Origin: Methanotrichaceae archaeon
Lineage (GTDB): Archaea; Halobacteriota; Methanosarcinia; Methanotrichales; Methanotrichaceae
Assembly: GCA_963748825.1 (NCBI GenBank)
Contig: CAVVKN010000018.1
Location: 64,001 to 128,000 of the forward strand
Direction of reading: 5' to 3'
DNA: 64,000 nucleotides
A program made the translations under genes and the position numbers. Within the stretch, counting starts at the first letter, position 1. Each line of letters starts with the position of its first letter. Under the pieces are notes generated by a model. It was not told the DNA's origin. It did no database searches and saw only the letters and a program-made list of their open reading frames with translations. Of the stretch, positions 1 to 64,000 are shown one piece after another.

Positions 1-411
1 TTCGAAATAATTTTTAACATTTTCTTTAAATTGATCGCTTAATTTATCTCCAAATATTAAAAATAGATTTTCGAATGAAAGTTTGTTTCCATCTTTATTT
101 TTATCAAATTTAGGTAATCTATGCAATATTGCATGAAAGTAATTAAATGTGTTTTTTATGTTTCCAGGTGATGCACTATATTTTATTTCAATTATGACAG
201 GGCCCAGCAATTCATCGATTCCTTCCGGTGCATAAGCATCAGTTTCAAATTTTTTCCCGATTTCTGTTTTATAAGAGTAATATGGAATAAATGGCTTTGA
301 TTTCTTTCTGAAATATTCTTCAAGTAATTTCAATACAAACGTTTCAAAAAGCATGTAGGAACGGGGGCCACCACTTTTGTCTAAATTATTTTTAAACTCA
401 TTTAAATCCAT
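1..411 (-). CDS. 5' part of an AT-rich gene with a PD-(D/E)XK nuclease-like N-terminus; frameshifted, runs off the window edge
   Basis: Manual translation: MDLNEFKNNLDKSGGPRSYMLFETFVLKLLEEYF..., then after a frameshift FETDAYAPEGIDELLGPVIIEIKY (D-x(n)-EIK motif), open to position 1. Confidence 0.5.
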   Translation of the reverse strand, partial: MDLNEFKNNLDKSGGPRSYMLFETFVLKLLEEYFRKKSKPFIPYYSYKTEIGKKFETDAYAPEGIDELLGPVIIEIKYSASPGNIKNTFNYFHAILHRLPKFDKNKDGNKLSFENLFLIFGDKLSDQFKENVKNYFE

Positions 412-516
412 ATTTTAGCCTGCCTTATGCACGGGATGGTACGAAATCATCTCGCTTTGTAACGTTCCTGGGAAAATTGATAAATGTGTTGCTCATCTTG
501 AGCCTTGGGTGATGAC

Positions 517-745
517 ATGGATGCCAGAGATTACAATCGCCACTAAGAGATATATTTCCGAGACACCGAAACTTTAACCAAGTTCATCTTTGAGACGGTC
601 TCTACAAAAAGAGATGCTAATAACTGGGTGGTCATCTGCCTGGTCCAGGACTTATTGAAGATAGAGGCAAGAAGTTCAGGCAAATCGTGAATGGCCAAGG
701 TGGAATCCTGGAAGTCGAAATGCTCAACAAGAGTCCCATTGAATC
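517..745 (+). pseudogene. Frameshifted paralog of the 75-aa protein at 1199-1426
   Basis: Stitched translation MDARD...TKFIFETVSTKRDANNWVVICLVQDL..EDRGKKFRQIVNGQGGILEVE aligns with KFIFETVSVKREGDKWTVICMVQDLFEDEGKKFKIIVDNEGEVLDVE. Confidence 0.75.
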
Positions 746-856
746 ATTGCAGGCAGAGCATCATTGGGTCAGACTTCCGTCTCTTTCCTGAGAGTCGGAG
801 CTGCTCAGATTTAAGCAAGCAAAACCTTATTCCTGGCCCTCCGGTCAAGATCAAGC

Positions 857-1128
857 TCATCCAATTGAGTTAGCCCGCTGGGGCTTGAACGCGATCTCCC
901 CCGCCGCCAGGGGCTTTGCCAGCAGCCGTCCCGCAAAGAATTCCTTCATGATCACATCGATCTCTCTTGATACCTCCTGCGTGTATTCGACCTCGCCGTA
1001 GGTATCGCAGATGAGAGCCGGAACATCCTTAATGACCACGATCTCATTTCCAACCTAGCCATAAAATCATGTCTGCCTTCACGCATCTTGCCTGAGCAAC
1101 GGCAGCAATCATGGGCATCCGAATTCAT
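857..1128 (-). pseudogene. YgiT-type (MqsA-like) zinc-finger protein, frameshifted
   Basis: MNSDAHDCCRCSGKMREG... joined to VVIKDVPALICDTYGEVEYT; CxxC plus VIKDVPALxC pattern, second Cys pair degenerate. Confidence 0.7.
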
Positions 1129-1198
1129 CTGCCCCCCTCTTTCTGGGGAAAATTTAAAAAGGTATGGCTCATAATTAAACCAAATTTGAGGCGAGATC

Positions 1199-1426
1199 GT
1201 GAATGCTAAAGATGCTGGAATAGCGGCCAAGAAGTATTTTGAAGAGACCAAGTCACTTATAAAATTCATCTTTGAAACCGTTTCTGTTAAAAGGGAAGGA
1301 GATAAGTGGACAGTCATTTGCATGGTTCAAGATCTATTTGAAGATGAAGGCAAAAAGTTCAAAATAATCGTCGATAACGAGGGAGAAGTTCTGGATGTTG
1401 AAAAAATTGATCAAATTCCCTGCTAA
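1199..1426 (+). CDS. Small hypothetical protein, putative antitoxin partner of the PIN nuclease
   Basis: 75-aa ORF overlapping the start of the PIN gene; a paralog lies upstream. Confidence 0.65.
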   Translation: MNAKDAGIAAKKYFEETKSLIKFIFETVSVKREGDKWTVICMVQDLFEDEGKKFKIIVDNEGEVLDVEKIDQIPC

Positions 1427-1913
1427 AGTAATAATCGATACCGGACCACTTCTATTGTTTCTCGCAGGAAATTATGATCCTGAATACATCCCTAAAATAA
1501 AAAGAATAAAATATGGAGGCGAGCCCTGCAATAAGATACATTATGATATCCTAATGCAGTATCTGAACCATACAAAGGAGCGATTGATTACCCCTGGGAT
1601 TCTTTCAGAGGCATGGAACCTTATAGATAATGATATTAGTAATAAAAAAGATAAAAAGGAATTATTTGATGCGAATATAAATTATTTTAAACTTATGAAT
1701 GAAATCTATGTACCCAAAAATGAAATTCTATCGGATAAATACTTAAGTTCGAATGCATGGAAATTCGGCTTTACGGATTCATCGATTATTTTATGTGCAA
1801 AAAATAATAGCGCTTGCGTATTAACACAGGATTTTCCATTATTCAATATTTGCAAAAATTTAAAAATAGATACAAATCATTTAAGCTCAATTCTCAGCTT
1901 GGCAGATCTATAA
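1395..1913 (+). CDS. PIN-domain (VapC-like) ribonuclease
   Basis: IIDTGPL, ILSEAW, GFTDSSI and LTQD acidic PIN motifs; AT-rich. Confidence 0.8.
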   Translation: MLKKLIKFPAKVIIDTGPLLLFLAGNYDPEYIPKIKRIKYGGEPCNKIHYDILMQYLNHTKERLITPGILSEAWNLIDNDISNKKDKKELFDANINYFKLMNEIYVPKNEILSDKYLSSNAWKFGFTDSSIILCAKNNSACVLTQDFPLFNICKNLKIDTNHLSSILSLADL

Positions 1914-2008
1914 AAAATGTATCAATTAATATAAATCACTGGCTTTCCCGGCTCATCCGCCGTGCAGCATCTTTCCCAGCCTATTTGAACCGCCGTCTCC
2001 GTGTTCGT

Positions 2009-2040
2009 TCTCTGTGCGCTCTGCGCCTCTGCGGTTAAAT
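2009..2040. repeat. Short dispersed CTCTG(C/T)G-type repeat element
   Basis: TCTCTGTGCGCTCTGCGCCTCTGCGGTTAAAT between the convergent PIN and leuS genes. Confidence 0.4.
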
Positions 2041-2091
2041 TCCGTTAGCCCCAGGTTTAGCACCCAGAGCCAACGGTCTTCAGCCATCCTT

Positions 2092-4945
2092 TCACTCAAT
2101 ATAAATCGCCGGCCTCCCCGGTTCCGCTTGCTTGCTCTTGCCCTTGGGGTCCTCCCCCGCCTCGTCCGCCGAGTAGATCTCCACCGGCACACCCAGCGCC
2201 GTCTGCAGGTATGCCTTCTCTCTGGAGAGCGTCTCGAACTCGTCCAGCCCCAGCGCCTCAGCCGAGAGCGAGTGCGCCGCCTTGGCCAACTTTTGGGCAT
2301 ACTTGGGCGCATCCTTCTTGTGCTCCGAAATAGACGGGCGTTGCCATGGCCTGCTTCATGAGCGCTCCCATGTCCAGCTTGCCGCCTGAGGCCGCCTCAA
2401 CAGCGAGCCGCAGCATCTCCTTCTTCCAGGCAGGAGCAGTGTAGAGCGTGATCTTCGTAGGCGTGGCTTTGGTAACGCTCACAATCTCCTGCACGTCCTT
2501 GAGCGTCCGCTCCAGCAGGTCCTCCGCCTTCTCCGCCTGCGGATCGATGAGCGCCGCATCCGCCACCGGCCACTGGGCCAGCGAGGCGTAGCCCTCGCCC
2601 AGGCCCGCCGCCCACAGCTCCTCGCAGACGTGCGGCGTGAAGGGCGACATCATGCGCACCCAGGCGCTGAGCACAGCCCGCAGCTGATTCTTGCCACCCC
2701 TTCTCTGGTACCAGCGCAGATCATTGAAGAGCAGGTAAAAGGCGTTCTGCAGCGCCCTTCGGGTTTGGATGTTTTCCAAGGCCTGCGTGGCCTCAGCAAT
2801 GCGCCGCTGCAGCCGGGAGAGCATCCAGCGGTCGATGAGCGTCTTCTCTGCCGACTCATCGATGCTGCTGTCGGCCAGAATCTCCCTTGCCAGATTGTAA
2901 AACCTCTCCAGGTGAGCATAGGTGGCCTCTACCGCATCATTTCTCCAGTCCACGTCCGCCGTTCCCTCGGCATTGCCCAGGATGTAGAGGCGCGTCACGT
3001 CCGCCCCGTTTTCAGCTACCGCCTGGCGCAAAGTGAGAATCGGCCCCTTGGACTTGGACATCTTCTTGCCCTCCAGGGAGACGAAGCCGTTGACTGCGAT
3101 AGCTTTTGGCCAGAGCCGCTCCGGGAATATGGCCACGTGATGGTAGAGGAAGAAGAGCAGGTGGTTAGCGACCAGATCCTTTCCTGAGGTTCGCAGGTCT
3201 ACCGGATACCAGTAGGCGAAGTCGTCGTGTATCTTCTGCACGGTCTCCTGGGGCACTCCCGTGAGAGCGGCCACGCTGGCGGCGTCGCCGTTGTTCATGA
3301 AGATGTACTCGAAGAACTCAGGCGGCAGCTGGTCAATCTTCATCCCGGCGTTCACATACTTGGCCAGGATGTAGTAGGCCATGTAGATCGTGGAATCCCC
3401 AAGCGATTCAATGAGCCACTCTTTGTCCCAGGGAAGATGAGTGCCGAGTCCCTTACGCCTCGCACAGGCCTTGTCCTTGAGCCAGTCCACCTTGTTTATG
3501 AACTCCACCCGAAACTCCTCGGGTATAATCTTCATGCCTGCCAGGCAGCGCAGCACATTAGCCTTCCACTCCACATCGGAGTACTCCAGGAACCACTGGT
3601 CTCGAACCAACATAATGACGCAGCGCGTGCCGCAGCGGCAGATTACCGGCGTCTCGGAAAACTCATAGAAGATCTCAGCTATGCCCTGCTCGATCAGATC
3701 GGCCAGGAGAACGTCCTTGATCTTGCTGACGGCTATGCCCGCATACTTTCCCGTGTTGGCCTTGAGAACGCCGTTGTGAAACTCGCGCCGGTAGACCATC
3801 TTGGTGGCATCTTCTGCCTTGGGGTCGTTCTGGTCCTTAACCTTCAGCTCGTTTACGGCTTCCACCGCGGGCATTTCACCGTAGCCGGGCGACTCAATCA
3901 AGGAGATGAACTTGATATTTCTCAGATCCTCGGTGATGCCAAACTCGGAGAGGTCTTTGCCGTACAGATCCTTGAGCGCCAGATAATCGTAAGGCGCATG
4001 AGCCGGAACGGACATGACGATTCCCGAGCCGTTGTCCGGGTCCACGAATCCGGCAGGCAGCACGAGAACTTCGGTGCCGGTGAGGGGGTTAGTGACCCTC
4101 TTGCCGATCAGCTCCTTTCCCGAGATCTCCCCGGACAAAGCTACGGTCCGGTCCGTGAAGGTTAATTTCTCATAGGCCTCTTTGGATACCACCCAGGTTT
4201 CATCGTTCACTTTGGCCAGGACGTAATTGACATCCGGGTTGAGCCAGAGGTTGACCACTCCAAAGACCGTCTCCGGGCGCAGTGTGGCGCAGGGCAGGAC
4301 TCTGTCTCCCATTCTGAACTTGATCAGGGCAAAGTCCATGATGGTGGCATCCTCGCCTTTGAGAATGTCGTGATCCTCCACCGGATTTCGATCATGCGGG
4401 CACCAGCGCACCGGATGGCTGCCCTTGACCACATAATCCAGGCGGCGCAAAATGCCGTACTGCCACTCGATGAACTTGCTGTAAGCCGGATCGGTGGTGG
4501 TAAACTCCCGCCTCCAGTCGATGGAGTAGCCGATAGACTGCATGGCCGCTTTCGCCTGGCGGCGGAAGTAGAGCACAATCTTCTCCGGCGTGTTTAGCTC
4601 AGAGAGCTCCTCCTCAGGAATGCCGTGCAGCTTGGTGTAAACATCCCAGATCAATGGGTCGCGTTTGGCAATGAGCTCGGAGAGGCCCACTATCGGCGTT
4701 CCCGTGGCGTGGAAAGCCATGGGGAAGAGAACATTCTTTCCCTGCATGCGCATGAAGCGCGCCACTGCATCGCCAATGGTGAAGGTGCGCGTATGCCCGG
4801 CATGCAAATTTCCATTGAGATAAGGATAAGGTATGGTTAAAAAGAACTTCTGGCGATCGTCCGGCTCGGGCTGGAAGACCGTTTTATCCTCCCAGGTCTT
4901 CTGCCACTTGGCCTCGATCTCCTTAGCAGAATAATTTTCCAGCAA
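2092..4945 (-). CDS. leuS: Leucyl-tRNA synthetase (archaeal type), with one frameshift near 2335 that is probably a sequencing error
   Basis: PYPYLNGNLHAGH (HIGH), TLRPET, KMSKS motifs; C-terminus ...KQAEPGRPAIYIE continues in another frame (2092-2289). Confidence 0.97.
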
Positions 4946-5012
4946 CTTTTATTCCCTCCGAATATGATTTGTGAAATTCAAAAGACCAAAGACATAGGAA
5001 TCTCGCGACCCC

Positions 5013-6164
5013 TTACTTGTCCATCTTCTGCAGCCGCACCACTGCCTCTTCTATCCGCGGCGTCGGCTGGGTGATGGAAAACCTGACGTATCCCTCGCCG
5101 TACTCTCCAAAGCCCACACCGGGCGTGGCCACGATGCCCGTCTTCTCTAAGAGCCTTCCTGCGTACTCAATGGAGCTTCCTCCCACCCAGGCCCAGAGGT
5201 AGAGCGTGGCGTGCGGCTTTTCCAGCTGCAGCCCCAGATCCTTCAGGGCCTTGTAGAGAATCTCAATTCTGTGCTGGTAGATCTTCCTGATCCCGTCCAC
5301 AACCTCTTTCGGGCTCTCCAGGGCCACAATTCCCGCATCCTGCACCGCCCCAAAGGTTCCAGAGTCGATGTTGCTTTTGATCTTGCCTATTCCGGCCACA
5401 ACGTCGCTGTTCCCCACGACTGAGCCGATCCTCCAGCCGGTCATGTTGTACGTTTTCGAGAGCGAGTGAAACTCCACCGCCACATCCCTCGCCCCCTCCA
5501 GCTCCAGAAGGGACAGCGACCTTTCCCCATCGTAGTACGTCTCCGAATATGGATTATCGTGCATGACGATGATATTGTAGTCATTGGCGAAGTCGATTAC
5601 TTTCTTGAAGAAGCTCCGGTCTGCCGAGGCGCCGATGGGGTTATTGGGGTAGTTGAGAAACATGATCTTGGCCCGGCGGGCGTTCGCGGGAGCTATGGCA
5701 TCCAGATCAGGCAAAAATTTGTTCTCCCGGAGAAGCGGCATGATAACAGGCTCGCCTCCGGCAAAGACGGTGGCCGTGCGGTAAACGGGATAAGCGGGAT
5801 CGGGCACTAAGGCCGCGTCACCGGGATTGATGAAGGCCAGGGGCGCATGGGCAATTCCTTCCTTGGAGCCGATCAAGGTGAGCACCTCCTTTTTCGGATC
5901 CAGGTCGACGTCAAATGTCCTCTTGTACCAGTCCGCTACAGCCGTCCGGAAGGCCAGCTTGCCCTCGTAAGAAGGATACTGGTGATTGGACGGGTCACTG
6001 GCCGCCTTATTCAGGGCTTTGACGATGTGCTCGGGCGTTGGCAAATCGGGATCGCCCACGCTCAGGTCGATTACATCCACGCCTTTTGCCCGTGCTTCTT
6101 GTTTTGCCTTATCGATAGCAGCAAAGAGGTATGGCGGGAGATTTTTTATCCGATCGGCGTACAT
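5013..6164 (-). CDS. dapL: LL-diaminopimelate aminotransferase (class I/II PLP enzyme)
   Basis: LPPYLFA, LIGSKEGIAH, NYPNNP, SLSKTYNMTGWRIG, KSNIDSG. Confidence 0.85.
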   Translation of the reverse strand: MYADRIKNLPPYLFAAIDKAKQEARAKGVDVIDLSVGDPDLPTPEHIVKALNKAASDPSNHQYPSYEGKLAFRTAVADWYKRTFDVDLDPKKEVLTLIGSKEGIAHAPLAFINPGDAALVPDPAYPVYRTATVFAGGEPVIMPLLRENKFLPDLDAIAPANARRAKIMFLNYPNNPIGASADRSFFKKVIDFANDYNIIVMHDNPYSETYYDGERSLSLLELEGARDVAVEFHSLSKTYNMTGWRIGSVVGNSDVVAGIGKIKSNIDSGTFGAVQDAGIVALESPKEVVDGIRKIYQHRIEILYKALKDLGLQLEKPHATLYLWAWVGGSSIEYAGRLLEKTGIVATPGVGFGEYGEGYVRFSITQPTPRIEEAVVRLQKMDK

Positions 6165-6300
6165 TAGTTTCTCTCCATGGAAGATGCATTTATATGATGA
6201 CGGTCAACTATTTTTTGGGGTTCCTTTAAAGGATATTTTGACTACTATCCTGCAGGTACTACTTTCACGTAGTATTTAAGATTAGAGGAGCCTGGAGACA

Positions 6301-6360
6301 GATGCTTGAGATTTGGATGCTTTAGATTTGGGTGCTGGAGACGTAGATGCTGGAGATAAA
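6301..6360 (+). repeat. Four imperfect 15-bp tandem copies of the hel308 start region
   Basis: GATGCTTGAGATTTG / GATGCTTTAGATTTG / GGTGCTGGAGACGTA / GATGCTGGAGATAAA. Confidence 0.7.
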
Positions 6361-8572
6361 AGACCTTGCCTCGTGGCTCTCCCCGGAGGCCGTCAAGCTT
6401 TACGAGGACCGTGGCTATAAAGAGCTCTATCCGCCTCAGGCTGAGGCTCTGGAAAGGGGCCTTCTCGATGGCAAGAGCATGCTACTGGCCATGCCCACCG
6501 CTTCCGGCAAAACCCTGCTGGCAGAGCTGGCCATGCTCAAAGCCGCCCTGCAAGACCGCCGCTCGCTTTACATCGTTCCTCTGCGTGCTCTGGCCACTGA
6601 GAAGTACGATTCTTTTAAAAAATTCAGGGCGCTGGGCGTAACCGTTGGCATCAGTACCGGCGACTTTGACAAGAGAGACGAGCGCCTGGGCAAAAATCAG
6701 ATAATAATCGCCACCTCCGAGAAGGCCGACTCTCTCATGAGAAACGGGGCTTCCTGGGTGAGAGATCTGGCCGTCCTGGTGGTAGACGAAATTCACTTGC
6801 TCAATGACGTGGGTCGCGGCCCCACTCTGGAGATGACCATCACTAAGTTGCGCCACTGCAATCCCAATTTGCAGGTCATTGGCCTATCCGCCACGGTGGC
6901 CAACGCCCAAGAACTCGCCGCCTGGCTGATGGCAGAGCTGGTAAGCAGCGACTGGCGGCCCATCCGCTTGCGAGAGGGCATCATCTGCAATGGAAAATTG
7001 GTCTTCTCCGATGGCGAGGCCACGCTTGATGCCAAGAAGGATGAAGCCCTGGCCTTAGTGAAGGATACCCTCTCCCAGTCGGCCCAGATCCTTATCTTCG
7101 AGAACTCCAGGAAGAACGCCGAGGCTGCCGCATCACGGCTCTGTGGCCTGATACCTGCTGATGCGGCAATGCAGGATCTCTCTCAGAGTATTCTGGCCAC
7201 AGGAGAGAGCGAAACAGCACAGCGCCTGGCCGCCTGCGTTTCACGCGGCATAGCTTTTCACCACGCCGGTCTTTTGTCAGAGCAGCGGCGATTGGTAGAG
7301 CAGGGCTTCCGGGACAACAAGATTAAGGTCATAGCCAGCACTCCCACCCTGGCCGCGGGCCTGAACCTGCCGGCCCGTAGAGTGCTCATCAAGAGCTACA
7401 AGAGATATGAGTACGGCCGGGGAATGACGCCCATTCCCGTCATCGAGTACCGCCAGATGGCCGGGCGCGCCGGAAGGCCGGGCCTTGATCCTTATGGCGA
7501 ATCCTTTCTGATGGCCAAGAATAGCTCCGAGATGCAGGATCTGATGGAGCACTACATCCACGGCACCCCGGAAGAGATATGGTCGAAGCTGGCCAGCGAG
7601 AGCGCTCTTAGAACCCATCTTCTCTCCACATTTGCCGCCGGTTTCGCCAGAAATGAGCCGGAGCTAAAAGCCTTCATAGCCACCACATTTTATGCCCAGC
7701 AGCAGGATCCCTGGAATCTGGACGTCACACTGGAGAAGGTCATCGACTTTTTGATGGATAACGGCATGATCCAGGGCAGCGATGAAGGCGATCTCCTGCC
7801 AACCAGGCTTGGCTCTCTGGTCTCCAAACTCTACATCGATCCTCTGAGCGCCGTTATCATGCTGGAAAACCTGGGGAAAAAGAGGGCAAATGAGAGGCTG
7901 GCCAGCGAGAGGCTAACAAACGAAAGGCTGGCTAGAGGAAAAACAGTAATAGACAAATTAGACAAATTCACAAGCGCCTATGAACTGGACCTGGCAGGAA
8001 GGAAAAGGCCCTCAGATCTCGGCCTCATTCACCTCCTCACCATGACTCCCGATATGAATTTGCTCTATATCCAGGCCGCTGACGCATGGGTGGAGGAGTT
8101 CATCGATCAGCACCAGTTGGAGCTATATGATGAGGACAATTACGACTATCTGCTCCGCGAGGCCAAGACGGCATCCATGCTCATGGACTGGATCGGCGAG
8201 GTGCATGAGGAGCAGATTGCCAGCAGATACCACATCGGGCCGGGAGACATCCGCCGCTCGACTGAGACGGCAGAGTGGCTCATGCACTCGTTAGCGGAGC
8301 TGTCCAAGCATCTTGAACTGGGCATAACCTTCAAAGCGGAGCAATTGGCAGAGCGCATTCACTACGGTGCGGGCCAGGATCTTCTTGCTTTGCTAAACCT
8401 GAAGGGAATCGGCCGCGTGCGGGCCAGGAAGCTCTATTTGTCGGGCATAACCAGCATAGAAAAACTGAAGGCAGCCGACCAGAAGGAGGTCGCCCGCCTC
8501 CTCGGTCCCAAGATTGCCGAGAAAGTCACCTCTCAGCTTAAAAAAGAGGGAAAAGAGGAGATACAGCCTTGA
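6347..8572 (+). CDS. hel308: Ski2-like SF2 DNA helicase Hel308/Hjm
   Basis: LYPPQ, PTASGKT, DEIH, SAT, TPTLAAGLNLPA, QMAGRAGRPG and a C-terminal HhH (GIGRVRARKL). Confidence 0.95.
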   Translation: MLEIKDLASWLSPEAVKLYEDRGYKELYPPQAEALERGLLDGKSMLLAMPTASGKTLLAELAMLKAALQDRRSLYIVPLRALATEKYDSFKKFRALGVTVGISTGDFDKRDERLGKNQIIIATSEKADSLMRNGASWVRDLAVLVVDEIHLLNDVGRGPTLEMTITKLRHCNPNLQVIGLSATVANAQELAAWLMAELVSSDWRPIRLREGIICNGKLVFSDGEATLDAKKDEALALVKDTLSQSAQILIFENSRKNAEAAASRLCGLIPADAAMQDLSQSILATGESETAQRLAACVSRGIAFHHAGLLSEQRRLVEQGFRDNKIKVIASTPTLAAGLNLPARRVLIKSYKRYEYGRGMTPIPVIEYRQMAGRAGRPGLDPYGESFLMAKNSSEMQDLMEHYIHGTPEEIWSKLASESALRTHLLSTFAAGFARNEPELKAFIATTFYAQQQDPWNLDVTLEKVIDFLMDNGMIQGSDEGDLLPTRLGSLVSKLYIDPLSAVIMLENLGKKRANERLASERLTNERLARGKTVIDKLDKFTSAYELDLAGRKRPSDLGLIHLLTMTPDMNLLYIQAADAWVEEFIDQHQLELYDEDNYDYLLREAKTASMLMDWIGEVHEEQIASRYHIGPGDIRRSTETAEWLMHSLAELSKHLELGITFKAEQLAERIHYGAGQDLLALLNLKGIGRVRARKLYLSGITSIEKLKAADQKEVARLLGPKIAEKVTSQLKKEGKEEIQP

Positions 8573-9846
8573 AGTGGCTCAAGAATATTTTTGGGGGAAA
8601 AAAGACAGGAGAAGATTCCGTCGTTCTTCAGCTTACCGAAATTAATTCCTGGTTGGAAGAGAGAGGAAAGGAATCCGATTTTGCCATGCGCTGCGAAGAG
8701 ATCTATGGCCGCATGGATGATGTGGCGCAGACTCTCTCTAAAGACATATCCGCCCTGGAATCGGCCGAAGCAGATGGTAGCACGCCGCCCAAGCTTCTGC
8801 GGGCAGGCCTGGCGGCGCGCGGTGAGGTTGTAAAGCAGCTTGAAACGCTCTCTGAGAAGCTATTGCCTCCCAAGAAGAAGGACCCTGATTCTGCATTTCA
8901 GCACCATTGGACTCTCGTCAAGGGGCTGGAGAGGACCGTGACCACCTTTGGCAGAGCGCAGAGGTATGTGGCCGCACTCTTTCCCAGGAACATCGAGAGC
9001 ATCAACTCAGACCTGACACAAATCAGCCGTCTGCTGGTCGATTTGGAGGTGGAGATAGGCAAAAAGAGAAAGGTGCAAGAGGAAAGCTGGTACTCCCGAG
9101 AGCTTGCCCAAAGGCTGCAGGAAGAGCTATCGGGCATCGATGATCTGAAAAAGAAAACCCTGCAAGATGAAACGACGCTGGCGAGGATTAAGGTCCGGTT
9201 ATCCAGCCTGGAAGAGGAAGCAAAGAGGCTAGCGGCAAGCGATGATGGGAAAAGGGCGGAAGAGCTGAAGAGAAGCTTGGAGAAAAAGAAGCAGGACCAA
9301 TCTTCGGCAGAAGATGAACTGGCCGATCTTATCGCACCTCTGACCAAGGCGCTGGCCAGAATGATGAAGCAAGGATCAAGCGATAGAATCAATCTGCTGC
9401 ATAAAAACGTATTTGAGCAGCTCTTAGAGTCACCCTCCTTTGTGCAGGACAAGGACATTTCCGGCTCTTTAGAGGAGCTTCGGACCCATCTGGCAATACT
9501 TGGATTGAAGGACAAAAAGAAGGAAAAGATTCTCGATCATATCGACCTGCTCATCAAGGAAAGATCGCTGGAAAATGCCAGGGCCAGGCAGCAGGCTCTG
9601 GAAAATGAGATCTCGGATCTAGAGTCTCAGATTAGAGAGAGCAGTGAGGAGCCCCTGCGTCTGAAAGAGGAGATGAGCCTGTCCAGAAAGAGCAAAAAGA
9701 GCCTGGAGGCGGCCTTAGATCAAGCCAAGAAAGATCTGGCTTCATTAGAGGAAAAGACCGCATCAGATGAGTTGGAGCTGGAAGAAAGGCTGGCCAGGAT
9801 TGCGGGAAGGCCGATAAAGCTTGACCTCTCCCCAGAAAGGAAATGA
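8569..9846 (+). CDS. Coiled-coil hypothetical protein
   Basis: 425 aa, E/K/L-rich heptads, translationally coupled to both neighbours. Confidence 0.75.
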   Translation: MKWLKNIFGGKKTGEDSVVLQLTEINSWLEERGKESDFAMRCEEIYGRMDDVAQTLSKDISALESAEADGSTPPKLLRAGLAARGEVVKQLETLSEKLLPPKKKDPDSAFQHHWTLVKGLERTVTTFGRAQRYVAALFPRNIESINSDLTQISRLLVDLEVEIGKKRKVQEESWYSRELAQRLQEELSGIDDLKKKTLQDETTLARIKVRLSSLEEEAKRLAASDDGKRAEELKRSLEKKKQDQSSAEDELADLIAPLTKALARMMKQGSSDRINLLHKNVFEQLLESPSFVQDKDISGSLEELRTHLAILGLKDKKKEKILDHIDLLIKERSLENARARQQALENEISDLESQIRESSEEPLRLKEEMSLSRKSKKSLEAALDQAKKDLASLEEKTASDELELEERLARIAGRPIKLDLSPERK

Positions 9847-10760
9847 AGATCAACTTCGGGGGGATTATCCCTCTCTCCACGGTGGACTGGCTGGGACGCG
9901 CCGCTATGGTGGTATTCTTGCGGGGCTGTCCTTTGCGCTGTCCCCATTGTCACAACCAGAGGCTACAGACGGGAGAGAACTTGGTAGCTCTTCATTCTAT
10001 TGCGTCTCGCATTGTATCTGAGGTAAAAGGCTTTCCAGCGGCCCGCTGGGCCAGGGTAAGGGTCGAAGCACCCCTTTGTGCCCTTTCTTCCATTTCTCCC
10101 CTTTCTCTGCCCTCTCCGCTCTCTCCCCTTGATGCTCTTTCTCTGCAGATCAACCTTGAAGATGCATCACAACGGGCAAGCAGCAAGCCGTTCGTTAATG
10201 CTTTTGTCTTATCCGGGGGCGAGCCGCTTCAACAGATGGAAGCGAGTAGCCGGCTCTTTCGCCTGGCCAGGAGCCTGCATCTGGCCACGGGCCTGGAGAC
10301 CTCGGGCTGCTTCCCTGGCCGTCTGGAGACGTTGCTGGCAAAAGGGCTGGTGGATAAGGTATTCCTCGATCTCAAGACAGCTCTTCTGGAGCCGGATTAT
10401 GAAAAGGCTACCGGCAGAGGCGGCATGGCGGCGAGGGTACAAGAAAGCCTTGAGATCTGCTTTAAATTGGGCGTAGCACTGGACGCGCGCTGCACCATCT
10501 TTCCGGAGATGCCGTCCTGCTCCCAGTTGGTAGAGATTGCCGGTACGCTCTGCCGCTTGAAAGCGCTATATCCGGAAAATCGCCTGGAAAGCATGATCCT
10601 GCAGCAGGGATTGCCGCGGGAGGGAGAGGCCAGATTTGAGCCGGTCTCGATAGAGGCTTTGCAGGAGATGGCCAAAGCTTGCGAGATAGATTGCGGGACA
10701 GACGGTACAAAGCTGATGGTTCGGATTCGAGCCGCACCCAAGATAACCTGGAAAAACTAG
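9843..10760 (+). CDS. Anaerobic ribonucleotide reductase activating-type radical SAM protein (NrdG-like)
   Basis: PLSTVDW, GCPLRCPHCHN (CxxxCxxC), SGGEP; contains a low-complexity S/P/L insertion. Confidence 0.85.
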   Translation: MKINFGGIIPLSTVDWLGRAAMVVFLRGCPLRCPHCHNQRLQTGENLVALHSIASRIVSEVKGFPAARWARVRVEAPLCALSSISPLSLPSPLSPLDALSLQINLEDASQRASSKPFVNAFVLSGGEPLQQMEASSRLFRLARSLHLATGLETSGCFPGRLETLLAKGLVDKVFLDLKTALLEPDYEKATGRGGMAARVQESLEICFKLGVALDARCTIFPEMPSCSQLVEIAGTLCRLKALYPENRLESMILQQGLPREGEARFEPVSIEALQEMAKACEIDCGTDGTKLMVRIRAAPKITWKN

Positions 10761-10799
10761 ATAATCAAATGTGCAACATGGCAGCAATTGGTGAATAAG

Positions 10800-11450
10800 A
10801 TGAAGATCATCGGTTTTGTAGGCCTGCCGGGTTCAGGCAAAGGAGAAGCCTCCCAGATTGCCAGGCAGCATGGTTTGGCGGTGGTGGTCATGGGAGACGT
10901 CATCCGCCAGGAAGCAGCCAGGCAAGGCCTGGAGGCTACCGACCAAAATTTGGGCCGCATCGGCAATGCCTTGCGAGCGGCAGAAGGCCCTGATGCTGTG
11001 GCCAAAAAAACTCTTGAGAGGGCATTAGCCACAGGAAATGATGTAGTAGTGGTAGATGGACTTCGCTCCCGGGAGGAGGCGGACTACTTTCGCGCCCATG
11101 TCGATGAGTTTCATCTGGTCGAGGTCTGCGCTCCCGCAAGAGACAGGCTGAAATGGCTGGCTTCCCGAGGCCGTCCCGACGATCCGGGTAAGAGCCCGGC
11201 AAACGATGGCATGCAGACAGATGTGGATGCCAAGATCATTCTCTCCTGCGGCGAGCCGGACAGCCAGGCGGCTGCTGCTCTCGAGCAGAGAGAATGCCGG
11301 GAGATGGGCTGGGGCATGTGTGAAGCCATGAAGACCGCCGACATGAAGCTAAGAAATGACGGTAGCCTGGATGATTTTCGCAAGGACGTAAAGAGACTGC
11401 TGGGCCTTTTAGTGGCTAGCACTGCCTCCTGCAATGAAGAGCAGATTTAA
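10800..11450 (+). CDS. UPF0200 family P-loop nucleotide kinase (dephospho-CoA kinase-like)
   Basis: GLPGSGKG Walker A, MGDVIR, VVDGLRS, RGRPDD. Confidence 0.85.
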   Translation: MKIIGFVGLPGSGKGEASQIARQHGLAVVVMGDVIRQEAARQGLEATDQNLGRIGNALRAAEGPDAVAKKTLERALATGNDVVVVDGLRSREEADYFRAHVDEFHLVEVCAPARDRLKWLASRGRPDDPGKSPANDGMQTDVDAKIILSCGEPDSQAAAALEQRECREMGWGMCEAMKTADMKLRNDGSLDDFRKDVKRLLGLLVASTASCNEEQI

Positions 11451-11522
11451 CTTCTTTGCACCCATCCAGGCGCAGGCCTGATCGCTCTCGATCGCTCTCC
11501 GATGAAGTTATATACTCCTAAC

Positions 11523-11539
11523 TGACTGATGGTAAGTCA
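11523..11539. promoter_or_regulatory. Putative TetR operator 1, just downstream of TATA box TTATATA at 11508-11514
   Basis: TGACTGATGGTAAGTCA imperfect palindrome, matched by a second copy at 12259. Confidence 0.7.
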
Positions 11540-11570
11540 CTAACTTGTGCCCGATTCAAAAGGAGACATA

Positions 11571-12224
11571 ATGAGCAGGATCGTAAAAGAGCCCGAAGTG
11601 AGGCGAAAAGAACTGATAGACACGGCTGAGCGTCTGTTTATAGCCCAGGGCTACGATCAGACCTCTATAAGCGACATAGTAAAAGAGGTCAATGTATCTC
11701 AGGGTGCTTTTTACTATTACTTTGACTCAAAGGAAGATGTCCTGGTGGCGGTAATGGAGAAGCAGATAGCTTTAATGGAAAGCGATTTCATCCAGATTGC
11801 AAACAATAGCGATCTGGATGAGGCAGCCAAACTCAATTCCATGATCAACCGCTTTCTAAGCATCTCTGCATCCGGAAAAAAGATCATTGGCTATATCCAT
11901 CAGGCCAAAAATGCCACGCTACATAATAAGCTGATGAGGGTGAAGCCATTTGCCAGGATCGCTCCGGTTATGGCGGAGGTAATCGTCAAGGGTTGCAAGA
12001 ATGATAGTTTTCATGTAGAGCGCCCCCTGGAAACCTCTTATCTCCTGCTCGTGCTGATGGCATCTGCCAATCATATGTTCTATCAGAAAAATCATGATCT
12101 AGCCAATTCAAAAAATATGGATCAGGCAGATGAGGAATTTCTTGAGAATATGCGTGCAGCCATGGAGGATCTCCTGGGCAGAGTGTTTGGAGTTAGCGAT
12201 TACAGATTCATTCTGCAGATTTAG
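11571..12224 (+). CDS. TetR/AcrR family transcriptional regulator
   Basis: RRKELIDTAERLF...GYDQTSISDI...SQGAFYYYFDSKED HTH. Confidence 0.93.
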   Translation: MSRIVKEPEVRRKELIDTAERLFIAQGYDQTSISDIVKEVNVSQGAFYYYFDSKEDVLVAVMEKQIALMESDFIQIANNSDLDEAAKLNSMINRFLSISASGKKIIGYIHQAKNATLHNKLMRVKPFARIAPVMAEVIVKGCKNDSFHVERPLETSYLLLVLMASANHMFYQKNHDLANSKNMDQADEEFLENMRAAMEDLLGRVFGVSDYRFILQI

Positions 12225-12258
12225 GATGCCTGGGAAGAGACGGAAGCGCATTGATTAC

Positions 12259-12275
12259 TGACTTAGTGTAAGTCA
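12259..12275. promoter_or_regulatory. Putative TetR operator 2, upstream of the ABC exporter
   Basis: TGACTTA-GTG-TAAGTCA perfect 7-bp inverted repeat. Confidence 0.75.
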
Positions 12276-12295
12276 ATTGACATCGAGTTGAGAAG

Positions 12296-13345
12296 GTGAA
12301 TGATATCACAAGTGAAATTGGACCGGTGGACGGACTTCAGATTGGGCAGGCCAAGGACGAGGCTGCCATCTCCATGCAGGGTCTGACTAAAAGGTTCGGC
12401 GATATGACCGCCGTGGATCACATAGACCTGGAAATAAATAAGGGCGAGCTCTTCGGCCTCCTGGGAGCCAATGGAGCCGGCAAGAGCACCATCATCAAGA
12501 TGCTAACCACCATGCTCACGCCAACAGAAGGCGAAGCTTGGGTATGGGGTCACAACGTAACCCGGGAGAGAAATGCGGTGCGATCCTCGATCGGCGTCGT
12601 CTTTCAGGACCCGGCAGTGGATGGCATGCTGACCGGCCGGGAGAACCTGGACTTTCACGGCAGGATGTATGGAATGGACGGCCCCCTGCGCAAGAAGAGG
12701 ATCGATGAGGTTTTAGAATTGGTGGATCTGGCCGGGAAGGCCGACATCAAGATGGAAGACTACTCCGGTGGCATGCAGCGGAGGCTGGAGATTGCCAGGG
12801 GACTGATGCATTATCCACATGTGCTCTTCTTGGACGAGCCCACCCTTGGTTTAGACGCCCAGACGAGGAGATACCTCTGGCAGTACATCCATAATATGAA
12901 CAAAGAGAACGGTGTAACGATCGTCCTCACAACCCACTACATGGAAGAAGCGGACGCCCTCTGCGATCGCGTGGCCATCATCGATAACGGTAAGATCGTA
13001 GCCCTGGACACACCTGAGAATCTCAAAGATATGATTGGATCTGATTCAGTCATCTTGGAGATCCAGAGCGGCGCAGAGGCACTAATTCAGTCTCTGCAGC
13101 GCTTCTCCTGGATCAAGTCCGCATCAATCATCAATGGAACTGTTGAGCTTAAGGTGGATCATGCCCAACAGAGAATCCCAGAGATCATGCAGGAGGCAAA
13201 TGTATGCTCTGCAGTGATAACCTCGGTCGGACTGCATAAGCCCACTTTAGAGGACGCATTTCTCAAATATACGGGCAGAAAGATACGAGAGGCAGGCGCC
13301 GCAGCCAACTCCTTGGTCGCAATGATGCACCGGAGGAAAAGATGA
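12296..13345 (+). CDS. DrrA-type ABC exporter ATP-binding protein
   Basis: GANGAGKST, YSGGMQRRLEIARGL, LFLDEPT, TTHYMEEA. Confidence 0.93.
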   Translation: MNDITSEIGPVDGLQIGQAKDEAAISMQGLTKRFGDMTAVDHIDLEINKGELFGLLGANGAGKSTIIKMLTTMLTPTEGEAWVWGHNVTRERNAVRSSIGVVFQDPAVDGMLTGRENLDFHGRMYGMDGPLRKKRIDEVLELVDLAGKADIKMEDYSGGMQRRLEIARGLMHYPHVLFLDEPTLGLDAQTRRYLWQYIHNMNKENGVTIVLTTHYMEEADALCDRVAIIDNGKIVALDTPENLKDMIGSDSVILEIQSGAEALIQSLQRFSWIKSASIINGTVELKVDHAQQRIPEIMQEANVCSAVITSVGLHKPTLEDAFLKYTGRKIREAGAAANSLVAMMHRRKR

Positions 13346-14112
13346 AGCAGGATCTTTATGCCATTTACAGCATCTGGCTAAGAGAGATGCTGCGCTTCTT
13401 CCGCCTGAAGAGTCGCGTCTTTGGTTCCGTTGCCATGCCCTTCTTCTTCCTGGCGTTTATGGGTGTGGGATTTAGCAGCGGCACGAGCATGCCGGGCATT
13501 CCCTCTGGTGTAGGTTACGTCAGCTTTTTGACTCCAGGGATCATAGGTATGACATTGCTCTTTTCGGCCACTTTTGCAGGCCTTTCCGTCCTCTGGGACA
13601 GGGAGTTCGGATTCTTAAAAGAGATAATGGTAGCTCCAGTAAGCAGAATTGCCATAGTCCTGGGGCGAACTGCAGGAGGCCTGACCACCGGCATTCTTCA
13701 GGCGGTGATAATACTCATCTCAGGGATATTTCTGGGAATGAAGATGCCAAGCCTTGCTGGATTCCTGCTGTCCCTGGTATTCATGGTCCTGATAGCTGCG
13801 ACATTCATCGGCCTCGGCCTGGCTTTCGCCTCAAAGATGAAAGATATGTCCGGATTCAGCCTGGTCATGAACTTCCTCATCTTTCCATTGTTCTTCCTGT
13901 CGGGGGCGCTCTTCCCTCTGGAGAGATTCCCTGTGTTGATAAGGAGCCTCGCCTACATGAACCCCCTCACCTATGGCGTGGACGGTTTGAGATACAGCCT
14001 GATAGGCACGAGCGCCATTTCCCCTCCCGTGGACCTGGCAGTTCTAACGGTCTGCTGCGCCGCCATGCTGTTCCTGGGTGCATATCTCTTTGAGAATACC
14101 GAGGTGAAGTGA
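13342..14112 (+). CDS. ABC-2 type permease
   Basis: Six TM segments, DREFGFLKEI, FLSGALFP, NPLTYGVDGLR. Confidence 0.92.
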   Translation: MKQDLYAIYSIWLREMLRFFRLKSRVFGSVAMPFFFLAFMGVGFSSGTSMPGIPSGVGYVSFLTPGIIGMTLLFSATFAGLSVLWDREFGFLKEIMVAPVSRIAIVLGRTAGGLTTGILQAVIILISGIFLGMKMPSLAGFLLSLVFMVLIAATFIGLGLAFASKMKDMSGFSLVMNFLIFPLFFLSGALFPLERFPVLIRSLAYMNPLTYGVDGLRYSLIGTSAISPPVDLAVLTVCCAAMLFLGAYLFENTEVK

Positions 14113-14263
14113 TCTTTCCAAAGTTGCAGAGATATGAAAGAAGGACATAAACCTGGAGATTACTGCGAAAAAACCTGAACCCCAGCCGGGGCAGGGGACA
14201 GTAATCGCCAGGTTTATGCTGATGTCGTTTTTCCCGGTTTTATGTTGATTTTGCTCCTCCAGA

Positions 14264-14995
14264 TCAATTTCCATAGGATGTGGTCGGTTGATTGGAGTAG
14301 TAAGTATGTCCGGTGGGCGGGTAGGTGTAGGTTATCGGGCTGTCCCAATAGGGATACGGATATGGCATGGGATCGGGACTCGGGTTCGGATTGACCCAGT
14401 AACCACCAGGGCCAGAGACATAAATGTAGGCATAGTTGCTCCAGCCGTTGCAGTAATACTGGAGGATGTGCCAGCCCGGAGTATCGGCAAAGAACCATCT
14501 CTTGTACCAGCCCGGGTAATTTACAAATCCGGCATAATTAGTATCGAGCATGCCGCTCGGATACCACTCATAAAACCAGATATTGCCTGTTGCCGAGGTC
14601 TTCATCCATAAAGGCAGATTGGCATAAAGATTGCAGCTTGCTACAGTTCGCGGTGCATAGGAGATATAAAGACTATTAGGCGAATAGCTGCCCGTGGGAA
14701 CTATCATTTTATTGTAGACAGGATTAGTGGCTGTGGCCCTTAATGCCGCAGGGGCGGAGGCATAGGCGGCATCCTGGCTCGCGCTCATTAGAGTTTGAGT
14801 CGACTCCTGCGCGCTTGGGGCCTGTTGGGATGTGATGACGTCTGTCGGCGCTTGCAGGCCCAGAGATTCTGCGCTGCTTGGAGTGATAGGGGTGGGTGCG
14901 CCGCCCGTTGCGCTTGTAGAATATGGGTTCATCTGTCCAAATGCATTGGTGCATAGCAGCATCATTAATGCGATTATTAACACAGTCCATTTCAT
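14264..14995 (-). CDS. Secreted hypothetical protein (S/T/A-rich linker, Trp/Tyr-rich domain, Pro/Tyr tail)
   Basis: Signal peptide MKWTVLIIALMMLLCTNAFG; long ORF. Confidence 0.75.
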   Translation of the reverse strand: MKWTVLIIALMMLLCTNAFGQMNPYSTSATGGAPTPITPSSAESLGLQAPTDVITSQQAPSAQESTQTLMSASQDAAYASAPAALRATATNPVYNKMIVPTGSYSPNSLYISYAPRTVASCNLYANLPLWMKTSATGNIWFYEWYPSGMLDTNYAGFVNYPGWYKRWFFADTPGWHILQYYCNGWSNYAYIYVSGPGGYWVNPNPSPDPMPYPYPYWDSPITYTYPPTGHTYYSNQPTTSYGN

Positions 14996-15146
14996 CTGAG
15001 GACACCTCGACAAATTATTGATCCTTTGAATGTAAATAGGTAACCATTAAATTCGTGTTCCAGTGTTTGCCGGAAGAGAAATGCCTTGGAAACACTTTCG
15101 CCCCGCATCCATTATGCTTTTATTCGATTTTGACTGGCTATTGCTC

Positions 15147-16310
15147 GTGATCAAAGGCAAGGAAGCTTATTTAAAAAAATTGACGGCCAATATGTATATC
15201 CCCTCGCAGGATGTGGGCACAGAGCTTGATGGCAGCACTCCTCCCTCCGTCTTCGTTGGCAGCTGGAACTATCCCAAAGTTTATGCTGGCCCCATGATAG
15301 CACCAATACATGGTGACACCATTATCATGGACCGGCCCGAGTCGTGGATACCGGAAAAGAAGACCCAGGAGGAGATCATAAGATACCGGCTAAACCTGAT
15401 CAGAGGCAAAAAGCCCGTCAAAGTCACAGAGCTAAAAGATCGTTTCATTGATAAGTTGCGGGACATCTCCCTTTCCGCTTCCTCCATTGAGAGCGAAGTG
15501 CAGTTTTCCCGCGCCCCAAAGGGCATGTCCTTTAGTGATGAGCACACCCCCTTCGGTCCCAGTGCGCCTCTGGACAGGCTCGAGATCGGCAATGCCAGGT
15601 GGGATCAGAATTTAGAGAAGGTGTATTATGACGGCGATCTGCTGGCGGCGGACGCTGTTGTTGATCTGCACCAGAAAGGCCTGCCGTTCTCGAGCATTCA
15701 GAAGGCATTCTCAATGGGGACCATGGGCACCCGAAAGAGACGCCGCCTGGTTCCCACGCGCTGGTCCATCACCGCTTGCGATAGCACCCTGGCAAACCGA
15801 CTTTTGCGGAAGGTCAGGGAGCATGACATAATCGATTGCTGCCAGGTAAGGGAGTTTTCCAGTCTCAACAATTATTATGCTGTCCTTCTCCTGCCAACCG
15901 CTTGGCAATATGAGTGGATGGAGGCCTTCCTGCGCATCCTGGGAAATGAAGAGCTGATATTCTCCGACTATGAGAACAATGGGGGCAAGAAGGGCTATTC
16001 CCGTGTGGGTGGTTGCTACTATTCCTGCAAAATGGCTGTTCTGGAGGCTCTGGAAAGGGAGAAAAAACAGGCAGGTGCGATCATATTGCGGGAGGCTTAT
16101 TCGGGATATGTGCCTTTAGGCGTCTTCAACGTGAGGGAGAATGTAAGAAATGCCATGCAAGAGAAGGCTTTGCCATTCGAGAATATGAAGAGCGCATTGG
16201 GGTATATTTGCAGCAAACTGCAGCTGCCTTTAAAGAAATTCATCCTGCAAAGCGACCTTCTCAGGGAGCAGCTTAAAAGCCGGCAGACTACATTGAGCTC
16301 TTTCTCTTGA
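15147..16310 (+). CDS. Nre family archaeal DNA repair protein
   Basis: [42 protein letters not shown] and C-terminal PIP box QTTLSSF; GTG start inferred. Confidence 0.9.
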
Positions 16311-16433
16311 TTATTTGGAGCTGACCCTGCCAGTCCGATCACGTGATTATCGACCCTAATTTGGACAGCCATCAAGCTCTAAATGGGCTTCTAATGAGCA
16401 AAAGTTAGATATAAAAAGGACTCAATCGACCTG

Positions 16434-18284
16434 GTGGGAGTGAAAAGTGTGGACAAAAAAATGGGTAGTGATAAGCTTTGCTTATCGTTTGGTTTATTTA
16501 TTCTAAGTAATTTATTATTGCTCGGTTGCGCATCAGCCCAATGCGGGGACTGTGATGATAAAAATCCCTGTACCAAGGACGACTGCGATGGAATTCTCTG
16601 TCAGCATATACCCCAGAGCTGCGACGAGGGCAGTTCCTTTCCATGGTCGTCCTTAGAATCGAGCTCTGATAACAGCACGAAAGATAAATCTGGTCTCTTA
16701 AGACAAAACAACCAAGTGTCTTCCGTATCAGAAGGAGCGATTAATACTTCTGTAAGTTGTGATGACAATAATCCATGCACTAGAGACTCTTACGGAGCTA
16801 ACGGCTGCGTTCACGATCCAGTGAATTGCGATGACGGCAATCCTTGCACCTCAGATTATTGCGGAGCTGGCAGCTGCATTCATGATCCCGTGAATTGCGA
16901 TGACGGAAACGCCAGCACGGTAGACCTCTGCGGCCCGTCCGGTTGTGTCAATACGCCCTTGCTAGGAGAAAGCAACAATGCCTATTCAGTGAAATTTCTA
17001 AGTCCGGTTATACCGGAAATGCAAAATGAGAACGTAACGGAGAATACCACTACCGATGAATCTAAAAGCGTCATAGAAGAGGCAACAGTACAGCCCATTT
17101 GTGATGACAGCAATCCCTGCACTACGAATTCCTACAATGGTACAGGCTGCGTTTACGCACTAATAAATTGCGATGACGGAAATGAGAGCACTCTCGATTC
17201 CTGCAAAGATGGTGCTTGCATAAATGAGCCCAAAGATAGCGTCAGCACACTTAGCGAAAATAACAGCACTGCCGTATCCTCCAGCGAGGCACTCATGGCC
17301 GGCCATCCACAGAGCTGCGATGATCATGATCCCTGCACCGTGGATACCCTTAACGGGATAAAGTGTGAGCATAAACCGAAGATTTGCGATGATGGAAAAG
17401 CCGAAACCTTCGATTACTGCTTTGAAGGGGTGTGCTACAATACAACGACAAGCTGCGATGATGGCAATAACTGTACCGTCGACTCTTACAATGGTACAGC
17501 ATGCGTGCATAGCCCCAAGAATTGCGATGACCATAATGCCTGCACCATTGATACCTGTGATAATGGAAAATGCGTGCATACGCCCAAGAACTGCAACGAT
17601 GGCAATCCCTGTACTTATGACAAATGCGATCGCAGGATTGGCTGTTACAATCCATGGAAATGCGACGACGGCAATCCCTGCACAATAGACTATTGCGATT
17701 CGGTTTGGGGCTGCATCCATTCACCTGTTGTCTGCGGACTGGGAAAGACATGCATCAATGGCGTCTGCCAGTACCTATATTCCTATATCGCACCCTCCGG
17801 TCCACTTCCATCCGCCCAATCCTACACAATTCCTGCCGGAACAGCCATAACCCTGCCATGGGGCCAGGTTGCTACTGCTCTTGATTTTTTGAAGGTGGAG
17901 AACGGCATTGCATATTCAAGTGCGTCGCCGAGTGCATCGCCTCTGAGGTTTGTGAGATTGCTAGGCTTGGAAAGTCAGGCAATTTCAGGATACCAAAGCG
18001 GACTGCCAATCTCAGAGAGGGCAGAAATGATAGGTCTTTCCTGGAAGGAGGCCCGTTTCAATTTGAATTTGATCCAGCCGAATGGAAGCATTCTTCCGGT
18101 GCAGGGAGATAACCAGAAGGTAGTGCACCTCGTGGGCCCGAACTACGATTACTACTTCCTGAGAAATGCTGCTATTGGAAATTGGAGTATTGAGATCAGG
18201 CCCCTAAATCAGGGGACTGATGGTGTCGGGTTCTCGTTGATAACCGGGCTGGTGAAGGGAGCAGCCCCCATATATCAGCCTTAA
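16434..18284 (+). CDS. Secreted Cys-rich protein with Dictyostelium-type CDDxNPCTxDxC repeats
   Basis: Signal peptide, about 12 repeats of CDDG/NNxCTxDxC...C, C-terminal beta-rich domain. Confidence 0.85.
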   Translation: MGVKSVDKKMGSDKLCLSFGLFILSNLLLLGCASAQCGDCDDKNPCTKDDCDGILCQHIPQSCDEGSSFPWSSLESSSDNSTKDKSGLLRQNNQVSSVSEGAINTSVSCDDNNPCTRDSYGANGCVHDPVNCDDGNPCTSDYCGAGSCIHDPVNCDDGNASTVDLCGPSGCVNTPLLGESNNAYSVKFLSPVIPEMQNENVTENTTTDESKSVIEEATVQPICDDSNPCTTNSYNGTGCVYALINCDDGNESTLDSCKDGACINEPKDSVSTLSENNSTAVSSSEALMAGHPQSCDDHDPCTVDTLNGIKCEHKPKICDDGKAETFDYCFEGVCYNTTTSCDDGNNCTVDSYNGTACVHSPKNCDDHNACTIDTCDNGKCVHTPKNCNDGNPCTYDKCDRRIGCYNPWKCDDGNPCTIDYCDSVWGCIHSPVVCGLGKTCINGVCQYLYSYIAPSGPLPSAQSYTIPAGTAITLPWGQVATALDFLKVENGIAYSSASPSASPLRFVRLLGLESQAISGYQSGLPISERAEMIGLSWKEARFNLNLIQPNGSILPVQGDNQKVVHLVGPNYDYYFLRNAAIGNWSIEIRPLNQGTDGVGFSLITGLVKGAAPIYQP

Positions 18285-18432
18285 GCTCAGACAGATGTGG
18301 TCTTGCTGAACGCGGTCCCGTCTGATGGGACCATACTACTTTTTTAGCGTAACACCAATATATTTCTGCACAGATTTACCATAGAATAGATACAAGATAC
18401 AAGAAAACTCATGAAAAAATGTCTGGAAAAGA

Positions 18433-18981
18433 TCACCGCCCAAAGGTTGCCACTGCTTCTCCCTTTTGCAGCACATGGCCTTGCATTGCCTTCTCCAGGT
18501 CTGTAACCGTGGCGCCTGCTGATAAGTCCAGCATCCTGTCCAGACCAAATACCCGGAAGAAATATCTGTGCGGCTTTCCAGGAGGCGGACAGGGGCCGGC
18601 ATATCCGATCTCTCCGAAGTCGTTCGTACCCTGCAAAGCTCTGAAGGGCTCTTTGAGTGTGGCGCTCTTGGCTATGGCCTTAGGAATGACATCGATCGGC
18701 GGGATATTCCAGATAAGCCAGTGGGTGAAGGTGGCAGAAGGCGCGTCCGGGTCGTTAACAATCACGGCCAGGGATGTGGCATTGAGCCCTTGAATCTCGA
18801 TCCTTGGCGATACATCCATTCCCAGACAGGTATATTCGTCGGGAATCCGATCAAAGCCCAATTTGACAACAAGATCCATCATATCCATCTCCTCGGCCTG
18901 GACGGCTGTTACGAAAAAAACCAAGCAAGCAAATGCAGCCAGGACAGTCTGTATTGAATTTCTGCTCTTTATGGTTATCAT
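18433..18981 (-). CDS. YbhB/YbcL (PEBP, Raf-kinase-inhibitor-like) protein, secreted
   Basis: DPDAP, FTHW, GYAGPCPP, HRYFF. Confidence 0.93.
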   Translation of the reverse strand: MITIKSRNSIQTVLAAFACLVFFVTAVQAEEMDMMDLVVKLGFDRIPDEYTCLGMDVSPRIEIQGLNATSLAVIVNDPDAPSATFTHWLIWNIPPIDVIPKAIAKSATLKEPFRALQGTNDFGEIGYAGPCPPPGKPHRYFFRVFGLDRMLDLSAGATVTDLEKAMQGHVLQKGEAVATFGR

Positions 18982-19181
18982 GATATGCTTTTCCTAAGAG
19001 CTTTTTAAGGAGAAATCTCTTCTTGACAGTTGCTTTTCTACATCGTGCTGACTGATAAATTCTTTGCCCAATACACTATCTCTATTGCTATTGTACCTTT
19101 GCAGTGGATTTCTTTCACTACTCGGCCATATGACGCTGCCTCGCAGAAAATAATTTAAATGCTCAGGTCAACTGGAGTATC

Positions 19182-20495
19182 GTGACCGTCTTTAGAGCTT
19201 ATGATGTTCGAGGTGTCTACGGCACCGATCTCACAGAGGAGCTGGCCAGGCGTGTGGGTGTTTCCTTCGGATCTTTTGCCGGAGGGGGCAGGGTCTCTTT
19301 GGGCAGGGATACGCGAATCAGCGGCCCGTCTCTGGAGAAGGCCTTCCTGGAAGGTGTTCTGACTACAGGCTGCCATGTGGACAGCTACGGCATCATTCCC
19401 ATTGCCGTTTTAAGCTACATCACTCGCAAAATGGGCCTGAAAGCTGCGGCCTACATCTCTGCCTCTCATAATCCGCCCGAGTACAATGGGGTGCGGTTTA
19501 GAACCGGCGATGGCTACGGCCTGCTCTACCAGGAGTCATCCATCATGAAATTCTACCGTGAAGGTGGCTTTCTCTCCGGAAAGGGAAGAGTAGAGGATCG
19601 TCCTTCCGCGGAGGCCATCGACGAGTACCGCCGTTACGTGGCAGAAAAGCTACACTTAGAGCGCCCACTCAAGGCAGTCCTGGACATGGGCAACGGCTCG
19701 GCCTGCACCATGGCCTCTTTTTACGGAAATCTGGGCCTGGACTGCTCTGTGATCAACGGCATCATGGACGGCCTCTTCCCCGGTCGCGGCCCGGCACCCA
19801 ATGAAGAGTCCTTGCAGCCCGCCTGCCAAGAGGTACGGAAAAATCAGGCGGATTTTGGGGTGGGCTTTGATCCTGATGCCGACCGGGGGATCATCATCGA
19901 TGATCTGGGCCGGGTCCTGCCGCCGGAGAAAGTGGCCATCATCATAGCCCGGAGAAGGTACAAACGCGGCGATCTGGTCATCTCCGGCTTTGACTGCTCC
20001 ATGATGCTGGAGCGCGAACTGCAAAAAGACGGCATCAGGGTATTACGGGAGAGGGTAGGCGACGTATTCGTAGCCAACCGGGTAAAAAATGAGGGTGCCG
20101 TATTGGGCGTTGAGCGCAGCGGCCACTTCTTCCTTCCCGAGTTCCAGTACTCGGATGACCCCTTCGCCATGAGCCTGGCCATTGCCGAGATCATCTCAAA
20201 GGGCGAGAAGCTCTCCGTTCTCGCGGACGAGATACCTGACTATCCCTATAAGCAGATAAGCATCCACCTTAGCGAGGATCCGGCCAGAGTCATGCTCAGG
20301 TTAAAAGATGCGCTCGCCAGAATGGAACCGGACACCTTGGACGGGCTGAAGATAACCACCGACAGCTACAGCGTTCTTATCCGGCCCAGCAATACCGAAC
20401 CCATTTTGCGACTTTACATCGAGACCGCGGCAGGCGACATGGCTGAGCTGGAGGAGCGCTATGAGAAGATCATACGCCGGGCCATGGAGGCATGA
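19182..20495 (+). CDS. Phosphomannomutase/phosphoglucomutase
   Basis: FRAYDVRG, SASHNP, FDPDADR, GVERSGH, RPSNTEP. Confidence 0.92.
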   Translation: MTVFRAYDVRGVYGTDLTEELARRVGVSFGSFAGGGRVSLGRDTRISGPSLEKAFLEGVLTTGCHVDSYGIIPIAVLSYITRKMGLKAAAYISASHNPPEYNGVRFRTGDGYGLLYQESSIMKFYREGGFLSGKGRVEDRPSAEAIDEYRRYVAEKLHLERPLKAVLDMGNGSACTMASFYGNLGLDCSVINGIMDGLFPGRGPAPNEESLQPACQEVRKNQADFGVGFDPDADRGIIIDDLGRVLPPEKVAIIIARRRYKRGDLVISGFDCSMMLERELQKDGIRVLRERVGDVFVANRVKNEGAVLGVERSGHFFLPEFQYSDDPFAMSLAIAEIISKGEKLSVLADEIPDYPYKQISIHLSEDPARVMLRLKDALARMEPDTLDGLKITTDSYSVLIRPSNTEPILRLYIETAAGDMAELEERYEKIIRRAMEA

Positions 20496-20574
20496 ACCAT
20501 TTTTTTGGCAAAGCAACCTATTTAATCCGTCTCATCCTATTAACTGATAACCATTGTACAGAGCTGATCTTCGC

Positions 20575-21486
20575 GTGAGCTACAAAGACGTCTGCGTTCT
20601 CATTCCCACCCTCAATGAAGAGGAGTCCATCGAGCCGGTGATCCGGGAATTCAAAGCCCTGGGCTTCGAGAACATTCTGGTGGCGGACGGCCACAGCACC
20701 GACGGCACCGTGGCCAGGGCGAAAGCCGCCGGTGCACGCATCTTTATCCAGTCCGGTTCCGGTAAGGGCCAGGCTCTAAAAGAGGTCTTCGAAGAGATCG
20801 ACGAAGAGTTTATCCTTCTCATCGACGGTGACGGAACCTACCTTCCAACCGATGCCGCCCGTATCCTGGAGCCAGTATTGAGGGGAAAGGCAGACCATGT
20901 TGTGGGAAACAGGCTGGGCAATGTGCAGGGTGGTGCTCTAAAGCGGCTGAACATGTTCGGCAATAAGATGATCAACCTCTTCTTTGCCACCATCTATCGC
21001 GTTCATTTAACCGACATTCTCTCCGGCTACCGGGCGTTCACCACGGAAGGCATTCGCCGCCTGGACCTGACTATGAAGGGCTTTGAGATCGAGTCGGAGA
21101 TAACCATTGAGAGTGTGAAAAAGGGCCTGCGCATCATTGAGGTGCCCATTACCTACAAGCCCCGGCCGGCTGGCACCAAGACCAAGCTGCATCCCTTCCG
21201 GGACGGCCTCAAGATCATACTCACTATATTCCGCATGGCAAAGACCGAAAATCCCATGTTCTACTTCGGCCTGATCGGCTCATTCTTTGGTCTGGCCGGA
21301 TTTCTCATCGGCCTATTTGTTGCCCGAGATTGGCTTTACTGGCGCATCGAGCACATCCCCCTCACCATCCTGACAGCCATCCTGATTATCGTTGGCTTCC
21401 AGCTATTTCTGATAGGCATGCAGGGAGATATGACAGCATCTATGCACCGGGAGATGATCAGAGAGTTGCACCGAAAGAGAAAATAG
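20575..21486 (+). CDS. aglJ: GT2 dolichol-phosphate glycosyltransferase, AglJ-like
   Basis: VLIPTLNEE, QSGSGKGQA, DGDGTY, DILSGYRAF, two C-terminal TM helices. Confidence 0.75.
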   Translation: MSYKDVCVLIPTLNEEESIEPVIREFKALGFENILVADGHSTDGTVARAKAAGARIFIQSGSGKGQALKEVFEEIDEEFILLIDGDGTYLPTDAARILEPVLRGKADHVVGNRLGNVQGGALKRLNMFGNKMINLFFATIYRVHLTDILSGYRAFTTEGIRRLDLTMKGFEIESEITIESVKKGLRIIEVPITYKPRPAGTKTKLHPFRDGLKIILTIFRMAKTENPMFYFGLIGSFFGLAGFLIGLFVARDWLYWRIEHIPLTILTAILIIVGFQLFLIGMQGDMTASMHREMIRELHRKRK

Positions 21487-21542
21487 TTCTTCAGAAAAAG
21501 ATAGTAATATTTATAATAAAAAAAGGAGTTCTGCAGATGTAT

Positions 21543-24500
21543 TTAGCGGAACTCCAGCTTGGCCTCGTCCATTGCCTCGAAAAGATAGGCCATTCCAGGC
21601 ACCAATGTCTCATTCTTGCCCAGGTGCGTCCAGCCCTGTTCCTCATACTTCCAGATGAAAGCCGAGACAAGGCCTTTATTTACCGCCTCTTGATACTTGT
21701 ATCTCTTATGCTCGGCATTCACGGTAATGTTGCCTAAATCTACCGTCTTGTTCACAGGAAGGCCAATCATATTCCATCCGGCATGCAGATCGAGGCGGTA
21801 GGGCAGATCGACGGGCTTGCCGGAGATCTCTATGGTGAAGTTGTCGGCACTGTCGATAAGGTAGCCCTCACCTGGGCGGAAACTGGTCACATTGATCATG
21901 CCCCCATCCTTCATGCCGAAGTCCCATCCATTGCCGGCAATGGAGAATATGCTCCGGTAAGGCTTATTCGCCAGGTACTTGGAGGCCGCTCTTTCTTTCG
22001 GCTTGAGGTATACGGCTATGGCATTCCAGCCAGCCGTCACATTGATGCGCTGAACCTGGCCGGGGATGAGCACATACTCTATCTGAAAGCTCCTCTCCTC
22101 AGCAAGCCTCGGTCGTATGATGGGCCACATCACTTTCTTTTTTTCGCCTAACGTGTATTCATCATGCCAGACAGAAAGGCCGTTTTCCTTAACCACGATC
22201 TTGTCTGCATCTTTGGGCAGCAATACCTCGCCGATGATGGCGGGCGGTGCATTTAGATTGAGAAGCCCGTTGGTGCTATCTGTCTCGATCCAGTAAATCC
22301 AGTCGGTTGCGCTCTCGTTCAAGGGCTTTATGGATGCCTTGATTATGCTCTTGTTCTCGCCCGTGGCATTGACGATTTCCTCTACTGTGCTGTAGGGGCG
22401 ATGCGGTGTTTTCGGCATCGCCGGCCGGAAGCTTGGGTCTCCCAGAATGACATCCATGTAGGCCGTCTGGTTGAGCATCTCGGATACAGACAGATCCCAA
22501 TCGGGTAAGGGCTCATCGTAATCGGAGATAGCCTTGATGTTCTGGGCACCTTGAAACTTCAGCCTGTAAAGATTATCTGCGTCGAGAACGGCCTCACCCA
22601 CCGTAGCATTCTCAAAGACCAGTGACTGATAAAACCTCTTTAAGAATCCTTCCGAAATGAAGATCCAGGACAGAGCCGAGTCCCCTATGTAGTTCACAGC
22701 TCCAGCTCTTACGAAGGACAGGGCAATGGAGTCCTCCAGGTTCATGGGGATGTAAATCCTGGTGCCGGTCACATTGAGATAGTATCCCTTGAGGTTTGCA
22801 GTAACACAGGCGCCTGCGGTGGTTGTCTGGGGTGAAAGAGTTAACTCTTTTACATGCGCCCCGGTAAGCGAAGAATCCATCATCGACCAATCCGATAACG
22901 CCCATGCGTTTTCATTGCCGTGATGATCAAAGTTCACAATGTTCTGGCCGTTATTCATCTGCGAGATGACTTGCTGGTAGGTGGCCTCTTCATAGCGCAG
23001 GTCCTTGACTTGCAGCCCTGCTTCCCTCAAATAGTCTCTGATGCTCATTGAAGTGGGAGCCTGCGGGAAAGAGAGGGGCGGCGATGATACGACCAGGGCA
23101 TTATTCTTCCAGGATCCACTCAGTCGGTCATAGGCCAAGGTGCGAGCCAGAAGCTGAGAGGCATCGTAAACGGAAAGCCCCATGATTCTGCCTACTGCTA
23201 CGCTGCTGTAATTCTCACCATTTATGGGCAATTGATAGTCCCTGTAGACCTCGTACTCCATGACATCAGATAGCTTCTGAATTAGGCCGGTGGATATGAA
23301 GGGCAGCGATCCCGGATCGCCCACAACCATCAGATAGTGAGGTGAGAGCTTAAGGTCATCGACCTTCTGCCTTAATGCTTGCTCCTCAATCAAAGGATCG
23401 ATTTGCTGCGGGTCTTTGGCCACGTCCAGCAGAATTGCCCGGCGAGCTGCTGCTGCACCAGCCGCAACCAGGGACAGACGGGGGACTTTGGTGTGGCTGA
23501 ATGCAGTAATATTCACAGCCTCAATATTAGAGCGAACATCGATGGTGTAGTTCTTCGTTCTTTGGGCATAACCGTTCCCGGTCTCAATATTGAACATCCA
23601 CTTGCCTGGCGTTAGCATCTGCACTCGCACATCATAGAGCCGATCAGGCTCGATATCTGTGATCCTGGTGCTGCCGGTTCTTTTGTCCGGGCTGTAGAGG
23701 TTTAGGGCGGTGTAACTTGCGTCACGGTTAAGGTTCCAGGATATGTTCGTTCTGCCCGAGTAGATCCAGGTGGGGTAGGTCAGGTTGATTACCGGCTCGT
23801 CATCCACATTTTCCAGGGTATGGTTATAGGAAAAACCCTCGTATGCGGCCGTAGCCCCGGTGTCCAGCCGCTCTTCCCAGCCAGAGTCCATGGGGTAGAG
23901 CAGTTCTACATCTACATTCAGACTGGCAGACTTGTCCGGCTCAAGCCTGTTTATATTCCAGCGAAGCATGGACCCGTTGAGGAATGCATTAATGGCATCC
24001 GAAGGCTTCCCGCTATAGGGATCGGTAACATTTGCCTCGCCCTTTTGTGGCTGGGGCCATTTTATGAGCCTGCCCATGGGGAAGATGTCCAGCAATCGCA
24101 CATCTTTCAGCACATCTTTGCCGGTATTGCTCATAGTGATGTTGAGCCTTACAATCTCTCCCAGCTCCTCTGCCGGCACCTGGCTTGGGCTTATTTCGGT
24201 TCTTATCAGCAGATCATCAACAAATGTTCGCTCTACTACGGGATTTGGCACAGGCTGCAGAAGCGAGAGATCATGAGAGTTGGCAAAGACCACCATGTTC
24301 GGACTATCTCCCCTTTTATTCATCTGCTCGATAAGGAATTCGGAATTTCCCTCATGCAAGGTAATGTTCATTTGGCTCAGGTTCTGCCTCACAACTGGCG
24401 AGATTGGACCTACAATCACAGCCTCTTTGACATTCAGGCGTGATAATGCGCTAGCCGTCTCATCTGGCAGTGATCTGTCCACGAAGAGGAGCGGCCAATT

Positions 24501-25898
24501 TAGATAAGAGGCAATTGGAGCAGCAACAAGGGCCGCGCTGTAATTTTCGCCTACAATTACGGCTCCCGGCGAGCTTTTCCAGTAACGGCTTATCTTTTCT
24601 GCCATCTCAAAGCTGTTATTTGCCTGCACCGCTGCATCGCAATTCCAGGAGACTTCTCCAATGGCAAGAGTCTTTCCGCCTAACTGGCCTAGTAGCCAGT
24701 GCGCGGCTAATGAAGGAGGCTGCAGCTCCGACCAAACGGGTGTATGAACGACGTTATACTCGAAGGCAACTCCTGCTGCGCCGGATTTTATGAGGTCCTC
24801 GATATACTTCACCGCGCCCTCTACATTCTGAGTAGAGAGAACGTATGCGAGGTAATCATCGCTCAAACGGACATAAACCGGTTTTTTGCTGAGAATGCAG
24901 GCCTGTCCTGCATCCTGGGCGGAGAGTGGGGATATTAAGGAAAAGTCCGTTACCTTTGAGATCTCGGCGAAGTTGTAGCCCCGGATGCGATCGAAGGGAT
25001 TGTCAAAAGCCACGCCAAGCTTCACAGGACCCAAATCAGTGGTTATATTTCGGGCATAATTTACAATTTGCATGAGCTGATCCTGCTTCCACTGCGTCCA
25101 TCTCGCCTGGTTGTAGCTATTAATATTGACTTTGCTGAGATCTATGCCTGTATCCTGATAGAACTTCTCCTTGCAGACGTTGCAGTAGCAATAATTCTCA
25201 TCCTGAAAGCCAAAATGATAAAGCACAACGCCATCGACCTTGTAGTCGTCTATCAGCGTTTCGATCAGATTGTAGAGATTATCCCTCACCTCTTGGTTAG
25301 CAGGACAAAAAAGGGCGGCTTTGCCGCCGATTTCGGGATTTGCCACCTGAAGCAAGCTTTTATCGATCCTGGAATCGTCAGTCACTGGTAGGTCAAGGCC
25401 TGCCTCTGCAAGCATGGCTTTCCTGGCCTGCGGCAATTCTTTTATATCTCCTGCTGCCCCCGGCTCGGAGATAACGGGAATCTCAAGAGTTGCTGTAATG
25501 TAAGCTTTCAGACCGTCTTTGTGGGCTGCTTCAACCAGAGCTTTTACCTGATCTCCTGTTCCATGGATAGTTATGGTGCTGATATTTGCCGCCTTAAATG
25601 TGTTAAGGATTGCAGAAGCACCATATCTTTGCAGATCGCTCTCTTCAACCCAGCCGTTTCTATCCCCGGCCTGGACCGCTTTGGGAAGAATCAACATAGG
25701 CAATGCTCTGGTCTCATTTTCTTCAGACCAGATAGCAAGAGGTGTAGCTGCAATGGGTGCATGCCAATCGCCTGATCCGACTAAAATCACATCCTCCAGG
25801 TCGCCCTTAACTCCTCTTTCCAAGGGTGCTTCCTCTGCGAAGCATTGCCCTGTAATGGACATGATTGCTATGAATAGTATTAGATATTGCAGCCTCAC
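21543..25898 (-). CDS. Large secreted protein: cell-wall-binding-2-like repeats, GH-like TIM barrel, Ig-like domain, C25 (gingipain) peptidase and C-terminal GWN repeats
   Basis: GTG start overlapping the upstream stop (GTGA); DGVVL..CYCNVC barrel motif; AAPIASYLNWPLLFV; VVGDP, VAVGRI, FDHHGNE, GACVT, GAVNYIG, ILGDP C25 motifs. Confidence 0.75.
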   Translation of the reverse strand: MRLQYLILFIAIMSITGQCFAEEAPLERGVKGDLEDVILVGSGDWHAPIAATPLAIWSEENETRALPMLILPKAVQAGDRNGWVEESDLQRYGASAILNTFKAANISTITIHGTGDQVKALVEAAHKDGLKAYITATLEIPVISEPGAAGDIKELPQARKAMLAEAGLDLPVTDDSRIDKSLLQVANPEIGGKAALFCPANQEVRDNLYNLIETLIDDYKVDGVVLYHFGFQDENYCYCNVCKEKFYQDTGIDLSKVNINSYNQARWTQWKQDQLMQIVNYARNITTDLGPVKLGVAFDNPFDRIRGYNFAEISKVTDFSLISPLSAQDAGQACILSKKPVYVRLSDDYLAYVLSTQNVEGAVKYIEDLIKSGAAGVAFEYNVVHTPVWSELQPPSLAAHWLLGQLGGKTLAIGEVSWNCDAAVQANNSFEMAEKISRYWKSSPGAVIVGENYSAALVAAPIASYLNWPLLFVDRSLPDETASALSRLNVKEAVIVGPISPVVRQNLSQMNITLHEGNSEFLIEQMNKRGDSPNMVVFANSHDLSLLQPVPNPVVERTFVDDLLIRTEISPSQVPAEELGEIVRLNITMSNTGKDVLKDVRLLDIFPMGRLIKWPQPQKGEANVTDPYSGKPSDAINAFLNGSMLRWNINRLEPDKSASLNVDVELLYPMDSGWEERLDTGATAAYEGFSYNHTLENVDDEPVINLTYPTWIYSGRTNISWNLNRDASYTALNLYSPDKRTGSTRITDIEPDRLYDVRVQMLTPGKWMFNIETGNGYAQRTKNYTIDVRSNIEAVNITAFSHTKVPRLSLVAAGAAAARRAILLDVAKDPQQIDPLIEEQALRQKVDDLKLSPHYLMVVGDPGSLPFISTGLIQKLSDVMEYEVYRDYQLPINGENYSSVAVGRIMGLSVYDASQLLARTLAYDRLSGSWKNNALVVSSPPLSFPQAPTSMSIRDYLREAGLQVKDLRYEEATYQQVISQMNNGQNIVNFDHHGNENAWALSDWSMMDSSLTGAHVKELTLSPQTTTAGACVTANLKGYYLNVTGTRIYIPMNLEDSIALSFVRAGAVNYIGDSALSWIFISEGFLKRFYQSLVFENATVGEAVLDADNLYRLKFQGAQNIKAISDYDEPLPDWDLSVSEMLNQTAYMDVILGDPSFRPAMPKTPHRPYSTVEEIVNATGENKSIIKASIKPLNESATDWIYWIETDSTNGLLNLNAPPAIIGEVLLPKDADKIVVKENGLSVWHDEYTLGEKKKVMWPIIRPRLAEERSFQIEYVLIPGQVQRINVTAGWNAIAVYLKPKERAASKYLANKPYRSIFSIAGNGWDFGMKDGGMINVTSFRPGEGYLIDSADNFTIEISGKPVDLPYRLDLHAGWNMIGLPVNKTVDLGNITVNAEHKRYKYQEAVNKGLVSAFIWKYEEQGWTHLGKNETLVPGMAYLFEAMDEAKLEFR

Positions 25899-27481
25899 GA
25901 TTTCACCTCTTCTGTTTTGACGCCTGCATCTTGTAGTGGCTTCGTATACTCTGCTCCAATCTCTCCCACGGTCATCGCCCTGGAGAGGGTAACATTTCTT
26001 TTGGTCATTTCCGCTATGGCGGCCCTGGCATTCTCGGTCACATCGCCCTCGCATACCACGATTGGCGCGCCTGTCATCTTGGCCGTCTGATAGGCCCTGA
26101 ATATGTCAGCTGGCCTGGATCCGGATAAGACCACCTCTGCAGTTCCATTCTGCCAGATTTCTGCGGCAAAGAGCCAGCACTCTTCGTAAAGGCTATTTCC
26201 ATCAATGCGCTTGATTTCGACTCCGTCCAATACTTTTTCGGCGTCTTTAGTGACGATGGATTGATTGCCCAAAATCACAATCCGGGAATAGTCCTGCAGC
26301 TTCTCCTGATCCATTTCACTTAATTTGCCCGGAGGAACGGTAATTATGTCGAAATAAGCAGTTCCATTGCTCAAGCTGCTTATAGATGCGATAGTGCTAT
26401 AGAGGAATTCATCTCCCGTCAAAATGGCATTGCCTTGCGGCAAGATCACTTTGATGGATGCTATCTCTTCCGGCATTGGAATGCCCTGGGAGTCCATGAG
26501 CCGGAAGACAAGCGGATAGTCGCCTGCAGTCGAAGCCAGCAGGGTGAAATTGGCTATGCCAGGGCTATGCGGGCTAACATCTACCGTCTGGGCTAAAGGT
26601 ATGACCATAAGCTCAGGAGGCGTTACTATTCCTACCATTACCTTCTCCTTAACATCCAGCATGATGTTGAAGGAGCCTTTGTAGGTCTTGTTGGTCACTA
26701 TTTTTTCCGGGACCTTGATTTCCACGTTGTAGCCCCGAACAGCCACGGCAAAATCAACCACCGCCTCAACAGAAGAATTTTTGGACTGGTTGCCCAAAGA
26801 TGTGGCTACGATTGAAAGATTGCCTTTCTTGCCGGGTTTGACTGTTTCCACTTGCAGCTTCATGGTATGGGTTGTGCCCGGGTCTAATGGCAAGTCGTAG
26901 GGAAAGTCGAGCGTTTTATCTCCATCCAGCAAGCTCACGCTCCACCCATCCGGCAGTGTCCCGGCGTCGATAGAGGCCACATCCCTAAAAGCGCCCAGGT
27001 TTTTAACAGCCAGATCGAATTGAGCGATATCTTCGGCATTGGCAGAAAGCTCAGCAGACTTGGCATCATCAATGGTCATGCCAATGCCATAGCTCTCCTG
27101 TCCGATGACAGTGAGAACGAAGTCTATTCTCATTGGCAGCGAGGGAGGTGCGCTGTCCAGTAAATATATAAATCCGGTGTAAGTTCCCGGTTTCGTCTCA
27201 GGAGGCAGGATAAAGTAGATCTTAATCTCTGCTTTATCCTGAGGCATGAGCGGTTTTTCTTCGGGCATGTCCAGAAATATGTAATCCCTGGCAGTTCCGC
27301 TCATCTCGGTTTTTGAGATCTTGAAGATTGTCGCATCTCCAATATTGGTTACCTTAAGCGTTCTCTCCTCCAGGTCACCGGAATGGAGCACAACATCAAA
27401 TCTTTCCTTGTCTGCTGTCAGCTGGGCGGAGCTGGCGGCAATCAGCAGGAATAGAATAATAATCGGGTATATCTGCCTCAT
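25895..27481 (-). CDS. Secreted protein with Ig-like (NEW3-like) domains and C-terminal cell-wall-binding-2-like repeats
   Basis: Signal peptide, VKNLG..D, LPDGWSVSL, IVILGNQSIV..IKRIDG. Confidence 0.7.
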   Translation of the reverse strand: MRQIYPIIILFLLIAASSAQLTADKERFDVVLHSGDLEERTLKVTNIGDATIFKISKTEMSGTARDYIFLDMPEEKPLMPQDKAEIKIYFILPPETKPGTYTGFIYLLDSAPPSLPMRIDFVLTVIGQESYGIGMTIDDAKSAELSANAEDIAQFDLAVKNLGAFRDVASIDAGTLPDGWSVSLLDGDKTLDFPYDLPLDPGTTHTMKLQVETVKPGKKGNLSIVATSLGNQSKNSSVEAVVDFAVAVRGYNVEIKVPEKIVTNKTYKGSFNIMLDVKEKVMVGIVTPPELMVIPLAQTVDVSPHSPGIANFTLLASTAGDYPLVFRLMDSQGIPMPEEIASIKVILPQGNAILTGDEFLYSTIASISSLSNGTAYFDIITVPPGKLSEMDQEKLQDYSRIVILGNQSIVTKDAEKVLDGVEIKRIDGNSLYEECWLFAAEIWQNGTAEVVLSGSRPADIFRAYQTAKMTGAPIVVCEGDVTENARAAIAEMTKRNVTLSRAMTVGEIGAEYTKPLQDAGVKTEEVKS

Positions 27482-27640
27482 CTAACACCACACGATGGCA
27501 TACGCCGGATTTTACTACTGTAAGTATCCCACTACGTTCCCCATTTATAAATCCTCTCTCAAAGGAATAAATAATAAGCTTCTCCTCTCGACGGGCTAGT
27601 TTATATCTGTTATGCATCAGAACAACAGGTCGGTGTTTCC

Positions 27641-28132
27641 TTGGATCGAGAGAAAGCCTTTCTGGTGGCCACGCCCTTCAAGAAGCGTGGCAAGACAAGC
27701 CTGAAGATCAGCGACTTTATCTTTGCTCTATCCCTCGACCTGAAATGGGGGCCGCCGGAGAAGGTGCGCGCCCTCCTCCGGGAAGCGGAAGCTGAAGGCA
27801 TGGTTAAGATGGAAGGTGAGATGGTAAATGCGATCTTTGATGCTGCGGCAGTGGATGTTCCCCTGGGATTCAAGCCGTCCACGGAGGAGGGCATACTGGA
27901 TCAGGGAATAAGGCTCATCACCTCCCATACTGGCATGAGCCGAAAAGAGGTCATTGCTCTTGCCAATGAGAAACAGGATTCCCTGAAAAAGCTGGTGGAG
28001 CTGGACGGCGTGGTGCTGCTGATCGCCAGAGAGATGGGCATCGATGTCTGCGAACTGGCTACTATTGCCTACGAGAACCTGCTGGCTCGCGGCAAGGAAG
28101 AGAAGAGCATTTCAGCCCGTCCGGAATCGTAA
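27641..28132 (+). CDS. DUF2240 family protein
   Basis: FIFALSLDLKW, VDVPLGFKP. Confidence 0.8.
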   Translation: MDREKAFLVATPFKKRGKTSLKISDFIFALSLDLKWGPPEKVRALLREAEAEGMVKMEGEMVNAIFDAAAVDVPLGFKPSTEEGILDQGIRLITSHTGMSRKEVIALANEKQDSLKKLVELDGVVLLIAREMGIDVCELATIAYENLLARGKEEKSISARPES

Positions 28133-28166
28133 GATTAATCTTCCATGGGGAAGGGACAGGGGATTT

Positions 28167-29516
28167 ATGACTCCCAGGGTTCTGTTCACAACCATTTATA
28201 GAAAGGGCTCCGAGCCTTATGACTACATCGGAGCCAATACCAGGTCATGGTTCAGATTCTACTGGCCGCGCATCCAATCCTTCGGCCTGAGATTTCTAAA
28301 GCAGAACATTCCCGAGCTGGAGATCCTGGAGTTTCCCACCTGGGATGAGTACCAGAAGAAGCTGCAAGAGGGCTGGGATGTAGTGGGGCTCTCCTTTTAC
28401 CTGAGCGAGACCCATGAAGCCATGGAGATGGTGGATGCGGCGCGCGCCGCTGGAGCCGGCGAGGTTTGGGCGGGGAACTATGGCGCGCTGACCACTGCGG
28501 TGCAGGACAGGTTCGATAGGATCTTCGTGGGCTACTCAGAGCGCGAGCTTGCCCCCTATTTCGGACGGCAGATCAAGGACATAATTCACCCTCCGCTCAT
28601 CGAGTATCTCAACACGCCCTTCAATATCAAGCTGAACATTTACGGAGTGCTGTTCACCACGCGCGGCTGCCCGGTAGGCTGCAAATTCTGCCAGACGCCG
28701 GTCTTCTGCAATAAGCCCAATATCATCTCGCTGCAAAGCATCGAACGAGTTTTGGCCTACTATAAAGAGCACGGAATCAATGTCGTTTTGATTGAGGATG
28801 AGAACTTCGGATGCAATCGCCGCCATGCCGATGCAGTCGTAGAGCTTTTGGACAAGTATCAGATGGTATGGGGATGCATGGCGCGGGCTGATTATCTGAG
28901 AACGAAGATCGATGACTGGGCGGATATGAGGAAGAAGAACGGCAGAAAGGTGTCCGGCTTTGGGGGGGCGGCCATCGGCATCGAGAACTTGCATCAAGAG
29001 CGCCTGGACCAGATGAAGAAGAAGGAAGGCACCGAGGACATTTTAGAGACGCTGCGCATGCTGCAAGCAAGAAATCTTGGCACCGTGGGTTATTACATGA
29101 TTGGCTTTGAGGAAGACACCAAGGAGTCGCTACGTGAGGACATAAAGAAGCTGGCGGCACTGAAACTGGACATAACCCAGATCTGCGTCATAACCCCTCT
29201 GCCCCAGACGCCCATGTGGACGGAGATCGAGGAGAAGTTCGGCATCTGGGATCACGACTATCATCACCACGACGGCAAGCACATGGTCTGGAATCATCCT
29301 CGCATCAAGCCCGAGGAGTTTCCGGGCATACTGGACTGGTCATTCAAGCAGGTCCATCCCTGGCATGCGCCTCTACGCACCTCGGCTAGGGTTTGGACCA
29401 ACGCCTATCGCTACGGTGGCTGGAACGGAGTGAAAGAGGTTGCCGGCTACATCAGCCGGGCCAACAAGTTCGACTGGAATGCGGGCCTTCGGCTGCTGGA
29501 AGTGAGTGAGAGTTAA
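28167..29516 (+). CDS. Radical SAM protein with B12-binding-like N-terminal domain
   Basis: TTRGCPVGCKFC, IEDENF, IGIE, TPLPQTP. Confidence 0.88.
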   Translation: MTPRVLFTTIYRKGSEPYDYIGANTRSWFRFYWPRIQSFGLRFLKQNIPELEILEFPTWDEYQKKLQEGWDVVGLSFYLSETHEAMEMVDAARAAGAGEVWAGNYGALTTAVQDRFDRIFVGYSERELAPYFGRQIKDIIHPPLIEYLNTPFNIKLNIYGVLFTTRGCPVGCKFCQTPVFCNKPNIISLQSIERVLAYYKEHGINVVLIEDENFGCNRRHADAVVELLDKYQMVWGCMARADYLRTKIDDWADMRKKNGRKVSGFGGAAIGIENLHQERLDQMKKKEGTEDILETLRMLQARNLGTVGYYMIGFEEDTKESLREDIKKLAALKLDITQICVITPLPQTPMWTEIEEKFGIWDHDYHHHDGKHMVWNHPRIKPEEFPGILDWSFKQVHPWHAPLRTSARVWTNAYRYGGWNGVKEVAGYISRANKFDWNAGLRLLEVSES

Positions 29517-29531
29517 GGATGAAGGAAATCG

Positions 29532-30998
29532 ATGAAGATATTACTACTATCCTCTCCCGTAGTTCAGCTCGACTTTGACCGCATCGCTCGCGTGCCTAAC
29601 CTGGGCCTCGCTTCATTGGCGGCGCATGTAGATGATCTATGCACGGTTCATGTAGCTGATATCCACGGCCTGAAAAACCACCGGGAATATATGAGCAAGA
29701 TCGTAAACGGCTACGATCTGATTGGCCTGACCGCTATGAGCTTTCAGTATCATGAGGCCCTGGCCCTGGCAAAGATTGCCAAGCAGGCAGGCGCAGAGAC
29801 TGTTTTCGGCGGCTATCATCCCACGCTTGCGGCAGAAGAGATTGGCAATAGCACGGATGCTGCGCTCATCGACTACATTGTGCGCGGGGAAGGCGAGGCC
29901 ACCTTCCGAGTGTTGGTAGAGGCCCTGTTGGCCGGAAAAAGCCCTCGGGGCATACTGGGCCTCTCCTACCACGAGGGCGAAGGGATAGGGGAAGGAATGG
30001 TCCATAATCCCCCAAGACCTCTGCTCAAGGTGGAAGAGATCAAAATGCCCAAAAGGGATGCGCGCCTCATCACCAAGGGCTTTTACAGCTTTGATGTGCC
30101 CATCGACTGCGTGGAGACCAGCCGGGGCTGCACGCAGGGCTGTAAGTTCTGCTCCATCAATCTCATGTATGGTCGCCGCTTCCGGCGCTTTCCCATTGAA
30201 AGGGTGATCGAAGATATCCGGGACGCCGAAGCGCACGGGGCAGGCTCCATCTTCTTCCCGGACGACAACATCACCCTGGACCCTAAGAGGCTGGAGAGGC
30301 TCTGCCAGGCCATCATCGATGCCGGGCTTACTCATCTGCGCTACAAGACGCAGGCTTCCGCCTCGGGCATTGCATCGAGCAAGCAGTTAGTGGACAAGAT
30401 GGGCGAGGCAGGCTTTGATGGCGTCTTTTTGGGAGTGGAGAGCATCAACAAGAGGAACCTGGAGTTCCTGGGCAAGGGCAAGATGTCCAATGATGCCGAG
30501 AAAGCCGTGCAGTACCTGCATGATAATAATATTATTGTCTCTACAGGCCTGATCGGTGGAAATCCCGATGACGATGAGGAGGACCTGTGGGAGAACTTTA
30601 AGCTGGCACGCAGGCTCAAAGTTGACTTTCCCATCTTCTACATCTCCACGCCCTACCCCAAGACAGAGATGCGTGCAGAGCTGGAGGAGATGGGCTTGGT
30701 CACCAACAGCGACTTCACCAGGTACGACGGGCTGCATGCCAATTTAAAGACCAAGAACCTCTCCGAAGAAGAGGTGCAGTACATCACCTGGCAGATGAAC
30801 GCCCGCTACTACGATTTGGAATGGCTGCGGTACAACAAAGTCAAGCGCATCTATCCCAAGTGGTTTGCCCGCGAAATCCGAAGGCTGGCACCCTTTTACG
30901 CCAGGAGAAAGCTGGACCTGGCGCTGGGAAGGAGAACGCCGCGGGATTTCTTCCAGGAGGATCTGGCGAGCGGGGAGCTGTGCAAGGGAGTGACCTAG
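29532..30998 (+). CDS. Cobalamin-dependent radical SAM protein
   Basis: PNLGLASLA, GGYHPT, VRGEGE, TSRGCTQGCKFC, DDNI, TPYPKT. Confidence 0.92.
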   Translation: MKILLLSSPVVQLDFDRIARVPNLGLASLAAHVDDLCTVHVADIHGLKNHREYMSKIVNGYDLIGLTAMSFQYHEALALAKIAKQAGAETVFGGYHPTLAAEEIGNSTDAALIDYIVRGEGEATFRVLVEALLAGKSPRGILGLSYHEGEGIGEGMVHNPPRPLLKVEEIKMPKRDARLITKGFYSFDVPIDCVETSRGCTQGCKFCSINLMYGRRFRRFPIERVIEDIRDAEAHGAGSIFFPDDNITLDPKRLERLCQAIIDAGLTHLRYKTQASASGIASSKQLVDKMGEAGFDGVFLGVESINKRNLEFLGKGKMSNDAEKAVQYLHDNNIIVSTGLIGGNPDDDEEDLWENFKLARRLKVDFPIFYISTPYPKTEMRAELEEMGLVTNSDFTRYDGLHANLKTKNLSEEEVQYITWQMNARYYDLEWLRYNKVKRIYPKWFAREIRRLAPFYARRKLDLALGRRTPRDFFQEDLASGELCKGVT

Positions 30999-31044
30999 TC
31001 AGAAGCAATAATTATTTACATAAGGCAGTTGTATTATCTGATAG

Positions 31045-31239
31045 ATGAAAACGAAAACCCGTGCGGTATTCGAAGATGGTATTTTAAGACCCTTAGAACG
31101 ACTTAATTTGAAACAGGGCGAAGTGGTAGAAATAGAGATCTCCAATGCAGTTCGTAGATCTAAAGGCATCATAAAGATCGATGCAAAGCTGGGAAGAGAA
31201 ATAGCAGAAAGCGATGAGTTTTCCTGCCTGGAAAGTTAG
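31045..31239 (+). CDS. vapB: DUF104/AF2212-like antitoxin
   Basis: RAVFEDGILRPLERLNLKQGEVVEIEI; directly upstream of a PIN gene. Confidence 0.85.
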   Translation: MKTKTRAVFEDGILRPLERLNLKQGEVVEIEISNAVRRSKGIIKIDAKLGREIAESDEFSCLES

Positions 31240-31731
31240 ATGCTAGATACTATCCTTCCCGGAAGCAAAATCTTTATTGATTCAAATATAATGATCTATC
31301 ATTTTCTTGATCTTTCAGAGAGCTGTTCAATTCTCCTCGAACGAGTCGAGCACGGTGAGGTTCAAGCTTATATTTCCACAGTTGTGCAGGCTGAGGTCTT
31401 GCATAGATTGATGATATCAGAAGCGGTGGATAAATTCGGGATCAAACCCAACCAGGCGGTAAGATATCTGAAGGAGCATCCTCGTGCCATTGCATCCTTG
31501 GATAAGTGCGAGATTGCCTTAGCAGATATCCTTGAGTTCAATATCGAGGTCATATGCATGGGAAGAGAAGCAATAATCAAGAGCCAGAATTTTAGAGAAT
31601 GCTACGGTTTAATGACCAATGACTCCTTGAACTTTTATGCGATGAAGAAAGAAGGGCTCAGAATAATTGCCACCAATGACAGAGATTTCGAGCGTATTGA
31701 TGGGATCGAGGTCTGGAGACCAAATGTTTGA
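31240..31731 (+). CDS. vapC: VapC PIN-domain toxin
   Basis: IFIDSNI, VQAEV, LMTNDS, IATNDRDF. Confidence 0.9.
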   Translation: MLDTILPGSKIFIDSNIMIYHFLDLSESCSILLERVEHGEVQAYISTVVQAEVLHRLMISEAVDKFGIKPNQAVRYLKEHPRAIASLDKCEIALADILEFNIEVICMGREAIIKSQNFRECYGLMTNDSLNFYAMKKEGLRIIATNDRDFERIDGIEVWRPNV

Positions 31732-31770
31732 AATGCAGCTACTGGCGTACTTTAATGTCTCGGAGCTACC

Positions 31771-31977
31771 TCAATCTCCTCTCCACTCCTGGATCTTGTG
31801 TTGCAGTTCCACCGATGTGTACCGATCCTTTATGTCTTCCAAAGCTCCTCTCCAATCCAGCTTCAAGCGGCCTTTTGGCTTTCTGCCTCGTTTCTCCATC
31901 AGGAACTTTGCGAAATCGGCAACCTCTTGATGGAGATCAGGAGGAAGCTCTTTGATTACTTCTTCCGGCTCTGACAT
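31771..31977 (-). CDS. DUF2281 family antitoxin-like protein
   Basis: LPPDLHQEVADFAKFL, LKLDWRGAL, YTSVELQHK. Confidence 0.85.
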   Translation of the reverse strand: MSEPEEVIKELPPDLHQEVADFAKFLMEKRGRKPKGRLKLDWRGALEDIKDRYTSVELQHKIQEWRGD

Positions 31978-32259
31978 GGAAATAACATCCTATCTGTGAA
32001 GTAAGACTTCATCTTTTTTCAAGATCAATATAACGATCATACGCTTCGAATTATGATAAAAATATATTAGACATCTTAATTCGGCTTGGTATATCCTGTG
32101 CCTTCCGCCTGCTCCACGCTCTTTTCCATGGTGATCTCCCGATAAAGTCCGCCTTCCATTTTCCTGCCGCATTCTGATCCACTTTGTTTCCCTCTTCAGG
32201 CCGTTTTTGCAGGAAGATCGACATATTGATTAGCGATAGTAACCGTAAGCCGCCTTGAT

Positions 32260-35200
32260 ATGCCGCAAGATGCCCCCTCCCCCCAGGGCTTTCGAGTTCT
32301 GGTAATAGTCTCCCGGCCGCTGGACCTGCTGGACCTGCCCAACTTAGCTGACCAGTGGGCCTTGCAGGGCGGCCTGAGACGGGTCCAGGCCCTGGCCTAC
32401 CTGAAGATGCTCCGCCCGCCCACGGTGGAGAGCCTACGCAGCGAGATTTTGAACGGCTACGACATCGTCCACTTCGATGGTCACGGGGACTTCGGACTGC
32501 GCTGCCCTAACTGCGGCGGGCTCCAGTTCGCCACAGCAGAAAGAGTGCGAGCCGCTGCGACGCTCTTCTTGAGGACGAGATGGCGAAGGGCTACTTCGCC
32601 TTCGAGCGAGAGGACGGCAAACTGGACGCTCTTGGCGGCGGAGGAGCTGGCGAAGATCGTCATGAGCGCGCCGGGCAAAGCAACGAAGTTGGTCTTCCTG
32701 AGCGCCTGCGAGTCGGCCAAAGGAGGCGAGGCCAGTCTCTTAAACGCTCTGCTGTCGTAGCGGCGTTCCTGCCGTCCTGGGGATGAATGAGTCCGTTCCA
32801 TTAAAGGCGACCATGGCTCTGACCACGCCCTTTTACGCTGGCCTGGGAGCGGGCATGACCATCGCCCAGGCCTTCCAGAATGCCCTGCCTGCATTTGAAG
32901 AGGTTGGAGAACGGCAGCAAACTGCAGAAGATCCCGGTGCTGGAAGGGCCGGGAAAGGATGTCAAGATTCTGCCGACAAAAGTCAGCGGGAGGGCAAGCT
33001 TTGAGGCGGAGCGGCTCTTCGGCCTTCCCGAGCACGAGTTCGTGGGCGACTACATCCGGGCGATCCGCCGCGCGGGCGCAAGGGGCTTCTCTCTCAGGCC
33101 ATGGATGCTCTTCAGTCCGGAGAAAAGCTGGTCGTCCTCACCGGGCAGGGAGGCATCGGCAAGACAGTGCTGGCCTCGGAAGCGGCCCGGCGGCTGGCCT
33201 GGCGCTATCCGGGCGGCGTCTTCTGGCGGAGCGCTGCCGAACTGGAGACGACTGGGCCTGGAGGAGATGCTTAATGCCTTTGATAATGTCTTTGGACTAG
33301 AGTTCCGGACGCTTCCCCTCGATGCAAAGCGCGACCAGGTTTTGGGCTATCTCAGGAATTACGATACAGCCAGCTTGCTGGTGGTGGATAACGCCGAGAG
33401 CATCCAGGATCAAAATCTTTGGCGCTTCCTGGAGGGCATCCCCCAGCCCAGCGCCGCTCTGGTGACCACGCGGGAGAGCCTGCCGTGCGGGGGCCGGGAG
33501 ATCCGAGTGCCCGAGATGGAGACAGAGGAGGCAGGCAGGCTGCTCATCAGCAGAAGCGCGCCGGCGCTCGCCCAGGTGGGGAGAGCACTTGAGCCCGGCT
33601 GATCTGCAGAGCCTGAATGAGATCGCAGGCTTCATGCAGGGTCATCCACTGGCCATCAAGCTGATTGCGGCGCTCATGACTAGCAGAAGCCTGGCCAGCA
33701 TCAGAGACGAGCTGAGAAGAAATCCACCTAGAGAAGTATCGGATCGTTTTGATGTCTCTTACAGAAGTTTGACAGAAGGGCAGAGAGATCTCTTCTGCCG
33801 CCTGGCGGTCTTCTCTGGCTCCATGACGGAAGAAGCCATGGGAGCATTTGCATTGAGGAAGATCAAAAAGGCAATTGGAACTGGCAGAGCGATCTGGGCG
33901 AACTGGAACGCAGATCCTTCCTGGACAGAATTGAGATAGAGGCTCATGATGATTCGGGCAATGAGGTCACGCTCTATCGCTACCGCCTGCATCCGCTCAT
34001 GCGCCAGTATGCTGCCGGAAAAGCTGGAGAAGAGCTTCTGGCCAGATTTAGATCGAAGGCTGCTGATTATTTTATGGGATATGCTCAACATTTTAATAAT
34101 AGCTACGATATGCTTGAGATGGAAAAGGGAAATATTCTTTCTTGCATGGAATGGGCTAATCGATGAGATTCGCATGATCCAGATCGGAATTCATAAACTG
34201 GGAAATTGTCTCAAAGAATTGGCAATTATGCGAGAAGCTCGCAAGCTTTACGAACATGCAATAGGCTGTGGAGGACTTGCTCCGCATAAGGAGTTGGGAC
34301 AACGGCATCGAGTAGCTAGGCAGCTCAGGATAGATCAGTACCTTCAGTAACCTATCCTTTCGCTTTCTCGTCGATGCTATTGTTTCATCCAGCATCACAT
34401 AACCTGTTTTGGCTGTGGGCGAGAAGATGAAATCAAAGAGCCACTCAAGATATACCCCAAAACCACAATCAGGATTCTCTTTAAAATCCGCCAGCAGTTC
34501 ATAATAGTGCCATAGCCGATCGATAAAACCACTCAGCAGAGTTCTATGTTGTTCAAGAACGGGTGTTAGTTTCCTATAATGCCGTATCTCATGTATCCAG
34601 CATAACCCCTGCTTTGAAGATATGGAATGGAATTGCTGGGCAGCATCCGAAACCATTGGCTTGTCTATTTGCTCGCCTTCTTTCAATCCGAAAATGGGTC
34701 TCAAATCATCTTTGCTTTTTCCGCCTAGAATGAAGAACGAGCCGAACTGATCATTGCACACCACGTCCAGATAATGATTTTTCCCTGCGTGCCTGGCACC
34801 AGTGTCATCTATCTGAAAGTAATCTGCGTTCTCCATACCGGTTTTGAATATCGCATTTTTTTCGGCGGTAAATTCTTCGCGCTTCTCTTCGATCATGATG
34901 TTTGAGATCGTGCCTTCAGAGATGATGGTGCCGATGCTCTCCAAGATCTTCTGGATTTTGTTCTCGGTTACTCTTCCCAGGTTATGGAGGGTGATCGCGA
35001 ATGCTTTCAGGCGGCTTCCAAAACTGGTCCCTTGCAGATCCTTTGGAAGTTTCGCTTCGAAGGTCTTTTTTAAGGAAGGCGAATAGAATCGCTCAAGAAG
35101 GCACTCCATGTTGCATGTTTTAAATGCAATGTCTTGAATAACTACGCTGCGAAAACCCTTTGGAATCGCATCATCTGGAAGAATGCTCCTATCGACGCAG

Positions 35201-36318
35201 AACTTCTGAATGCGATCTATCTTGACTCTGGTTATTTTGGCTTCTTTTTTCCAGGGTTTGGATTTACCTACTTGATGATTGGGTTTGTCACGAGGAATAT
35301 CAGGAACGTTTGGCAGTATCTTTGGTTTGTCTAGATGCTTTAGATCAGAGGTCGGCATTCAAAATATTGAGCATGTTCAGCTTTACCAGCAAAGTATGAA
35401 AATTAGTCGGGAATTATGGGATGTGAGAGGAGAATCTGGCTCGCTTCATAATTTAGGCGTTCTTGCCTATGTTTGCGGTGATTACGCCGAGGCCCGAAAT
35501 CACCTTTACCAGAGCTTGGAAATTGATCAAGAATTGGATGATAAAAGGGGGGTGGCTAATTCTTTAAATCATTTGGGTTTAGTGGCTCAAGCAATCGGCG
35601 ACTATAACGAGGCCTGCAAGCTCTATCAGCAGAGCCTAAAAATAAAGTTGGATATAGGAGAAAAGAGAGGTGCATCCAGTTCGCTTATCAACTTGGGCAA
35701 TCTGGCCCAGGCAACTGGCAACTATGAAGGGGCCCGGAAGTTCTATCAGCAGAGTGTGGAAATTGATCAAGAATTAGGTGATAGGAGCGGAGAAGCTAGA
35801 TCGTTGCTCAACTTGGGCACTCTAGCCCAGGCAACTGGAAATTATGACAAGGCCCGGGACCTCTACCAGCAGAGCTTGAAAATTGATCAAGAAATGGGTA
35901 ACAAAAGAAGCGTGGCCAAATTGCTGAACAACTTAGGGACCTTGGCTCAGATCACTTGCAACTATGATTATGCTAGCATACTCTATCAAGAGAGCTTGAA
36001 AGTTGATCAGGAAATAGGTGATAAAAGAGGTGTGGCTAGTTCTCTTCACAACTTGGGCGCAATATCCCAGGTCACCGGCGACTATGCCGAGGCCCAAAAG
36101 CTCTACCAGCAGAGCATGAAAATTATGCAGGAACTAGGCGACAAGAGCGGCATTGCTCTCACCCAGGCACAACTAGCATCTCTGGAAGAGAAAATGGGGA
36201 ATAAGAAAGTCGGCTTTGCAGCTCATTCTTCAGGCTGAGGCGAGCTTTTCTGGAACTGGGTAGCCCCTACGCAAAACTGGCCGGAGAGGTCAGGCAAAGA
36301 CTGGATCAAAATCAATGA
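32260..36318 (+). pseudogene. CHAT caspase-like protease + NB-ARC/STAND ATPase + TPR array; several frameshifts and an IS insertion
   Basis: HFDGHG and LSACES catalytic motifs; GQGGIGKT Walker A, LLVVDNAE Walker B, LVTTRE, GHPLAI; about seven 40-aa TPRs (SLxNLG..AQATGNY..AR.LYQQSL.I.QELGD). Confidence 0.85.
34252..35378 (-). mobile_element. IS66-like insertion sequence with internally deleted transposase
   Basis: Terminal inverted repeats GAACATGC...GCATGTTC; 8-bp direct repeat AGCTTTAC at 34244-34251 and 35379-35386; transposase motifs IDDTGARH, VSDA, LCWIHEIRHY. Confidence 0.85.
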
Positions 36319-36333
36319 GATAGGAGAACGATC

Positions 36334-36549
36334 ATGCTCAAGATACAATGCTTCAATGAGAAATGCACTGCACCAGGCCGAATATTTCAGTGGAATGAGC
36401 GTCCACACTTAGAGGCAGACGGTAGGCTGGCCAAAGAAGGAGACGAAGGAGCGGTATCGTTTGTTGAGCTATGCCCATCCTGTGGCACCAGGAACAAGAT
36501 TCCGGGTGACAAAGGTGCAAGAGAACGACGTAAGAAGGAAATGATTTAG
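36334..36549 (+). CDS. Small zinc-ribbon protein
   Basis: CFNEKC...CPSCG; GGAG RBS; starts 15 bp after the TPR gene stop. Confidence 0.7.
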   Translation: MLKIQCFNEKCTAPGRIFQWNERPHLEADGRLAKEGDEGAVSFVELCPSCGTRNKIPGDKGARERRKKEMI

Positions 36550-36567
36550 ATTGGGGAGGACACAGAT

Positions 36568-37048
36568 ATGCCAGACAATGCAGACGCACCGGACGCCATC
36601 GGCGAGCCCGTCACCGAGCTGGACGAGTTCTGGCTGGAGACGGCCAGGACCGCAGTCCGTGAGTCCATCGCCTCTCTGGAGGAGGCGGCCAAGCAGCTCA
36701 TCGGGGCTGTGACCCTGGTGGAGGGCATCTATTTTGCTGCCATATCCTTCAGCGACCTGCGAAAAGTCATGGCTGTGCAGGGCATGGAGGCGTGATTTTC
36801 GCATCCTGCTCTTCGTGAGCCCCATCGTCCTGTGGCTCGTCTGCCTCTTCTTTGCGGTGCGGGTCTTCACACCCGAGACCTACAAGACAAACCTCAACTC
36901 GCCCCAGCTTGCCGAGAAGTTCTACCGGGAGATGGTCGGCTACAAGCACCGCAATTTGAAGAGGGCCTACTGGGCGCTGCTGGCCGGGTTTGTGCCGCTG
37001 GTATTCGCCGTGGTGTTCTACCTCAAGCTCCTGGACGGGCCGGGCTGA
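36568..37048 (+). CDS. Three-TM membrane protein with Pycsar-effector-like topology; frameshift near 36790
   Basis: SIASLEEAAKQLIGAVTLVEGIYFAAISF / LWLVCLFFAVRVFTP / YKHRNLKRAYWALLAGFVPLVFAVVFY; GGAGG RBS. Confidence 0.65.
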
Positions 37049-37389
37049 AGGCTTTGCTCTGGTACCACTCGTTGTTTCGAGCGGGATCCCGAATGGGAAT
37101 TGGCCAGAATTTTAAAAGGCAAATGGACTTCGTCCTGATCGATTTTTGCACATAGAAATTCCACCAGAGTCGCGGCAAAGTGGCCCAGGATCATCCTCTT
37201 TCAGGCTCCCGTGCTTGCGGGCAGGGCGGGCGCGTCGGGGCTTACGGGCTGGGCAAGCAAATCAGAGATAACAGGAATGGAGCCTGCAATAGCAGGTCTA
37301 AGGCCTGGACGTATTTGACTTCCGTAACATCAATCTAGGAAAGCCTCGCCAGAAAGGATCTGATCTATCTGATACAGAATTGGCAGAAT

Positions 37390-37470
37390 TTGCTTTTTCA
37401 AGATATCCCAGAGTATCTCTTCATCCAGGCCGAAGTACCTGTGAACAGAGATATCCCTTCCAAGCCTGGC
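37390..37470 (-). pseudogene. HepT/DUF86 HEPN RNase fragment
   Basis: RDISVHRYFGLDEEILWDIL (RxxxxH motif). Confidence 0.6.
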
Positions 37471-37650
37471 AGAGGACCATAGACAGAGTTTTGTCAGAAA
37501 TTAATGTGCAGTTGTTCAGCCATTACTGGCCGAACTCCCACCCTAGATCAATAGGCTGATCCTCCTCCCTGCTGGCGGTCTGTTTTTATTGCCTCTGCAT
37601 GCCATACCTATCTCCGATGGCCGGCTCCTCTGCCAGCGTTACTGCATAAG

Positions 37651-37800
37651 CTATCAGCTTGCGAGACAGGATTGATCGATGTTATGAAGGGCAGCGCAGA
37701 GGAGTTTGTTGGCCTTCCTGCGGGGTTTATGCTTGCGGGAGTTCCCTGTGTTGTGAGCAGCCTCTGGTCGGTACCGGATATCTCCACTGCCCTTCTGATA
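37651..37800 (+). pseudogene. Second CHAT-domain fragment
   Basis: LSACETGLIDVMKGSAEEFVGLPAGFMLAGVPCVVSSLWSVPDISTALL. Confidence 0.8.
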
Positions 37801-38733
37801 CCAGCATCCTATAGTTGAGGCCTGAAATAATTATATCTAAACACTTGCGTGTGGCCAGCCTGTCCTTGTGGGTGGGGTATATTTCGGGCCGCACGACCGG
37901 TTCTCCGGGATTCAGAAATCATCGGGTCTTCGTTGCTCAGATCTTATTCACGATCCTCTGTGCTCACGAAATAATAAACCTTCAGCAATACCTACTTTGA
38001 ATATTGAGATAATGTCAATGAACATATTATTTCAGCGAGTTGATCCATTTCGCGCAGCAAAGTGGCTAGTGAATCCCAATGACTGAGCTTGCAGGTTGAA
38101 CTTGCTGGTAAAAACATGTGGGCATCCCGTCCTCCACATGGCCATATACCGGTAATTACTTCCAAGTTGCAAGCTGCGGGGCATCAAAGGCGCCGCCGCA
38201 TGATATTCTGTATTTCACAAAATCACCTCTTTTGAAACTAATATGTTCAGTAACCTTAAGAACTTTTGCATTTAAGATACACTAATTAATTTTATATTGG
38301 AGTTAATTTTTTCTAAAAAATATAAAGATAATTAGAGCCAATTCCGTTATCAATCGGACTTTTGTCGCATTGGCATAATAATCTAGGCGGAAGAAATTTC
38401 TCTGCTAAATGTGATTAATTATCAATTTTTTTTATCTCATAAATTAGAAACCAAATTTCTTAATACTATTATTATGTGGATTGCAGATAGCTTCGCGAAT
38501 AAACTGCTAAATTATTTTGTAATTATGCCTGTATTTCCTATCGTATTAATACTGAAACCATTAGCTTTATTTTTACAGAGTTCGGTTTCATTTTTAATAC
38601 TATTATCTCTATTACAACTACGATCATTTTCTTGAATATCCATATGATATAATCCAACAATTGCTTTCGATATGTTTATATCCCTTAAAGGCAAATTCTT
38701 CGTATACTCAATAGAGTATAGGGGTGAATTAGA

Positions 38734-39615
38734 ATGAAGGGAGTAGTAATAGCGACAGCTTTAATTCTAATGCTATGCTGTTGTACCGCATTGGCCAACC
38801 CACCATTGGTTCCGCCAGTACAGTACGAACAGTTTTGTGAAGCACAGAAGGTATCCGGAAACGGCGTTATCGATGTCAGTACCTCAATAGTCGATAAGAA
38901 GATCGCTCTGGAGTACTTCAACAACATGGCCGGAGACGGCGATTTCGAGCTTGACCAGGAGCATGCTTACTCGCAAAATTCCGATAAGCTGCTGAGAAAT
39001 ATAACCTCTGTCAACGGTGGAAACGAGTCTGAGCTCAATCTATTTGAGCAGACCAAGCTCACCTACGCCAGCAAGGACACGCCTCTTATGGGTGAGAAGT
39101 TCCTGCATTCCAAGGCGTTTTACGGAGGCATAGGTGCGAAGATCAAGGAGTCTTTTGCGGTTTATGAAATGGAGAAGGATCAGACCTCTTTCTTTGTCTC
39201 AACCACGCCCTACAATCCCCAGGAACCGCCGGCAACGCCTGTCTGCCAGGACTACTTGCAGCTTCTGGCATTGTACTATCCACGGGAATATGCCCAGTAC
39301 ATGGCACAGACCACGCACACCATAACTCCTGAGCAGCTCATTAAGGAGCTCAAGGATGCGGGAAGGGACACTGCCCGAGTGGCTGCCCTCATGGGCAACA
39401 ATCCGGCCCACGTTATCGGCCTTGAGACCAAGAATACCTTCAACGGCACATGGGGAACAGATGCTACATGGCATAAGATATTCTACAAGGATATCAACGC
39501 CCACGAGATGTTCTCCGGAACATTCGAGGCAGAGAAGACCATCAAGTTCCATGAGAATCCCGTGCCCGAAAAGGAAGGAGGACACCACCTTGCTTGCGAC
39601 GGCATAGATTGCTAG
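38734..39615 (+). CDS. Secreted beta-rich hypothetical protein
   Basis: Signal peptide, 293 aa, ends CDGIDC; shares motifs with 52548-53021. Confidence 0.8.
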   Translation: MKGVVIATALILMLCCCTALANPPLVPPVQYEQFCEAQKVSGNGVIDVSTSIVDKKIALEYFNNMAGDGDFELDQEHAYSQNSDKLLRNITSVNGGNESELNLFEQTKLTYASKDTPLMGEKFLHSKAFYGGIGAKIKESFAVYEMEKDQTSFFVSTTPYNPQEPPATPVCQDYLQLLALYYPREYAQYMAQTTHTITPEQLIKELKDAGRDTARVAALMGNNPAHVIGLETKNTFNGTWGTDATWHKIFYKDINAHEMFSGTFEAEKTIKFHENPVPEKEGGHHLACDGIDC

Positions 39616-39936
39616 AAAACCGGCATTCTAGCTCTTTCATCTTTTTTCGCAGTTTTCTTTCCTCATTCGATTATAATATTCTGGGTGAGTTTTGGTACTC
39701 GCAAGTCCCGATCTCGTTGTCATTTCGCAGGGAAAACTCTTGAGGCCAACTATGTACGGGAAAACTTATGTGCAAATCAAGAGGCGAGGCCGAGGCAATT
39801 TTGTTTGTTGTTTGGTCTTTAGTAGAAAGCCTGTGTGCTCACAACTCATAAGCCAATAATGCAACTGCTTTGCCCGCAAAAAATAGAAAGGAGATCCTTA
39901 GATTTAATCTCCCTGATTTCATTGTCTTTATTCTTT

Positions 39937-40536
39937 TTACACTGGGCCGAGTGGTGCTACAACTTTCTTGTAGACCTCGTTGAGGACCTGGGCCAAGCCA
40001 GCGTAAACGGCAGACAGTCCGCAGATGATTCCCTCATATCCTGCCAGCGTTCCTATTGCAGCACTGCCCAGGTAATCTCGGGCGGCAAGCAAGAAGAAAA
40101 GGATGGTTAGCGAGAGGAAGACGAACTGCAGGGCTCTGTTGATGCGCAGCGTACCCAGGAACATAACAAATGTGAAAAGCCCCCACATAAAGAAGTATGC
40201 TGCAAAAGCTATCTTGGATGTGGCTTCAGCAAGTCCAAGCTTAGGCAGAAACAGCAAGCCCACCAATGAGAGCCAGAAAAGGCCGTAGGATGTGAAGGCG
40301 GTAGTTCCAAAGGTGTTGTTCTTCTTCCATTCCATTATTCCTGCAATAATCTGGGCGAGGCCGCCGTAGAATATCCCCATGGCCAAAATCATGGAGTTCA
40401 GCTCGTAGTATCCGGCATTGTGGATATTCAGCAGTATCGTAGTCAATCCGAAACCAAGCAGGCCAAGAGGCGCTGGATTGGCGGTAGTGTCTTTGAGGAT
40501 CAGAGTATCTATCGTTTGCTTCCTCGTTTCTTGCAT
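39937..40536 (-). CDS. satP: Acetate uptake transporter (SatP/Ady2/GPR1-FUN34-YaaH)
   Basis: [34 protein letters not shown]. Confidence 0.93.
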
Positions 40537-40809
40537 AGTCTTATTTCCCTCCTGAATCTTCTTCAGTCGGTTCTTAATATTAAATTGTTACCCTTAGAAT
40601 ATAAATTAATAATAGTGTTTAATGTTGAGAGTTATTTCGAAAAAGAAATCTTTTTGTAATGTAAATCAGGATTTATAAGTAAAAATAGGTTGCATAGGTC
40701 TATCATTGTTGTAAGACCGCTTCCACCTTTAGCCTTTATTCATTTTTTCTCCCCTTCTTTTATAAGACTTATGATACTGAAAATCATGCCCTTCGCGAAA
40801 TCTTATGTG

Positions 40810-41369
40810 AAAAACATCAAAAAAGTGAAGCGGGGCATTGTAGATACGATTTCAGCTCGTCATTCTGCCAGGATTTTAAAAAAAAGGGTCTCGAACCACA
40901 CTTGATTCGCTACTGGCTAACACCTGCGCCGGACGAACGGTTTGACGAAAAGGTAGACGACATCAATTCATTGTACCAACAAGCCCAGAATTTAGCTCAA
41001 AAAGGTGAAGTTGTAATGAGCATCGATGAAATGACGGGGGTTCAAGCTCTCGAACGCAAACACCCTGGATTGCCAATGGCACCAGGAAAAGTGGAACGAA
41101 GAGAGTTTGAGTACGTCAGGCATGGAACTCAATCATTCATCGTGAGCTTTGCGGTAGCCAGCGGACGGATTGACACCATTTCTTGCGGCGATACGCGCAA
41201 TGAAGATGACTTCGTATCGCATATCAAGGAGGTGGTTGAAAGCTCTTTATCCGCATCCCGCTGGCACTTTGTCGCTGACAACCTCAATATCCATAAATCA
41301 GAATCCCTCGTGAGGTATGTGGCCGATAGTACTAGGGATTTCCTTTCTGATCCAAGCTCAAATCTTTAG
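40810..41369 (+). mobile_element. IS630-family transposase remnant
   Basis: ISARHSARILKK, then an A-run frameshift, then PHLIRYWL; SIDEMTG, EYVRHGT, ADNLNIH; both ends truncated. Confidence 0.8.
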
Positions 41370-41706
41370 GCTAATGCTAAGCATTTCGCCTTTTAGAGCG
41401 TTGATAATTTTATAGAATGATATAATTTTTTCTTTTTTCTTTTTCAATCCGCTGTCAAAGCATAAAGATAAGACACTCTCGAAGAAAATTCTCAGAGCGT
41501 TATACAGAAAAATTTATATATGACCAGCGATAAGATATATATAGATCCGGGATTTCTTAAGCGATTTTTAAGTCATCCATCCCCTCAAGATGAATAGACC
41601 CGGATCTTCTCCTTAAATATCTCAAGAATCATTATGCAATTCTTCATCGCACATCTGAAATCCCTTTCGGATGCGTTTGGCTTAAATTCTCATCTTTCCT
41701 GGATAT

Positions 41707-42105
41707 ATGATTATGATCGAGATCAAGACAGGGAAACCAGTGGATGTTGTTGATATCACAGATCACGTTGAGCGAACTATGCGAGAGAGCGGCGTAGAAA
41801 ACGGCATCTGTCTGGTCTATTCTCTTCATACAACTACTGGATTGACCGTCAATGAAGCGGACGGCGCATTGATAAACGATATCTTGGACCTTCTGCAGAG
41901 AATTGCTCCTAAGGGTGCAGGCTACCAGCATGATCGGGGCGACGGCAATGCTCATGCCCATTTGCAGGCAACCTTGCTTGGAAATAGTGTCATCATTCCC
42001 GTTGAGATGAGGAGACTGGCCCTGGGGACGTGGCAGAGGATTCTCTTCTTCGAATTGGACGGGCCCAGACGGAGAAGCATTTTTGTTCGGGTGCTGGCCG
42101 ATTGA
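41707..42105 (+). CDS. yjbQ: YjbQ/UPF0047 family protein
   Basis: HTTTGLTVNE, NAHAHL, LGTWQRI..ELDGPR. Confidence 0.9.
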   Translation: MIMIEIKTGKPVDVVDITDHVERTMRESGVENGICLVYSLHTTTGLTVNEADGALINDILDLLQRIAPKGAGYQHDRGDGNAHAHLQATLLGNSVIIPVEMRRLALGTWQRILFFELDGPRRRSIFVRVLAD

Positions 42106-42153
42106 TGCGCTAAAAAAATACTAAATGAGGGAAAAATCCCTCGAGCCTTCAGC

Positions 42154-43026
42154 TTATTTGAATATGGTCGTGCCCGTGGTCATGGTCAGCTCTTTGAAGG
42201 CCGCCATGAGATCCTTTGTGATGGTTCCGGGCTTGCCGGTGCCTACGACCCTGCCGTCGACCTTGGTAACGGGCGCAACCTCTGCTGCTGTGCCTGTAAC
42301 GAAGACCTCGTCTGCCGTGTAAAGGTCAAACAGACCTAGATCCCTCTCCATGATTTCGTTTCCGCGGCCCTTGGACAGCTCCATGACCGCTTCTCTGGTT
42401 ATGCCCTTGAGATTGTTTACGGTAAAGGGTGTGTAGATCTTACCGCCTTTAATGATGAATATATTGTCTCCGCTTCCCTCAGACAGCAACCCACGGGAAT
42501 CGAGGATGATGGCCTCATTGCCGCCTTTGATATTGGCCTCAATCTTTGCCAGGATATTGTTCAGATAGTTGAGGCTCTTGATGTTGGGCGGCAGGCTGTC
42601 CGGTGAATTTCTGCGCACAGTGACGCTTATTGCCGTGAGGCCAACCTCGTAAAGGTCTCCATACATTGCCCCCCACTCGACGGCAATGATGATGATCGAA
42701 GCCAAGCTGCACTTATTAGGATCCAAGCCCAGGTCACCGAAACCTCTGGTAACAATGGGCCGGATATAAGCATCACGCAGGTTATTCTTCCTCAGCGTCT
42801 CCAGGATTGCCTCGCACATTTCCTCTTCGCTCATAGGAACGCAGAGCAAGATGGCTTTTGCCGAGTCAAAGAGCCTTTTGACATGGTCCTCTAGCCGGAA
42901 GACGCGCCCTCCATAGGCTCTTATGCCCTCAAAGACTCCGTCTCCATAGAGAAATCCGTGATCGAAGACCGAAACCGCAGCCTGTTCCGCCGGAACAAAC
43001 TTTCCGTTAAGATAAATTAGGTTCAT
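42154..43026 (-). CDS. ilvE: Branched-chain amino acid aminotransferase
   Basis: [39 protein letters not shown]. Confidence 0.95.
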
Positions 43027-43154
43027 AGAGCATCTCGTCACCGGACAATTGCCGAGGATAAATGCATTTTGATCGTTTTGATTATGAGTGAATCGATGGG
43101 TTTATTAGTGAAGAAAGGAAGGAGGGTGCCTACTTTTAACGGGGTTTGGAGCTT

Positions 43155-43565
43155 ATGGCAAGACTTGGTTTCGTAGTCTCGGAGTTCAATAGGGACATTA
43201 CCTATCAGATGGAGCTATTGGGCAGAGAGCATGCCCGGTTCCTGGGAGCAGAGGTCGCTACAGTCTTTTATGTTCCCGGAGTTTATGATATGCCCATTGC
43301 GGTGAAGAAGCTGCTTCGTCGCGAGGACATCGATGCGGTCGTGACAATTGGCTGCGTCATTCAGGGGGAGACCGCTCATGATGAAATTGTGGCCTCTCAA
43401 GCGGCCCGAAAGCTGATGGATCTGTCCCTCGAGTTTGACAAGCCAGTGACTCTTGGCATAACCGGCCCCAAGATGTCCCGGCCGGATGCCCACAAGCGCG
43501 TGGATTATGCCAAGCGAGCAGTTGAGGCGGCGGTCAAGCTTTTGCAAAGGCTGGATGGTGTTTAG
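43155..43565 (+). CDS. ribH: 6,7-dimethyl-8-ribityllumazine synthase
   Basis: [29 protein letters not shown]. Confidence 0.93.
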
Positions 43566-43568
43566 ACC

Positions 43569-44705
43569 ATGGTCTCTGCGCGGATGGCCTCCATTAACGA
43601 ATCAACCACATTGAAGATCTCGGCTATGGCCAAAAAGCTAGCTGCCGGTGGCCAGGACATCATAGATATGGGTGTGGGAGAGCCCGATTTCGATACCCCT
43701 AAGCATATTGTTGAGGCGGGCTGCAGTTCCATCAGAAATGGCGAGACGCGCTACGCTCCCACGGGGGGCATTCCCGAACTGCGACGGGCCATTGCCGAGA
43801 AGCTCTCCCGGGAAAATTCGCTTCACGCTACGGCTGATGATGTCATTGTAACACCCGGCGCCAAGATGGCCGTATTTGCCGCTATCCAGGCGCTCCTCCA
43901 GGAGGGTGATGAGTGCCTCCTCATCGGACCTTCCTGGGTGAGCTACGAGCCCTGTGTGGCCTTTGCCGGAGGGCGCGTCGCCTGGGGAAAAGTAGATGGC
44001 AATTTTATGCCCCAGAACCTGGCGGAAAATATCAATTCCAAGACGCGACTCGTCATTGTCAACTCTCCCTCCAATCCCACTGGATCTGTTTTCGACCGCA
44101 AGGTGCTGGAGGAGATTCGCGATCTGGCCGTGGATCACAACCTATTTGTCATTTCCGACGAAATTTATGAGAAGATAATTTACGATCACGAGCACATCAG
44201 CATAGGCTCAATGCCGGGAATGGAAGATAAAACCGTGACTATCAACGGTTTCTCCAAGGTTTATGCCATGACCGGATGGCGTCTTGGGTACCTTACCGGC
44301 CCCAAAGAGACCATGAAATGGGTAGTCAGACTACTTTCCCACTCAGTCTCCCAGGCTACAACCTTTGTGCAGCGCGCCGGTGTTGCTGCGATGCAAGGGC
44401 CACAAGATGAAGTTGCTTCCATGGCGACGGAGTTTCGGGCGCGCCGGGATATGCTGGTTTCAGGTCTGAAGGATTTAGGAATACCTTGCAGCGTACCTGG
44501 GGGGGCTTTCTACGTCTTCCCGAATGTATCCGGTTTAGGCGGCGGGGATGCTTTCACCGATAAGCTGCTCAAAGATGCCCTCATTGCGGCCACGCCCGGA
44601 TCGGCCTTCGGGCCAGGAGGCGCAAATTATGTCCGGCTCTCCTATGCTATATCACAAAGTCGAATCAAACAGGCTCTGGAAAGGATAGAGAAGATCTTGC
44701 ATTAA
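43569..44705 (+). CDS. Aspartate/aromatic aminotransferase class I
   Basis: GEPDFDTP, NSPSNPTG, SDEIYE, GFSKVYAMTGWRLG. Confidence 0.92.
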   Translation: MVSARMASINESTTLKISAMAKKLAAGGQDIIDMGVGEPDFDTPKHIVEAGCSSIRNGETRYAPTGGIPELRRAIAEKLSRENSLHATADDVIVTPGAKMAVFAAIQALLQEGDECLLIGPSWVSYEPCVAFAGGRVAWGKVDGNFMPQNLAENINSKTRLVIVNSPSNPTGSVFDRKVLEEIRDLAVDHNLFVISDEIYEKIIYDHEHISIGSMPGMEDKTVTINGFSKVYAMTGWRLGYLTGPKETMKWVVRLLSHSVSQATTFVQRAGVAAMQGPQDEVASMATEFRARRDMLVSGLKDLGIPCSVPGGAFYVFPNVSGLGGGDAFTDKLLKDALIAATPGSAFGPGGANYVRLSYAISQSRIKQALERIEKILH

Positions 44706-44781
44706 GAGAAAAAATAATCATTTTTTTTAATTTTATTTTATTATGATGTTTTTATGTTATTAAGCCACCCAGTCAAAACTA

Positions 44782-45537
44782 TCATTGGCCAACTGCACAT
44801 GCGGAATTTGATTGTTTTAGCCTTTTTAGTGCTTGCAGGCTCTCAATCACTGCTTTTTCCGTCTTCTGCTCTAGAGCGGCAGAGATATTCCTCTCCTCTA
44901 TTATCTTCAGCACAGGTTGCAGGTCAATGCAGCCTTGCCCGAGAGCCAGGTGTTCATCACCTTTTCCAGAGTTATCATGCAGGTGGATGTGCGTCAGGGC
45001 TGGATGGCTTAAGAATTCCAGCAATGTGCCGCAGGTATTGGCGTGGCCCACGTCCAGCACTAAGCCCATGCCGTGTAGATCCAAGTCAGGCTTGCTAAAG
45101 AAGAGCCAATCGCTCTTGGGCATATTCTCCACAGCCAAGCGGATGCCCAGCTCTTCCTGCAAAGGTGCAAGTTCTCCCAGCGACTGTTCAAGGCAGAGAA
45201 GTGCTTCTCGCCAGCAGAAGCTCCAGGGGGTATAGCCGGGGTGGATAATGTAAAGCTCGGCTCCCGTAGATGCGCTGGCAGCAATGGCTCGGCGGTGCAG
45301 ATTCACTGATGCCTCCCGAAATTCCGGGTAGATACTGGCGATATTTATGTCGGCAATCAGCCCGTGCACGCTGTATTTCATGGAGAATGATGATGCTGCA
45401 TCCTGGTTCTCGGGACGAAAAAGGCTGTGCCTGGCCTCACAGAGTATCTCGGCTCGATCGGAAAGCTCTGAGATTCTCTCCAGAGCTTGCTCTAGCGGCT
45501 GATCCAGGTAGGCCCAGGTAGAGATTGCAAGCTTCAT
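44782..45537 (-). CDS. Sugar-phosphate isomerase/epimerase (AP endonuclease 2-type TIM barrel)
   Basis: IIHPG, AVENMP, LDVGHA, HIHLHDN...DEHL.LG.G. Confidence 0.85.
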   Translation of the reverse strand: MKLAISTWAYLDQPLEQALERISELSDRAEILCEARHSLFRPENQDAASSFSMKYSVHGLIADINIASIYPEFREASVNLHRRAIAASASTGAELYIIHPGYTPWSFCWREALLCLEQSLGELAPLQEELGIRLAVENMPKSDWLFFSKPDLDLHGMGLVLDVGHANTCGTLLEFLSHPALTHIHLHDNSGKGDEHLALGQGCIDLQPVLKIIEERNISAALEQKTEKAVIESLQALKRLKQSNSACAVGQ

Positions 45538-45692
45538 ATCACTTGATCGAGTCAGAATGAAGAACTGGTATATTATTGCTATTGTGTCTCCAGCCAAATC
45601 CCTGATGAGCACTCCTGCTAGAAAATGCTAACGATTATTCAGGCACGCCAACCTTAATAAAGAAGCCTTCCAAGAATCTAGCGTGGTATACC

Positions 45693-46943
45693 ATGTCATT
45701 TCAGATCGAGAAGATTCATGCTCGTGAGATCCTTGACTCACGAGGAAACCCGACTATAGAAGTCGATCTTTACACCTGTTGCGGCTTTGGGCGCGCGGCT
45801 GTGCCCTCGGGTGCCTCCACAGGCACGCACGAGGCTTTGGAGCTACGCGATGGAGGAGACAGGTATGACGGCAAGGGTGTCCTCAAGGCTGTCAAGAATG
45901 TCAATGAGGTCATTGCACCAGAGATGCTGGGCATGAATGCCTCTGCTCAGAGGGAGATCGATGATTTCATGATCGAGATGGACGGCACACCTAATAAGTC
46001 CAATCTGGGCGCTAATGCCATCTTAGCCGTTTCTTTGGCCGCGGCCAAGGCGGCTGCATCCTCCGCGGAAATGCCGCTCTACAAGTACCTGGGCGGAGTG
46101 AATACCTCTCGCCTGCCCATTCCTTCCTTCAACGTTCTCAACGGAGGCCAGCATGCCGGCAATAATCTCTCCATCCAGGAATTCATGATTCAGCCCACCG
46201 GTGCCAGGACATTCAGCGAGGGCCTGCGCATGGCTGTTGAGACTTATCATGCTCTGGGCAAGATTTTAAAGGGCAAGTACGGTGTGGGCGCAACCAACGT
46301 CGGCTACGAAGGTGGCTATGCACCGCCGCTGGTGAGGACCCGCGATGCACTGGATGCCATCATGAGCGCTCTTGATGTCAGCGGATATGGCGAGGAGATC
46401 AAGATCGGCCTGGACTCGGCGGCCTCCAGTTTCTACATGGAAGGCGGCTACTCCGTGGACGGAAACCGGCTCACGCCCGGAGAGCTGATCGATTACTATG
46501 TAGATCTGGTCAAGACCTACCCCATAATTCTGCTGGAAGACCCCTTCGAGGAGGAGGCGTATGACAGCTTTGCCGAGCTTACTGCCAAGCTGCCGGGCAC
46601 GATAATAGTAGGAGACGACCTTTACGTGACCAACATAAAACGCCTGGAGAAGGGTATCAAGATGCATGCCGGCAACGCCCTGCTGCTCAAGCTAAACCAG
46701 ATTGGCTCCGTCTCCGAGGCCTTTGATGCGGCACGCATGGCCTTCCGGGCGGGCTGGAAGGTCATGGCCTCCCACCGCTCGGCAGAGACAGAGGACGCCG
46801 CTCTGGCCGACGTGGCTGTAGCTTTGGGCTGCGAGCTGCTCAAGACCGGCGCTCCGGCCCGCTCCGAGAGGACGGCCAAGTACAACCAGCTTCTCCGAAT
46901 ACAGGAGCAGCTGGACGAGGCGGCGGAATACGCCGTCATTTAG
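45693..46943 (+). CDS. eno: Enolase
   Basis: ILDSRGNPT, PSGASTG, GDDLYVTN, LLKLNQIG, SHRS, RSERTAKYN. Confidence 0.97.
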   Translation: MSFQIEKIHAREILDSRGNPTIEVDLYTCCGFGRAAVPSGASTGTHEALELRDGGDRYDGKGVLKAVKNVNEVIAPEMLGMNASAQREIDDFMIEMDGTPNKSNLGANAILAVSLAAAKAAASSAEMPLYKYLGGVNTSRLPIPSFNVLNGGQHAGNNLSIQEFMIQPTGARTFSEGLRMAVETYHALGKILKGKYGVGATNVGYEGGYAPPLVRTRDALDAIMSALDVSGYGEEIKIGLDSAASSFYMEGGYSVDGNRLTPGELIDYYVDLVKTYPIILLEDPFEEEAYDSFAELTAKLPGTIIVGDDLYVTNIKRLEKGIKMHAGNALLLKLNQIGSVSEAFDAARMAFRAGWKVMASHRSAETEDAALADVAVALGCELLKTGAPARSERTAKYNQLLRIQEQLDEAAEYAVI

Positions 46944-47205
46944 ATCTTTTTTGTTGGCTTTTCCCAGGAAATTGGGACGACTCATTTTTTCTGGTTCTAG
47001 TCATCTATGTATGTTGTTCCATTTCAGCAACTTAACACCTAAGAACATGTATTTTGCAGTCCAGTTAACTTGTCACAGAAGGCAGAGACTGGAAATACCA
47101 TTGTTGTTGAGGCGGAGTTACATGGGGGATGAGATGCACGAGGCTCTTAGGATCGGCCTTATGGAGAGATCCTGATGTGCCGCCTCTCTTTTGCCCCAAA
47201 AAATT

Positions 47206-47607
47206 TTAAAACAGAGTGCTCCTCGGCTCTTTGACCATGGCTACCGGCCTTCCCGAGAGCTGGGCCAGAAGCCACGGGTCTACGTTTAAGCTATCCTGGG
47301 ATTGAGATTTGCTTGAATCCGTTCGATTTATGAAGATCGGAGTATAGTCCGAATAGCTGTTGGGATAGTACCATTGAGGCTCAGTTCCCGGTGGGTAGAG
47401 GGTGCCGTTATGAAGCGCGAATCCCTTGGGTGCACTGCCCCAGTTCCATAGGTTGTTGGCAATTTCCAGGGTACTTATCGGCTTGCTCCCGTACGTCTCC
47501 AGCCATGAAGTCCCAAAGTCGTCACCGACACTTTGAAATCCATAAGATAGTGGTATGCATATCAAGCTGGCGCATATGCAGATAATTGCGACCAATGAAG
47601 CTCTCAT
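47206..47607 (-). CDS. Small secreted hypothetical protein
   Basis: Signal peptide; LWNWGSAP motif. Confidence 0.7.
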   Translation of the reverse strand: MRASLVAIICICASLICIPLSYGFQSVGDDFGTSWLETYGSKPISTLEIANNLWNWGSAPKGFALHNGTLYPPGTEPQWYYPNSYSDYTPIFINRTDSSKSQSQDSLNVDPWLLAQLSGRPVAMVKEPRSTLF

Positions 47608-47708
47608 CTCATCTCCCCTAAATTATTACCTTTGGTTTTTATTAAATTGGTGGTTGGCTTGGCCGAATTTTCGATCAAATGGTTTCCTTTCAGTATAGGC
47701 ATTTCCCC

Positions 47709-48047
47709 TTAATATCCCATGTGGTTCATCCTGAGGACGGCATAGGTCTCGGCGCTCTTGGGATCATAATTGGGCGGCAATGGAGCCGTAGGGGGCTTGG
47801 AACCCCAGTCGGAGAGATTTTTTGAGGCATTTGTCAGATCCTGAAACAATGAGTTTCCGTCGTCTCCGCCAAGATGCAGGACAGAAGCATTCTGCGAGAG
47901 GTTTAGCGATGAATTGCTGGTCGAATTGTTTGTCAATCCTCCTAAGATCAGATTCCCGTCTCTGCCCCCGAGATTGACCAATGGTCTGCTTTGGGCCAAA
48001 AAGACTAGTGCCAGCAGTAGTACTAGAATCAATATCGTTCGTTTCAT
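47709..48047 (-). CDS. Small secreted hypothetical protein
   Basis: Signal peptide; LGGxDGN repeated twice; LSDWGSKP motif. Confidence 0.7.
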   Translation of the reverse strand: MKRTILILVLLLALVFLAQSRPLVNLGGRDGNLILGGLTNNSTSNSSLNLSQNASVLHLGGDDGNSLFQDLTNASKNLSDWGSKPPTAPLPPNYDPKSAETYAVLRMNHMGY

Positions 48048-48231
48048 TCCATTCCCCAGATGAGTCATCTATGCAGTGGCTTAAATACGCTGCGCTATAG
48101 AAAATCGCGATTTAGTGCTTTGCAGCTTTCTTTTCAGATTATTTTGAACCAGTATTTTATAATTTAATATAAATAAATAATATTAATTAAAAATAGAAGC
48201 AGACATTTCGCCTGCTTACGACCTGCCATCT

Positions 48232-48807
48232 CTAATAAACTTCGCCAAAAACCTCAAAGTATGCCTGCTCATGCTTGCAAGCCGGGCACTCTTCCGGAGC
48301 AACATTGCCCTCATGCATATACCCGCAATTGCGGCATCTCCAGACTACCTTGCCGCTTCTCTTGAAGGCAATGCCTTCATCGAGATTCTTTTTCAGGGAA
48401 AGATATCTTCTTTCATGCCCTTTTTCGGCGGCAGCTATGTTGAGGAAGGTTGTAGCAATCTCTGGGAAGCCCTCAGACTTTGCCATCTCTGCAAAGGATG
48501 TATACATCTCTGAGTATTCGTATCGCTCGCCATCTGCAGCTTCTTTTAAATTGGCAATAGTATCTGCAATGACTCCCGCTGGAAAGCGTGCCGAAACCTC
48601 TGCATCTCCTCCCTCCAGCAGCTTGAAAAGAACTTTAGCATGCTCTTTTTCATTATCGGCGGTGTCAAGGAAGATGGCAGCAATCTGCTCATATCCTTCT
48701 TTCTTTGCCTGAGAAGCAAAATATGTGTATCTATTCCTGGCCTGTGACTCACCGGCAAATGCTGTCATCAGATTTTTCTCGGTCTGAGTACCTTTAATGC
48801 TCTTCAT
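48232..48807 (-). CDS. rbr: Rubrerythrin
   Basis: AFAGESQARNRY, EKEHA, EKGHE, WRCRNCGY...CPAC. Confidence 0.95.
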   Translation of the reverse strand: MKSIKGTQTEKNLMTAFAGESQARNRYTYFASQAKKEGYEQIAAIFLDTADNEKEHAKVLFKLLEGGDAEVSARFPAGVIADTIANLKEAADGERYEYSEMYTSFAEMAKSEGFPEIATTFLNIAAAEKGHERRYLSLKKNLDEGIAFKRSGKVVWRCRNCGYMHEGNVAPEECPACKHEQAYFEVFGEVY

Positions 48808-49200
48808 TCTTATTTCTCCTGAAATGCTTACTGATCTACCTGTAATCTTTTATAAGATTCCCATCCCTCGCATTAAAATTTTGCATTATTTGCCCGCTTT
48901 AGTGCTGAATTTGATCTGAGGATGCAGGGGGAAACCTGTGCTCTAGATAGAAGGATCGCAGGTAGCGATTGTTTTCGCTAGCAACGGATCGCGAACTTGC
49001 ATGGCACAGATTTTCGCTCAAAAAATAAGGGGACAAATAAGAAGAGTACGCCGGAAATGATACATCTCTGATCAATTGATGCCTGCAAAGTGATTTCTGT
49101 GGGCCGTAATCTTTTTAACCGTTTCCGTGGCTCAAAGTTCGAGGCCAAACGCGACGAAGGCTAAAAGCTGCCGCAAAAACGGGCCATATGTAGGTTTTCC

Positions 49201-49449
49201 ATGTTAGACGGATGGATTAGACGAAGGATCTTCTGGTATCTAAAGAAAAAGCAAATTTTGGCGTGGCGGACTAAGAGGGGCGGAGAGTGTGTCCGGTGCG
49301 GCAAATGCTGTGAGTTTTGCCTCGCCCACGACGCTAAAAATAAGCGCTGCAGGATATACAGCATCCGGCCCGCTATATGTAAAGCCTTCCCGCTGACGCC
49401 AGAGGATTTAAATAAAGTCCATACCTGCGGATTTCATTTTAAAAAATAG
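49201..49449 (+). CDS. Small YkgJ-type cysteine-cluster protein
   Basis: CVRCGKCC...C...CRIYSIRPAICKAFP. Confidence 0.75.
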   Translation: MLDGWIRRRIFWYLKKKQILAWRTKRGGECVRCGKCCEFCLAHDAKNKRCRIYSIRPAICKAFPLTPEDLNKVHTCGFHFKK

Positions 49450-49648
49450 GTTTTATTAAAGCCTAGGAGCCTCTTCTGCAAGGTCTGCATTTTGCCATCA
49501 TTATATTGCCTTGTCACCGCGAGAGGTCAAATACCACAAGGCTTAAGTGCCTTTCACACGTTTCGTATGTTCTGTTAAATCCGAACAAATGTGAACTAAG
49601 AGATAAGAGCCAAAAGCTAATTGACGCAGCGATAGCTGGAGATCTTTC

Positions 49649-50065
49649 ATGGACAAAATAAGCGGAGCATGCTGGAAAGACAGATTTTGGGCCTGGTTGA
49701 TTGACGTCCTTCTCATGGGCATCCTCTGGTCCAGATTCATGACCATTTCGACAGCAAACAGCCTAAGTCCAAGCGGCCTAATTTTGCTGATGGCTCTTCT
49801 CTTCGTCTACTGGACGGTCCTGGAAGGCTACCGTGGTCAGTCCCTGGGAAAGATGCTCTTGAATATCGTAGTAGTAGGCCCGGAGGGCGAGAAGATCGGA
49901 TTTAGAGATTCGGCTCTGGAGAGCCTGGGAAAGGCCTTCTTGCTTCCGCTTGACTGTCTAATTGGATGGATTGTTTATAAAGGCCAGGGGCAAAGGGCCT
50001 TCAATAAATTCTCCAACACCGTTGTCGCCTCTGCCAATGAGGTGAAGTGGTGCACGCAAATGTGA
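49649..50065 (+). CDS. RDD family membrane protein
   Basis: RFWAWLID, GQSLGKM, QRAFNK..TVV. Confidence 0.85.
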   Translation: MDKISGACWKDRFWAWLIDVLLMGILWSRFMTISTANSLSPSGLILLMALLFVYWTVLEGYRGQSLGKMLLNIVVVGPEGEKIGFRDSALESLGKAFLLPLDCLIGWIVYKGQGQRAFNKFSNTVVASANEVKWCTQM

Positions 50066-50139
50066 TTTGGGGTCTTAGTGCACTGCAATCTTAGCAACCT
50101 GCAATGCATCGACTGTTGATTGCACCGCTGCCGTGCACC

Positions 50140-51069
50140 TCATTGCTCTGCTCTCTGCTTCACAGCACCTATCTCCAGTTCATCCCTCTTGAGCATGTGC
50201 ACCTCTACCATGTGATGGGGATGATAGCGTGTCTTTGCCTCTCGGATGCCTTCCACGCCCATGTCGCTCTCCCGGTTGATGTAGATATAATCGCGTGCCA
50301 GGATCTTGGCAGTCTCAGCATTGACTGCGCGGTAGATTCCTTTGCAATCGGGAAGACCCTTCTCGAAATGCACCAGTGCCGTATCGTTGTTCAGTCCTTC
50401 AAAGAAGGACATAGCCCCGATCTTACCTTCGGCTCGGATGGCAAGGCCGGAGAGCTGCAGCTCTTCATAGTGAGATAAAGCAAAGGACACGGCGTCTTTT
50501 TCGCTGGCGAGCACAGGATCGGAATCGCAGTCCTTCCAATCGCACCACTGATCCAGAAAATCCTTGATCTCGCCCAGATTATCTTCGTTGATTGTCTCGA
50601 TATGGGGCATGCAGGTCTTCTGGAATTTGTTAAGCTGATGCCTGATGGTCAGATATTTCTTGCCCGGCAATTCCGCCAGATCCGAGGCCAGATAGACATA
50701 TTCGAAGTATCTTCTCTCCGCATGAAATTGCAGGTCCGGATAAAGCCCCGCCATCCATCCTTTCGTCTCCGGGTCCAGGATCACGAAGGGTTGCTCCTCT
50801 TCGCTCTCAGCAGCAAGCCTCAGCACCTCGGCCAAGAGTTCGGGATTGCGAGGGCCGATGGGCGGGCGATAGCGCGTCTTTCCTGCAATGGTGCTGCAAA
50901 GGACGATACAGCCTTCCACGTAGGCGTACCTGTAATGGGCATAATCATTCCAGCAGACCATGTTGGTGAAGGTATTGTCGCTGTGAACCTGTGGATAGTT
51001 CAGGTAATGCTTACGAAAGAATTCCCGGTCCGAGAGAGTGACGGGCTTGAAGTCGGCGGCACTCAGCAT
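50140..51069 (-). CDS. DUF2156 (aminoacyl-PG synthase C-terminal-like GNAT) protein
   Basis: EYVY...LAELPGKKY, HFEKG, YINRESDMG.EG.R.AK..Y.P. Confidence 0.85.
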   Translation of the reverse strand: MLSAADFKPVTLSDREFFRKHYLNYPQVHSDNTFTNMVCWNDYAHYRYAYVEGCIVLCSTIAGKTRYRPPIGPRNPELLAEVLRLAAESEEEQPFVILDPETKGWMAGLYPDLQFHAERRYFEYVYLASDLAELPGKKYLTIRHQLNKFQKTCMPHIETINEDNLGEIKDFLDQWCDWKDCDSDPVLASEKDAVSFALSHYEELQLSGLAIRAEGKIGAMSFFEGLNNDTALVHFEKGLPDCKGIYRAVNAETAKILARDYIYINRESDMGVEGIREAKTRYHPHHMVEVHMLKRDELEIGAVKQRAEQ

Positions 51070-51527
51070 CCTTTTGCCTCCTCATGAAAGAGCATGGGCA
51101 CATGCCCGGGCATGGGCGCAAATCCATGGGATCGATAAAACTCCTCATTTCCCGGCTCGGCTATCAGGCCTATCCAGGTGATCTTACGAAATTTGCACTC
51201 CTCCAAGAGCATGGTGAGAATCATTGTTCCCACCCCCCGGCTCCTCCAGTCACCTTGCACCACGAGATCCTGAATATACGCATCTGCAATCCCATCAGAA
51301 ATCACACGGCCCATTCCCACGGCCCTGCCGGTAGAAATATCAATCGCTACGGCGAATAGAAAGCTTCCAAGGATCAAATCGTTGATTTTGCTCGCATCCA
51401 TCTCCTCCTTCCACCAGCCTGCAGCTCGATAAAGATCCACTATCTGATCCTCATGCCAGGATCGCACGAGATCGACCCTGAATGAATTATTATTTGATTT
51501 TTCTTTCTGCGATTTATCTTCCGTCAA
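51063..51527 (-). CDS. GNAT N-acetyltransferase
   Basis: VGMGRVISDG, IQDLVV..WRSRGVG, FYRSHGF. Confidence 0.88.
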   Translation of the reverse strand: MTEDKSQKEKSNNNSFRVDLVRSWHEDQIVDLYRAAGWWKEEMDASKINDLILGSFLFAVAIDISTGRAVGMGRVISDGIADAYIQDLVVQGDWRSRGVGTMILTMLLEECKFRKITWIGLIAEPGNEEFYRSHGFAPMPGHVPMLFHEEAKGC

Positions 51528-51561
51528 TTTAGGCTTCTCCTTCGCCGTATTCGTTTGTTCT

Positions 51562-52100
51562 TTAACTTATCCACTTCAAGACCACATTTTCTTCTCTCTT
51601 GGGGGCTTTCTGATCGAGTTTGACTGGATAGCCGAAGATAAGACAGCCCGCCAGCTTGCAAACAGACGGAACGCCCAGATCATCCATAACTGCCTGCACC
51701 TGGCCTAATGGAGCGCCAAGACCAATCCAGCAGCTTCCAATTCCCAGTGATCGGGCCGCTAGCATCATGTTCTCCGCCGCGAGAACGCAGTCGATCTGTG
51801 GGGAGAATGCGTCGGGATCTGAGAATATCATTATCAGAAGTGGGGCATTAAAGAAGATATTGAAGCCCGGTCGGGACACCATGTTGGCCAGAGCAATCAA
51901 TTCCGGCTTGGAGGCCTTGGCATCCAGCTCCATCCACAGCTCTTTGGCTTTGTCGGAGAGTTTATTCATCAGCTCTCTGTCCTTAATGACTACAAAGCGC
52001 CAGGGCTGCTTGTTGGCCGCGCTTGGTGCATAGGTTCCGGCCCTGATCAGCTCTCGGATCACTTCGTCCGGCACAGCATCGGGAAGATAAGTCAAATATA
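51562..52100 (-). pseudogene. Nitroreductase family protein lacking its native N-terminus
   Basis: APSAANKQPWRFVV, AAENMMLAARSLGIGSCWIG; the expected RRSxR N-terminal motif is absent. Confidence 0.75.
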
Positions 52101-52139
52101 CTAGTACATTCTTCTCAGCCTTTGCTAAATATTGAAGTG

Positions 52140-52467
52140 CCACGTTAGCATTCTTGAGCATAAATGCAGCCTCCTCCCATGCCTTCTCCAACAATGCCTC
52201 ATGATTCATCGCATCAAACTACTAGTCATATCTTTCGGTATCTCCTTCCCGCTTTTTGGCATCCTTCACCACATATCCAATCTCCATTCCCGGAACCAGC
52301 GATAACCCACATTTCTGATATGCCTTTACCGCCGAAGCCTCTGCACACTTGCGCGAGTAGTTCGTCCTGCTCAATCTTCGATGAATAGCAAACACTCTTA
52401 CATTCACATCTTCAAGCCCATCCATGTATTTCGCGCGAACCTCACCCACTACATGGATGCAACACAA
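52140..52467 (-). pseudogene. C-terminal remnant of a PolB2-type family-B DNA polymerase
   Basis: IHRRLSRTNYSRKCAEASAVKAY...PGMEIGYVVKDA...TER(YD**)FDA...LLEKAWEEAAF in one frame. Confidence 0.65.
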
Positions 52468-52547
52468 GATGTATCATGGTTCATGATCATGACTTATATC
52501 TTAAAGTCCGCAATATCTTAATAGAAATGCCGCGATAATAAGTTTAT

Positions 52548-53021
52548 ATGCGTGCAGTTAGAATGGGGTTTATCTTGCTTTCCATTTTTCTAGTGATGAG
52601 GCTCGCTACCGCAGCTATGCCAGCCTCATTCTTCCAAGCCATGAACAATATGAAGACGGAAGATACCCTTTGTATTAAAAACTACGATGCAGGAGCAAGC
52701 GTAACCGAATCCTACACGGACTTTGAGTACCTGGACAAGGAAACGCAGATATTGAGCCGCTCTTATAACACCTCTAACAACGAAAATGACACTACCCAGG
52801 GCAATGCTTCTTTAGAAGTCAAGATAAATTCGAATGCAATAGGTAAGTCCCACTTAGACTGGCAGTCTAAGGACATTATACTCGACTCCTTTGGTCGTCA
52901 TGCCACCATTAGCCGCTCTACCGAAGATCTGACTGGTGTATTCAGTATAGAGAAGTTTATTCAACTCTGGTCCAACATCACTCGTGGCGCGGTCAGCCTG
53001 GACTGGCTACCATGCAGCTAG
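52548..53021 (+). CDS. Secreted beta-rich hypothetical protein, paralog of 38734-39615
   Basis: Signal peptide; GASVTESY, DLTGVFSIEKFIQL, terminal LPC. Confidence 0.75.
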   Translation: MRAVRMGFILLSIFLVMRLATAAMPASFFQAMNNMKTEDTLCIKNYDAGASVTESYTDFEYLDKETQILSRSYNTSNNENDTTQGNASLEVKINSNAIGKSHLDWQSKDIILDSFGRHATISRSTEDLTGVFSIEKFIQLWSNITRGAVSLDWLPCS

Positions 53022-53287
53022 TTGATTTGATGCTTGAGGGCTAAAAGAGAGACATCCAATCATATGGTTTAAATTCCGGACGAAATCTGCAAAAAGTCTA
53101 CAAATCCCCTATAACTATCTTATAAAGGGGAAATGTCTACTTTTTTAGGAATTCTTAGTTGCTTGAAATTTCTTCTTTCGTGCTAAACTTTTTATATAAT
53201 ATCCCAAAGATCATTAACATCTAAACAAAAGATTTATATCATTTAACAGTAATTATTATATAATCAACCAATTGCTGACCAAGAAGA

Positions 53288-53560
53288 TTGCCCCTGATAC
53301 ATAGAATGTATCGACTTTCGGGAGGGAGTAGCATAGGCAGACCAAAGAAGAACAAGGAATTACTGATCGGCAGAGAAGGACGAAACGCCATCGAGCGTGA
53401 AGACCTTGCAAGAGAAGCTCTCAGATGGCAACGCCGAAAGCAAACTATCGAAAAATTCAAGGGTATCATTGAGTAACTGAGGAGGTAAACGGCTCAGATG
53501 ACATGAAGCTTGCGAATAAGAGGGTAGTGGTCCTGAGCCGTTTATTACCTAAAGAATACC
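53288..53560 (+). pseudogene. Possible DDE transposase C-terminal remnant
   Basis: GRPKKN...RRKQTIEKFKGIIE resembles the R-x-x-IE-x-F-G motif; weak. Confidence 0.35.
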
Positions 53561-53678
53561 TCTGATGGTATTTAAACATTATGTATATTTTATGTATGTT
53601 ATAAAAGTCTCTAATCATGATGTCTACGACCTCGATCTAAATTTCGATCAAGGGTATAAGAAAGATGCTTATCGTTCT

Positions 53679-53897
53679 TACGTATCTACGTAAACTGTTT
53701 TGTTCATCTTACGCAGCCGAGATCAATATGCATAGACGGTCTTACGTAGTTTACGTAGCTTTTGAGGAATGAGGAAAAAAGCTGTTTATAAAGACCATTC
53801 GACCTATTTACTTTCTTTTGAAATACTACGTAAATTACGTAATTAGTCTTATTGATATTGATTCTATATACGTAAAGCAATACGTAACTGGTACGTA
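53679..53897. repeat. Cluster of nine TACGTA palindromes
   Basis: TACGTA at 53679, 53687, 53743, 53752, 53827, 53836, 53869, 53881, 53892. Confidence 0.85.
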
Positions 53898-54145
53898 ACT
53901 ACATTGAATACTAATTTGCGAAAGGGAACCAACGGCTCAGATAGAAAAGGAATGTATGAGGGGATGGAATTGAGCCGTGGTGAGGTAGCTTTTCTACCTA
54001 CTGTTAATAATAATAGTAATAGTATTTAAGTCTTTCTGAGTAGCATCTTCTTGCAAGCATCTTTTTAACCATATGTTGTCCAGGAAACTGATTTATACAA
54101 TCAGAACCATCCAAATTTATCACTCTTTGGTGTAGGAGGAACATC

Positions 54146-54487
54146 ATGGCAGAAAAAGAGATGAGAAACTTTGCCTTGCGGGACAAAGATGGAACCGAGA
54201 TCGGAGTTTTCACAGGAAAAGCGCCGAGACAAGCTGCACTAAAAGCTGCCAATCGTGGTTATACCGATATCAGGCTTCGGGAGAGGGGCGCCAAAAAGGT
54301 ACATGTATTCACAGGCGAGCGAAAACAGGTAAAGAAGCCCGCCAGCGCACCAGCATGGATGCCGGAAAAGATCTGGAAACCCATTGTCAAGAAAGTGGGT
54401 GTGGAGAATCTGGAAACGCTCGAACCGGCTGCGGCAAAGGTGGTCGTGTCAAGCGCAGAAAGTAGTCCTAGTCATTTGCTAATATAA
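54146..54487 (+). CDS. mc1: Non-histone chromosomal protein MC1 with C-terminal extension
   Basis: RNFALRD, GVFTGKAPRQAALKAANRG, IRLRERG.KKVHVF, PAWMP. Confidence 0.93.
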   Translation: MAEKEMRNFALRDKDGTEIGVFTGKAPRQAALKAANRGYTDIRLRERGAKKVHVFTGERKQVKKPASAPAWMPEKIWKPIVKKVGVENLETLEPAAAKVVVSSAESSPSHLLI

Positions 54488-54579
54488 TTTTTCCCTTTTA
54501 ATTTTTCCTATTATTTATGTCTGTCTAGATACTGATTTGGTGCAATCATTTTTATCCCAGTGCATTCGTTGTTCTGCGA

Positions 54580-54889
54580 TTAGGAGGACGAATATCTGGT
54601 AGGGATAATAAACCATGAAGCTGTTCTTGCTGCCATTCCCAACAGCAAAGCCGATGCCAAATCCCTGAAAGATATCGCGCAGGTGATTGGCTTGGAGATA
54701 TACACACATACGGATTGGATCAGAGCAGAACGCCGTCTCGCCAGAGTTCTCAGGATTCTGATCAAATGGGTTGGGCATCTCGTGACCGTAGGCAAAGCGA
54801 TAATGGTCATCGATTCTGGTACAATGTTTACTGGAAGACAGAGTTGGCAATCCAGCACGATTCTGCCAGAAAAGAATAAATTGCACTGA
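54580..54889 (+). pseudogene. Degraded winged-helix-like small gene
   Basis: EAVLAAIP...AKSLKDIAQVIGL...RRLARVLRILIKW; no clean start. Confidence 0.35.
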
Positions 54890-55097
54890 ATTTTCTTTAA
54901 GATATTAAATAATAATATCGGTCATATAAGTTGTTCTCATTATCATATTATTAGTTCTATTTTATTGTACGGTTAATAGCAAAAACAACCCATATAACCA
55001 ATTCTTCAACATAGGCTTTCCTGGTCTGCTTCTGGATGCCAATTGATTGGAGAAAGCTCAAGAGGGGAAACTATTTAGTTCAATAACGGAACCTTAC

Positions 55098-56274
55098 GGT
55101 CGTGAGTAACTAACCAGTTGGTATTTTGTGATAGGGAAACGTTAGGAGATGCTTCAGGGACCATACGCGATCTATGAGCCCAGCATGCTTTGCAGGACAA
55201 TTGTAAGATGTTTTTCCTGTATCCTCTTTATATTTCAGAGATCGATGCGTTCTGCAAAAATTATAGTACGCAATATAAAGTGTCATCTGGTTATCTAATT
55301 CTTCTGTCTTTTTGGAGAATCCAATGGTCTTCCTTGAAATGCGATTGTTATCCTGTCTTAAAGTGAGATTTTGTCGTTCGATGTAGCTGGTTGAGATCGA
55401 TTTGGGATCTATATCATTTCCAAAAACGATCTTCTTGACAATTTTTTTAAGGCGAGATCCAGATCTCTCCTTTATAATTTGCCCATATTTTAATAAAGAA
55501 TTAGCTATTAATCTTGGCGATCTGGGCCGCCCCCTCTTCCCAGTCGATGGATATTTGATGACCTCATAATATTGGTTTAAGAGAGCATTTTTATAAAATT
55601 TTAAACCATCTGTAACAAAAAGCGGAATTGATGCAAGGCGTCTAGCAGTTTTAGTGACGAGTTGATTTGCAGTCTTCTGTGTTCTTGGCCCCACACAATG
55701 CGCTAATAGTAACCGTGATTCACAAGCCATGCTCAGCCAGATCCATGTACCTTCATCTTCATATTCGTCTTTCTTGGGCAACGTTTTTTTCCCACGAAAG
55801 TCCATAGCTCGTCCATTTCAACCTTCTCAGTCTCAACACCAGTTAGAGTTGATTCATTGACCTTTTCGCAATGGCTTGCTGCTTTCCCAGTCCATTTTCT
55901 GACCGTCTCAGGGCAAACCTTAACTACTTCAGCTATTTTATTTACACTTAGGCCTTTGGTTGAAAGATCCAGTGCTAGTGTTATTTTTTCTGGGCTTGTT
56001 CGCAGACCATAGAAAACAGTGTTCTTCCGACTACAGAATACGAGTCCACAAGCGCTACATATAAATTTTCTCACTCGTCCGCCGGACTTAATTTTAGATG
56101 TACCATTGCTCGTAACGTTACCCTTACCAGTAACTCCGTAGCAGGAGCATTTGGTATTGGGACAAGCTACGTCATTGAACTTAGGCTTTGGCCCTCTTTT
56201 CCCCATTGCTATCCCTTGTTGGATAGCATATGAATCGCACATATTTAATACCAACTGTATAGTCTTTCACGACC
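55098..56274 (-). mobile_element. IS1-family element, two-ORF transposase (56206-55733 and 55805-55110) with an A8 slippery site
   Basis: Terminal inverted repeats GGTCGTGA...TCACGACC; CPN..C Zn finger + HTH; EMDELWTFV, VTDG, TSYIERQNLTLR; no target duplication visible. Confidence 0.88.
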
Positions 56275-56705
56275 TTGCCTCGCGAAATACCTTAAATTTA
56301 TATGTGCATAGCTTATAATATATTGATATTTTGATACCAAAAGCTTTTTATCCAGTAAGTGTAAGTCTTAGGGCCCTACCGAGTCTGTTTGACCTTCTCC
56401 ATCACCAATACGATCAAGTCCTCCAGTCTGGCCTGGTGCTTGAGGGCCTCGGCCAGCTCCAGGACTGAACCCGCCTCTTCTTGCAGCTTATGTGCCTCAT
56501 GGCGGGATGAGGGCACACGGGCAGCCTTCTGTAGGGCATTATATCCTGAAGATTACCTTGAAGATCGGCATGCTGAAGCAGTACGGGCTGAATATCAACG
56601 AACCCAGTCGAGCCAGGGTCCTGCGGACGCTGTCGGGAAGGACCTCATGTACGTCGGCTCGCATGAATAGATATTCTTTTCATTTAGGTGAGAGAGTATA
56701 TCCTT

Positions 56706-57836
56706 ATGGAGTCTTATGTTAAAGTAAAAGAGGATCCAAAAATAACTTCTCTTACAGAAATAGACCTGCAATCTCTGGCAGAGATAAGAGATGCGAAGGA
56801 TACCTTCCTGACAGTCTATTTTGCAGCTAAAGGAAGGGATAGCGACCAATCCTTTGTGGCATCAAGGCTGAGTATCATCCAGAAAGCCCTGCCAAAGGAT
56901 CTATTGGAGGGCTTTCATGAGACGCTTGGCATGGTAGAGGCCGCTCTGTCAGCCCCAGGCATAAAAGGTGAACGTGGCCGGGTCATCTTCGCCTCAGCCA
57001 CCGCCGGCTTCCTGCACGTCTACAGATTGAGCGTGGAGCCGGAGCCGCTCGTCGTTTGGGATGTCTCACCGTTTCTTCTACCCCTGGCCAAGCTGAAAGA
57101 AGAGTACGAGGACTACGGGCTTTTGCTCATCGACTCCCAGGAGGCCAGGCTCTTTTTGGTGCGGTCTAACTTGCTGGAGAAGAATGATAATGCCTCTATA
57201 GACCTCATGAACAAGCACAAGAAAGGAGGTTGGAGCCAGATGCGCTACAATCGCCTCCGAAGGGGGCAGATCGATTCCTTCTTCACTCAGCTTATAGAAG
57301 ATTTGCAGAAGAACGAAGATCTGACCAAGATGCGTGGCCTGGTGGTGGCCGGTCCGGGCGAGGCCAAGGGCCAGCTTATGGAGATGATGCCTCAAGCCCT
57401 GAAGGATAAGGTCATAGGAACTGTGGATATCTCTATGGATGCATCCTCGAAAGACCTGTTGAATCTAGGCAAGGATTTTACCCATGAGGACCAGCTTTCC
57501 AGAGAAAAGGTTCTGGCTGAAAAACTGAAAGAAGCCGTGCTGCGCGGTCATCATGCCGCCTATGGCCTGGCGGAAGTTGGGAATGCTCTGAAGGAAGGGC
57601 GAGTGAACTGTCTTTTGATCTCAGAGGGCTTTACCCTGCCTGGAATGATCTGCACAAGCTGCCAGCAAATCGATTCAGAGGAAGAGAAGTGCCCTACCTG
57701 TGGTGGGGAGGCGGCGGCACTCAGCCTGGAGAGCCTCTATGAGCTGGCAGAGAGAATGGACGCAGAAGTGGTTTTAGTAGAGGACGACGCATTCCTGGAA
57801 AGCCTTGGGAATATAGGGGCAATACTAAGGTACTGA
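56706..57836 (+). CDS. aeRF1/baeRF-like release-factor paralog (Vms1-like catalytic loop) with Zn ribbon
   Basis: KHKKGGWSQMRY, VVAGPGEAK, C..C...CPTCG, GNIGAILRY. Confidence 0.85.
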   Translation: MESYVKVKEDPKITSLTEIDLQSLAEIRDAKDTFLTVYFAAKGRDSDQSFVASRLSIIQKALPKDLLEGFHETLGMVEAALSAPGIKGERGRVIFASATAGFLHVYRLSVEPEPLVVWDVSPFLLPLAKLKEEYEDYGLLLIDSQEARLFLVRSNLLEKNDNASIDLMNKHKKGGWSQMRYNRLRRGQIDSFFTQLIEDLQKNEDLTKMRGLVVAGPGEAKGQLMEMMPQALKDKVIGTVDISMDASSKDLLNLGKDFTHEDQLSREKVLAEKLKEAVLRGHHAAYGLAEVGNALKEGRVNCLLISEGFTLPGMICTSCQQIDSEEEKCPTCGGEAAALSLESLYELAERMDAEVVLVEDDAFLESLGNIGAILRY

Positions 57837-58242
57837 AAGGATTTTAAAGGAGAACGGAGAATCTTAACCCACTTTTTTCCCCGAAGCAGTTGCACTTGCA
57901 CCTGTGGGATGTGGGTTACTGGAATGGGTTGTTTGCCAGAAGCGATTTTGGACTTGTTAAGTGTTGCCCAGAAAAGGGGGAAGCGTTCTGTAAGTTACAC
58001 GCACTTTTCCTTTCACAATTTCCGGTTGGCCGGCCAGGGCATAGACTCCATATTAGGTTATCTTGTGGCCATGCTGGGTGCACCTGAACGGGGCGACGAT
58101 AAAAGCCATCTTCCCTCCTACATTCCGCCTATAGTCTGATCGGTTCTCCCTTCCTCTGTTTCATGCCTTTCTGAATCCACCCCTTCACATTCGCTCCACG
58201 CACGGCCCGCCCTCATATCCTCAGAGCCGCCAATAGTCGTCT

Positions 58243-58520
58243 ATGGAAATCGAATTACACCCAGCTGTCTCCTTGCTCTCCGAAACATTCAACGTCCTTG
58301 TCGCCCCGGTTGAGATGCTAGTTGATGCCCTGAACAGCCATCTGGAATTGCAACGCTACAAAATTCTCTTCATCAGTGGCAACTATTCCCGCATTCTGAG
58401 TCGCCTGGATCGCAACTTCACGGAGTTGGAAGTGCGCCGGGCCTTCACATCTTTCCAACTAATGACCATATTGGAGGAAAACCACCATAGCTTTCTGATC
58501 GTGGGGCGAGATCCCATTTC
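58243..58520 (+). pseudogene. Truncated RecA-like (inactive ATPase) first gene of the PolB2 cassette
   Basis: MEIELHP..TFNVLVAP..ILFISGNYSRILSRL..VRRAFTSFQLMTILEE; similarity is lost after IVGRDP. Confidence 0.6.
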
Positions 58521-58610
58521 CTGCAAGAACACCATGATGACACTCCTTTTTTGGCTTTGTCAAAGGTCATACGCCATTAGCCGTATGATCTGGCCGCAGT
58601 CTCTCAATAA

Positions 58611-59366
58611 CTAGGAAAGGCCGCTACCACCCATTCCAATGGGTATTTGGCTGATATCTCCCACGCCTGTCAAGATCTTATCTGCATCCTCACGCACATC
58701 ATGGAAAGTGGATGTCTGCGAAGGTTGCTGCGGATAGGTCTGATCTGTGGCTTTTGGGGCTATGGCACTGGCTGCATCGGACGAAGCTGATGCTGCAACT
58801 TTGGGCTCTTCAATGGTTGCGGGAATGTAGCTGGATGTATCTGGATTAATCCACATGGCTTCGAAGTTGCCCCTTGCTGAGATCTTGCCCTCGCTCACCC
58901 GGAAGAAGCTTCCTTTTAGGGATTGGCTGGCAGCATCAAAGATTCCTGTCATCTTGAAGGAGCTCTGCTCGTTGCCATTCATTATAGTCAAAACCATCCC
59001 CACATCATCTCCATATATAGAACCGATAACATTGGCGTTCCAGGGCTTTCCGCCATCAGGCTCGTATTTGGCTGCACCATAGAGATCCTCGTTCTCCTGG
59101 TTGATTACCATAATAACCTGGCCGGATTCAAGCCCCGTAACCGACCAGATGTAGCTTAGACTAACCGCACTATTTGTCTCGTTGGCGGCTTTGTCCACAG
59201 TGCCCTGTATAGATGCATTTGTCACCATGGTTTCGTTTTTCTGAGAAGTGGCATTATCCCTAATAATCGTTTTATTACTTAGGTCATTCGAAGGCTGGCT
59301 TAAGGACATGCCCACAGCAACGATTAATAAAAGCAATATGGATAGAATCATGAATCTTGTGGTCAA
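58611..59366 (-). CDS. Secreted hypothetical protein (beta-barrel-like core, N-glycosylation sequons)
   Basis: Signal peptide, several NxS/T, LKGSF strand. Confidence 0.75.
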   Translation of the reverse strand: MTTRFMILSILLLLIVAVGMSLSQPSNDLSNKTIIRDNATSQKNETMVTNASIQGTVDKAANETNSAVSLSYIWSVTGLESGQVIMVINQENEDLYGAAKYEPDGGKPWNANVIGSIYGDDVGMVLTIMNGNEQSSFKMTGIFDAASQSLKGSFFRVSEGKISARGNFEAMWINPDTSSYIPATIEEPKVAASASSDAASAIAPKATDQTYPQQPSQTSTFHDVREDADKILTGVGDISQIPIGMGGSGLS

Positions 59367-60790
59367 TTAATTGCCTCCATCACATGCTTTGTTTTTTCCC
59401 GTTCTCCGCTTTTAGACGACATACGTTTCGTCGTTTGACTATAAATACCTATTGAGGCTCACCCATATAAGCTTTTCAAATCAGAATTGCCCCTCAGGCA
59501 CTGGCATAGACTTGGTCTTTTAAGTGGATGCTGGTAACCTGTTTTGGCTATACTGGTTATAGGAATGCTATGGAGACGAAGAGAAATAATTTACGCATTT
59601 CCAGAGGCGTATCGGAAATTACCTCGTTTATTGATAGCCGTTTTCTGCCTACGCGGGCCAAAATTTAAATATTTTAGCTCCCGTCAACACCTAAGTTCGG
59701 CCAGATCCGGCCCAGGTCACTCTCATGGGCAGCAATATGGTGAATGCGCTCATAGCCGCGTGCCTGTGCCCATGATCCAGAAGCATGTTAGGTACAAGAG
59801 GCTATCCAAACCGATCTTCTCTTTTGACCAGGATAGTCACAAAATAGTTTAATCAACATCGTCTAAACTGGAAAAACGCTGTAGCGCCAATGATTCTTTT
59901 CCAGCTAATGTCCTTATAGCTTGAAGTTTTGGCCTCCATTGAACACGAGCGGCACGAAGTACGGGCTGCTACCACATTTATAAGTCGCTAATGTTTTGGC
60001 GTTAGTATTAGCTGAGCTTACTGTATTGCTTTTGCCTAACGCATCAAAGAAATATGACAGATAGTCATGGCTCCAATGAACCTCAACTGAATTTGCATAA
60101 CCTCTACTCAACGGTCGAAGTGAAGTATTGGACGCAACAAGACCTTCACATAACGGAGCCGGGGCTGGATGATTCTTCGCTCATAGATCCTCTCCCATCT
60201 GGCTTGGGTCGAGCGGATCGGCTGCTTCGGCATTTGCTTGGAGAAGGAAAAAAGCAATAATCGTTATGCATAATAGCAGCTTGTGATATATCATATCGAC
60301 CTCTCTTGGACGCGGCTTTGGATCACACGCAGTCTCTAAATCCAATCGAACCTTCTCTTATAACTATATGACGATTTAGATCTCGCCAAATGTCGAAGCA
60401 GGTCATTAGCTTAGGCCTTTAAGCAAACCTCCAGGGCTTGCTTTATGCGCCCGCACCGGACTCCCACCAGCAGGAGATTACCTACCTGGCCGACAGGTAT
60501 CCTGCTTCTACGGTAAGCAGGCGATAGTAGAAGCCTTTCGAGCCACAATATGAGACCCTCCGATCTGATCTGGTCAAGGAGCTAGCTGAATTCAAAGAGG
60601 AGACTCAAAAACTGCTCTAAGGCATAGGATAGATTTGAGTGCTAATCTTCTAGTTTCTCTAATTTTGAACCATTAGCTTCGATTCATAAAATTTGAATTT
60701 TCAAGGCATAGAAAAAATTGGGAATTGGCTGAGAAAAAGCCAGGCTGTAAATTGCCAGCTTCCAGGTTCTCATAACTTATTTCCATTTTA

Positions 60791-61609
60791 TTAAAAGCTC
60801 GTGGAACCTGTGGAGCTGCCCATAGATCCGCCATAACTCTCGCTCATGCTTATGCTCTTGGACGAGCTGAAGGTTGAGCCTATGCGACTACCCTGTCCAA
60901 GCTGGAGGGGTTCTGCTCCTGCGGTGGTAGAGGATAAAGGCTTAGTTGCACCCGCAGCAATAGCTGAACTCTTTGGCGGCAAATCTTGAGGAGATTGCAG
61001 CTTCACAGCCCCATTAGAAAGGATGCCTATCGCCGTTCCCGATAGGGTAGCTCCATCTGTAGAATGAACATTGTAACTGCCTTTAAGCGTATTTCCTTCG
61101 GGCTGAAGCTCCAAGCTGTAGAGTTCTGAGCTTCCATCAGTTGCAATTGTCAGGCTCAGCTTTCCATCCTCCACCACCCCACTTGCCGTGACGTTTTGGA
61201 CGGAATTGCCAGAGATTAAGTTCCCTTGGCCCAGAACCGAGGCATCGCTCTGATGCAGTTCCAGATTCAAGTAATTGATGGCTTTATCTTGAAGGATCAA
61301 TAATAAGGCTCCTGTGACATTAAGCTCTTCTTTCCCAGACATTGGCTGAGTGCCTGAATCTCCGAGAGGGGCTGAAGCTGTTGCGGGCGTACCCAGATTG
61401 ACATCAGAACTGCCAGAAGGCAAGGACTCCGTAACCTGAGAGGCGCTTTCTATTATTCCCGAACTGACCCCCCGTTGCAGCAGGTCTTGAGGTAATGGCA
61501 TGTTCATCGATTCGCCGAGCTGAGACGGACTTAGAATGTCTGCGCCTTGGATTGTGTTAATGGTAAAAGCAAAAATTGCTAGGCAAATTCCCAATTTATC
61601 GAATTTCAT
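60791..61609 (-). CDS. Secreted S/T/G-rich hypothetical protein
   Basis: Signal peptide, 272 aa, YSLEL..LKGSY strands. Confidence 0.75.
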   Translation of the reverse strand: MKFDKLGICLAIFAFTINTIQGADILSPSQLGESMNMPLPQDLLQRGVSSGIIESASQVTESLPSGSSDVNLGTPATASAPLGDSGTQPMSGKEELNVTGALLLILQDKAINYLNLELHQSDASVLGQGNLISGNSVQNVTASGVVEDGKLSLTIATDGSSELYSLELQPEGNTLKGSYNVHSTDGATLSGTAIGILSNGAVKLQSPQDLPPKSSAIAAGATKPLSSTTAGAEPLQLGQGSRIGSTFSSSKSISMSESYGGSMGSSTGSTSF

Positions 61610-61993
61610 TCCAACACCTTAACCGAAATATCTCTCATTATTGTCCAGAGATGCAGTTGACCTTTTTATATGTTTCCGTTGATTGTCGATAAGAGCATTA
61701 GATCCGGTCGAATTCGAGTAGGACGCGAAATAATTTCGGGATTCCACAGCTGCATTCTTGAGTCATAAATCATAAGTTGTCACGCAGAATAATTATTTGT
61801 GTGGTCTTGAAAGTATGAGACCCAAAATCCTGATCGCTCCGTGGCTGGCCTTTTTCACATTCTTCTTCTCCTTCAACGGAGCCGCCATCAAGCTCTTGCG
61901 TATTCCCAAAAATGTCTACAATTCCCCTGTATGTATTGTAATAGCAATAGGGGAAATGTTTACTTTTTATGAAATTCTTAGATCTTCTGGCAA

Positions 61994-64000
61994 TTAGACA
62001 GAGGCCCCCAGCGTCCCCAGCCCGAAGGCCATGGGACACGGCGCTGCCTCTCTTTTTATGACCACCTCGATCTCGCCGGATGCAAGGCCCCGTAGCACCT
62101 CCTTTATGTTTTCCACCTCGAATCTATCCTCGATGATCTCCCGAAAGCTCTCCCGCAGCACGGCAAACTCGTCCAGCTTGCCGGCAAAGCCGATGAGCAT
62201 ATCAGCGTCCAGTTGCTGGTGCCGGGCGCTCTTCTGCCGTCCCTTGTAGCTTTTCAGGATCATGAAAGAGCGGGTGGCGTTGATGCGAAAGACGCTTTTC
62301 AGAAGGCTCGTATTCTGCAAAGATCGATAGAGTAGCTGCTCGCAGTTCTCCTCCCGGATGGACCCAATGATGGCCGGCAGATTCACTTTGCCGGACGCGG
62401 GAAGGGAGAGCACAAAGCCCGAGTCGTAAGTGGTGATGCAGATATCACTCATCCTCTGGCGAGCCAGGAGGTAAGCTACCATTCTGGCGAATCCCTCGTT
62501 GAAGCGCAGGCCGTAGCCAGAGAGAAAATAGTAGATCCTGCGGCCCGTTTCCTGGTCGAGGCACTCCTGCACAACTATCCTGCAGTTGGTGGGAACCGCA
62601 TCTTCTCCCAGGAAGGCGATCTGCTGGCGGAATATCTCGCAAATGGAGCGGGCGCTGTTCTCGTCGATGGGATACTGCTTCTGCAGCCAGCTGACGATAG
62701 CTATGCTATTATCATCATCCTCGCCTTCCCGGCCCTCTTGGCTCTTCATCTTCCGGCTCTTCATCATCCAGAGCATGTCGCTTTTAAAGGACAGAATGCT
62801 CCGGGCCAGATCAAAGGATAAGGGCAGCCTCTCCGAAGACCAGGTGGGAATATTGGGCCGGCCTGCTGCAGGGTCCACATAGATCTTTCCACCCCGCCGA
62901 TAGCAGAAGGAATAGGCCCCACCGCCGATGGAAAAGACGTCACCTCGATCCAGTTTTTCCATGTATTTCTCATCCAGCCTTCCTACCCAGCGACCTTCAC
63001 GGGTGAGCACATCGCAGGTGAACTGATCCGGTATCATGCCCGAGTTGGTGTAGTAGATCATGCGAGAGCTGCCGCCCCGCGTTCCTATAATCTTCGTCTC
63101 GGAATCATAGCGGATCTTTGGGTAGATGCGCCTCTCCTGCATGCCTGCGTGGGCTGCAGAGAGGTAGAGCACAACGCTCATCAGCTCTTCTTCGCTGAGG
63201 CTCCGGTAGCAGTAGGATCTTTGCACGACCCGCATTACTTCGTCCAGAGTCCAATCTCTCTCCAGGACCATTCCAAGCAGGTGCTGGCAGAGGGCATCAA
63301 GCGCATTTCGGGGAATGTGAATTCGGTCCACATCGCCAGCTTTTGCCCTCTCCAGCATCACGGCGCATTCCATCAGCTCCTCTCTATCCAGAACTATTAT
63401 CCTGCCCTTTACCGCCTGATCCAGACTGTGGCCCCCTCTGCCGAAACGCTGCAAAAGCGCCGCTACTGATTTAGGCGAGCCGATCTGCAGGACGAGATCG
63501 ATGTAGGGCATGTCGATGCCAAGCTCCAGGGAGGTGGAGGAGCAAACGACTTTGAGCAACCCCTGTTTGAGACGGCTCTCCGTGTCCTGCCTTCCCTCCC
63601 GGCCCATGGAACCGTGGTGGCAAGCAGAGTTTTCGGCATTGTAAAACTGAGGATAGCGCTGCTTGAGGTTGAATAGCGTTCGCTCCGCCCCGTTCCGGCT
63701 GTTGGTGAAGATGAGAGTGCTCCTGTGCTCCTGGATATGGCGGTGGAGCAGCTCGTAGAGCCTGTCGGCCAGATCGGTTTGGTCAGCAAGGATTAGATCG
63801 GGCACCGGACAGAGCAGGCGCAGGTCAAAGCTGCGGGAGAAGCGGCAGTCCACCACCTGCACCGGGCGATAGTTTCCCGCCAGAAAGTCGGCCACTTCTT
63901 GCAGCGGCTCGACTGTAGCCGAGCAGCCGATACGAACGAAGCTTCCAGATGAGGGATCAACAGAAGAGTGAATTTCTCCTTCCTGCAGCTCTCTTTTCAG
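61994..64000 (-). CDS. lhr: Lhr-type SF2 helicase (C-terminal part; start lies outside the window)
   Basis: LIFTNSRNGAE, HHGSM, STSLELGID, QRFGRGGH, PTWSSERLPLSF. Confidence 0.9.
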   Translation of the reverse strand: MKRELQEGEIHSSVDPSSGSFVRIGCSATVEPLQEVADFLAGNYRPVQVVDCRFSRSFDLRLLCPVPDLILADQTDLADRLYELLHRHIQEHRSTLIFTNSRNGAERTLFNLKQRYPQFYNAENSACHHGSMGREGRQDTESRLKQGLLKVVCSSTSLELGIDMPYIDLVLQIGSPKSVAALLQRFGRGGHSLDQAVKGRIIVLDREELMECAVMLERAKAGDVDRIHIPRNALDALCQHLLGMVLERDWTLDEVMRVVQRSYCYRSLSEEELMSVVLYLSAAHAGMQERRIYPKIRYDSETKIIGTRGGSSRMIYYTNSGMIPDQFTCDVLTREGRWVGRLDEKYMEKLDRGDVFSIGGGAYSFCYRRGGKIYVDPAAGRPNIPTWSSERLPLSFDLARSILSFKSDMLWMMKSRKMKSQEGREGEDDDNSIAIVSWLQKQYPIDENSARSICEIFRQQIAFLGEDAVPTNCRIVVQECLDQETGRRIYYFLSGYGLRFNEGFARMVAYLLARQRMSDICITTYDSGFVLSLPASGKVNLPAIIGSIREENCEQLLYRSLQNTSLLKSVFRINATRSFMILKSYKGRQKSARHQQLDADMLIGFAGKLDEFAVLRESFREIIEDRFEVENIKEVLRGLASGEIEVVIKREAAPCPMAFGLGTLGASV

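Follow-up and report, generated by a model that had tools for sequence, protein, structure and literature searches.

Bacterial gasdermin systems, reportedly the subject of Johnson et al. in 2022, are said to contain a NACHT or repeat sensor fused to a protease of the caspase-like or CHAT kind, and a CATRA ternary system with CATASP is reportedly treated by Burroughs and Aravind in 2020 and by Nicastro et al. in 2023. In type III-E CRISPR, Craspase brings together a TPR-CHAT protein (Csx29) and Csx30. The available text of a preprint by Evans et al. [quoted passage not shown] Known modules in the available parts of that preprint and of Kaur et al. (PMC7159879) are EACC1-caspase, Pepco-protease, MBL-protease, and alpha/beta-hydrolase-caspase, on antiviral STAND (Avs) and other sensors. 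Positions 32260 to 37048 of the 64,000-nucleotide stretch analyzed here (the window) hold a dead, decayed copy of a conserved three-gene operon, with damage in all three genes. The operon most likely encodes a protease-triggered cell-death or antiviral system without a previous name; PADLOC and NCBIfam hold no named system matching its proteins, which bears out the initial annotation, where the trio was not recognized.

The first and largest gene lies on the plus strand in two parts. The 5' part (32260..34251) encodes a short CHAT protease, an NB-ARC STAND NTPase, a winged-helix region, and the first TPR, and the 3' part (35379..36318) encodes the TPR array and a 24-codon C-terminal tail. The CHAT, NB-ARC, and TPR motifs were all found where the initial annotation had placed them: HFDGHG (catalytic His) and LSACES (catalytic Cys) are in the frame starting at 32260, with a CxxC...CxxC insert between them, and the NB-ARC motifs GQGGIGKT, LVVDNAE, and GHPLAI are in other frames. 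Pfam matched CHAT at 32260-32760 (E 4.1e-12, 46.6 bits, cut-off 24) and TPR_12 at 35279-36238 (E 2.8e-49), and the pieces of the 5' part are 76-96% identical in amino acids to loci L006-L012, a mis-framed CHAT_b query excepted. As an NLR-like STAND protein, the gene 1 product measures about 800-1200 aa in intact homologues and runs from a short CHAT protease domain (clan CD, caspase-like) at the N terminus through NB-ARC to a TPR array at the C terminus. All 15 intact big proteins examined keep the catalytic His and Cys as well as Walker A and B, and these are invariant across 13 metagenome big proteins. Divergence is fastest in the TPR part, where identity at the Methanothrix loci is 26-62%, versus 71-96% for NB-ARC pieces e and f.

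Between the two parts sits an IS66-family element (34252..35378, minus strand), recognized by a match of DDE_Tnp_IS66 to the minus-strand ORF 34156-35358 (Pfam, 28.6 bits, cut-off 23.1), with the terminal inverted repeat GAACATGC and an 8-bp target duplication, AGCTTTAC, at 34244-34251 and 35379-35386. The in silico removal of 34252-35386 proposed initially is exact, taking out the element and the second repeat (35379-35386). Three long sister copies in the same genome (contigs C22, C6, and C11, 99-100% identity) carry extra DNA between the matched parts, the window element being shorter, and in an environmental contig that lacks the element 34204 runs directly into 35379. The insertion splits the big gene and alone inactivates it.

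The two small genes follow on the plus strand, a four-Cys Zn-ribbon gene (36334..36549, 71 aa) after 15 bp and a gene for a small helical membrane protein (36568..37048, 159 aa in intact homologues) after 18 bp, each preceded by a GGAG-type motif, so that the short spacing and ribosome-binding sites reported before were confirmed. Gene 2 of the operon encodes a Zn-ribbon protein of 70-78 aa; its 40 relatives measure 57-78 aa, and C6, C11, C47, and C50 are invariant in 32 sequences. The gene 3 product is, on its structural model and hydropathy, a member of a stand-alone, all-helical membrane-protein family with three hydrophobic helices: the AF2 model (mean pLDDT 74.5) places helices at 17-58, 73-98, and 112-155, and hydrophobic stretches fall at 44-62, 73-104, and 132-156, the first being marginal and under the threshold in one distant family member. 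Its relatives number 117, mostly of 159 aa, and a broader search gave 643 clusters at 50% identity (E <= 0.001), the best 150 of which are all short (63-266 aa, most about 150 aa). Viral contigs contain almost none of the family (1 locus in one search, 0 in another), which is compatible with a host system and says nothing on defence. A second copy of gene 3 was not found in the source assembly (94.9% complete).

Alignment with seven intact homologue DNAs places one-base insertions in the big gene at 32526, 32551, 32632, 32757, 32893, 33248, and 33551 and one-base deletions at 33058 and 33839, nine being the minimum for the 5' part. A different frame carries the last 24 codons (36244-36315), whose translation is 83-88% identical to the C-terminal 24 residues of the proteins from L007 and L006, and the true end of the gene is therefore at about 36318; further one-base differences near 36209 and 36244 shift the frame of this tail, and environmental contigs from three runs omit one base at each of these positions. 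In the Zn-ribbon gene the open frame is kept, with residues 57-69 out of register with 31 of 31 aligned homologues. Past N-K-I the window protein reads PGDKGARERRKKE, whereas the 31 homologues read like WVTKV..., and this scrambled C terminus fits the paired indels near 36500 and 36540 that set the gene apart from the intact allele. A one-base insertion at about 36793, a base missing from the intact allele on the environmental contig, splits the membrane gene into 36568-36792 and 36794-37045, pieces that abut at residues 75/76 of P0002 with 93% identity each. The initial annotation had implied the broken state of the big gene and had not mentioned the damage to the two small genes. The operon of the source genome is inactivated by the IS insertion and many one-base indels, and the window copy is nonfunctional.

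The one-base indels could instead be assembly or sequencing errors, the strain's genes being intact apart from the IS insertion. This would suit the excess of insertions over deletions at 32526-33839 (7 to 2) and the lack of a matching excess of amino acid change, third codon positions taking up 56-61% of the differences from intact homologues versus 57-64% between intact pairs, with 12 of 13 listed differences from the intact allele at 33558-34124 in third codon positions. It would also suit the near-identical environmental contig, which has neither the IS nor five of the window's indels (33550, 33838, 36209, 36244, and 36793) and is ∼94-97% identical over the covered stretches. However, the two adjacent radical-SAM genes are open (490 and 488 aa, 54-57% G+C) in a region 90% identical to L007 over 3.7 kb, most window indels lie outside homopolymer runs, and a second CHAT fragment, decayed and with stops, lies at the same locus (37672-37818, E 4.3e-10). 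Relatives of the operon genes decay in similar fashion: among 60 other genomes of the same family, Methanotrichaceae, 28 match the membrane gene and only 12 have it full length and uninterrupted. We regard error as a rather unlikely source of the indels, and the IS insertion by itself already kills the big gene. The read runs listed for the source sample contained next to none of the locus words.

The suggestion that the three genes form a conserved unit linked to CHAT held up across genomes. The membrane gene was found at 35 species-level genome loci, at 19 of which (L031 counted by Pfam) CHAT-NB-ARC-TPR, Zn-ribbon, and membrane genes share order and strand, in Methanotrichaceae, Chloroflexota, and Acidobacteriota. 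CHAT is missing at only two loci with enough upstream sequence, L028 and L029, where the Zn-ribbon and membrane genes persist but the 7.9 kb upstream contain no CHAT gene; one of them has an IS200 transposase just upstream. At L033 nothing but the trio separates fdhD from a molybdopterin oxidoreductase gene, consistent with a self-contained mobile unit. In a distant branch, represented by 80 metagenome loci, CHAT-NB-ARC-TPR lies beside the membrane gene in 22 of 25 assessable cases (18 upstream and 4 downstream of it), with CHAT, TPR, and AAA_16 in all 13 big neighbors scanned and NB-ARC in 11; three more loci, ended by a contig edge, have a TPR array directly upstream. At L094 a Peptidase_C11 gene (clostripain type, E 3e-44) lies upstream and NACHT plus FGE-sulfatase downstream of the membrane gene, and the partner is therefore protease-STAND as a class, not a single gene family. 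The Zn-ribbon gene is no universal part, which corrects the initial three-gene view: it is missing from all 80 distant-branch loci, in a branch that retains the CHAT-STAND/membrane pairing. It is confined to the short-CHAT clade (Methanotrichaceae, some Chloroflexota and Acidobacteriota), a clade-specific extra. Since the distant branch keeps the pairing without it and L094 pairs another protease, the core is a protease-STAND and membrane-protein pair. The neighbor that stays constant across the family is a STAND sensor with a clan-CD protease joined to it.

The surroundings say less. A Pfam scan of the operon's own flanks in the window confirmed an AF2212-like and PIN pair, DUF2281, and the second CHAT fragment, on which the initial annotation had based an island-like context, but the flanks of homologous loci are defence poor and this context is weak. 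In PADLOC scans of 148 flanking ORFs from 23 homologous loci no family had more than three matches, and several of the matched families are generic enzymes. In Methanothrix the operon occupies a fixed chromosomal place beside the two radical-SAM genes.

The membrane protein had also been called Pycsar-like, a label that stands in part. A broad family profile aligned with the PycTM profile in hhalign at 90% probability (E 1.6e-6, 128 collinear columns, all three helices), PADLOC PycTM (PDLC02363) matched residues 112-150 at E 0.0018, and the third-nearest cluster in the Atlas bears the name "Pycsar effector protein domain-containing," 21% of its members carrying PF18967. On the other hand, the Pfam PycTM model (PF18967), which Pfam itself describes as an effector module, gave 10.7 bits, under its cut-off of 27.2, and reached E <= 0.01 in only 3 of 73 family members; the narrow profile aligned at 5%, of 40 block-shuffled templates 1 exceeded the real score and 3 lay within 2.1 points of it, and Foldseek returned nothing from the PDB at E <= 0.001. 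In both modules the N-terminal helix bears a conserved acidic/Ala-Lys motif and is followed by two hydrophobic helices, a loop, and a Lys-rich helix continuing into the last hydrophobic helix. The likeness to PycTM is suggestive only; a distant relationship is probable, and homology is not secure. The input would differ, a cyclic nucleotide in Pycsar and a protease here. The three abutting window genes leave no room for a Pycsar cyclase partner, operon proteins matched no PADLOC cyclase model, a Pycsar cyclase was not among the 10 PADLOC families matched in the homologous flanks, and neither the five family proteins in one scan nor the 73 in another carry a cNMP-binding domain.

Gene linkage and conservation predict, with about even confidence on our part, a protease-licensed membrane effector. 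The TPR array would bind a trigger, for example a viral protein, and the NB-ARC module would oligomerize and gather CHAT domains, whereupon the active protease may cut a cytoplasmic segment of the membrane protein. Candidate sites are the 100-133 loop and the variable acidic N-tail ahead of the conserved FW helix; F-W alone is conserved in that N-terminal region, and nothing conserved there points to a cleavage site. In the Zn-ribbon clade the protease might alternatively cut or displace the Zn-ribbon partner. The freed membrane protein would assemble and breach the membrane, and the cell would die or arrest before the virus is completed. An operon of this kind would follow the logic of the known protease-effector modules with gasdermin, EACC1, or Pepco.

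Filamentous or multicellular prokaryotes might instead use the operon for regulated cell death or differentiation rather than against viruses, a HetF-kind CHAT protease processing the membrane protein on an internal or neighbor signal. Such a device would suit the filamentous growth of Methanothrix and Anaerolineae, the few defence genes in the flanks, the fixed position in Methanothrix, and a match of one metagenome homologue's CHAT to NCBIfam HetF (E 4.8e-20, far under the model cut-off). Caspase-centered systems are also enriched in multicellular prokaryotes according to the available part of Kaur et al. (PMC7159879), in further support. However, the patchy distribution and frequent decay within one family, the transfer of the trio as a unit into Acidobacteriota and Chloroflexota, and the fast-diverging TPR part are the usual marks of conflict systems, and an essential developmental gene would not be lost so often; we consider this device unlikely. 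Still less probable is a reading in which the membrane protein senses for, anchors, or inhibits the CHAT-STAND protein and killing comes from protease cutting of cellular targets. In its favor, the protease is constant and catalytically conserved, the five and 73 family proteins scanned have no enzymatic domain, and Kaur et al. set a precedent by first proposing a sensor role for the single-TM caspase partner EACC1 (PMC7159879, available part). Against it, sensing is already provided for in the big protein by a large TPR region that changes fast, a common ancestry of the membrane family and the PycTM effector module is probable, and EACC1 turned out to be a cleaved pore-forming effector in the available text of Evans et al. 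(preprint PMC12642450).

Set beside described systems, a protease-licensed effector operon would resemble gasdermin systems in that a membrane-breaching protein, presumably inactive until cut, is encoded next to a clan-CD protease that carries a STAND or repeat sensor. The partner in the operon differs in being all helical in the AF2 model and already a membrane protein by hydropathy, and the family members scanned with Pfam matched no gasdermin family. As in Craspase, a CHAT protease with TPR repeats would cut the product of an adjoining small gene, cleavage here being putative; the TPR array is C-terminal here, an NB-ARC NTPase lies between the domains, and the substrate candidates are unrelated. 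CATRA is similar by name, as a caspase-dependent three-gene conflict system with a small associated protein (PMC8195603; PMC12642450, available parts), but its "effector position" holds glycosyltransferase (GT4) domains (PMC8195603), whereas the membrane protein of the operon is constant. In the protease-effector modules the protease domain is likewise fused to a STAND sensor, a single cut frees two of their partners, both membrane pore formers, according to the available preprint text, and FGE-sulfatase and TPR sensors recur among them, as in L094 with its NACHT-FGE. The membrane-protein family is absent from the ten module names in the Fig. 1 legend of that preprint (PMC12642450). The partner in the operon is all alpha, with three hydrophobic helices in about 150-160 aa, and is mostly encoded 3' of the protease gene, whereas EACC1, as described in the available part of Kaur et al. 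(PMC7159879), has one conserved TM helix with extensions of the alpha+beta type and its gene lies 5' of that for the caspase, and Pepco, in the source text available, is a 117-aa beta-barrel former; one clade of the operon also adds the Zn-ribbon protein. Our reading is that the operon is a variant of the known protease-effector modules with a different membrane partner.

The big gene of the operon starts at window position 32260, and its pieces are spread over all three frames. The window is C18:64001-128000 of a source assembly of 2.88 Mb (25 contigs, 94.9% complete); the relatives of the window proteins bear the public-record names Methanothrix or Methanotrichaceae. Its first domain, at 32260-32760 on the plus strand, is a CHAT protease of clan CD (Pfam PF12770; E 4.1e-12, 46.6 bits against a gathering cut-off of 24), and the homologous proteins at loci L007 and L033 score 70 and 63.3 bits. 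The catalytic motifs HFDGHG and LSACES are both present; H-F-x-G-H-G and S-[AT]-C occur in 15/15 intact homologues, and the catalytic His and Cys are invariant in 13 metagenome proteins. The window also holds the NB-ARC-type NTPase motifs GQGGIGKT, LVVDNAE, and GHPLAI. The NB-ARC HMM (PF00931) gave no match on the window fragments and scored 24.8 bits in L007 (cut-off 23.5), 44.3 in L033, and 34 in L031. The CHAT and NB-ARC motifs listed in the initial annotation are thus confirmed, with CHAT above its cut-off in the window itself and NB-ARC above its own in intact homologues. Walker A and B are retained in all 15 intact homologues and invariant in the 13 metagenome proteins, and the GxP motif reads GHPLA in 12 of the 15, with GHPLG in L025, GYPLA in L032, and GYTLA in L033. 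Past the NB-ARC comes a winged-helix stretch, then an inserted element, and 3' of the element a TPR array (TPR_12, E 2.8e-49). The last 24 codons lie in yet another frame (36244-36315), and the end of the gene was therefore placed near 36318, 15 bp ahead of the next ATG.

Methanothrix-type CHAT domains (L006-L020; e.g., L007:4693-5400) have a CxxC...CxxC insert that separates the catalytic His from the catalytic Cys. The insert is present in 10/15 aligned proteins and absent from both Acidobacteriota proteins, and the alignment stops short of the region in L022, L026, and L030. This insert looks like a built-in zinc ribbon, besides the one encoded by a separate gene.

That separate gene (36334-36549) encodes a 71-aa Zn-ribbon protein whose four Cys (C6, C11, C47, and C50) do not vary across the 32 sequences aligned. 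Beyond N-K-I the window protein continues as PGDKGARERRKKE, where all 31 homologues have a sequence like WVTKV.... The Zn-ribbon goes with the clade of N-terminally short CHAT domains, which match the Pfam profile from about positions 105-132 onward; the long form covers positions 33-272 in L068, the single long form with coordinates given, and the Zn-ribbon HMM matched 0/80 metagenome loci of the distant branch to which L068 belongs. Uncontrolled complex predictions for the Zn-ribbon and the membrane protein reached 0.30 and 0.26, with the mark at 0.32, and weigh neither for nor against a complex.

The third gene (36568-37048) is split in two; the pieces meet at residues 75/76 of the 159-aa homologues, and each is 93% identical to the homologue P0002. 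The AF2 model (pLDDT 74.5) is all helical, with helices at residues 17-58, 61-67, 73-98, and 112-155, and hydropathic stretches cover 44-62, 73-104, and 132-156. The first ∼16 residues are variable and acidic, with conservation starting at an F-W motif. This agrees with the earlier description of a three-TM protein with an acidic N-terminal tail, the stretch at 44-62 being marginal. Foldseek of the model against the PDB gave no match at an E value of ≤0.001, and NCBIfam has no model for this protein or for the Zn-ribbon. A profile of 18 membrane proteins matched 643 representative clusters (50% identity) at an E value of ≤0.001 and 268 at ≤1e-10; the best 150 of the 643 are all short proteins of 63-266 aa, mostly ∼150 aa. 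Viral contigs yielded one locus (L128) with an 8-sequence alignment and none with another alignment. Among 60 other sampled genomes of the family Methanotrichaceae, 28 match the membrane gene, and in just 12 of those 28 is it full length and free of stops. Some Methanothrix genomes have a second, partly truncated copy ∼0.5-1.1 kb downstream of the first (L011:1588-1941, L014:9012-9463, and G330:C1:552400-553850); none was found in the source assembly, which is 94.9% complete.

To follow the linkage, one genome of each species was scanned with a pattern, which gave 35 loci with the membrane gene; we searched these by local tblastn with pieces of the window, and one big ORF was scanned with Pfam. 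The full trio, in the same order and on one strand, is present at 19 of the 35 loci, which belong to Methanothrix and Methanotrichaceae, two Methanocrinis, one Chloroflexota (L031), and two Acidobacteriota (L032 and L033); in L014, L019, and L023 the longest open frame of the big gene falls far below its span. At L033 the trio has fdhD on one side and a molybdopterin oxidoreductase gene on the other, with nothing else between them. At nine loci the upstream sequence is not long enough for a judgment: a TPR tail and the Zn-ribbon can still be seen at L016, L017, and L024, the Zn-ribbon only at L013, L021, and L038, and neither at L011, L027, and L040. Two Chloroflexota loci, L028 and L029, have the Zn-ribbon and membrane genes and no CHAT gene within 7.9 kb upstream, with an IS200-type transposase immediately upstream in L028. 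The remaining five are remnants, of which L034 and L035 retain no more than the membrane gene's 3' half. At the other three the start of the CHAT gene abuts that 3' half (L036:4264-4846, L037:1802-2156, and L039:7873-8294), and one deletion appears to have taken out nearly the whole operon.

A metagenome scan with the 8-sequence alignment, whose tally is limited to a single distant branch (27-58% identity with the Methanothrix protein), gave 80 loci that were searched with local HMMs built from our own alignments. A CHAT-NB-ARC gene lies beside the membrane gene in 22 of them (18 upstream and 4 downstream), three with at least 3 kb upstream have none, ten allow a judgment on the downstream side alone, where they have none, and 45 are too short. 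All 13 big neighbors scanned with Pfam matched CHAT, TPR, and AAA_16, and 11/13 matched NB-ARC (E ≤ 0.001). Three of the ten downstream-only loci were scanned, and all three have a TPR array directly upstream, cut by the contig end. In L094, one of the three true exceptions, the membrane gene sits within L094:4115-11128 between a gene for Peptidase_C11 (clostripain family, E 3e-44) and one for a 1577-aa protein with NACHT and FGE-sulfatase domains, with a Reg_prop beta-propeller gene further upstream. From the CHAT-NB-ARC neighbors and L094 together, the constant partner of the membrane family is therefore a clan-CD protease coupled to a STAND sensor. The linkage to CHAT-TPR genes, which the initial annotation proposed to test in homologues, is strongly supported.

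Between the radical-SAM genes and the operon, the window carries an AF2212-like (E 1e-10) and PIN (E 6e-12) pair with a DUF2281 gene on the other strand (31045-31977); the matching gap in L007 is ∼1 kb and holds other small ORFs. Another CHAT remnant (37511-37818) is found 0.5 kb 3' of the operon, covering profile positions 11-74, with two TGA and one TAG inside, and 194-247. There is no long ORF in 37050-38700, and elsewhere in the genome the sole CHAT gene is a 446-aa open frame on contig C21. These are among the neighbors that the initial annotation listed as island-like context. That context is weak: of 148 ORFs flanking 23 homologous loci, any one PADLOC family matched at most 3. The low count speaks against a defense role and for the main rival explanation, in which the operon serves cell death or differentiation in filamentous organisms. 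So does the chromosomal fixation of the Methanothrix locus, the operon being found at one place in several Methanothrix genomes, with the same pair of radical-SAM genes upstream of it.

The window copy of the operon is interrupted by an IS66-family element at 34252-35378 on the minus strand (DDE_Tnp_IS66, 28.6 bits against a cut-off of 23.1), flanked on both sides by the 8-bp target duplication AGCTTTAC and ending in the terminal inverted repeat GAACATGC. Copies with 99-100% identity are present on three other contigs of the source genome (C22:111815-113235, C6:53981-57916, and C11:42623-44822). The proposed in silico removal of 34252-35386 proved to be exactly the element plus one target copy, and the TPR frame then reads across the junction. 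The window element is shorter than its sister copies, which hold extra DNA between the matched parts, and contigs of three sequencing runs have 195 letters where it has 15 (34303-34319). Because of this shortening, the 400-aa “transposase” ORF extends past the element into the host gene (34156-34251). The IS by itself inactivates the big gene.

The operon has ∼15 one-base indels across ∼3.7 kb (32526-36793). In the big gene, alignment of the window DNA with seven intact homologues placed insertions at 32526, 32551, 32632, 32757, 32893, 33248, and 33551 and deletions at 33058 and 33839, most of them outside homopolymer runs. We also aligned contigs of four public runs to the operon region. A 3.6-kb environmental contig (X2) spans 33296-34157 and 35379-37100, joined across the IS site without the element, so that the site is seen empty. 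It lacks the window indels at 33550, 33838, 36209, 36244, and 36793, with further differences at 36500 and 36540. Since X2 is free of both the IS and these indels, an undamaged form exists in nature.

The one-base indels may be real decay or may stem from assembly or sequencing error. Insertions outnumber deletions, as error would have it, and the share of differences at third codon positions between the window and intact homologues (56-61%) is like that between intact pairs (57-64%), with no excess of first- or second-codon-position substitutions in the operon. However, the two adjacent upstream radical-SAM genes are open, the CHAT remnant 0.5 kb downstream also carries stops, and relatives decay likewise. 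Neither plain decay nor plain sequencing error comfortably explains the pattern. Two further ideas were rejected: programmed frame changes or another genetic code, given that 15 homologues read through in one frame with table 11, and a TPR half taken from another gene and joined by the IS, given that the IS-free allele joins the halves directly and the frame continues across the single target copy.

By our own count, only 2/11 listed differences from the intact allele in the TPR array (35409-36228) fall at third positions, compared with 12/13 in the NB-ARC part; this could reflect diversifying change of the sensor or misalignment in the repeats. No sequencing run contained half of the query words, and runs from the source sample contained next to none. 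Much of the 0.20 word share reached in runs is probably the IS, given the very high depth of the IS contig, and we therefore draw no inference on habitat or expression from the runs. A contig from an RNA library (X15) covers the IS only. The window copy of the operon is a relic, and its value is as a pointer to the membrane-protein family.

The likeness of this family to PycTM, the Pycsar membrane effector (PF18967), is uneven. Rescoring the membrane protein with PF18967 gave at best 10.7 bits (E 0.72) against a gathering cut-off of 27.2, and the precomputed PF18967 labels are therefore weak hits; 3/73 family members match at an E value of ≤0.01, the best at 3e-4. The PADLOC PycTM model matches residues 112-150 (E 0.0018). 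We built PycTM profiles from proteins passing the Pfam cut-off (7 of 301 phylum genomes) and their relatives. The broad family profile matched the 20-sequence PycTM profile with 90% probability (E 1.6e-6) over 128 collinear columns and the 7-sequence profile with 73.5%, while the narrow 18-sequence family profile reached 5% against the 20-sequence one. The reversed template scored 22.4 against 45.0 for the real one; among templates permuted in 20-column blocks, 1/40 scored above 45.0 and 3/40 at 42.9 or more, a null that keeps truly similar blocks and is therefore a harsh control; even so, a relation is no more than probable. In the ESM Atlas, a cluster named after the Pycsar effector came third, with PF18967 on 21% of its members. 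The effector had been called Pycsar-like from the outset; that label draws support from the profile match and loses some to the failed Pfam cut-off and the narrow profile, and at the level of sequence profiles a likeness is plausible.

What can be read directly from the loci is the architecture of the operon, its conserved linkage, the conserved motifs for catalysis and for the NTPase, and the fact that the partner is membrane-like in character. By analogy with protease-effector modules, the TPR array would bind a trigger and the NB-ARC module would oligomerize; the CHAT protease would then cut a cytoplasmic part of the membrane protein or, in its clade, the Zn-ribbon protein, and the membrane protein would breach the membrane. 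We regard this cleavage model as a reasonable hypothesis. Tentatively, and with doubt outweighing confidence, we propose that the membrane protein founds a large unnamed family (643 clusters) of protease-licensed membrane effectors, dedicated partners of clan-CD protease-STAND sensors in archaea and bacteria, with ancestry shared with the Pycsar module.

Death effectors that are gated by proteases on NLR-like sensors have come to be regarded as a principal logic of prokaryotic immunity, with clear parallels to inflammasome, caspase, and gasdermin signaling. The candidate effector family is common in metagenomes, has no name in Pfam, NCBIfam, or PADLOC, was not found in the literature searched, and occurs in Methanotrichaceae, archaeal methanogens important in anaerobic digesters and wetlands. 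If our proposal is true, one ancient membrane-killing module would be wired to two quite different inputs, either a cyclic nucleotide or cleavage by a protease. Methanogenic archaea would then possess a death pathway that runs from an NLR through a caspase to the membrane, and the Zn-ribbon would be a clade-specific licensing factor going with the N-terminally shortened CHAT. A true link to PycTM would also mean that membrane effector modules have been swapped between second-messenger and proteolytic signaling. With its frequent decay in Methanotrichaceae, the operon comes in intact, broken, and deleted alleles, a natural series in which the cost of such systems could be studied.

Compared with known systems, the operon differs from Pycsar, in which the effector reads a cyclic nucleotide and is encoded next to the pyrimidine cyclase PycC; here the scans turned up neither. 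The three genes leave no room for PycC, no PADLOC cyclase matched the operon proteins, none of the 10 PADLOC families on the 148 flanking ORFs is a Pycsar cyclase, and no cNMP-binding family was detected on five family proteins or the 73 family members scanned. The papers found to mention PycTM describe canonical Pycsar and a Pycsar plus type IV Thoeris operon, with no CHAT-STAND pairing. A gasdermin-fold protein is likewise not seen, the AF2 model being all helical and the Pfam and PADLOC scans returning no gasdermin family. A ternary caspase system, CATRA, with the small protein CATASP, is mentioned in PMC8195603 and PMC12642450. The latter, a preprint by Evans et al., is the closest precedent: there a single cut turns EACC1 and Pepco, which are encoded alongside proteases carried on Avs and further sensors, into pore formers; our membrane family is absent from the ten module names in its text. 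In the EACC1-caspase pair, as described by Kaur et al. [quoted passage not shown] Set against that description, the membrane family has three hydrophobic helices, is all alpha, and is encoded 3' of the protease gene in 19/19 genome loci and 18/22 metagenome loci. We file the operon as a variant of the known protease-effector kind, with a membrane partner that differs from EACC1 as so described.
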